39,222 nucleotides of DNA, taken from contig JTLS01000217.1 of assembly GCA_000826855.1 (NCBI GenBank), positions 1 through 39,222 of the forward strand, given 5' to 3'. The DNA is from Basidioascus undulatus (lineage: Eukaryota). Every line of letters starts with the position of its first letter. Position 1 is the first letter of the stretch. A program made the translations under genes and the position numbers. Of the stretch, positions 1 to 39,222 are shown one piece after another. The notes beneath the pieces were generated by a model. The model was given only the letters and a program-made list of their open reading frames with translations, made no database searches and was not told the DNA's origin.

Positions 1-20
1 GGGGGGGGGGGGGGGAGGGG
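1..20. repeat. poly-G tract at window start
   Basis: G15-A-G4 run at positions 1-20. Confidence 0.9.
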
Positions 21-1597
21 AGTACAAGAGGGTGGAGGTGAGCCTTTGCAGCAAGATGATGAAAGTGCATACATGGACAGACAACGCTTCTCATATAGCA
101 TCTGCTTCTTGATTCATGAAACTATTAATATTTATGTCATTGGCATGGTTGTGCACCGCGAGAGATGTGTCGAAGGCTGGGCAAATGGTGTGACTGCCTG
201 ACTGGAACACAGTTAGTTAGCTGCGTAACCTCAAGTCGGGGGCAATCTGAATTGGAAACAGCACAAGAGCCTTTGGAATACTGTGTAAAACCCCGTGACT
301 TTCGGTGCTTCCAGATGGCAGTGCAGTCAGTGCACCGCCAAGGTGCGTAGACGGACCAGGGCTTTTGCAGCGACCTGCCTCTTGCTTGCCAATGATGTTG
401 GACTTCCTGTACCCCCTCAGTTCCATAAGAAATTCTGGTCTGCGATTCCAGCCATGAACTTTGGTGTGGATGCAAGCTGCCGGTGGCATTGACCGCATGA
501 TGCCTCACTGGAAGAAGGGTGGAACAAACACTGACGAAGGCTATAGCAAGCAGGAAACACCTCAAAGTTATCAGGATGGATCTGGAGAAGGATACAAACC
601 TGAGTTTCCTATTTAATTAAGCAACGTCCCTTTCACTGAAGCTCCCCGGTGCAAACCATCAAGAAGAACATCCTTTTCACGCCTGCCCCCCAGCGCAACG
701 TTCAAGAAGGCCTCAAGCTCACTTCCTGTATCCAAACCTCTTTACCACCCGCCGCTCCACGATCTTCATTCGTGCCTGAGCGGTGACATTCGGGTTAGCG
801 GGATGGAGTATGGACTTGTTGTCATACCAATGATGCCGTGTCTATCTCTTCGATACCAGCTCGACAGTCTTTATGCTTTCTTCGAGGAGGTTTGAGACAA
901 AGTCGCGAAAGTAATGCGAACGGTCGCACTCGAAGCGAACGAAGGATGCATGGAAGTGTGCGAGATTGAGGGGTGGGCACAACAAACTGCTTTCGATGTG
1001 CTGCATGCATTCAACTTGCGTTGAACCAAAATTAATTTCAAAGGAAACTTCAACGGAAGCAAACGATGAAGGCAACTCCTACCAGACAGGGCAGAAGCAA
1101 AACCTAATGTCACCGGATATTCGAAATACAGAAAGGTTCGCCATGAACTTCTGCCTGAGTTGCTCGCTTCAGCCAGTAAGTCAGCTCAACTTGAGCTCAA
1201 ACAGGATCTCACAAGCCGTGTCGATGGCCGGCACAGCCATGCGCACGCAGTCGTTTTATGTCCGTCGGCATCAGTCGACCGGCAAATTGATTCAGAGGCA
1301 GATGCACATCCCGCTGCTCGAGGACAGCGTCCCCCTCTTGCACTGTACCTACTAGCCTGTGCTTGGAGATCCTTGGGCTTTTTGACAGCAGGTGTGCGTC
1401 GGGCCGTGGTTTCAGCGCGTCGGCAATCCAAAGAAGTGGAAGCGAGGGCATAGCCTTCCCGTCGGGAAGATTGAACAAATCGTGGATTATTGTCGTTGAT
1501 GAGCTACGCAGAATGGGCGCGTGCTCTTGGTACGGTGCGTGCGCGACTCGGCTTCATGATCTCTTCCACAGTACATTGATCCACGACTGGCATCAGG

Positions 1598-2286
1598 TCA
1601 CTTCTGGTCCTTGCGGGCAATCCGCTTGAGGAAGGCGTCGGTCAGGCGCTCGTCGCCTTCCTCTCCCACGCGCGTAACGTCGAGACGCTCCGGTGCGCGT
1701 ATACCGCATAAAGTGGTCGTCGGGCGGGTACCAGCTCGCCTACACCGGCGCTCCCAGTCTCGGGACCTCGCGGTCCCGGCGGACTGAACGCGCTTCACTC
1801 GCTGCCGAAGCTGGAGACGCGGACCACCGCCTCGCTTCGACTCTGGATGAATGCGCCCGTGGGGCTCAAGACCGTGCAAGTCTACTTCCAGTACTTCAAC
1901 CATGTCGTGCAGGTTGATGTACCTGTCCCTTTTCGGCACTCCTGGACTCTAAGTCAAGAGCCGAAAAATTACTTAACGCCAGCGGAGGTGAGTGCTTTTC
2001 TCTGCCAAATCACCTGCTCAGCGTGCTCGATGGCTGACTCTCTCTGATCTTGTTCTTTCTCCTCGTGTTTCCAGGTTGCGGATGACCTCGGCCAAATCTT
2101 TCTGGACCTAAGCAGTTTCTAGTCGAGTTCAACCGCGAGGCGTTCGAAGCCCTGCAAGGCGGTGCGGCGGAGCTGGCACTCATTTTCGATAAGACGCTGC
2201 CGGCACTGGAGAGCATCACGCTGCCCGACCCGATACCTTATTTCTTCTTCATTCGGCGTCGAATGAGAAGGCTGCGTTCGCTTTGA
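1598..2286 (+). pseudogene. decayed or hypothetical intron-containing gene fragment, unknown product
   Basis: Coding-like codons (EEGVGQALVAFLSHARNVETLR ... LNALHSLPKLET ... YLTPAE) and a clean intron (GTGAGT about 1987, GCTGAC, pyrimidine tract, CCAG about 2074) joining in frame to VADDLGQIFSGPKQFLVEFNREAFEALQGG...; in-frame TAA near 1709 and no clear start. Confidence 0.35.
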
Positions 2287-3388
2287 TGTGGAACGGGCGG
2301 AGGCGGGCTTGACGTTTGTTCGCCATCGGAAATAGGACAGCCGGGTTGTACATGGAATCCTGCAGTTTCGTGCTGCTTCTGCGAGTGAGGTTTTGATTCT
2401 GGTTCTGTAAAACTCAATACCCTTAGAAGAAGCCTGAAGTGCATGCCAGACAATGCAGTGGAGTGAAAGGCCCAGAGAGGGCCAGGGCCTTTTCTTACGT
2501 GTCTGCCTCGCACAGTAGTGCCAGTAGGTCGAATGCGAGACAGCGTCCTTTATAGTACATATGCTTCCTCATATTGTGCACATTACAGTTTACCATACAG
2601 TATTCTCCCCTGCCCTTGCAGTATTCAAGCCACTGTGAGGGGGAATTCAAGCGCACATACGACCAAGGGATGCAGCTTCGACATCGTCACGTCACTGCCA
2701 CTATCGTAGAGCAGAACACTGCCGTGCTCATTTCTCGGCTTTTGTGACTATCAGTGAAAGATTGCTATTGCTGCATACACGGCATGCAGCTCCATCTTGC
2801 GTAGGAAAGTGATCGACTGTGGAGGCGGAGCTTTTCAAGCAAGTTGGCAGGGCATGCTAGCGGCAGTCCGCCTCACCTCGGGTAGGCCGAACAATCATTC
2901 AATGCGAAAAATGTGTTCGAGCTTATACAAGATCTTCCACACACCCACCTGGTCGAAAGTCTTGAGGATTGTTGCACTCGAGCTGCCCCAGCGCCTCGAC
3001 GCGTACGGCGGCCGCATCTCGGTACCGGTCCCGCCCACATTGCGTCATTCAAGCTGGGATGAATTATCAAGTCAAGAGATCACTCTCGGCACTCCTTCGC
3101 TACCATACTCTTCGGAAGACGGGCTCGACCGACCAGAATTAATGTGCCGCACACGAGCAGCCGTACTTTTTTGAGCGTCTGCACATCATTAGCGAGCACC
3201 GCGTGTATTCATCATTACCACCTCCCGCTCGAGCGAAAGACGATTTCTTGACTTCGACTTGCGCCTCTTCCTCTCCTCCCATCTCTCTCCATCTCGGTTG
3301 CACCAACGCCTCTCATCTAGGACTTTACCCTCTATATTCCACTTATACCCCTCCATTACAACATTCCCTCCGCTTCCCCCCATCGATC

Positions 3389-4469
3389 ATGAGTTCGCAG
3401 AAGCACCTCTTCACGCTCACCGACCGCCCTGCCGAGTCCGTCCCGAGCCCGGACGACCCCGCGTACCACGACTGGCTCTCGTCCGAATTCGCCGCCGCGG
3501 CCGACCTCCTCTCCGAATCCGAAACCTGGCCGGTCAACCACACTCGAACCGAAGACGGCATCGACTTCATCGTACGCACCGCGCCGGCGCGCAAGAACCT
3601 AGGCGAGAGGCGCTCGTGGACCCTGCGCGAGAGCCTCCATGACGACGTGAGCTTCGAGCTCTTCGAGAGCACCAGCGGGGCGAAGCTGCATGAGAAGCAG
3701 GGCCAGTGGGACGAGAGCTTGATGGGCGCGGACAGGATCAGGGCGATTCAGGAAGGCCGGGCTGAAGGTGAGTGTCGTCCCGCTTTTCGGAAGGACGAGA
3801 GCGATGAAGCTGAGGTTGTGGTCTTGTGCAGTATGGCACAAAAAGATACGGGTACCGTAAGTGGAGGCCTCATCAACTCACATACGGGCGGCGTGGCTTA
3901 CCTTAAAACTCCCAACAGTCGCTCCTCCAACCGCGACTTTGCGTGCCTTCTCGTCACGGGCGAAAGCGAGTCCTCTCCTTCCACCCCCGTCACGCCCGAC
4001 TCCTCCGCGGCCTCAGTTGAAGACCGCCTTCGTTGCCTTATCGTCGTGACCCACCCGTACGAGCACCCGAACGAAAAGGGATTCACCCGCGGACGGTACG
4101 AGTCGATCGAGGTAGGTTTCGCTGCGTCTCCTCAAGCGATGGAGAGATAACGGTGCTTATTCCATGTCTAAGCTTACAGGAAATCAGGGAGGTCATGAAG
4201 GATGACCAGAAAGTCGTGATGTGGCGCTCGCTGCTTGCGAACGATCCCGGAGGGTTCGCGCCAGCCAAGATCGTCGACCGGCTGATCCCTTCCCAGGTGT
4301 GCTCATTTTCTCATTGCTCACCTGTACTTACCGGAACATATCGCTCACCGCCCCCCCTCAGCTCTGCTCGGACGGCGCTCGCTTCCTGAAGTTCGCCAAG
4401 GAATGGGACCAGAAACGACGGGCCGCCGGCAGCGAGGACAAGGCGGTGAATGGGAATGGTCAGGCTTGA
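3389..4469 (+). CDS. DUF3074 / START-like (SRPBCC fold) protein, about 5 exons
   Basis: Spliced product contains WTLRESLH, VWHKKIRVPRSSNRDFACLLV, KGFTRGRYESIE-EIRE, VMWRSLLANDPGGFAP, DGARFLKF, matching the recalled fungal DUF3074 pattern; GT-AG introns 3768-3831, 3857-3918 and two more downstream. Confidence 0.75.
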
Positions 4470-4884
4470 AGGAGGAAGACAGGGTCACAGTGGACCAAAA
4501 GGATAATTTATCTTTCATGCCACGCTGAATGGCATACATGATCATAGCATCCTGCCTGAGCTTCGGCAAATGCGGGTCGCACTGCCGACCCGTCAGCTTC
4601 CAGTACCGCTATTGCGGACCTTCTGCAGCTCGTCTGTGACCTGTAAACACGTATTCTTTCAGAATGTGTTATACCATTCATGATTTCCGACTCCTGCTGG
4701 ATATCGTCAGCGGAGGCCTGCCTTGAAAAGCGACAACTGCCCGGCTGCGCCTGGGCGGGGGTTGCGCGCGCCGAACTTGAAGTCGACGCCTGTGGGTGAG
4801 ACTCTCGTCCCTTGCTTGTCTTGTCTTCCTACACCCAACTCGCGTCGTTCTCCTGCACCAGCTGTCCCTCGCTATTTGCACCAA

Positions 4885-7357
4885 ATGCGGCGCGCTCTGA
4901 CCTCGTTCGCAGGGCTCGCCTTAGCGGCGTCTGCCGCGGCGTTCACCGTCGACATCTCGGACGCGGACGACATGCGCCAGGCGTGTTCGGGCATGTGGGG
5001 CGGCAAGAACGCCGAGATCTCGGTCGTCTTCGATGAGGGTGCGAAGGGGCAGGTCGCCGTAGGTATGTCCATCTCCTGAGTATCATGAGAGGATGTAGCC
5101 GTGTCGGCAAGGAGCTGATCTGGGATCTGTGCGGGCTCGGCGGGACAGCGATCTGGGAGTGGTCGGATATGAAGTACCTTGGCAAGCCTACGCCGGGGCA
5201 GCACACTGAGGAGTTCCCCGTAAGTCTCGAGTTCAGCTATTGGAGATACTTAGAGCGCTGAGCGGATGTTGGGCCCGTCCTCGTCATCTAGAAAACCTAC
5301 GTCTGCACCACCACCGCTTTCCGATCCAATCCGCCTCTCTGCACGTCCGACGAGCTCGGGCAGTTCATCGTCGACCTGCCCGAGGGCAAGTCCATCAACT
5401 CCACGAGCATATGGACAACCGCGGCGCGCTTCAGCGACGTAGACGTCGGGACGGAGAACGGCGGCGAGGCTGCGGGCGCGGTGGAGGACGATGCGGGCAG
5501 CAGCTCGGGCACGGGCACGCGCAATGGGCGGCTCAAGGAGGTCACTCCGGCCGGCGGCGAGGAAGATGACGAGGTTGAGGCTGGCGTTCCAGACGAGGAG
5601 GAGGAGGAGGAGCGCCGCATCGTCCGTCGTCAGGTCCTGCAGCCGAACCGTACGTGCTTCAGGTCGCAATCTGGTCTAGCATTTCAATCGCTGATCCATT
5701 TGCGGATCCTACATAGCCGGACCTTTCACGTACCCTGCGAAGAAGTCGGGCTACTACTGCGTGGGCACGGGTGGGTAGCCTGCCTCTTCGGCGATCGGTT
5801 TCAGCGGCGTGCTGACCTGGGAGGAACAACCAGTTCCGATAACCGTCGTGACCCCCGCCATCGACGCGTCCCAGGCGCACGGCTCGTTCACCGGCTCGGT
5901 TTACTTCAATGACCAGAGCGGGGGAGAGCTTCCCGCGAGCGAGGTTCCGCTTCTCGGCGTACGCACTTGGCGTGTCCTTGGCTTTGGGGATATGCACGCA
6001 TGCTGACTTTGCCCTCTTCACAGTTTTACGCTGCCATGAGCTGGATCTACGTCATGCTCGCTGCCGGGTGGGGCTTCCTCTGCTGGCGGAACAGGGACGA
6101 GCTGCTGCGTATTCAGGTCCCTGCATTGCTTCTTGCGGACACTCAGGCCCGAGCTGATCGTCTTCTCCGACCAATAGCACTACGTCACCGGTCTTCTCGT
6201 CTTCCTCATCCTCGAGAACTTCCTCAACTGGGGTGTGTCTTCCTCGATTGAGCTTTCTAGACAGGATCTGAAATCCCCTTCCAGGATACTACCACTACCT
6301 CTCCGTCACGCCGCCGTCCGCCTCGCCGGTGGTCTCCACGCTTCTCCTGGCCCTGACCGCGCTCGCCTCGGCCTTGCGTTCCTCGGCGTCCTTCTTCCTG
6401 CTCCTGACCATCTCGCTCGGCCTCGCGGTCGTCCGCCCCTCGCTCGACCCCACGACGATGAAGCGCGTCGTGATCCTCACTGCGGCGCACGCGCTCTTCG
6501 GCGTCGTATACGCCATCGGGACCGTCCTCGTCCGACTTGAGGAGGCAGCGATCTTCCTCCTGCTGCTCATGATTCTGCCGCTGGCGTTCACGCTCTCGGC
6601 GTTCCTGCTTTGGACGCTGTACTCGCTCAACGGCGAGTTTCTTGGTTCTTCCGTCGGATCCTCAAAACACGTGGCTGAATGCTATGTTATGCTTCAGGCA
6701 CGATCGCGCATCTCGAGCTGCGTCGGCAAAAGTTCAAGGTTGGGTGAGCTGAAGGCCTGCTTCTGCCGACTCTTCGAGCACGTCTGATCACAGTTCTCCA
6801 CCTTCAGCATGTACAAGAAGGTCTACCGAATCCTGATGGGCGCTGTCATCATCATCGCGGGCTTTTTCATACTTTCCACCTTCTCATTCTCCAACCGCTT
6901 CGACGACAACTTTGCGCCCTCGAATTGGAAATGGCGGTGGTTCCTGCTCGACGGGTGGCTCGGCCTGCTCTATCTTGCCGTACTCGTCTCGATCGCGTAC
7001 CTCTGGCGTCCGTCTCCGCAAAATGCGCGTCTGGCGCTCTCGGACGAGCTCGCAACGGACGAGGACGAAGCGAACGAGTTCGACCTCGCCGAGCGCGGGA
7101 ACGCTCAGAGCCCGACGCAGGACGGCGGCGACCGCCGGCAGCCGCCGCCGCGGTACGAGCACGACGAACTCCCAGCGGACGAGACGGTGTTTGCGCTCGA
7201 CGACGAGGACGAGGACACCGCTGCGGACCTGGACCGGGAGCTGGAGCGGCACAAGGAGGGGCTGGGCGAGCGCGCGACGGGCAGTCGGGGCGAGGAGGGC
7301 GAGCGGCTGTTGGGCAGAAGTAGGAGCCCGAGTCCCGATGGGAAGAAGCGAGATTGA
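4885..7357 (+). CDS. PTM1: PTM1 / lung seven-transmembrane receptor (LUSTR, GPR107/TMEM87-like) Golgi membrane protein
   Basis: Signal peptide MRRALTSFAGLALAASAAA, then RQACSGMWGG, KSGYYCVGT, GELPASE, RSSASFFLLLTISLGLAVVRPSL, WKWRWFLLDGWLGLLY, AYLWRPSPQN and an acidic tail; about 10 introns including GC-AG 6633-6697. Confidence 0.9.
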
Positions 7358-9225
7358 AGCGCCGATGTGGGGAATAACACTAGCTCGCTTTGATCGTGTG
7401 TCTAGAAGTCGCTGCCACGACTGTATAGATGAACCAGCTTTGTATCTATTCGAGGACACTTAGTGGGAATGATCGCCAGCTTACCATTGACACGTCGACA
7501 CTTGCTTTCAAGGATGTGGACGCTTTACGGCTCGTCGTCTTTTGATAAAAGTGGCCTAGACCGTATTTTACCAGCCAGATACGACTCCCGTTTACAGAGT
7601 GGGTATTTAAGCTACAAACATGTGAAAGTGTGGTCGTGACTGGTCGTCGTCAGCTTTGGACAATGCGGGAGGTAGTTGAGGGACGTTGTCAACGACACAC
7701 GAAGCTGCTGTTCCGAAGCGCACTTTTCCCGCTTATGGTTCAGCATTCAGCCTTTTTACAAGGGTCTTTCCGGAAAAGCATGATCTACCATTTGTAAGTC
7801 ATGAGCTTTTCACTACGAGGATGGATGCAGCAACTGTCGAAATTGAACGCGTTCTCCTGTCTGCAGCCTGCATGGGGGGCCAGCTTGATCCTGTGCAGCG
7901 CACACTGATGATATACATGCCGCGTTCGGCCCCTTATAGCTGATGAGAACTTAGAGTCTAACACGTTCAAAGTCGAATGCTTAAGCATCACAGTCTTGCG
8001 GTGCAGCGAGCCAACGGTGTTCGGTCCGCAGTCGACCCCCCGCCGTCGCCTTTCGCTGAGTCGCCACCGCCGCGCTCTGCCACTGACCATCACTATCCTA
8101 GCCTAGCTTTCGCCTCCCTTAGACTCACATTTACCACTTTGCCCATACTACTCTCCACACGTAAGCCCTCATCCAGCTCCCTTTCAGGCTGGGAATGTCC
8201 TCCCTTTTGTTTCTGCGGGCTCCGGTGGGCGGTGGACGGCAAGGCGGGCCAGCGCGGGCGCAGGAGCCTGGGGCGCAGTGGCCTGACCCCGCCGTATAAG
8301 GGTGCTCCGGGTGTCGTACTCCCTACCGTGAAGGATGTTCCCCAGTGCATCCTCCACACGACGCGCTGGCCTGCTGCGTGACATGTTGACTGCGCTGCCT
8401 GAAAATCTGCCTACCCGCTCGAACGGGGAATTCGATCGAGATATCCTGTAATCTGTGTTTGCGGCGGGTTCAGATTCATACAAGGGAGGGCGGAAGGGGT
8501 GGATCTCGAGGGGAAGGGGAAACAAGGAGGCGGACAGGTGCGTGCCGGCTGCTGTGAAGAGCTCGCTGGACGAGGCCACTCGTGACCATCGCATGATGGC
8601 TGAGTGTCAAGATGCTCTGAGAAATATAGGAAAGGCTCGGCCACACTTCAGCTGGCGTACAGCTTCGCAGCAAAGCTCACTGCGCCAGGCGTGCAGGTCG
8701 TGGCTGGCAAACTTCAGTGCTTGCACCTATCTGGCCTAGCCCGCACGTCCGATGGGAAGATATTTTGTGCATACTTGGACCTGGTTAAGACATGACCAAT
8801 ACACCCCCGCATACGCGACTGGCTCGACAGGCCTGCCCCACACGCAGTACGCAGTAAATGGTGCTCGACTCCCCATACGTCGCTCCGTGAAGTTGGAGGC
8901 AAGCCACTCCACATACAACACTTCGTCGCATAGCGAGAAGCCCGTTTATTGAATGACTTCTGTGGGATTGGTCACATAGGACTGCTTTTGCCTGCTGCAA
9001 GTATAAGGCAATGTTGCAGCTCGTTGTCATGCAACAACTAGCTGCGCTCGCGCACTCGTCGAGAACCCCCATACAACGCACGCCCTGTAAAGCATGAGGA
9101 TTCCAGAGCAATGTGAATCTAAGGCGTTGTGGGATCTCTATCAATAAGTAGGAGTCTTCTCAAAGTACGATTTCACAGGACTGCGCTCCCTGTTGAAGGC
9201 TAGGAGTACCACTCCTGAAATCACA

Positions 9226-10418
9226 TCAGCGTCTTCCCAGCCCAAACAAGTTCCCCACGCCATGCACAGCGGCGCCCACCCCGTGCCCCACGCCCTGCGC
9301 CGCTGCCCCAATCCCATTCCCGACAACCACTGCCGCGGCTCCAATACCCTGTCCCACGGCACCCACCCCCTGCCCGACGAGCCCCGCCGTCCCCACTGCC
9401 GCGCACCCAATCCCCGCCAGCACCTGCTGCGGGACTGGTCCCCCGCTTCCCCCGTCGGAGGGCACGCCTCTTCGCCGGTACGGGTCCGCGAGGTGGTACA
9501 CCGGAACAACATCCCACTCTCTTCGCCGCTTCTCGCGCTCGCGCGCCTTGTCCGCCCACCCGGGCGGGCACACCTCGAGCCGGACCTCGCGCCAGCCGGA
9601 CGGGTCGTCGTCGTCCGGCTGGAGCTCGTGCTCCGCCCGGTCGGAGTCCAGCACCTCCTCGTCACGGAGGTCGAACGCGTCTGCCTGGCGCTCAGCGGAG
9701 GACAGCCGCGGGAGGTGCTCTGGCAGTGTGAGGAGTGCGTCGAGCACCCCCCCGCCGCCGGGCGGTTTGGGAGAGGCCTGCGCGGTGAGGAGTGAGGCGG
9801 GCGCGGAGGTGAGGGAGATGTGGCAGGTGTGGGGGTTGTAGGTGAATGTAGGCGCGGGGTGGGCGTTGGAGGTCAGGTAGGGGAGGACGGGCAGGGGGTG
9901 GGCGAGGCGCAGCTCGGAGTCTGGGAAGATCATGCAGCGGGGTGAAGGGTGTGTTCGTGAGATTAAGGAAGTGCTGGGGTGTTCCGAGGCAGATCGGCTC
10001 ACCGACAACATCGACTGCATGCCCCGAGGATTTCGAGCATAGCGCCCCTGAATGATCGATAAAGAACAGCTGAGTATCCCAGCAATCCGCATCCAGCTCA
10101 GCACGTCGCACCGTCTCCCACCATCGGCCCCAGCCCGACGCAGCGCGAGAGGAGCTCAAGCATTACCTGGTTCTCTCTTTTCTCCGGGCTCTTCGCGCTC
10201 CACACGCCGACCTTGGTCCCGTGCGCGCCCTTCCCCTCGCAGACGTCCAGCACGCGGCCCGTCGCGCGCGATTTGACGAGGAAGTAGCACCCGAGGGGAA
10301 AGCCTAAGTGGAAGCCCCGGATTGGGTCGGAGGGGAAGGGCGGCGCGGAGGAGGACGATGCGGGCGCGGGCACGGATGAGTAGGGCGGGGGAGAGGCAAC
10401 AGCAGACAGGTTAGTCAT
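9226..10418 (-). CDS. ricin-B-like (beta-trefoil) lectin-domain protein with C-terminal glycine-zipper repeats
   Basis: YFLVKSRATGRVLDVCEGKGAHGTKVGVW...NQ|LFFIDHSGALCSKSSGHAVDV; introns 10070-10166 and 9921-10002 join in frame; Gly/Ala/Val 11-mer tail. Confidence 0.7.
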
Positions 10419-10666
10419 GATTTAGATGTTTGTGGAAGCTTCAGCGGTAGGATTGGGAAACGAATGGGAGCACGATGAGGGTGGAAGCAAGGAAGGATGC
10501 TGCGGGCTTGCACTGCCTCGATCGGCCTGCTAACTGTGCGTCTCCCGCGCGCACTTGCCTTCCTCCTTCCCCCCTTCCCCCCTTCCTCCTTGCTCTTCCC
10601 TTTGCTCCGAGACTCCAACACTCTTTCCACATTACCTTCATTCACCCGCACGGTCAATCACTCGCC

Positions 10667-11533
10667 ATGTCCGCACCCACCGATATCCGCACGGCGACCA
10701 TCAAGCGCAAGACGAACGAGACCGACATCTCCGTCACGCTCACCCTCGACAACGCGCCAGGCAAGCAGTCTATCGCGGTCAACACCGGCATCGGCTTCCT
10801 GGACCACGTCCGTCTTCCAATTATTTACCACCACCACACCATCCGCCCTCCTCTTGAGAGCGCCGCAGCTGAGACGGAAGCGGACGTGTGGCACAGATGT
10901 TCCACGCGCTCGCAAAGCACGGCGGGCTGAGCCTCGACCTTCAGTGCACGGGCGACCTGCACATCGACGACCACCACACCGCCGAGGACACGGCCATCGC
11001 ACTCGGGATGGCGTTCAAAGATGCCCTGGGCGAGGTGCGCGGCATCAGGCGGTACGGGACCGGGTTCGCGCCTCTGGATGAGGTCCGTCATTTCCCTCCC
11101 CTCTCCCCTTCTCCTTGGCAGTGGTACTCATGGAGGGATGCGAACGTGCTGCGCAGGCCCTCTCCCGCGCCGTGATCGACATCTCCGGCCGGCCATACTG
11201 CGTCGCCGAGCTGCAGCTCAAGCGCGAAAAGATCGGCGCGCTCTCGTGCGAGATGATCCCGCACGTCTTCCACTCGTTCGCCACCGCCGCGGGCATCACG
11301 CTCCACGTCGACGTCCTGAGGGGGGAAAACGACCACCATAAGTGCGTTGCGGTTCCATCTGCGCTTCTGGGGCCTGAAGGGAAAGGGGTTGTCGGGGCGT
11401 TGAGGTTGACCGTGCGCGGGGCTGTTAAATTTACAGGTCCGAATCCGCATTCAAGGCTACTGCTCTTGCGCTCAAGCAGGCTATCGAACGCACGGGCGGC
11501 TCGGACGTTCCTAGCACCAAGGGCGTGTTGTAG
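10667..11533 (+). CDS. HIS3: imidazoleglycerol-phosphate dehydratase
   Basis: [70 protein letters not shown]; three GT-AG introns; divergent from the lectin gene with about 250 bp between start codons. Confidence 0.98.
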
Positions 11534-12021
11534 TCTCGATACCGCATCCGATGGACATGATCAATATCTATTCGCCTCGATCGTTCTTCGTCCTTTCGGC
11601 TCATATCATGGAAGGCGGGATGCTGGATGCTACATGTGTAGATCTGGACACGCTGGCCCGGCGTGTGGCGAAGCGTAACGGGCCAGGGAGACTGACGTTC
11701 TCGGCGACTTGACACGACTGACTGCCAGTGCTGTTATCCTCCCCCCTCCGCACGCATTCGCTCCCGCATCCTGCTTCGAGCCCTGCCTCTTATCGAACCG
11801 CGCAGCGCAGTGACACTTACAGCCTCCTTCCTCTCATTCTAAGAAAAGTAAGCGCAATGAATAAAGGTTGAAAGCAAACGGAGAACACAACAGCAGCAAC
11901 CACACCAAACCGCCCGTCCTTCAACGAATGCAACGGGCCAAATGCTCTCGTCCATTCCACTCCTCTCCTCCCCAGCCAACCCCAGCCCCTACCCGATCTT
12001 CCACGATATCCAGCGCAGAGT

Positions 12022-13669
12022 CTATGCCTTCCCACCCAGATCTTGCACCACCTCCTCCTTGCCCTTCTCTTCCACCTCGGGCGCAGCAGCAGCACCCGCA
12101 GACGGGGCCGCCTCGGCCGGAAAAGCCGCTGACGCAGCGGGGGCTGCGGAGGCGGATGCGGAGGTTGATGCCGCGGCGGAGGAGGACGGCTTAGTGGCGA
12201 GGCGCTGGTCGAGCGCCTTGAGCGCAAGGGCTCTGAAGGGTCGGAGAAAGGAAATTGATGAGCAGAGCCGCGGAGGGATTGAGGAAAGGGGATGGAAGGC
12301 GTACCTTCGCCGCTCGGCTTCCGCGCGGGAAGAGACGAAGCCGGACTCGAGGTCGCCCACTGGGGCTCCCCATGGCTGCAGGACCTTGAACTTCACCGCG
12401 AGGGCGAAGAGGGTGTTGGAGAGGAGGCCGACGGGCTTGCTGTTCCGCGCGCGAAGAAATCCCATTTCCCCAAACAGCATTAGATCCACACTACCTGAAG
12501 ACGCATACCGAAGGAAGGTGGAGAGAAACGCACTGGAGGAACGGCGGGAACCAGTTGACAAACGCGAACGTCTCGCTTCGGTCGCCCCTATACCCGCCCT
12601 CGCCGGCGATGTCGCCCGCGGGCGTCCACTTTACGAAGCGCAGGTAAAACCACGAGACGAGCCAGCCGAACTGGATTAGGATCCACGGCGACTGGAAGCC
12701 GACGATACAGAGGATGTTGGACAGCGTCACGTAGGCCATGGGGAGCGACTGAGGTGGAGTGGGAAGAGCGGCAGGGAGGAGTGAGAACGAGGAGTTGAGA
12801 AGGAAAGGAGGTAGAGTGGAGGGTAGGAACGCACCTTGACGCGGACTTTGAGGAAGCGGAAGAGCTGCACTTGGTGCTCCGGAATGAGCTGCGTGAACGC
12901 GACGAGGAAGCCCGTTTGCAGGGCTGTTTGACCGGAGTACGACATGCCGTATCTATCATCCACCCACATACGCACTCAGCATCCCCGTCTTCCCTCCTCG
13001 CCCTGGATCGCAGGCAGACAATGCAGGGAAACTCACAAGAACGACTCGCTCCCGAGGACGTAGAACTCCAGCACGTTCACGAAGATGGCGATGATGTTCG
13101 AGGCGACGATCACGACCGCGCAGAACTTGAGCAGCTCGAGCTGCCCCCATACGCGCTCGAGGTAGCGCCCGCTGAGGACGAGGGAGAGGACGGAGATGGC
13201 GAACTGCAAAGGGGTGCGAGGATGAGTTGCGGGTTGGAAAGGTGGGGAAGGCGGGAGGGTGGGTATGGGTAGAGATGAAGCGGAGACGCACGGAGAAGAT
13301 GTTGGTTTCGACAAAGCCGGCGGTGAGGAAAGACCAGGGGAACCAGTACGAGGCACCGGGCTGCGGGGGGTTGGGGGCAAGGGATTAGGTCCAGTTCCGT
13401 GCTGACCCGCCGCCTAGGCCGAGCATCAGACTCACAACGACCAGCAACCAGGGTTCATCCGTGTGTCCCCCCAATTCAAACGCATATCTGTACACCACGT
13501 GTACGAGCGAGAGCGCAGTGAGCGCGCCGACGAGCCAGCGCGTCGCGGGCGGCGTTTGGGTCACGAATGGCGGGAGACTGAACGGTCCGGCCACTGTCGA
13601 TCGAGTCCATGGAAAATCAGTCAGTATACCCGCCTGGAGACGGGTATGAACGGGGTAGAAAGACTTGCT
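12022..13669 (-). CDS. DUF1751 / TMEM115-like rhomboid-superfamily Golgi membrane protein
   Basis: PWSFLTAGFVETN, GRYLERVWGQLELLKF, GFLVAFTQLIPEHQV, FGWLVSWFYLRF, RGDRSETFAFVNWFPP, RAEAERRR-ALALKALDQRL; start codon inferred as A(13669)|TG(13593-13592) across a GC-AG intron. Confidence 0.88.
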
Positions 13670-14021
13670 GGTGATGGCGCCGGTTGATGGAGGCAGGGCA
13701 AGCAGGACGCGACGCAGCAGGCTGAAGCGACAGCTCGAAACTCAAGGCGGCCGAGTGCAGCCGCCGCGGATTCAGTGTGAACAGTCCGCGGACAGATCGA
13801 TCGCACCGTAGAGCGTCAGATACTTCGTTCAGATCAGAGTCCGTTTGGTAGGGCACAAAGGAACCACAGGAAATAAAAGTTAAAGAAGTGCTGGAAATAA
13901 ACAAATGAGAAATGAGACAGGGAGGCAGAATGCCTGTCGACAGGAAACCGACAGCGCCGGCTGCGTTCTGACCGGACTCCTGTCACAACGCGGCTAAATG
14001 TTCAGCTCCACGAGAACAGCA

Positions 14022-14045
14022 GTTCTGGAATATAAATTCCAGAAC
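14022..14045. promoter_or_regulatory. 10-bp perfect inverted repeat enclosing TATAAA in divergent intergenic region
   Basis: GTTCTGGAAT-ATAA-ATTCCAGAAC; each arm carries TTCnnGAA. Confidence 0.4.
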
Positions 14046-14578
14046 ACATAGAGACTGAACAACTAAATTCGAGCGGATATCTTACAGTCTGACGCGTTGT
14101 GTTCGCTTGTCTCCCCACACAGCAGCAACCCTAACTACTAACCTCAGGAGATTTCGAACTCCGAAAGGCGGCGGTTCGGCCGTCTACCCACCTCATCCTC
14201 CCACTCCCCTCCTCATCCTCAGTCTCTTTTACTGACGCACTAAAACTCTTCCTCATCTCTGACTGTACTCACTCCGCGCTTCTGCGCTTCTTCGAACCGC
14301 ACCGCGCGCGTTAGACGTTTTCAGCCAAACAACCCGTCTCGAACGGGTTTTTTTCACGTGGTCCGCCCTGGTCTTTGTACCCCCTCGCACAATCTTTCAC
14401 AGCGCATCTAATCGCTTCTCGATCACCCAGACGGGCCTTTCAAACTGCGCGATCCCGTCTTCTCAACCTTTAGAACGTCCGTGTGTCATTTCAACAGACC
14501 GGTCGCGCACACGCTCTGACGCGCCGTCCACCCCCTATGCGTTTGTGTGTGTCACAGAACCTTCGCGGCGGCGACAGC

Positions 14579-17263
14579 ATGACTGAAGACGCCGCCAACG
14601 CGAGTGCGGCTTCGACCACGCCGGCTACCCTCCCGCTCGCGACCGATGCCAGCTCCAATTCGACGAAACTGCGCGCGCCGCCAGTCACGTCCGAGGAGGT
14701 CAACCTCCTCGTCCTCCACTACCTCCAAGATTCTGGTTCGCGCCTTTCCCAACTCGCTCTCATTGAAGCAAACCGCTTATTATTATTTCCATCCGTAACT
14801 TTGGCTTTGTCTTTTTAGGATTCTCGCACGCTGCGTTCGCGCTGAGAAACGAAGCGGCGCTGCACCTGCCTCAGCCCGACGCGCCGATCGAGCGCGGCTT
14901 GCTCGTCAAGTACCTCCAGAAGGGGCTCTTGTATGACGAAGTCGAGCAAACCGTTCAAGCTGTCCGTCTTCTATCTTCCGCTTATCAGTGTTCTTCCGCG
15001 TCCGCGCTCACACGACCGTGCACCCAGGACGGCACCATCGTCCCTTACCTTCACCCTCTCCGCCTTCTGGGCGACGCCACCCCCGCCGAAGCGACCACCG
15101 TCCTGCTCGTCCCTCCCTCGAACCCCCCTCCCGTAACACTCGCCACGCCCGCCGCGGCCTCCGCCGCAGTGGCCGCCGTCGCGCCGACAAACGGCGCAGC
15201 GGCAGCGGTGCAAGCCGGCGCGAAGCGCAAGGCTGCTGCGTCGCCGAGCGCAGTGCCCCGGCCGGAGGAGAAGAAGGCGAAGCGGAGCGTGTCGGGCACG
15301 CCGAGCGCGCAGGACCAGAAGCCCAGGAAGTCGCTGCACAAGCCAGGCCAGGCGCCGAGAAACCTCAAGCCGCTTGGGAAGGACGAGGCGATGTTTTTGG
15401 AGGGGCACAAGGGAAACGTGCGTTTCTGCCTCTTCAGAGGCTGTATGCGGCGCTCGTTCTGACAGGGCGCGGTGCCTTTCGCGCAGGTCTATTCGACTGT
15501 GTGGCATCCGAAGAATCCTTCGATTCTTGCGACCTCGTAAGTTTTTTTTAGATATTCCGTTACATAACGTCGCGCTGAGCCCACCATCGCTCGCAGAGCC
15601 GCCGACGGCACCGTTCGGATTTGGGATCTGCCTGAGGACCCGCTCGCCGAGCCCGACCACATCCTGCCGCCGACCTTGTGCGTACACAAGCCGCGCACGC
15701 CGAGCGACCCGAAGGACCTCACCACCATGGTCTGGAATGTGCGTCCCCCACTTCCGTTCTGATACTTACACGCGCGGCATGCCGGACTCGAGAGCTCACT
15801 CGTGGGACGCTGCGCACAGGCTCAAGGCACTCAGCTCGCGAGCGGCGCGTACGACGGCGGCGTGTGGGTGTGGTCCGCTGAAGGGAACAACTTGATGGAG
15901 GTGCGCTTCGTATCGTGCGGTCGGGCTTGTTGGCTGACTTCCGAGCTGAACGCGTGACTGTGACAGAGCCGCAAGCACACAGGGCCCGTCTTCGCCGTCC
16001 GCTTCAACCAGCGGGGAGACCGACTGCTTTCGTGCGTCGGCGCAGTTGCTTCGGTGGTTGTATGGGAAAGGCGGGTGCTGATGATGGTTGATGTGGGCGC
16101 AGAGTCGGTATCGACCAGCATACGATTGTGTGGGATCTCAAGACCCGGAAGGTTCTCCAAAAGTGGCACGTCCACACCGGTGAGCTTGCGGTAATGCTTC
16201 CTAATTTTCGACTCAATCTCACTCTTTAATCTGGCTTCGCCCTTCAGGCTCGATTCTCGACGCCGACTGGTTAGACAACGACATCTTCGCGACGTGCGCT
16301 TTACAGTCCTACAACGGCCTATCCTTTTTACATTCTGACATGAAATTGATGGCTGCGGGGGCGCGCAGTGCCGGCGGCGACCGAGTCATCGGCATCTTCA
16401 AAGTCGGGGAGTCCCAACCGCTGCGCATCCTGACGGGCCACTCGCGCGAGGTCAACCAAGTGCGATGGGACCCGTCCCGGACGCTTCTCGCGACAGGATC
16501 AGACGACACCACGTTGCGGTGCGTGCTTATTCTGAAACGAGCATCCAACGCAGCGCCGGTCTGATGCTGTTCGCGTTGGGTTGGGTTGGTGGGCAGGATC
16601 TGGAAGCTGGACTTGAAGTCCGAGGTCCGCACCGAGACGCAGCGCAAGCCGCCGCGCGACAAGGAGGTCATCCGGACCATGACCGGCCACACGCGCGAGA
16701 TCGGGTGCATCACCTGGGCACCCGCGACGTCTGCGTACCCTGACAAGAAGCTCTTTGCGTCGTGCGTCCCTCCTCTGCTCCGAACCGGCGATTCTGAGAG
16801 CGGGCATGCTGATGGGACGAGTCGGTGGGTGCAGCGGAGGCATGGAGGGCCAGGCGCGCATCTGGGACGTCGAGACGGGCGAGTGCCTCTGGAAGGTCGA
16901 CCACAGCTCGAACCACGTCTTCACGATCGACTTTGCGCCCGATGCGCGCATGGTCGCCATCGGAGGCGCGGACGCGCGGGTGACGCTGTGGCATACTCTC
17001 GTGCGCGCATCACGCGCTCTCTCTCAAGCTTCAGCTCACTCATCTGACTTTCCCTCCTGGTGGTAACGCAGAGCGGCCAAATCGAAAAGGACTGGCTCGT
17101 CCCCGATGGGCTGTACGACCTGCGCTGGCGGCCCGACGGCAAGCGCATCGCGTTCGGGACCAAGGGCGACGGGCTCGTCGTGGTCGACATGGACAGCTAC
17201 GAGGTGCAGCAGCGGGAGAAGAGCAAGAGCAAGGAGCGGGAGGACGGGCGCGCCTTGGCTTGA
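14579..17263 (+). CDS. SIF2: LisH + WD40 protein, Sif2/TBL1/Ebi family (Set3C/NCoR-type HDAC complex subunit)
   Basis: VTSEEVNLLVLHYLQDSGFSHAAFAL (LisH), GLLVKYLQKGLLYDEVE, and WD repeats (LEGHKGN, ADGTVRIWD, HTGPVFAVRFN, GHSREVNQVRWDPSRTLLATGSDDTT); more than 12 introns. Confidence 0.88.
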
Positions 17264-18071
17264 GGGTCTTGTATTTTTTTGAGACCTTTGTGGCTCTTTC
17301 TTCCCTGTAACTTTTCTCGTCTTTCGTTTCGATGTGTGTTGAAGAAGCGCGCCCGCTTGGGCACTCGGTTACTTGTGGGTTTGCGTGTTCATTCGGATTT
17401 GAACGCTGTTTGTGTTGAGTCTTATGCCACCCGGTAAACTTGAGCTGATTATAGAGATACTTATTCGCTTCAATTCAATGGTATGGCAATGAGAGATTGA
17501 GGACAGGCACTGAAAAGAAGAAAGCGCAGACACTGCGCCCGTAACGTCTGTCGCCCACGCCTGTTTGGCGGCAAACATCGGTGGACCTTCCCGCGTCGCG
17601 TTCGTGTTCCCCCAGGACGCGTCTCGCTCCCTCATTACACTCTCATAGCCCGAGCATCGACTTTGTCCTCGCTCCTTGTACTTTAAACGATCAACAGCAC
17701 CTGTACGTTCTTCTTGGCATGGTCGAAAACTCGTCTGTCCCCCGTGTGTGCTAACATCTCACACTCAGGCAGCTTCGACGTTGACTGTGAGCACACTTGC
17801 CCATACGTCTTTGAAACAGGCCCCCTCGCATTTCTTTCTATCGTGTCTGGTTTGAACCCGACTGCGTGCCGCCCGGTGAGTCAGTATTCGTTCTCCTGGC
17901 GTTCGTGGGAGCGTGATAATGCACAGCTTCATCTTCGGTCGATACCACCCTGGAATTGTGGAACAGCATAACGCAAGATGCGCGGCGTGATTACTCGTGA
18001 GACTGACAACCCCGCAATACAGCTTGAACGTCTCACCGCCATCTCCTCATCACCCTCCATCGCATACCGTC

Positions 18072-20202
18072 ATGAGCACTTCGCACCGCCCCTCTCCCGC
18101 GCCCATAAATCGAAATGCAGAGGCCCCTGCCGATGGGCATGAGCCCTACTACCTCGAAGCAGGCAGCTCGAACCGGATGGTTCTCTCGCTGCGCTCCCTC
18201 ATCCCGGACCAAGTCGACTGGTCCTTGCAGTCGCTCGCTCGCCTCTCCTTCCAGTTCCCCGCCGAGTTCCACCTGCAGCCCTTCAACGGCCTGGTCGATG
18301 GCCTGCTCGCCTATCCACGCGAAGCGGTGCACCGCGCTGCGACGGGCGACTACGAGGGGCAGCAGCCGGCCGCGTTCGAGGGCGGCTGGCAGGACACGCT
18401 CCGGCGCGCGAACGAGTCCGCGCTCGTCCTCCGCAACATGAGCATGCAGGAGGGCAACGCGGGTTTCCTCGAGAGCGCGGGCTACCGCCCGACGATCATC
18501 GGCATCCTCGTCGCGCTCCTTGCTCTTGTCGACGACGATGAAGACCTCGCGGAGCTCACCCTCGCCTTCCTCGATATCGCCCACCCAGTTGCGCACAACG
18601 TCCGCCTCGAGCGCATGCGCGGGCGCGATCTCGTCGCGCCCCTCGGCCGCCTCGTCCACTCGAACGACCGCGCCCTCATCCTCGCCGGCCTTCGCCTGCT
18701 CACCGCGTTGGCTATCAACGAGCGCAACGAGACGGCGATCGTAAATCGGGTCAAGACGCCGCTCGACGCCGTCCTCACGCTCCTGCCTCTGCCCGACGCG
18801 CCACTGCGCGGGGCATTGCTCGAGTACCTCTACCAGACGACCCTCTTCGCCGGCGCGTGCACGGTATTCTTCAACCACTGCGACTTCGTGCCGAGCCTGC
18901 GCCTTCTGGCTACGTTCCTTTACGAGGAAGCAGAGGAGGAGGAACGTCTGGAGCCGTTCCCGATCCAGCCGCGCGCCTTGCCGGAGCGCGAGCCGTTGAA
19001 CGGTGTGCTGGACGCGGAGGATCTAAGTAGGCTCGTTCCGCTCCAAGAACCCGAACGCGCCGTGGCATGGTGAGCTTTATCGATCGCCAGCCCAGTGTCC
19101 TCAGATGGATGGTCTGATTCGGGCCTTTCACCTGCAGGATGCGCACGCTGTTCGCGTTCGAGGCCGAGAGCGAAGTGACGCAGGTCGCGTTCTGGACGAT
19201 GTACAAGGACACCTTCACGCCATATTCGACTCCTATGAACCCGCTCCTGGCCGCCGCAGAGGTTATCAAGAACGTGCAGACCGCGTTTCCTCAGGCCGTC
19301 GCGCAGGTCACGCAGGACAAGCCGGCCCGATTCGTCATCAAGAATCTGCGCTTGCGGGACAAGGACGGTTCGTCGCCGTTCTTCTTGAGCTTCAGGCCAG
19401 TCTGCTGTTAGGCCTGTTTCGATTTTAATGAGGATGTTGTGCGAGGGCAGAGAAGTACCGCTTCCGCTGTCGATGGGGCGACGATACGCGGACGTTCGAC
19501 AACCCGCAAGACCTGTACGACTACGTCTGCTCCACCTACATCGATGCCGAGCCTGCCCCTCCCGCGCTGCTCTGGGCCGGCACGACCTTCACGCCTTCCC
19601 CCGACTCGTCCCTCTCGCTGCGCGAGCAAATGAAGCGCCGGCTCCTCACCTACCTCCCCACGCCCTCCCGACCCGCTCGCGCGCCCGGCCAGCCCGCGCA
19701 GCTGACCGTACCGCCCAACGCCCTCACCCCAATCCTCCCCGACGCGACCGCGCGGGAGATCGTTCCCCCGCCGACGAAGGGCGTCTCTCACTCCGTCCTC
19801 CACGCGCAGCAGGACGAGCAAGGGTTCCCGACGGGGCTCGGATACGTCGCGGCGCTCGTGCTGCGCAACCTCGCGCGCGCGGTGTCGGGCACGGCGCACG
19901 CGTCCGAAGGTCCCGGCGGGGAGGGCATGTTCGGGCTGCCCATACCGCCGAGCTTGCTGGCGAGCGAGGATACGGACGAGGAGGAGGAGGCGGAGCGCGA
20001 GGCGGAGCGCGAGAGGAGAGAGAGGGAGAAGGAGGTCGAGGGTGAGGGCGAGGACGTCCGTAGGGGAAGGCAGAAAGCCAAGAAGGCCTTCAGGTCCGTC
20101 AGGGACGTGCTCACGGATGTTGCGACGCGCGGCGTTGGAAAATTGCCCGGCATGGCGTTCGAGGTGCTCGAGCTCACTGGAACCGGCGCGTGGGGCGTGT
20201 AG
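18072..20202 (+). CDS. RSC9: RSC chromatin-remodelling subunit Rsc9 (ARID2-related; ARM + RFX-type winged helix)
   Basis: NRMVLSLRSLIPDQVDWSL, RRANESALVLRNMS, EPERAVAWMRTLF...VTQVAFWTMYKDTF...AAEVIKNVQTAFP...RFVIKNLRLR, AALVLRNLAR; two introns. Confidence 0.85.
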
Positions 20203-20971
20203 AGCTGCCCCGGGATGTCGAGGGCTTTTTGGTTGTTGTATACATGTTTCTATTTGCATGCCCTGTGGAGCCGCTCCAGGCGTCTGCTGAAAGGGACTTG
20301 TCGGTGTCAAGAAAGAGAGCGCGACTACGCGACGCTGCGAAGCGCACAGCTGGTGTGTCAGGCATATGATTCTTCCACTTTCCACTTAATCATTTATTTT
20401 CGATTCAGGTCGCACCGCTTGGCTCCATTCTTGGGCGTTGCGCAATGCAGCGAGCGTGAGTACCCATACGCTTCCTCTACCCACTCATGTGCCATCTTGG
20501 GGTTCTCATCGCCTAACCCTTGCCTATTTCGCGACTGCTGAGTGACAGGTCGCTAATGAATCATTTCCAGCAACTTCTACTTGCAACGATAAGGTTGGCA
20601 CGTCGATAATGTGAGAACCCCTGCAAATAGCACTAGCCAGTTGCTTGCAAGCGTCGAGCACTGAAGATTCGATCTCCATGTGTGTCACCGAGGTCCAGGC
20701 AGGTTTGTCTCGCAGACGCTAGATGCTATATTCCTGCCGGAACCCTCAGGAGCCCCATATTTTTGCAAAAAGATACAGGATGTACTGCCGGTGCGAAACT
20801 ATGCTCCTCAGCTGCCAGCTGACAGGTGCATGGGAGAGGTACTACAGGACTGTTGAGACGTACGAACGGGAGAGTTCCTTAGTTTTCAGAATACACAGAA
20901 TAAAAGCATTGCTCGGCACCGAATGTACATGATTCGACGGCATCCCGCTGCTAGACATGCCCTCCTAAGCT

Positions 20972-22291
20972 TCACCGGCGCGGTTCCTCTGGCTCAGAGT
21001 ACCCTACAAACGACCCCGTGTTGAAGCCTGACGGGAATGAAGTCTGGCGGCTTTCATCGGGGGACGGCATGTGGTACGTCCAGGGTGCGTGAGTCGACTG
21101 CCGGTTGGGAGACATCTTCCCGTTGTACGTCGCCGAGGGCGGTGGCGGCGTGTACGGAAACTCGTCGTTCGCAGGATTGTAGAGGGGCGGCGAAGAGGAG
21201 GGCGGCGGACTGTAGGAGTTGTAGCCAAGGGTTGAGGAGTCGAGATACGGAACGGGGTTGGCCGGATTCGGACTGTCGACGTATTGCATCGTCGACACGT
21301 CGGCATACTCCACCTTCTGGACGGGATCGGGCTTGCGCTTCTTTGTGCAACGGTGTAGGTAGAAGGCTACAACGCCCTGTACGGCGAAGATAGGTGACTC
21401 GTGAGCCCATGGCACAGCGACAATGCAGTGTAGAAAACAGGTCGCCTACGATCAACGCAAGACCAACGACACCGCCGACGACCTAGATGGAGTAGGGACT
21501 GAATATAAGTTCCGGGGCTTTTTGTGCTACTGTAAGAAAAGGCGTACCGCTCCGACGATCGCACCAGTATGGGACTCTTTCTCTCCAAAATCCTTGGGCA
21601 CGTCGCTCTCAGGAGCCCAAGTATCGTGATATCGGGCACCGCTGTACTTTCCGTTAAGTTAAGTTCCGAGCCCTCGAACAGCTCTTAAACCCAACGGACT
21701 TGGCAGCTGTGCACTTCTCGTGGTAACCTATGGAGCGGAAGTCGAGTTAATGTGTGTGGCGCGTCAGGCTTGCGTGGCAGCGACAACTCAGTAGACCGTA
21801 TAAAATGATACAGACTGACCAGTATGACCTTTGTTGACACTGTTGAAAGCGGTCTCATTCTTGCTCTTCTTTGTCTCGGTCAGCATGCACCGGGAACACT
21901 GGTGCATGGCGCCCCTGTCCGCCCACACCGAGTCATTCTCCGCTTGGTCCAACCCTCAGGACAGAGAGTCTAAGAATATACGCACTCGTCATCTGGTGCG
22001 CACCAACAGCGCGCGATGTTGGATACTTCATCACACGCCTGGCTCGTTGTGTCGAACAAGCTGCAAGTGCTCTCGCACGACGGGTAGCCTGGAACTTGGC
22101 TCAAGATCTGGACCGAAAGCGCGCGGATGTCGGAGAGGTCATCTCGTCGAATGGGGCTGGAGGCGGAAGAGGTCAGAAATAGAGATATGAGGAACGACAC
22201 AAGACCTAAGGACGAAGAGATGGTCAGCCCGAATCGCGGCACCGGTACGCCGCAGCGAAGGGTTGTCGTGCTTACATTTGAGCTGGACCAT
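20972..22291 (-). CDS. single-pass membrane protein with signal peptide, 8-Cys ectodomain and Pro/Tyr-rich tail
   Basis: Spliced: MVQLKCLVSFLISLFLTSSASSPIRR-DD...CESTC...C...CWC...CSRC...YHEKC...HTGAIVGAVVGGVVGLALIGVVAFYLHRCTKKRK...; ATG in CACCATGG context; about 6 GT-AG introns in consistent phase. Confidence 0.75.
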
Positions 22292-23133
22292 GGTGTTGAG
22301 CTGGACTAGTGAGTCAGGTATCTGCAGCTGGAGGGGATCAAGAGGAAAGACGGCATGCTCTGTGGGGGTGATAGATCCACACAAGGCGGTCGCACGACAT
22401 CCACAGGCAGAGTCAGATAGTCGCCCACCAACTCTATAGCAGGCGGTGCGCTGTCGTTCGCTCGATGGAAGCATGGAAGCATCATGTGCGTACCCACAGC
22501 TTCCGTTTGTAATTCCGCGCTGCCAAGCCATTTTTGTGACAGATATGTCATGCGGAGGCAGTGTTCGAGCAATGGCCATGATGCCCGTGAGGCACAAACG
22601 CTCAAAACCGCTGCGTGTTGAGCACCGCTCCCGCACAACGTATAAGTGGCGCTGGAAATCCTCAAGCTCCGTTTAGGTGTAGACAATTGAGCGGCGGTAT
22701 CGACATTTTCATCCTCTATCGTCACGCGATTCCGTGAACGCTCAAGCATTTTCCTTGAAATGGCCCTCATAAGCAAGGAGGGTTACAATATAGAATTCTG
22801 CCAAATATGCTAATTGTTTTTCTCAATGCCCACACTCTCCTCGACGCTCAAGTGTGGTCAGACTTCATCTACTACGCCAGGACGAGGAGCTGGAGTCAGT
22901 CCGTGTCCAGCTTCACAATGTCCATTCTGTTTTTGAAATTATTTGAAGAGCCATTTATGGCCGGTTTTCAGTGAGGTTTATGTGACGAGGGGTGCTTCTT
23001 GCCTGCCGGTCTCATACACTTCTCATGGCACCAAATGCTTTTATCATTCGAACTGAAAAGTGGGTGCCAGATCTTTTAGGCAATCCATCAAGCACATGAA
23101 GGGGAGCAGGAGCTCGACCCATTTGGGCTGTGG

Positions 23134-24201
23134 TCAAACGGGGGGAAGGACCACAGTCGGAATCACGGGCGTAGGGATGAAAGTCCCACCAACACCACCG
23201 ACTCCAAGACCGCCTTTGTCCCACAATACTTTAATCAGTGGGTACCGAGAGCCTTGCAATGATTAAAATTGCTTACCTTGAGCACCTCCGCCAACACCAA
23301 GACCTGTCCGGTCCACAACGTAAGCAGTCGCTTTCATGGTCACTCGCAAATCAAAGTTTTTCACCTCCCGCACCGCCGAGTGTGCCTGTTCCTCCCACGC
23401 CCGTACCACCTTAACAGAATTATGGGTCAGCTAATCCGGGCATCCCAAAAATCCACCAACCGTGCAGGTAGACCACTTAGCCGTGCAGCTGCTCCACGAG
23501 CTCGCTGTGCATCACACTCCAGCGCACTCTCCAGCACAACTGCTCACCTGCGGCCCCGCCACCAATGCCGGTACCACCTGCGAGCAATATATTTTAGTTT
23601 TTTCTCACACACGGAGAAGCTCCTAGTCGTATAAGTGCAAGCCTAGAGCGGCACTTGACTGACCAGCGAAGGGGTTAAAGCCACCCGGGGGGATGCCTCC
23701 GGGAAAGCCCGCTGCTGTCCCCCCGGCACCTCCCACCCCGGCACCGCCCACGGCTACACCTAGATGAATGAAGAAGAAGAAGAAAAGGATATCAGCTTGT
23801 CGGGCCAGTGTAAACCCGGTGTACGCGGTCTCACCTCCCACGCCCGCCCCTCCGGTACTGCCAGGCCCCTGCAATGACAAGTCATTCAGCATGGAGAATA
23901 TGTGAAACTCCTAAAAGAGGCTGAAAGCAGTCTTACGGCACCCGTACCGCCAACGCCTAAAGGGTTGCAGCGACTCGCTCAGGTACGCAGCTAGCGGAGC
24001 AAGGGCGTCTGTGACATGATCGACGTACCTGTACCGCCCGCAGCGCCTCCGCCAATCCCCGTTCCTGAACAAGGATGGTCATGAGGGTAGGTTCTTTGAG
24101 AATGCAAATCATAAGATAACCTCCTCACCTCCCTGCGGCAGCGGGGCAGCGAAAGCAACGACGCAGGCGGCGAGGAGGAAGATGATCTTGACTGTGACCA
24201 T
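23134..24201 (-). CDS. secreted glycine-rich protein (146 aa) encoded by 9 small exons
   Basis: Exons 24201-24129, 24064-24029, 23956-23937, 23868-23835, 23759-23664, 23577-23548, 23409-23365, 23303-23277, 23213-23134; all GT-AG and phase-consistent; signal peptide MVTVKIIFLLAACVVAFA-APLPQ; not captured by the ORF track. Confidence 0.8.
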
Positions 24202-25155
24202 GGTTTGAGCCTCTCTGATGGATACAAGGACTTGATTGTAAGGGGGAACTACGGACCAGAACGTCGAGATCCTTATATCTGCTGACCGTCTGTTTCGGCA
24301 ACATCAGCCTCCAGACGCTTCCCGGGAAAGGTTAGCGGAAGCTTTGGCGGTGGATTCTAAGTCACGATGCAAGATGAAAGACACGGGAAAGAAAGTTGAG
24401 CAATAAGTAGTCCAGGAATATTGTGCACGCTTTGATGGTTGTGGTCGGAGGGAAAGAGGCACGGGCGAGTCACAAGAACGAACTGGAGCCGAGCAACAGC
24501 CGACTCAGCCGACACAGTGCCATTAGTTTTCGCCCTTCACTCGATAATGGACCACAAGTCGCTTGGGACGGAAATTTTCTGCCATTATCACGTAATCAAT
24601 GGTTTGCCGACGAAAAGGCAAGCTCGTTTACACTCCACGAAGCAGTAATCTGAAGACGCCATCAGGTCTCCTCCGTCAAGTCTTTTCTCAGAGTGCGTTT
24701 GCACCGCATGGCGGATTTTTGGGTATTAAAAAGCTCGTATAGTGGAGTATAGCTGACTGATGAATGCTGCATTGTCAGCATCTATATTCTACTCAAAATT
24801 GGCTGGCTTACTAACGTGGCCACAACAGCCCCTTTTCGCTATTGGACTCACTCGATGGCCGAAAAGACCCCTCAATTTCCTTCCTGAAATTTTATTGATG
24901 TTTAATTGTATCACAAATCCTCTGATCTGTAGTCAAGAGTGTTCCGCGTTCTGCAATGCCTGCAAACTGTCATCGCTGATTGTCGCTGACACGAATCCGT
25001 TGAACGAATGGAAAGTTGTCTACTTATCATCGGTAAAAGCATTAAGAGTAAACAAAAATCAAGGAGATTCTTTCCTTGGAAAAAGGATAAACATTGTAAT
25101 TGCGAGCTCTTCGCTACGAGACTCGCACAAAGCACTCTTCGACCGCCATGAACTC

Positions 25156-25530
25156 CTACATGTCCGCCACGACCGCTGTGGTATTTCCGCCATTTCCCCC
25201 CAGACCCGGACCTCCTTCCGCGGGTCCTCCAATCCCCTGTCCGGCGTTGGCCGTTCCGATTATAGCGATGGCCGTTCCGCCTGTGGTAGAAAAGGGCCNG
25301 GGGGGGGGGGGGGGGGGATGGTTAGTCCTTCCTTTCTTACCAAAGCACACAGAGACACACATACCCCTTCCGTCACCCCCTCGAGCAAATCCACCAACGC
25401 CCGGGCCCCCGTTCGCAGACTGGATAATCTGGCTCAGGTCCATGTCCTGGACTTGGGGTACCAGTGCTGTGTGCGCCGGCAGGGCGAAGCAGACGGTGAA
25501 GAGGATGGCCGTGAACGCAGGGGCAAGCAT
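25156..25530 (-). CDS. small secreted glycine-rich protein (about 96 aa)
   Basis: Signal peptide MLAPAFTAILFTVCFA-LP; intron 25281-25364 (GTATGT..ACTAAC..CAG); mature region ANGGPGVGGFARGGDGRGGTAIAIIGTANAGQGIGGPAEGGPGLGGNGG. Confidence 0.75.
   Translation of the reverse strand: MLAPAFTAILFTVCFALPAHTALVPQVQDMDLSQIIQSANGGPGVGGFARGGDGRGMCVSVCFGKKGRTNHPPPPPPXPFSTTGGTAIAIIGTANAGQGIGGPAEGGPGLGGNGGNTTAVVADM
25299..25317. repeat. poly-G homopolymer with an N (assembly ambiguity) inside an intron
   Basis: n at 25299 followed by about 18 G. Confidence 0.9.
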
Positions 25531-26249
25531 GGCGAAACGGGGGGATGGTACAGAATCAAGAGGAGAAACGGGAGTCTAGTACATGATTGGTGTGGCCGGA
25601 CGATATAGGCGCTTCATCCACAAACAGACCAGGTGGCTCAACGCTCAGAATGGCTGGATATGAGGGGCAGTGCCCTGAAAAGGCTTGTCGCTTGAACGCC
25701 ATCCAGCGAAGGCATCTTGTCTACTTTCATTCGAGTAAACACTTCTCCACGAAAAAATTGAATTCCTCTGCACTGAATGGGAAATTCACGGGCAAAAGGC
25801 ACGCGTACACAGCATGGCGCAACGATGTGGTACCGACGGGGGCAAAGTGTTGCTGCTTGGTCAAAAACACTTTCATTCCGAGGTTTCAGAATTCATAATC
25901 ATGGGCTGCCATGCTTCAAGGTCTGCATGGCCCGCTGCCGGCATTCAGAGACTGCAATTGGAAAGCACAACAACATCGACGGTGCCGTTGGGCTGTCCGC
26001 GTCGGAGATCCACTGACATGTAGACTAGTAGGTTCCCAGAACGAAGACCAACGAAGACAAGACCTTGGGACCGCATAATCCCGCGATGTCTGGACTAGCT
26101 CTCTGGATTTTAGGATGTTCACCGCAAGTGAAACTGCCAGGAAAAATCCGTTGAAAGCTATTTGGCTCGCACTGCAGCTGAGCTTAGCCGGGGACGTACT
26201 TACATCTTCCATCCACGTACAGCTACGCCTTCGAAGACCGGCGGCAATC

Positions 26250-26633
26250 ATGAGGTCCTTCCTGCCCGCTGCCATCACAGGCCTATCTGCTGTCGCGCTC
26301 GCCGCTCCGCTTGGAGGCGAGGTGCGGTGCTCCCATACATAGTCCTCCTTCTCCGTTATGCAGCTGTAGGGCAGAAGCAGCAATTGAGATAGACTTGGCC
26401 TGCAGGCACCTTCGTACGGGCACATAAAGCTGCAGGGCACTGTAATTGACCTCTCGAAGTCGGAGCCATTTCCAACGGTCCAGCTAGCCACGCCCGACAT
26501 CCAGGACCTGCCTATCATCATACTTGGACTCCCATTCATGTCCAACCCGCCACCGCTTCAGATCCTCCTTCCTTCCACCCCCCCTATTCCCGGAGGAGCT
26601 CGGACCGCTAGTAGTAGCACCTCCTCGGTTTGA
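26250..26633 (+). CDS. small secreted proline-rich hypothetical protein
   Basis: MRSFLPAAITGLSAVALA-APLGGE, intron (GTGCGG..TGCAG ending 26405), then an open exon APSYGHIKLQGTVIDLSKSEPFPTV...NPPPLQILLPSTPPIPGG...SV*. Confidence 0.6.
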
Positions 26634-27400
26634 GGCCAACGCGGCATAGAAAGAGTCCTTGTCTCGGCGGCGGTGTTGGGCTTTCTGCTCGGATGTTGAA
26701 AGCTTTGGAAAAAGCTTTGGAAAGATGATTATGTGGGTCGGATGGCCTGGTCTCTAACTCCGAGTATAATGTCAGGTTGAAGGTATCGCTCGAACCAAAC
26801 CCCGCTGAGATTTGCGAATCAACGCTTCGCCTTTTGATGCGTTTTCGGCTGCCGTCCTCTGACACAGCCACACTCCTCGTCGACATGCATGAAGAGCCAC
26901 TACTCATACAGAGCCCAGCTTTCCACAAAAGCCTGTCAGTCTCTAAAGAAGTTGTAAGACTCCTTTGCATGGAGGTCAACCCCGGGCCGCTCGCCAGGAC
27001 GCAGTTGTTCCAGTCTTTGATGCCCTTCTTGCGTCCCCCTTACATGTTCTGTCGACGCGGGGGCATTCAAAAGTTGTCCCCTATGCAAAACTATTAGACG
27101 GCATTAAAAATGGAGGCATACCGACTGAGCGCAGTTTAGCGTGCGAAGAGATACGCAGCGCATTGAATATGTATCAGCCCCTTCAATTGTCGCAGGCTGT
27201 GTCTGCGTTCTGGCCGTGGACCATCGCTTTCGATCCGCCCTCAGCACAGGGCGCATATTCCGGAAGATGCCCCCAACGTATATTAGGCCCTTCACCACGC
27301 GTTTCGGGGTCGACCAGCATCATCCCCGGCGTCCTTAGCTGTCCAACAGCCCGTCTTGCAGCCTTCGCATCCAGCCGTCCTCCTACCCTCCTAATCAATC

Positions 27401-28422
27401 ATGACATTCCAAATATCTAACGTTTTCATATCTTACCCCACCTTCTTTGTACTGCTGGCTATCGGCTGCATCGCCGGGGCTCTCATCTGGGCCGTCAAGG
27501 ACTACCGATCCTTCATCGCTTTCGGTACGTCGTGGACTGCCTCGCCTCAGTGATGAACCCCTCCCCCATTCGAGATCCCACTAAAAGATCTGTTCCCTAA
27601 ACACAGGCACAGGCGGTATCTCCCCCGACCTACACGGATGGTGGCTGGTCACCTCCCTTCGCATCTGGCTGGTCGCCTCGCGGGCGGACCTGAAGGACGT
27701 GCGGGCGTTGGAATCGAGCCGGGATGCGAGGGGCTTCTTGGGCGGACAATTGAAGGACAGGGGGAGAGAACGTCCCCGTTTGGCTGGGAGGTATGCAAAT
27801 CATTAATTTATGCCTCGCCAGATAGCGCTGCTGACAACCGCCCTGTAGGCCACTCCCGCAGCGGCAGATCACGACGTCCAGTCTGCAGCCGTTGAACAGC
27901 CAACTCGAAGCGGCACGTCGCTATCTCCTGCCCCTCGGATCAGAACTATTTCTGAATAGTTCTTCCTTTCCTAAGTCCCTCCTCGCGCTCCTCCCCGCAC
28001 TCGTCGCCGCCCACCCGCACCTCCTCCACCTTGCGCCCTCCTCCGAGCGTTCCTCCCTCGGGCTCTACGCCACCCCCTCGCCCTTCACCTCCTCCCCCGC
28101 CTCCACCACAGACTTTGCATTCATGAAGGGCGAGATCGCCCACGTGCACGGACACGACCGCTCGCTGCACGTCGTCCTCAGCCCGAAGGACGCGGCGGAG
28201 GTGATCAACCGCGGGTGGGGGGTGCGGTTCCCGATGGCTGGCTGGGGCGGGGAGAGGATCGGCGTCACGCTGGTTTATATGCCTGAGAGCGAGGAGGTGC
28301 GTTGAAGAACTGTGAGAGAGTAGACGGTGCTAACGAAACAGTGGCACGGGCAGGACCTCAAAGTCGTCCAGGCCATCGTCAAGGCGGGAGTAGCGTGGAT
28401 GACCGGCACAGTGGTCGCTTGA
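27401..28422 (+). CDS. fungal luciferase (Luz)-like / DUF5519 domain protein with N-terminal TM helix
   Basis: TM helix, then KDYRSFIAFGTGG, ERPRLAGRPLPQRQ, GEIAHVHGHDRSLHVVLSPKDAAEVINRGWGVRFPMAG, TLVYMPESEEDLKVVQAIVKAGVAWMTG; four introns. Confidence 0.85.
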
Positions 28423-28561
28423 CGCTTTCATTTCCTTCTGTTTTCCACTTTCGCGTTTGTAAGTTTCTTATCGACTTGGAATTATAGTAAAAGTCCTGTT
28501 TGGGAAGCGCGCATTCATATACGGAGATTGCCGGACCGGCCGGTTGCGTGCACTGCGAAAA

Positions 28562-31323
28562 TCATGACCGCCTAGCATCCACAATCAATACGTCCTTCAC
28601 CTTCACCTTCTCCTTCTCCTTCTCTTCCTGCGCCCCTAGTTCCCCTCCTCCCGCACCATCCTTCTGCTCCGACCTCTTCTGTCCTCCCGCCGTCGTCCCC
28701 AGGCCCTCCGACTTCTCCCCCATCCCGCTCTGGCTCTCCTTGACCCCACCAGCATTCCCGCCCTGCGGCTCCGCAGCCAGCCCAGGCGCAGCCGGCTCGG
28801 CCTTCGCTGCCTCCGCCTCCACGCCGGCGCCCGCACCCGCACCCGCGATAGGCGGGGGAGGCGGCCAGACGAGCGTGCCGGCCTTCCACCGGCTCTGGCA
28901 GCGATTGCACATGAGGCACCCGTCCGGCCCGCGCCGCCATGAGGGGGTCTCCTGCGTGCCTAAACCCACATAGCCCCACATCTCAGCCTCATCAACCGGC
29001 TGACCGCAGTAGTACGTGAAGAGAAGGACAGACGACGACGTACCGCATGCGACGCACACCTTCCTCGTCCCATCCGGAAGCACATTATTAACGACCTTGC
29101 GCTTCTTCGTCTTTGTCTTCTTCTCCGCAGCGGGGGAGTCGAGCACTGCGAGCGCGGACGCGGACGCGGACGCCTTGCGCTTCTTGGACGTCGACGGCGC
29201 GGGGGTCTGCGCGGCCGCTGGGGCGGGGGAGGTGGAGGACGCGGACGAGGCGGCGCGCCGGTGCGCGGAGAGCGGGACGGTCCGGATCTGTGTTGGGGCA
29301 GGTGTTGTCGGGGTGGGCGCCCCCGACGCGGCGGGGAGGGCCTTGTGCAGCGGTCGAGGGGCGAAGCGGTCTGTGAAGATCTGTTGCGGGAGCTGTGCGT
29401 TAGGTTGGGACGATGTGGGATGGGAGCAATGGGAAGACATAGACGTACGTCTTCGAGATGCGATGGGAGCGGCTCGTCGACTGGGATGCGATAATGGAGG
29501 AAACCGCGGGGTGGGACGTGCTTGGCCTATCGCATACCGCATACCACCTTCGTATCAGCCTGCGCTTCGTCCACCCCGCGAAACCTCGGCAAAAAGCGCA
29601 CCAGCTCCCTCAGCTCCTCCTTCCTCTTCGCGACGTCCACGCCAATGCTCGCGCGCTCAAACGCGGCCCACAGCGTCGTCGGGCAGCCCGTCAAGCGGAG
29701 CGTGACGGGGTGCACGGGCGGATGCGCCGACTGTGGGGGCGGCGCGGCAGGGGTCTTCTTCTTGGTGTCGGTCGCCGGAGTCGGCGTGGCGGTGGTGGGG
29801 TCGGTGATGGAGGTGGAAGGAGGGATGGGAAAGAGGAAGGAGCCCTTTAAGGGAACGAAGAACGATAGACGGATCTCGGGGAATGCGGGAGTGCCGTGCC
29901 GCGAGGCGATGATTCTGTCCATCGGGAGGATCCAGCTGTCCAACGAGAAAAAGGTTATGAATCATCAGTCAAAGCTTCACCGGCGGGCGGAATGCAGATG
30001 AGGAGAGACGCAACCGGTCTTGCGGGTTGTCCCGGAACTCGATGACCACTGCGCTAGGCGTGCGGACTGGCTTCGGCGGGAACGCGGGGAAGGATGAGGG
30101 AAATGCGTTGGGCAGAGACGGCGTGGCGGAGGAGGTAGAAGGTAATGGTGTAGCGGTCGGAGCGGCGGTGGCGGAGGAAGACGGGCCGGGCGCAGCAGGC
30201 GCAGGCGTGCGGGGGAGATTCGGCGGTGGCAATTTCGAGGAGGACGCCGCCGGCGTAGATGCAGCAGTGGGTGCGGTAGGTTTGGACGGCGTCGAAGCCG
30301 CCCCGGGGGTAGAGGATGTGGAAGCTGTCGACCTGGGGGCGGCGGGGGAGGAGGAAACCGATGGAGGGCGGGCGACCGATGGGGACGGAGAGGCGGCAGC
30401 GGCGATAGATGGGCCTAGAGTAGAAGGTTCAGCAGTCGGCGCCGGCTTGGGCGCTGCGGCTTTGATCGCGGCGATCCATGCCCCGAGCGCCTTAAGCTGG
30501 TCGGACGTCGCCTTGCCCGCTGCTGCGAGCTGCAGGACTTGGCCGAGGAGCGGGTTGAGGGCGGCGGCGGCGTTCACCTGATGAAGGAGCTTGATAATTG
30601 AGATGACTTTTGAAGGAGCGGAGGGAAGGGTTGAGAAGAAAGACACACCTGAGCGACCAGGTGAGCATCGACCGTCGTGGAGCTCGGCGCGGGCGGCGGC
30701 CTAGGCGCGGACACCGGCGGTGGTGCTGGCGTCTGCGGCATAGGCCTCGGAGTCGAGACGGCCCTAGGCGCCGGCGACGCCTTTGCCTTTTCTTTCTCCT
30801 TCCCCTTCTTCTTTGCCCCTCCCGCGGCCGCCCCGCCGACCGGCCCCGCCGTCTCGACCCACTTGACCTCGAACAACTTGGTCTCGCCAAACACGTGCGG
30901 GCCGACGTCGATATCGACCTTGCCGAGGGGTACGATCGTGTGCGGGGGCTGGACGATCTCCTGAGCGTTCTTTGCGCGCGAGCGGGTGGAGAACTTGGGG
31001 AAGAGGGAGGTGAGGTATGTCTGGCGGGACTGGCGGAGGGACTGGGCGAGGACGAGGCTGGGGGGAGTCGCGTTCTCAACACATGTCTTCCAAGAAAACA
31101 ATGAGACAGCAAGAGCGCACCTCTGTTCGATTGTACGCAGCTGGCGGTGTGTCTTTACCCTGTCCTCCTCGCCTTCGACCTCGGCGGGGAGGACGACGGG
31201 CTCGGCGAGCTCCTCCCAGTCACCGGGGGGCTGCGGCGCGGTCCCCATGGGGAGATCGACCCGCCGCGGGAGGTCGTTTACGTTGGCGCGCCGTGACTGG
31301 TTCGCCGGCGTCGACGTGGACAT
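28562..31323 (-). CDS. Swc3-like (SWR1 complex) protein with C-terminal GATA-type zinc finger
   Basis: LAQSLRQSRQTYL..FPKF, LGKVDIDVGPHVF, VVIEFRDNPQDRWILP, HPVTLRL resemble Swc3-like segments; spliced finger CVACGTQETPSWRRGPDGCLMCNRC (C-x2-C-x17-C-x2-C); internal exon structure partly uncertain. Confidence 0.65.
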
Positions 31324-32063
31324 TGTGCGCGACGGCGAGCAGATGAGCGTATAAGTGCGGACGCGCCGGGAGCGCGCCGATGCCGACTCGGAGTGGGCGT
31401 TTGCGCCGCGGTAAGCCCCCGGACAAGACTCGTCAGTTGCACCAACCAGCAGTGCATTTTCGGCACCATTATTCCATTATTCTTTCCTTGGCGTGTGCCT
31501 GAACATATTCTTGTTGAAGGCCGTATGGTGCACATCGGCTATGCCTCGTGTACGTCCGCATCCGCCGCGGGCTCCGTGCGCAAAACACTTCACAGTGTGC
31601 CTGAAAATCGCCGCGACAAGCGTTTGGTTGCGGCGCCTTCGTTCTTTTCAACATCGATAGATTTGCGAGTAAGTTATAAACAATTCAATCATGTCCGATC
31701 AATCTCCACGGCAAGGCACGCTGCAGCGCAGCTTCGAAGCACAGCAACTGCGAAAGGGATCATCTCGGACAGTTCTCGACATGGCTTCCATCCGCATCGG
31801 CGGAAGTCAAGTCAAACCATACTTGACATGTATCGTGGGAACTAAACAGCCCAGAAACCCAAATCAAGAAGGCCAACGGGCACGCGGTGTCTTCCCAGCC
31901 ATACAAACACGCCCCTTCAAACGCAAGGCGTTCAACACCTCCCCCTCTCAACGTCTTCTTCTGCTTGCCTCCGACCCCGACGCTTTTTATTCGCCAATTT
32001 GAGAAGGAATACAAGACTCCAACATCCACCCTCTTCTATCTCTTTCACTCCTCGATCTCAAGG

Positions 32064-35000
32064 ATGGTCAGCAGGTCGAACCTCGCTCTCAGCCCGTCCA
32101 AGCTGCACCTCCTCGACAGGGACCAGGTGCAGCCCGTCGGGATGAGCAGTCCGCCGTCTTTTCCCTATCTGTCTCCCAAGTCGGTGAGTAGCTTTTGATG
32201 AACCGTGCTCGGGGCGAAAAGGGTACTCACAGTTTATCTTCGTTCTGGCACGCAGCGTCGCGAGTCGCCGCCCAGCATCTCGACGTCGTCTTCGCTCGTT
32301 TCGCTTAGCGTGTCCGAGAAGGTACCTCGCCCCTCGAGAAAATTCTGACCCTTATTCCCTAATACTCCATTAAATTTCCTCCTATTTACACAGTACCACA
32401 TCTCTCCCGACCCTGCTTTCTGGGGCAGCACGACAGAAGGTCCCGAACCCGACGACCACTTGCAGTGAGCATTTTCTTTCGCCCGCTCTTCAGGAAGCAT
32501 CCGCCGAATTTCTGATCACCATAACACCAGTCTACCCGACCCAAAACGCGACGCCCGGCGCGACCTCGCCCGCGACTTCTTCACCAAGCGCGGCATCCAG
32601 AACGTCGGCTGCCTGGCAATCCTCGTCCTCCTCCTCATCGCGCTCTTGTCCGTCCCATCCCCCCTCCACTCATCAGCCCCCAGCTCACCTTCTCCCCTTC
32701 CAGTGCTGTTTACCCTCTTCTCTCGTACCCCTCTCTCTCCTTCCGCTTCCTTCCTCCGCTCACCAGCCCCGCCCCCACAGCTATTTCGTCCGCCCCTCTC
32801 CCAACACTCTCGGCGGGTACGGTCTGGGAGGGATCAACGGGACCGGCCAAGTGCCCGACCTCCCCTTTGGGCTGATCGACCCCGATACGCCCGCCGAGGC
32901 GCTCAGGCGCACGGGGTTTGATGGGAGGGAAATGGAGCTGGTTTTCTCCGACGAATTTGAGGTTGAGGGGAGGAGCTTCTATAAGGGGGACGACCCGTAC
33001 TGGGAGGCAGAGGATATTCACTACTGGCAAGTACGCCTGCTTCGAAACTTTCGTCTCTTTGGTTGGGGGAAGAATATCGTGAGCTGATTCGGGGCCGGGG
33101 ACGTGCGCTCAGACATCCAACCTGGAGTGGTACGTCTTCTGGGCTGCCGTTCAGCTTTCTGCGCTTGACTCCTGACTTTGATGGACACCGAAGGTATGAT
33201 CCCCGACAGATAACGACCACCGAGGGCAAGCTAGCCATCACGCTCTCCGACACCCCGAGCCACGGCCTCAACTACACTGGCGGGCTGCTCATGTCGTGGA
33301 ACAAGTGCGATGCACAGTCTCCGTCCGCCTACTGGTCTCCAGCTTTCTGACCTTCGGAAAACCTGGTGGATCTAGGTTCTGCTTTACCGGAGGCTATCTT
33401 AGCGGTACGGTCGTCACTGCCCCCTCGAGTTGAGGCAGCGGTTGCTGAAAGCGAGGCTGTTCCCCTGCGCAGCGTCCATCTCTCTTCCTGGTCATCCAGA
33501 CGTTGCTGGACTTTGGCCAGCCTTCTGGAGCCGTCCGTTTCCATTTAATTTTGAACTACCATTAGGTTCTTAACGCCTCTTTCGTCTACAGTAGGTAACC
33601 TGGGCCGAGCGGGCTACGGCGCAACACTTGAGGGAATGTCAGTCCTTTCCGCGCTTTCCTTCGACACACCGGAGCTGACATTCGCTTGACTTCAGGTGGC
33701 CGTATGTTTACGGGGACAGGTGCTGTATTGACGCCGAATTCATTTATCCTTACCCCTCTGCGTAGATACACGTACGACTCGTGCGATGTCGGGGTCAGTT
33801 TCCCGTTCATTGGTCTTGAGCACGGTCCTTACCACGCCCCACCTGCAGACACTCCCGAATCAGACCCTGGACGGTACGTTTTCGTATTCCTCTGATCAAC
33901 CCTCACCCTTCGCTGAATGTTCCCTTCCTCCCCGCAGGCAAGCCCGAGGTCGCCCTCACTTCCGGCAAGATCTACAGCGACTACGAGCTGTACGTCTGCG
34001 TCTTCCGAGCCTGTTCCATTCTCTCCCAAATTTCACACCCATTGGTTTTCTTCATACACAGATCGTACCTCCCCGGCCAGCGTCTCTCGCGCTGCACATG
34101 CGACGACCCCGAGTCTTTCCACCCCGGTCCAAAGGACGCCAACGGCGACTACGTAGGGCGCGGAGCGCCTGAAATCGACGGTAGGTCTTGAGTGATACGA
34201 GGGAAGCACGTCCTCAAGCTCATCTTTGGGTGAGGGATAGTCCTCGAGGCGACGGTCGAGCAGAATCTTCGGCTCGGACAACTCAGCCAGAGCGGGCAAT
34301 GGGTGCGTTGTCGAACTAGGAAATTGCTTGGGGTCTTGCACCCTGACGGGCCTGGGGAAAGCGCAGGCACCCTTCAATGCGTACTATGAGGTGTGTCCAT
34401 GTCTGTTTCCGTACAGGCGGAAGGACAGCAAGAGAGCCTTTGACACGCGATTAATCGCAGTGGACCAACACCTCCGAAACGTACACGCTTCATGACGAGG
34501 ACTACGAATGGCCTACGCACCTCAACGAATACACGGGTCAGTAGTGATCTCGTGGTTCTCACCATGCCTTAACCCTGATACAAACCTTTGAGGAGAATTT
34601 AGGTGGCGAGTTCCAGCAAGCGTCCTCGGGCATCGCAAGTTTTCTTTCCATCGACCCGCTCCAGCGATACTGACGCCAGACGGTTCCCAAGGCCACTGCG
34701 AACCAATCCTGCTACAGCGGAGCCAATCCCACCCCATCGTCAGGCTGTTACTCTGAGGTTCGCCTCTTTTCCCCTTCCGATGAGCCTTCGTTCTCTGAAA
34801 AGCCCTTGCCCACAGTACGGCTTCGAATACGTTACCGGACCAGACGGTTACATCGTGCCCCCTTTCCCCACTTAATAGACGTGTATTGAAATGGTATTGA
34901 TGTCAGCATCTGCTAGGGCTGGGTTGCGGACGGTCGCCGGACGTGGACGGTCAAGGCTGCTGGCCTGGGACCGGACCCACGCGTGGAGATCGACACGCGT

Positions 35001-36076
35001 CCAATCCCGACTGAGCCTATGGTAACTCTTTGGATTACAACAAATAGTGTTTTCTGTTTTAACCTGTTCGCTTACCTTCGCAGTATATGTGAGTCAAATG
35101 TTCAGGCAAAGAAATCGTGCGCTCCAAAACCGCTGACCGTCTACCCGCGATGGTCGCGATACAGAATCTTGAGTGAGCCTTCATTGGCCATAAGGGCAAT
35201 ATGTGTGCGACTGGGGCTTACTGTGATTTCCTTGGTAGACTTGGGCATCTCTCCTAGTGCGTCCTCGCCGGTGGTTGTTTGTCTTGTTTCCGTGATTTGA
35301 TCTTGCTGACAGGCTTTGCGCCGCAGAGTACGCAGCCTGTCAAAGCTTTTACTGAAGGGGTCCACTTGAACCCATGCTTTTCCACCTCAGGTTCGGATAT
35401 ATCAACTGGGACGAGCTGTCCTGGTGAGCTGCCGTGTTCTTCGAAGCGTGTTTCAGAGCGCTGACTTGGTCTTGCGGCAGGCCGGCGGTCATGTACGTGG
35501 ACGTGAGTCACAAACCCACTTCCCTTGTTGTAAAAGGACCAAAGTCTAATGATGCTGTTTTCCACTGTGGCCTTTGAAGTGGGTGCGAGGTGCGTGGTAG
35601 CCTCCGACGAAACTACGTGGCTGCTAGCTAAGCACCGTTACGAGCTGAAAGCGTCCCCTGGGCCTGCAGTATACCAGCCAGTGTATTTACCCTTATTTCT
35701 GCTTTGATTAGCAAAATTAAACTAACGGGTCTAAATGCAGTGACGCCAAAAACATCGGCTGCGACCCGCCTGATCGCCCGACTGCGGCATACATTGAGCG
35801 ATTCCCAGAAGGTGCGCAATACTCGAGTGCTTACCCAACTGCTCGTTCATAGAACTAACAGGTTCTATAACTAGCATACATCAATCCCAACCTCACCACA
35901 TGGGTCAGTTCGAGTTTACTTGCCTACCCCGCGGAGACTGACACGGAAGGGAACGCAGGTTAACGATTACGGACTGGCGTTCCCCAGTACGTAACAGGGG
36001 TTTGGATAGGCTGTCTGAAGTTACGGAACACTGAGATTGTTCTCCTCCAGAAAACAGACTGGTCGACGACTGCTAG
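32064..36076 (+). CDS. KRE6: KRE6/SKN1-family GH16 beta-glucan synthesis-associated type II membrane protein, about 35 exons
   Basis: [17 protein letters not shown] + [82 protein letters not shown] (catalytic EIDxxE), EPMYIILNLG, IGCDP, FPKNRLVDDC*. Confidence 0.93.
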
Positions 36077-36683
36077 CCATTGCACGATTCAACTGACTGT
36101 GGAATGGGTTCTTGTCCTGCTTGAGTTTCACGAACTGGTTTGCGGTGCCTTGCCTCCTTCTCTCTGTTTTCTAAAGATACCACGCTCCTTTTGCGTTCCC
36201 TCTTGGTACAATGCCTGTGACCACGATCGCTGTAAAGAACGCACACCGTGTGCTGCGCTGCGCACTGTAGTTTCAACGACGGTCAGGTTGTGTGCGTTTT
36301 ATCTGGTGTTACTCAAACTACGAGCATCCAACGAATTGCCTCAGAAGGGTCCCTGAACAAGATCGACAGCTTGTTGCGTCAAAGGAGGGAACGAGCTTTG
36401 GGAGCGTTCAAAGGAGTCGCCCCTCGTTCGCCGAAGGGCTTATCGCCACTCAAACGGACGTGCCCTATTGGGCACCCCGAGATTTCGGGATCTGAATTTT
36501 TAAATTGTCAGATACTTGGATACCAATGGCGATCCCCATACCACGTTGGCACTGCAACTTGGGCGAAGGCCAACAGCCGAGCATTCTTGCAGAACGGCCT
36601 TTTCTTCTGACCACCACCTCGGCCCTGAAGCCCATCGCTCCTCGCCGGCGTACCACATACGCCTCACAGATTTTCGACAAGCA

Positions 36684-37553
36684 ATGTCTTACATACGTCC
36701 CCCTTCGATCGCGCAGCCTTCATCCAACCAGCATCGCCCAGCCACGGGCTCTCGCAAGCGGCCGTCCGACTTTCTCGGCGACTTCCAGTAGTCGCTCGCG
36801 CACGTCGAGGCGCACAGCGAGGCGCTCATGAACCGTGTCGCTCAGCTTGAGCAGGATAACCGCACTCTTACGGAGTGGCACAAGGTGCTGAAGGGGCGCT
36901 CGGACCAGCTCATGAAGCTCTTGCAGGAAACGTAGTTCCTGCGCGACAGAGAGGTCGCCGAGCACAAGTCGGCCCGGAAAAGACTCCTTGTCCGTACCGC
37001 GCAGATCAAAGCGATGTAGCTCATCATCGAGAGCTGGAGCAGCTGTGGTGACGGAGGAGGGGGCGCAGGCAGAAAGGAGCCGGGTCGCTGGGGTTCTTGC
37101 TGGGGCTGCACGGGAAGTGGGGCTTGAGGTGCTTAATCACTCGACGAACACCTGCTCGGAGCTCGTCACGGCGGAAGGTATGTCTATACCCTGCCCATAT
37201 TCGCCTCCGTGGCGTTGCTCATGAGTACCAGCAGAGCCACCCCAGAGCTGGTCCGTCGGCATGCGCGGCATCGAGGTCGTCGTCGAGGACGCGGCGAGCC
37301 TCCCTGGTTGGGCTCCGGGCGCACGCGCGTACCTGATCGACACGTCCATCACCGGACCGGAAGCGAAATGGTAGGGCACCGTCCAGTTCCAGTACGACGC
37401 CGCGCCGCGTTCCGATCGAGTGCGTGAGCCCGGTGCATCCGACCGACACCTTCACCGGCCAGGTGCTTGCCCTCGATGATGAGCACAAGGAAGAGGCCGC
37501 ACCTATTCGTCACTTTCACAGCAGGGAGTACAAAGTCTGGTTCAATGGAGACC
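36684..37553 (+). pseudogene. disrupted gene: N-terminal coiled coil plus unknown domain
   Basis: Coding-like frame with TAG at 36789, 36933, 37017 and 37372, probable frameshift near 37030, and intact-looking intron 37178-37234. Confidence 0.6.
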
Positions 37554-38769
37554 GTCCGTGGGTCGGACCGCCTTGCAGCCTAGCCTGCTTCGCGCCGACA
37601 AGCTCGTATTACCCTCCGCTCCCTTGAGATCACATGTCGACTAAAGCCGTCGAGGTATGACTGTTGCGTTTCCGCTGTCAGTTCGGGTGGCATCTATCGT
37701 TCTTGCTGTTCGGCTTTTCTTGCACGTCGCAGCATCATGAGATGCATCTTACAGCCTGAACCTGAGCCTGGAGCCACAACTGTCTACTGCGCATTCCCCA
37801 GTAATGAGACCGACAGCATGTCTGAGAGAATAACTATCGACTAAAAGTTCTCTTTCTTGGGTAGCGGCTTGCGAGCGACGTCCTCGATCATGGAATGAAC
37901 GAAAGAACAACGGGCAAGAGGACCGTCAGCCGCAACGCCCCAACACCCGTCTTACGAACTTACTTCGAAACTTCCAATCAAAGATGTTTCCGGATTCCAC
38001 TCGAAGGATGTGTCAGAACCTGAGGGAACACAGAAAGCGCGTCGAGACGTCGAGACTTGCTGCATGCTCACGCCTGCATCTTCTGTCACCTTTCCCTCTT
38101 GCCCAATGAAGCGATCGAAGACTGCCCGGAAAGAAGGCGTTCCGAGAGTAGCAACGTGATTCTGCTAACCCTCAACTGTGCGAAGAGATGTTGCGGAAGA
38201 AACAATATTAATGGTCCCACAGCAGGAACGTAAGTTCAAGCCACTCTGCGGGACGACCGCCTCTAATGAAACAATGTGTAGTTGTTCACGCCGAAACGAC
38301 ATTCAGCGATGTCTCGTGGACTCCTCAGAGTGCAAACCGGCACTACGAATCCCAGCGATGCACGCGCCCGATTGCGACGAATGGTGATACCATTGAATCA
38401 AAGCACGTACGAGCATGTAGAAGGAGTCGAGCACTAAGCAGGTCAAAGCAAGGAAGGAAAGGAGAAACAGCGAAGCACATAAAATGAACGGTCGGAGCTT
38501 GGAGCCTAGGAAAGAAAAGGAAACGAGCGAGAGCGAGATGCGAGGAGCCAGTCGCGGGTAAACTGAAGAAAGCTACGGATGGGGGAGGGAGAGTGCATGA
38601 GCGACGTGCTGGTTGCGAGGGAGGGGAGGGGAGGGAGGGAAAGACACACACGCAGAGAGTGGGAGGAGGAGGGGTACTAGGGCGCTCGCTGGCAGGCGCG
38701 GTAAGGGTGGGGAAGGGGTATATGCTAGTCGAATGCGAAATGAGGAAGAGGCGGAGGCGGAAACGAAGC

Positions 38770-39183
38770 TTAAGCCCAGATCTGGAAGGAGGCGTTGCGT
38801 CAGTTCAGCGAATCAAGGGTAAAGGTGAGAGGGTTGGGAAGAGGAGACGAGGGAGGGAGGCTCAACGCACCTTGAGCAAGCTGTCCCAAGAGCCTGTGCA
38901 GAGCGCCATGCCGTCCGCGGAGACGCCGAGGCAGGACACGCGGTTCTCGTGGCCGCTGAGGACGCCGACGCGCTCGCCCTTGAGCGTGTCCCAGACGTTG
39001 CAGTTGTAGTCGTCGTAGCCGGCGAAGAGGATGCGGCCCGAGACGGAGAACGCGACAGAGGTGATGCCGCAGAGGATGTTGTCGTGGCTGTACTGGTTCA
39101 GCTCCCGGTCCGCGCGCAGGTCGAACAGCCGGCACGAGGCGTCGTCCGAGCCCGTCGCGAAGGCGTCGCCGTTCGGGAAGAAC
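38770..39183 (-). CDS. GPB1: heterotrimeric G-protein beta subunit, 3' exons (gene continues beyond window)
   Basis: [107 protein letters not shown]; exons 39183-38871 and 38781-38770. Confidence 0.97.
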
Positions 39184-39222
39184 CTGGGAGGGTGGGGGCG
39201 TGGGGATGGGTGAGAGGGGCGG

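Follow-up and report, generated by a model that had tools for sequence, protein, structure and literature searches.

Introduction

In tropoelastin, hydrophobic domains alternate with domains for Lys/Ala cross-linking; exons can be removed in frame because their borders split codons in phase 1, and cassette splicing of the gene is documented. Elastin, lamprin and the glycine-rich proteins (GRPs) of plants are cross-linked via Lys or Tyr. Plant class I GRPs consist of a signal peptide followed by (GGX)n repeats, often with Tyr, and are encoded with one intron. Lamprin genes are reportedly multi-copy and alternatively spliced. In the snow-flea antifreeze protein, Gly occupies each third residue, and the disulfide-stabilised bundle presents a flat ice-binding face. 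Micro-exon genes (MEGs) of schistosomes carry the greater part of their coding sequence in symmetric micro-exons set between long introns, and skipping of these exons generates isoforms.

Exon 30 of human elastin, which is hydrophobic, contains the heptad GGLGVGG (bioRxiv 10.64898/2026.08.28.747957). Lamprin is described as a hydrophobic, self-aggregating matrix protein made of tandem pentapeptides of the GGLGY type (PMC3023805). Schistosome MEGs are described with exons of 3-81 bp, introns of up to 5 kb and documented isoforms (PMC10526429, PMC10399815). Glycine-rich wall proteins of plants have been proposed as wall scaffolds (PMC10269696). The same account describes SsGsr1 of Sclerotinia sclerotiorum, a secreted wall protein that depends on its glycine-rich tandem repeats for the induction of plant cell death; its 11-residue repeats are identical at the DNA level (minisatellite-like and variable in number), and it has a Ser-rich region and a GPI anchor (PMC10269696). 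SsGsr1 was the nearest fungal case returned by a literature search on glycine-rich secreted proteins.

The window analysed here is a stretch of 39,222 nucleotides (contig JTLS01000217.1 of Basidioascus undulatus). On its minus strand lies gene 1, a candidate gene for a secreted glycine-rich repeat protein, with a look-alike, gene 2, next to it. A sequence-only reading of this DNA had reported the gene as a micro-exon gene, and its description was right in every detail that could be checked. It went on to interpret the exons as splicing cassettes and to draw an analogy with polyglycine-II and ice-binding proteins.

Structure of gene 1

The gene 1 model was re-derived from the window coordinates alone, and both strands were read. 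The elements of the locus are as follows.

24201..23134, minus strand: gene 1, nine exons, an open frame with eight GT-AG introns, encoding a glycine-rich repeat protein of 146 aa, predicted to be secreted
24272..24277, minus strand: TATA-like element TATAAG, read from the sequence, 71-76 nt upstream of the ATG and putative in role
24129..24201, minus strand: exon 1, 73 nt, coding for an N-terminus that resembles a signal peptide (aa 1-18) and for the beginning of the first repeat
24029..24064, minus strand: exon 2, 36 nt, phase 1-1
23937..23956, minus strand: exon 3, 20 nt, phase 1-0, the smallest of gene 1
23835..23868, minus strand: exon 4, 34 nt, phase 0-1
23760..23834, minus strand: intron 4, 75 nt, by read-through translation the sole in-frame, stop-free intron, whose retention would add 25 residues
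23664..23759, minus strand: exon 5, 96 nt, phase 1-1, closing part of the first half-repeat and a Pro/Phe-rich linker of 18 residues
23721-23751, minus strand: 15-nt x 2.1 DNA repeat in exon 5, equal to one pentapeptide period (Tandem Repeats Finder)
23548..23577, minus strand: exon 6, 30 nt, phase 1-1, coextensive with a single decapeptide unit
23365..23409, minus strand: exon 7, 45 nt, phase 1-1
23277..23303, minus strand: exon 8, 27 nt, phase 1-1
23134..23213, minus strand: exon 9, 80 nt, last decapeptide unit, a hydrophobic tail of 16 residues (Pro/Thr/Val/Ile) and the stop

The frame opens at an ATG (24201-24199) and closes at a TGA (23136-23134), giving a coding sequence of 441 nt and 146 codons with a single terminal stop. 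From 5' to 3', the exons measure 73, 36, 20, 34, 96, 30, 45, 27 and 80 nt and the introns 64, 72, 68, 75, 86, 138, 61 and 63 nt, all eight of the latter being bounded by GT..AG. Intron phases are 1, 1, 0, 1, 1, 1, 1 and 1, and each of the seven phase-1 introns interrupts a G|GN codon. The exon lengths and the placing of seven of eight introns in phase 1 within Gly codons are the same as had been reported before.

The GC content of the exons is 0.68 compared with 0.40-0.58 in the introns, and a CTRAY-like branch motif can be made out by eye 14-37 nt 5' of the acceptor in most introns. Read-through translation shows that seven of the eight introns would bring a stop if retained. The ATG at 24201 is the first in-frame ATG downstream of the upstream stop, and stands in the context CAAACC-ATG-G. 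Frames on the plus strand at this locus are broken or featureless, and the splice signals match the minus strand only. Gene 1 is very probably a real fungal gene, because a frame stays open over nine exons, eight GT-AG introns and a GC contrast set the exons apart, stops occur in seven of the eight introns and, as the strongest argument, a 19-residue repeat in the product (see below) differs between its copies only synonymously. We infer that it is spliced in vivo as modelled.

Composition and predicted secretion of the product

The gene 1 product contains 58 Gly among its 146 residues, and Asp, Glu, Arg and His are absent throughout. Its sole Lys (aa 5) and sole Cys (aa 13) both lie inside the signal peptide; Tyr does not occur and Ser occurs once. 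The mature region, as had been stated earlier, carries neither a charged residue nor Cys, and it holds no Lys, Tyr or Cys for cross-links. The value of 2P+G is 0.63-0.65. For elastomeric proteins, Rauscher et al. (2006) reportedly drew a line at about 0.6, dividing elastomer-like from amyloid-like sequences, and by this threshold the composition would fall with the elastomer-like rather than the amyloid-like sequences.

Every ATG in the window, on either strand, was screened strictly for a hydrophobic N-terminus, and four starts passed: 24201 (gene 1), 25530 (gene 2) and two belonging to one membrane-like ORF near 6809. An AxA-type site follows aa 18 of the gene 1 product, with Ala at both -3 and -1. 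The product is therefore predicted to be secreted, with a mature part of about 128 residues, and the earlier account of a signal-peptide-bearing, uncharged protein of the GGxGxGG type gains support from the screen, from the AxA site and from the 19-residue repeat. The C-terminal tail could act as a GPI signal, though it holds five Pro.

Repeat architecture and an ancient internal duplication

Eight GG[TAL]G[IV]GG units, the number counted in the earlier reading, begin at aa 24, 34, 49, 59, 87, 97, 111 and 121. They are arranged as four pairs with a spacing of 10 residues, forming four modules of 20 residues. In its degenerate DNA form, the unit has six matches in the 39-kb window, five of them inside gene 1; shuffling gives an expectation of 0.05, and none of 100 shuffles reached six. 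At lag 5 the Gly autocorrelation of the product reaches 0.276, compared with 0.158 at lag 10 and 0.105 at lag 3, and the period of Gly spacing is thus 5 and not 3. Overall, the product comprises the signal peptide, a 45-residue block of nine pentapeptides, the 18-residue Pro/Phe-rich linker, a 44-residue block and the 16-residue hydrophobic tail. The repeat halves of the product (aa 24-68 and 87-130) align lengthwise, beginning with 19 identical residues that are followed by a diverged stretch. This 19-mer (aa 24-42 = aa 87-105) is the longest exact peptide repeat in the product, and its copies are located as follows.

23940..24132, minus strand: copy 1 of the 19-residue repeat, codons 24-42, broken by introns 1 and 2
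23384..23664, minus strand: copy 2 of the 19-residue repeat, codons 87-105, broken by introns 5 and 6

As DNA, the copies share 41 of 57 nt. They use different codons at 16 of the 19 positions, in each case through a synonymous change of the third base; the probability that 16 random differences would all hit the 19 third positions is 1.7e-11. Only three codons are identical, compared with 5.6 expected if synonymous codons were chosen at random according to the codon usage of the gene. Since so few codons are identical and every difference is synonymous, the duplication is old, its synonymous sites are saturated and the peptide has been kept. An unchanged 19-mer over saturated synonymous sites in turn means that the frame is translated and selected. 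Such exact conservation would exceed what a compositional, disordered elastomer needs, and hints at a specific fold or partner.

The introns within the 19-mer fall at codons 25 and 37 in copy 1 and at codons 87 and 97 in copy 2. A duplicated peptide with different intron positions had been noted before; this holds, and its actual length is 19 residues. Across the whole of the two halves, the introns stand at codons 25, 37, 43/44 and 55 in the first and at codons 87, 97, 112 and 121 in the second, the latter equivalent to first-half positions 24, 34, 50 and 59. Each half thus has four introns in similar order, shifted by 1-6 codons between halves, and because of this shift a simple inheritance of introns with the duplication requires sliding or separate gains. 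No similarity among the gene 1 introns rose above that of shuffles. Tandem Repeats Finder detected no DNA-level tandem array in gene 1 besides the 15-nt x 2.1 repeat, and the gene 1 repeat is not a young minisatellite.

Neighbouring genes

Gene 2 adjoins gene 1 on the same strand, 1.3 kb upstream, and the remaining landmarks of the window are domains recognised by Pfam.

25156..25530, minus strand: gene 2, found in the hydrophobicity screen, encoding 96 aa with a signal-peptide-like start and a Gly-rich sequence with GGPG[VL]GG units
25530-25365, minus strand: gene 2, exon 1
25364-25281, minus strand: gene 2, intron
25280-25156, minus strand: gene 2, exon 2, with the stop at 25158-25156
3143-4147, plus strand: DUF3074 domain (Pfam)
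27835-28302, plus strand: Luciferase domain, PF17648 (Pfam)
28565-29554, minus strand: GATA finger (Pfam)
from 32374, plus strand: SKN1/KRE6 (Pfam)

The gene 2 intron of 84 nt (GTATGT..CTAAC..CAG) lies in phase 1 within a Gly codon and is in frame and stop-free. The product has 22 Gly in 96 residues and, unlike the gene 1 product, includes charged residues. The two products are more similar than composition predicts, with the observed score reached by none of 2000 shuffles for the mature parts and by three of 2000 for the Gly-rich core, and this fits a small local family made up of genes 1 and 2. A comparison of the promoters and 3' flanks of the two genes gave no similarity beyond that of shuffles. 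A plus-strand ORF of 283 aa (24757-25605), antisense to gene 2, has neither a Pfam domain nor relatives and is probably spurious.

The DUF3074, GATA, SKN1/KRE6 and Luciferase domain matches make the context fungal, and the Atlas clusters into which the KRE6 piece falls are mostly from Basidiomycota; judged from the sequence, the fungus is probably a basidiomycete. Around gene 1, a stretch of about 8 kb is free of Pfam domains.

Searches for relatives

Homologues were sought with unspliced contiguous stretches as queries, with which even an identical full gene 1 product would score just 41.6 bits. Since such fragments have low sensitivity, the blank searches reported here exclude only near-identical proteins, and that is as far as they bear on the possibly undescribed family proposed earlier. 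A 68-aa query spanning exon 4, intron 4 and exon 5 found nothing at E<=0.001 among 1.84 billion representatives; against longer proteins it gave 2987 candidates, none with E<=1. The 42-aa query from the last exon gave 13 candidates, none with E<=10, and the exon-5 peptide had no usable match in the ESM Atlas. Comparison of gene 1 fragments with PDB sequences returned a single chance-level match, to mannitol dehydrogenase (E=0.87), and five gene 1 fragments of 25-68 aa matched no Pfam family at E<=10.

A metagenome scan with the linker motif of gene 1 yielded no locus. The corresponding scan with the repeat motif yielded one, an AT-rich, intron-less Gly-rich ORF of bacterial type (L001) that is unrelated. 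A full-text literature search for the four heptads returned nothing on fungi.

Likely role of the gene 1 product

On balance, we lean towards reading gene 1 as a real, spliced gene of an intron-dense fungus, encoding a self-associating structural or surface protein, with its micro-exons as a by-product. Normal splicing, followed by cleavage of the signal peptide, would yield a secreted protein of about 128 residues. In this protein, two ancient homologous blocks of 44-45 residues, each consisting of nine GGxG-hydrophobic pentapeptides, would be parted by the 18-residue Pro/Phe-rich linker, and a 16-residue hydrophobic Pro/Thr/Val tail would come last. The protein would lack charged residues and abound in Gly, Ala, Val, Thr and Pro. 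It would most likely serve in the hyphal wall or extracellular matrix as a structural or surface component that associates with itself, acting through hydrophobic, turn-rich, low-complexity repeats by analogy with the hydrophobic domains of elastin, with lamprin and with the glycine-rich wall proteins of plants.

The resemblances of the product to elastin and lamprin are of kind and not of homology. Like the hydrophobic domains of tropoelastin, the gene 1 product has uncharged pentapeptide-type repeats rich in Gly, Ala, Val and Pro, and the heptad GGLGVGG is common to both, a likeness that does not imply homology; phase-1 symmetric exons are found in gene 1 as in tropoelastin. Unlike tropoelastin, the mature gene 1 protein has no Lys and about 128 rather than about 700 residues, and the gene is fungal with tiny introns. 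Lamprin, from lamprey cartilage (former Pfam PF06403), is built of GGLGY pentapeptides, whereas the gene 1 product is devoid of Tyr; no match to the Lamprin profile was obtained for the five gene 1 fragments at E<=10 in a copy of Pfam that may lack the Lamprin model. Any likeness to lamprin would be convergence in composition at most. Similarly, the plant class I GRPs share with the gene 1 product an extended Gly-rich repeat region behind a signal peptide, but the gene 1 unit is GGxGx, with a period of 5 and not 3 and without Tyr, and the gene has eight introns.

Other repetitive or surface proteins were ruled out. Collagen-like (GXY)n repeats are incompatible with the period of 5 and with the GG and GGG runs, and the RTX nonapeptide repeat (GGxGxDxUx) requires Asp at position 6, whereas the product has no Asp. 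Hydrophobins have eight conserved Cys, and the one Cys of the gene 1 product is in its signal peptide. PE_PGRS proteins, with a PE domain and GGA/GGN repeats, do not agree with a eukaryotic signal peptide, spliceosomal introns and a fungal context.

A different function, as a small secreted effector directed at a host or competitor, or as an elicitor released from the wall in the manner of SsGsr1, appears rather unlikely. The predicted product is small, secreted, repetitive and free of Pfam domains, and the gene lies within the roughly 8 kb poor in Pfam domains, beside a second small gene of the secreted type, all of which would suit an effector; the requirement for the SsGsr1 repeats in plant cell death, as described for that protein (PMC10269696), offers a precedent. 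However, the internal repeat of gene 1 is ancient and conserved rather than fast-evolving, and the product has neither the Ser-rich region nor the repeat of 11 residues known from SsGsr1. Unlike SsGsr1, it has a period of 5/10, repeats that diverged anciently at synonymous sites and one Ser.

Origin of the phase-1 micro-exons

Phase-1 proto-splice sites correspond to GGN codons (PMC1626468). In the spliced coding sequence of gene 1, phase 1 accounts for 13 of the 14 AG|G sites, and AG|G is present at six of the eight exon junctions. The phase-1 symmetry of the exons is thus accounted for by AG|G proto-splice sites, which fall in phase 1 in a Gly-rich frame. The neighbouring SKN1/KRE6 gene is also split into short pieces, of 20-58 profile positions each, which indicates that introns are dense in this genome generally; they are about half as dense in SKN1/KRE6 as in gene 1, and the density in gene 1 is high but not exceptional. 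The introns of gene 1 would have been placed at AG|G proto-splice sites, nearly all of them in phase 1 in a GGN-rich frame, and the internal duplication would then have copied the block along with its introns. The symmetric micro-exons look like a by-product of introns settling in Gly codons together with this ancient duplication.

The sequence-only reading had instead taken them for cassettes. Part of that claim stands, in that removal in frame is indeed possible for the exons of 36, 96, 30, 45 and 27 nt as well as for the 20+34 pair. Gene 1 also resembles schistosome MEGs in its secreted, hydrophobic, low-complexity product and in having short symmetric internal exons between longer terminal ones (five of seven internal exons are symmetric in the sense used for these genes). 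If the micro-exons were skipped in combinations, variable-length secreted proteins would result, as in tropoelastin or the schistosome MEGs, and the removability of five internal exons and the 20+34 pair, the coincidence of exon 6 with exactly one decapeptide unit, the match between exon and unit borders in the second half and the option of retaining intron 4 in frame would all be in keeping with this. We nevertheless consider it improbable. With 13 of 14 AG|G sites in phase 1, symmetry is expected in any case. Exon skipping, the least common form of alternative splicing in fungi, makes up 3% of alternative-splicing events across 23 fungi, compared with 61% for intron retention, in one account (PMC3925392), and 0.5-2.5% of fungal alternative splicing in a second (PMC10282164). 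The short introns of gene 1 (61-138 nt) fit intron definition, which favours retention, and retention is in frame for intron 4 only; schistosome MEG introns, by comparison, are reported to reach 5 kb (PMC10526429), and gene 1 further departs from those genes in belonging to a generally intron-dense genome. The cassette interpretation thus gives way to AG|G placement, an intron-dense genome and the rarity of exon skipping in fungi.

Possible glycine-built folds

A compact, glycine-built structure for the product, either a polyglycine-II bundle or a solenoid with 20 residues per coil, with an ice-binding or other flat binding surface, also seems doubtful. Like the gene 1 product, the snow-flea antifreeze protein is small, secreted and about 45% Gly, and the heptad GGTGVGG is common to both (PMC6271921). 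In addition, the exact conservation of 19 residues implies a constraint on the sequence itself, and the modules of 20 residues, or four pentapeptides, would suit the coils of a solenoid. Unlike the snow-flea protein, the gene 1 product has a Gly period of 5 and no Cys in its mature part for disulfides of the snow-flea type. The autocorrelation is lower at lag 3 than at lag 5, and linkers of 5, 18 and 4 residues disrupt the register; the fragments also match no PDB sequence or Pfam family, which is weak evidence. The analogy with polyglycine-II and ice-binding proteins drawn earlier is not supported by the Gly period, which is 5 where 3 would be called for.

It is likewise a long shot that the 19-mer marks a new fungal secreted family with a defined glycine-built fold (e.g. 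a solenoid), grown by exon duplication and still varied in length. In such a family, the layout of one exon per decapeptide in the second half would be a trace of exon duplication, and length could vary when exons are skipped or intron 4 is retained in frame.

Finally, it is hardly credible that gene 1 is dead, or that its frame can be spliced across simple G-rich sequence by chance: the insensitive fragment searches did return no homologue or annotated product, but the 19-residue copies differ only synonymously (P=1.7e-11), the frame is intact with all eight splice junctions canonical, a signal peptide begins at the first in-frame ATG and a DNA-level tandem array is absent save for the one 15-nt x 2.1 repeat.

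Significance

What stands out most is that the 19-mer is strictly conserved over saturated synonymous sites, and gene 1 is an example of a low-complexity repeat under strict selection for its exact sequence. It is also a clean example of how a Gly-rich frame and intron placement alone yield symmetric exons that look like cassettes. For genome scans, this means that phase-1 symmetry in Gly-rich genes is no sign of alternative splicing. Only a defined fold or real isoforms would raise the biological pay-off. If confirmed, one uncharged secreted pentapeptide-repeat protein and its neighbouring relative would join the non-cysteine small secreted proteins of basidiomycetes, which are poorly known.

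A second glycine-rich gene

Features beside gene 1, the nine-exon gene for a secreted glycine-rich repeat protein, and in the metagenome
25156-25530, minus strand (that of gene 1): gene 2, a small gene 1.3 kb upstream of gene 1
24757-25605, plus strand: a 283-codon ORF that overlaps gene 2 and the flanking sequence in antisense orientation
40-705, plus strand of a metagenome contig matching the gene 1 repeat motif (L001): an AT-rich ORF with long glycine runs

Gene 2 encodes a glycine-rich product of 96 aa, which has a signal-peptide-like N-terminus and contains GGPG[VL]GG units. Its single intron is phase-1 and splits a Gly codon. This 84-nt intron contains no stop and keeps the frame; thus, the unspliced reading of gene 2 (124 codons) is open too. 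Within the same intron, an 18-base homopolymer run (25300-25317) adjoins a single N at 25299, and the two are probably the result of assembly uncertainty.

The ORF opposing gene 2 showed neither a Pfam domain nor relatives and, being also antisense, is probably not a gene. The ORF on L001, which has no introns, is unrelated to the fungal gene 1. It resembles bacterial ALK/LTK-type glycine-rich domains.

Other coding features and intron density

6809-7357, plus strand: an ORF whose product is strongly hydrophobic at the N-terminus and has additional hydrophobic stretches
27835-28302, plus strand: an ORF in which Pfam detects a Luciferase domain (PF17648, E=3.8e-16)
32860-35030, plus strand: a SKN1/KRE6 beta-glucan synthesis gene

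The product of the first ORF looks like a membrane protein, and no Pfam match was found for it. The PF17648 domain represents the fungal luciferase family; no further bioluminescence-cluster domains were seen among the scanned ORFs. The coding sequence of the SKN1/KRE6 gene is distributed over six or more short pieces, each spanning 20-58 profile positions, which shows that the genome of B. undulatus is very intron-dense.

Follow-up and report, generated by a model that had tools for sequence, protein, structure and literature searches.

The window analysed here, a stretch of 39,222 nucleotides from Basidioascus undulatus (contig JTLS01000217.1), contains a complete gene of the KRE6/SKN1 family:

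32064..36076, forward strand: KRE6/SKN1-family (GH16) coding region of 35 coding exons and 34 introns, encoding 601 residues

The model of this gene, which was assembled from displayed joints between transcript and genome, contig coordinates, canonical splice sites and homology, holds 1806 coding nucleotides in one open frame. Direct backing from displayed joints exists for 23 introns, and contig coordinates combined with canonical sites support ten more; for intron 1 and the start codon, which the compared stretch does not include, the sequence is the only source. All introns are 55-82 nt long, and 33 of them are of the GT-AG type. The single GC-AG intron (34635-34691, GCAAGT...AAG, 57 nt) is needed both for the number of contig letters over 34535-34917 (1+32+66+39 = 138) and for the family spacing FQQ...CY; an exon set restricted to GT donors did not reproduce the letter count of this region and was rejected.

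Assignment to the family follows from Pfam domain PF03935 (SKN1/KRE6/Sbg1), which matches the open reading frame at 32374-33084 with 78.9 bits (cutoff 30) and two further exon reading frames with 34 and 30.1 bits (cutoff 30), and which is carried by all 120 homologues listed for a query with the N-terminal exon. A partial model of 539 residues (without exons 1 and 2) aligns to the very C-termini of its homologues at 54-59% identity, the best of them (P0070, 59%) being a Rhizoctonia protein; to judge by such hits, the organism is a basidiomycete. We take a GH16 catalytic motif E-x-D-x-x-E and a type II membrane layout to be expected of the KRE6/SKN1/Sbg1 family; in the translation, the letters EIDVLE can be read, and a single hydrophobic stretch follows the N-terminal part. 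The locus is an intact, expressed KRE6/SKN1 (GH16) gene. Elsewhere in the window, Pfam matches include DUF3074 (3143-4147), a GOST seven-transmembrane domain (5913-7354), imidazoleglycerol-phosphate dehydratase (11082-11675), DUF1751 (13036-13413, minus strand), WD40 (16205-17063), the 'Luciferase domain' PF17648 (59.5 bits, on the forward-strand reading frame 27835-28302) and a GATA zinc finger (28565-29554, minus strand), and the window's single N is at position 25299.

Toward the 3' end of the KRE6 gene, two exons are separated by an interval of 134 bases that is laid out as follows:

35239..35256, forward strand: 18-nt exon holding the end of an Asn codon, the codons for L G I S P and, as its last letter, the spare A that opens the Lys525 codon; donor GTGCGT comes next
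35257..35326, forward strand: upstream intron of 70 nt, GTGCGT...CAG, read from the sequence; its donor ranks 6th and its acceptor 5th of 32
35261..35266, forward strand: weak rival donor GTCCTC, 0.03 bits, unused in the dominant transcript
35306..35310, forward strand: branch-site candidate CTGAC of the upstream intron, with its A (35309) 17 nt from the 3' end of that intron
35327..35327, forward strand: one-nucleotide exon, A, the middle letter of AAG (Lys525), supported by the transcript contig and by its AG and GT flanks (...GCCGCAG before, GTACGC... after)
35328..35390, forward strand: downstream intron of 63 nt, GTACGC...CAG; its donor ranks 15th and its acceptor 4th of 32
35391..35423, forward strand: 33-nt exon that opens with a spare G (the last letter of the Lys codon), followed by TTC GGA TAT ATC AAC TGG

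The original prediction, made from the letters of this region, had described a spare A at 35256, a lone A at 35327 and a spare G at 35391, separated by two introns of normal size, with a CTGAC signal in the first of them. All of these elements are present in the sequence, and introns of 70 and 63 nt lie inside the gene's range. The splice sites are also of good quality: the ranks given above come from leave-one-out matrices over 32 introns, in which used donors reach 6.5-7.7 bits and GTCCTC at 35261 scores no higher than the mean of unused GTs. A strict branch-site match 15-28 nt before the intron end is found in 14 other introns among the 32, and the downstream intron (35328-35390) has no strict YTRAY match, like 11 others of the 32. 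Among the 20 A's of the 134-base interval, that at 35327 is the only one with AG directly before it and GT directly after it. Such an arrangement can nevertheless arise by chance: when the 134-nt interval was shuffled with its dinucleotide composition and its ends kept, 1037 of 20000 shuffles (5.2%) held AG-A-G[TC] with two introns of at least 50 bases, so that the pattern in the DNA, taken alone, is only suggestive.

Transcript evidence comes from three sequencing runs (X1, X2 and X3) that were compared with positions 32300-36200. None of them is recorded as RNA, and X3, which derives from the same sample as X2, is labelled 'DNA?' and has no library type on record. X3 contains a contig (record 11; 2059 letters, depth 157) that is spliced at GT..AG joints and shows zero differing letters in all displayed pieces, the 3' UTR included. 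For five joints of this contig, the letters between the two sides of the joint were tabulated: at the joint in question, the left side ends at 35256, and exactly one letter, an A, stands between 35256 and 35391. The cDNA junction that had been predicted, TCTCCT-A-A-GTTCGG, is therefore the one that the transcript contig carries. In X1 and X2, unspliced contigs (depths 16.3 and 46.9) run across 32300-36200 without differing letters and without gaps, and GT..AG joints were found in 0 contigs at every joint; the absence of spliced forms from these two runs indicates that the X3 contig stems from RNA and not from an intron-less DNA copy.

The number of letters in the contig also calls for the A. 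Between its anchors (record positions 50-542) lie 493 letters, and the exon chain 105+5+8+18+1+33+22+10+13+71+29+28+150 sums to 493, as against 492 without the A: the count is reproduced only when the one-letter exon is included. The RNA support is a single contig, assembled from one run; the A belongs to the dominant form, and contigs lose rare isoforms. X1 and X2, for their part, may be the source of the window itself; several of their contigs agree in length (13427, 5850), and they have the same record coordinates here, and may thus be one data set filed twice and not independent of each other.

Other contigs touch the region as well. A second contig of X3 (164 letters, depth 3.9) is unspliced over 35396-35557, running through intron 35424-35480 and into the one that follows, and may represent pre-mRNA, intron retention or a trace of DNA. 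Other DNA contigs of X1 and X2 match only stretches of 20-36 letters with 1-3 differences (32866-33397, 34066-34101, 35742-35768). The probable source of these short matches is a set of about four KRE6/SKN1 paralogues at other places in the genome, and such paralogue fragments explain two odd 'joints' that are not of the GT..AG type (33008 to 33376; 33397 to 35751).

Could the A be produced from this DNA in a simpler manner? Neither AGTTCGG nor CTCCTAA was found within 35200-35450, so no single genomic cut or excision yields the observed junction. We also considered a longer exon hidden by the alignment, because the aligner had shifted boundaries at the 17-nt and 6-nt exons of this gene, where letters are ambiguous; at the 6-nt exon GTGGCC (33696-33701), for example, it gave only 4 letters because two also fit the donor side. 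A longer hidden exon would call for an internal GT or GC in the 18-nt exon or an AG in the 33-nt exon, and for the flanking letters to recur within the interval. On reading the sequence, none of these is present, and a longer hidden exon was accordingly rejected as the source of the A.

The protein provides a further check. With the A, the reading is ...NLGISPKFGYINW..., which fits the S-x-x-F/W spacing of the family; without it, a frameshift exchanges the last 76 residues for others, in agreement with the earlier claim that joining the two recognisable exons directly would frameshift the gene. The AAG codon of the original prediction fitted the Kre6 spacing NLGxSxxFG, and homologues bear this spacing out: among the 83 of 120 returned proteins that are at least 450 aa long, 75 separate the S of NLG[MI]S from the next F/W by exactly two residues, and not one has 0, 1, 3 or 4. 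Eight of the 83 fell off-pattern in the count, and a closer look showed that P0033 fits the two-residue pattern and that P0034 has the same spacing, while another is four residues short and the remaining five stop or become dissimilar ahead of the motif. With the one-letter exon, the protein reads S-P-K-F and has the spacing of the family.

Three other explanations of the A, or of the splice itself, were weighed against a one-nucleotide exon. The main splice might use the weak donor GTCCTC at 35261 and remove one intron of 130 nt, giving ISPSAFG; GTCCGT donors do occur twice in the gene, and the product would be in frame (602 aa). However, the contig leaves the genome at 35256 and not at 35260, the donor scores at background level, and the resulting S-P-S-A-F places three residues between S and F, which occurs in none of the 83 homologues and at none of 78 related metagenome loci. 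Use of this donor, which the original prediction had named as the observation that would overturn it, is thus contradicted for the dominant form and could at most produce a minor isoform; as an account of the main splice, it is barely credible. Alternatively, the DNA that is expressed might differ from the window, either as a second haplotype or because the true sequence holds an extra A where the 18-nt exon ends, with a single intron of 134 nt. Such a difference would be easier to overlook if X1 and X2 are the window's own source or one data set, and contigs drop rare variants. Against it, the contigs of both runs are clean over 32300-36200 (an assembly indel, the other outcome that had been named as fatal, is absent from both, doubtful as their independence is), no alternative contig is listed, and the transcript contig is exact in the displayed exons and the 3' UTR, which points to the same allele. 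Moreover, because all introns of the gene are 55-82 nt long, a single intron of 134 nt would be an outlier far beyond their range. We therefore regard a difference in the DNA as very unlikely.

The remaining alternative is that the A is real in the contig but is not templated by position 35327, having arisen as an assembly artefact, by editing or polymerase slippage, or through non-canonical splice sites. That the observation stems from a single contig, and that the interval holds 19 other A's, speaks for this; but the contig is exact elsewhere at a depth of 157, the A restores both the frame and an invariant spacing, an outcome that would be pure coincidence for an artefact, and all 34 modelled introns are GT-AG or GC-AG, 23 of them on displayed rows. 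To our knowledge, no insertional editing of nuclear mRNA occurs in fungi. An untemplated A thus appears highly improbable. The assignment of the letter to 35327 rather than to another A relies on the canonical flanks of that position. Taken together, the observations make it very probable that position 35327 is a genuine single-nucleotide spliceosomal exon. The introns that flank it would be removed sequentially, and it is most likely a by-product of dense intron gain.

If so, position 35327 would supply the middle letter of the Lys525 codon AAG in a KRE6/SKN1-family GH16 gene, set between two ordinary short introns with canonical GT..AG ends and good signals that lie one base apart. The AG that would end the first intron also forms positions -3 and -2 of the donor of the second, such that the two sites overlap: with a 3' splice site inside the -3..-1 context of a donor, both introns cannot be engaged at once, and with a length of one letter, exon definition is impossible. 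Since simultaneous engagement is precluded, we infer that the introns are taken out in two successive steps under intron definition, a sound conclusion from such crowded splice sites. The signals would permit either order of removal, because the donor at 35328 scores the same in both states (6.54 bits before and 6.62 bits after removal of the upstream intron).

Such a process would be much like recursive splicing with one letter kept. Zero-nucleotide recursive splicing at ratchet points, which is known from Drosophila and vertebrates, splits very long introns. Like a ratchet point, the KRE6 site consists of a 3' splice site followed by a 5' splice site and involves two successive reactions; but ratchet points keep no letter and lie in very long introns, whereas the KRE6 site leaves a letter in the transcript and sits between two short introns (70 and 63 nt). 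Position 35327 may thus work like a zero-nucleotide recursive splice site without being a member of that class.

The one-nucleotide exon lies among other very small exons, the nearest of which upstream of the 18-nt exon are:

35084..35088, forward strand: 5-nt exon TATAT, its letters present in the transcript and flanked by CAG and GTGAGT
35165..35172, forward strand: 8-nt exon AATCTTGA, its letters present in the transcript and flanked by CAG and GTGAGC

At the joint from 35021 to 35239, the transcript contig carries 13 letters. Eight consecutive exons of 5, 8, 18, 1, 33, 22, 10 and 13 nt (110 coding nt) lie within 35022-35740, separated by introns of 57-80 nt, and the letters of all small exons are carried by the transcript contig.

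Over the gene as a whole, exon lengths range from 1, 5, 6, 8, 10, 13, 17 and 18 up to 250 nt, and their distribution resembles that of random cuts: the coefficient of variation is 0.94 as observed and 0.95 as simulated, and 5 exons of 10 nt or less are present where 5.7 are expected. When 34 introns were placed at random in 1806 nt, 47% of 100000 placements contained at least one internal exon of 1 nt. With exon lengths of this kind, a one-nucleotide exon is an expected product of dense and unconstrained intron gain, and not of selection; most likely, it is a by-product of that gain rather than an adaptation. We found no sign of an introner-type family, in that the 34 introns gave no blastn-short hit among themselves at E <= 0.01.

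Comparison with related loci points in the same direction. The original prediction had proposed looking for a conserved site in orthologues; among 78 related metagenome loci (best identities 36-60%), none has an intron in the Lys525 codon, which is read straight through in one frame at 73 of them, the other 5 stopping short. Because no close relative is among the 78, this absence dates nothing. Breaks between tblastn segments in these loci occur at only about 6-7 of the 34 intron positions (near residues 125, 400, 444, 479, 514 and 574), and the loci have long uninterrupted stretches where the B. undulatus gene holds many introns. Given this read-through, both introns around the A, and most of the others, look lineage-specific. 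With 34 introns in 1806 coding nucleotides, the density is about 19 per kb; other Pfam-matched reading frames in the window run uninterrupted for up to 166 aa, a weak indication that the KRE6 gene may be exceptionally rich in introns even within its own genome.

The two introns around the A also contain a short inverted repeat, which raises the question of whether pairing between introns contributes to the splicing of such exons:

35307..35315, forward strand: 5' arm TGACAGGCT of an inverted repeat that pairs perfectly over 9 bp; it shares letters with the branch candidate and takes in an unused AG at 35311-35312
35334..35342, forward strand: 3' arm AGCCTGTCA of the inverted repeat, within the downstream intron

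The predicted local fold (51 nt, -18.1 kcal/mol) holds the branch candidate and the unused AG (35311-35312) within its stem; its apical loop comprises the A together with the 3' splice site before it and the first donor letters after it. A perfect run of at least 9 was seen in 4 of 1056 non-cognate pairs of flanks and in 19 of 20000 shuffles, and the flank duplex energy of -20.6 kcal/mol was reached by 3.1% of non-cognate pairs. Folded as a whole, the 185-nt region was not significant (z = -1.05; 34 of 200 shuffles folded equally well), which leaves the local stem as the one notable element, and no Rfam family was matched between 31900 and 36400. The idea that flank pairing generally serves small exons had to be rejected, since cognate flanks averaged -10.08 kcal/mol and non-cognate flanks -10.19 kcal/mol; cognate flanks being no more complementary as a class, the local stem is a lead and not a finding.

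A second place in the gene shows predicted pairing. The introns flanking the 17-nt exon at 33113-33129 (33031-33193) are complementary over most of their length: their whole-intron duplex has an energy of -54.5 kcal/mol, matched among 1089 non-adjacent pairs only by the same pair reversed, the 30-nt flanks of the exon reach -32.8 kcal/mol, a value attained by 0 of 1056 non-cognate pairs, and the local fold at 33083-33159 is predicted at -35.3 kcal/mol. This putative structure would be of the same kind as the stem at 35327 and much stronger.

Were pairing at work, the stem around 35327 would bury the branch candidate of the upstream intron together with the AG that lies too close, so that the downstream intron would be spliced out before the upstream one is freed, and the order of removal would be built in. 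Together with exon lengths like those of random cuts, this would describe a fungus without a lower limit to exon size, in which about 27 introns, gained in a burst confined to this gene, made a one-nucleotide exon by chance. That pairing from intron to intron helps the tiniest exons, that it sets a downstream-first order, and that some 27 gains gave rise to the exon, is a combination that we consider doubtful.

One-letter exons are already known in plants and fungi, and the exon described here is the first example that we could find in a KRE6/SKN1 gene: neither among 30 titles listed from 37 literature matches nor among the 10 best-ranked of 305 does any link KRE6 to a micro-exon. The original prediction had called such exons extremely rare, with APC11 of Arabidopsis as a described case. 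Rare they are, but APC11 does not stand alone, since one-letter exons also occur in CYP621A of Fusarium, in 13 genes of Coprinopsis and in Cryptococcus. APC11 contains a constitutive one-letter exon, proven by mutagenesis (Guo and Liu, 2015; PMC4674806), which, like ours, is an A with AG and GT flanks that is needed for the frame, and which was missing from the annotated APC11 model (PMC4674806). The two differ in layout, the A of APC11 being at position 333 of a 422-nt interval and that of KRE6 between introns of 70 and 63 nt, and in the kind of proof, in that the A of APC11 was changed to T or G or deleted in reporters, whereas the KRE6 exon is known from one transcript contig. For APC11, intron definition with a recursive-like removal of one intron after the other was proposed by the authors (PMC4674806).

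Another such case is CYP621A of Fusarium, where, as in KRE6, the middle letter of one codon within a conserved motif of a fungal nuclear gene forms an exon of its own (PMC12940212, 2026). The CYP621A interval measures 139 nt, about twice the median intron, and the argument drew on SRA reads and on the spacing seen in a relative whose gene is intronless, with conservation over 24 aligned sequences (PMC12940212). CYP621A is an ascomycete P450 and its letter is a G (AGGGT), whereas that of KRE6 is an A, and its site is conserved in 24 aligned sequences, whereas the KRE6 site was found in no orthologue among the 78 loci. The same paper claims the first fungal case, although earlier genome papers had already counted exons of 1 nt: in Coprinopsis cinerea, 13 genes together hold 13 of them (PMC12230235), and Cryptococcus neoformans has exons described as being 'as small as 1 bp' (PMC3990503). 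Both species resemble ours in being basidiomycetes with short introns and many micro-exons, and their one-letter exons were recognised from transcripts and are missed by automatic prediction; unlike the KRE6 exon, those exons appear in the available sections of those papers as counts without individual description. It is possible that a KRE6 homologue is among the 13 Coprinopsis genes, and three supplementary text files of the Coprinopsis study make no mention of microexon, KRE6 or SKN1.

The exon at 35327 has a direct consequence for annotation: a gene model without this letter would describe a frameshifted or misspliced KRE6 whose last 76 residues are lost, the protein being, to judge by its family name, presumably an enzyme associated with beta-1,6-glucan synthesis. 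It adds a well-documented case with a checkable junction to the very short list of individually described one-nucleotide exons, and provides a compact natural substrate on which to study the order of removal of two abutting introns. The eight consecutive small exons and the random-like exon lengths of the gene argue that intron-defined splicing here tolerates exons of any length.
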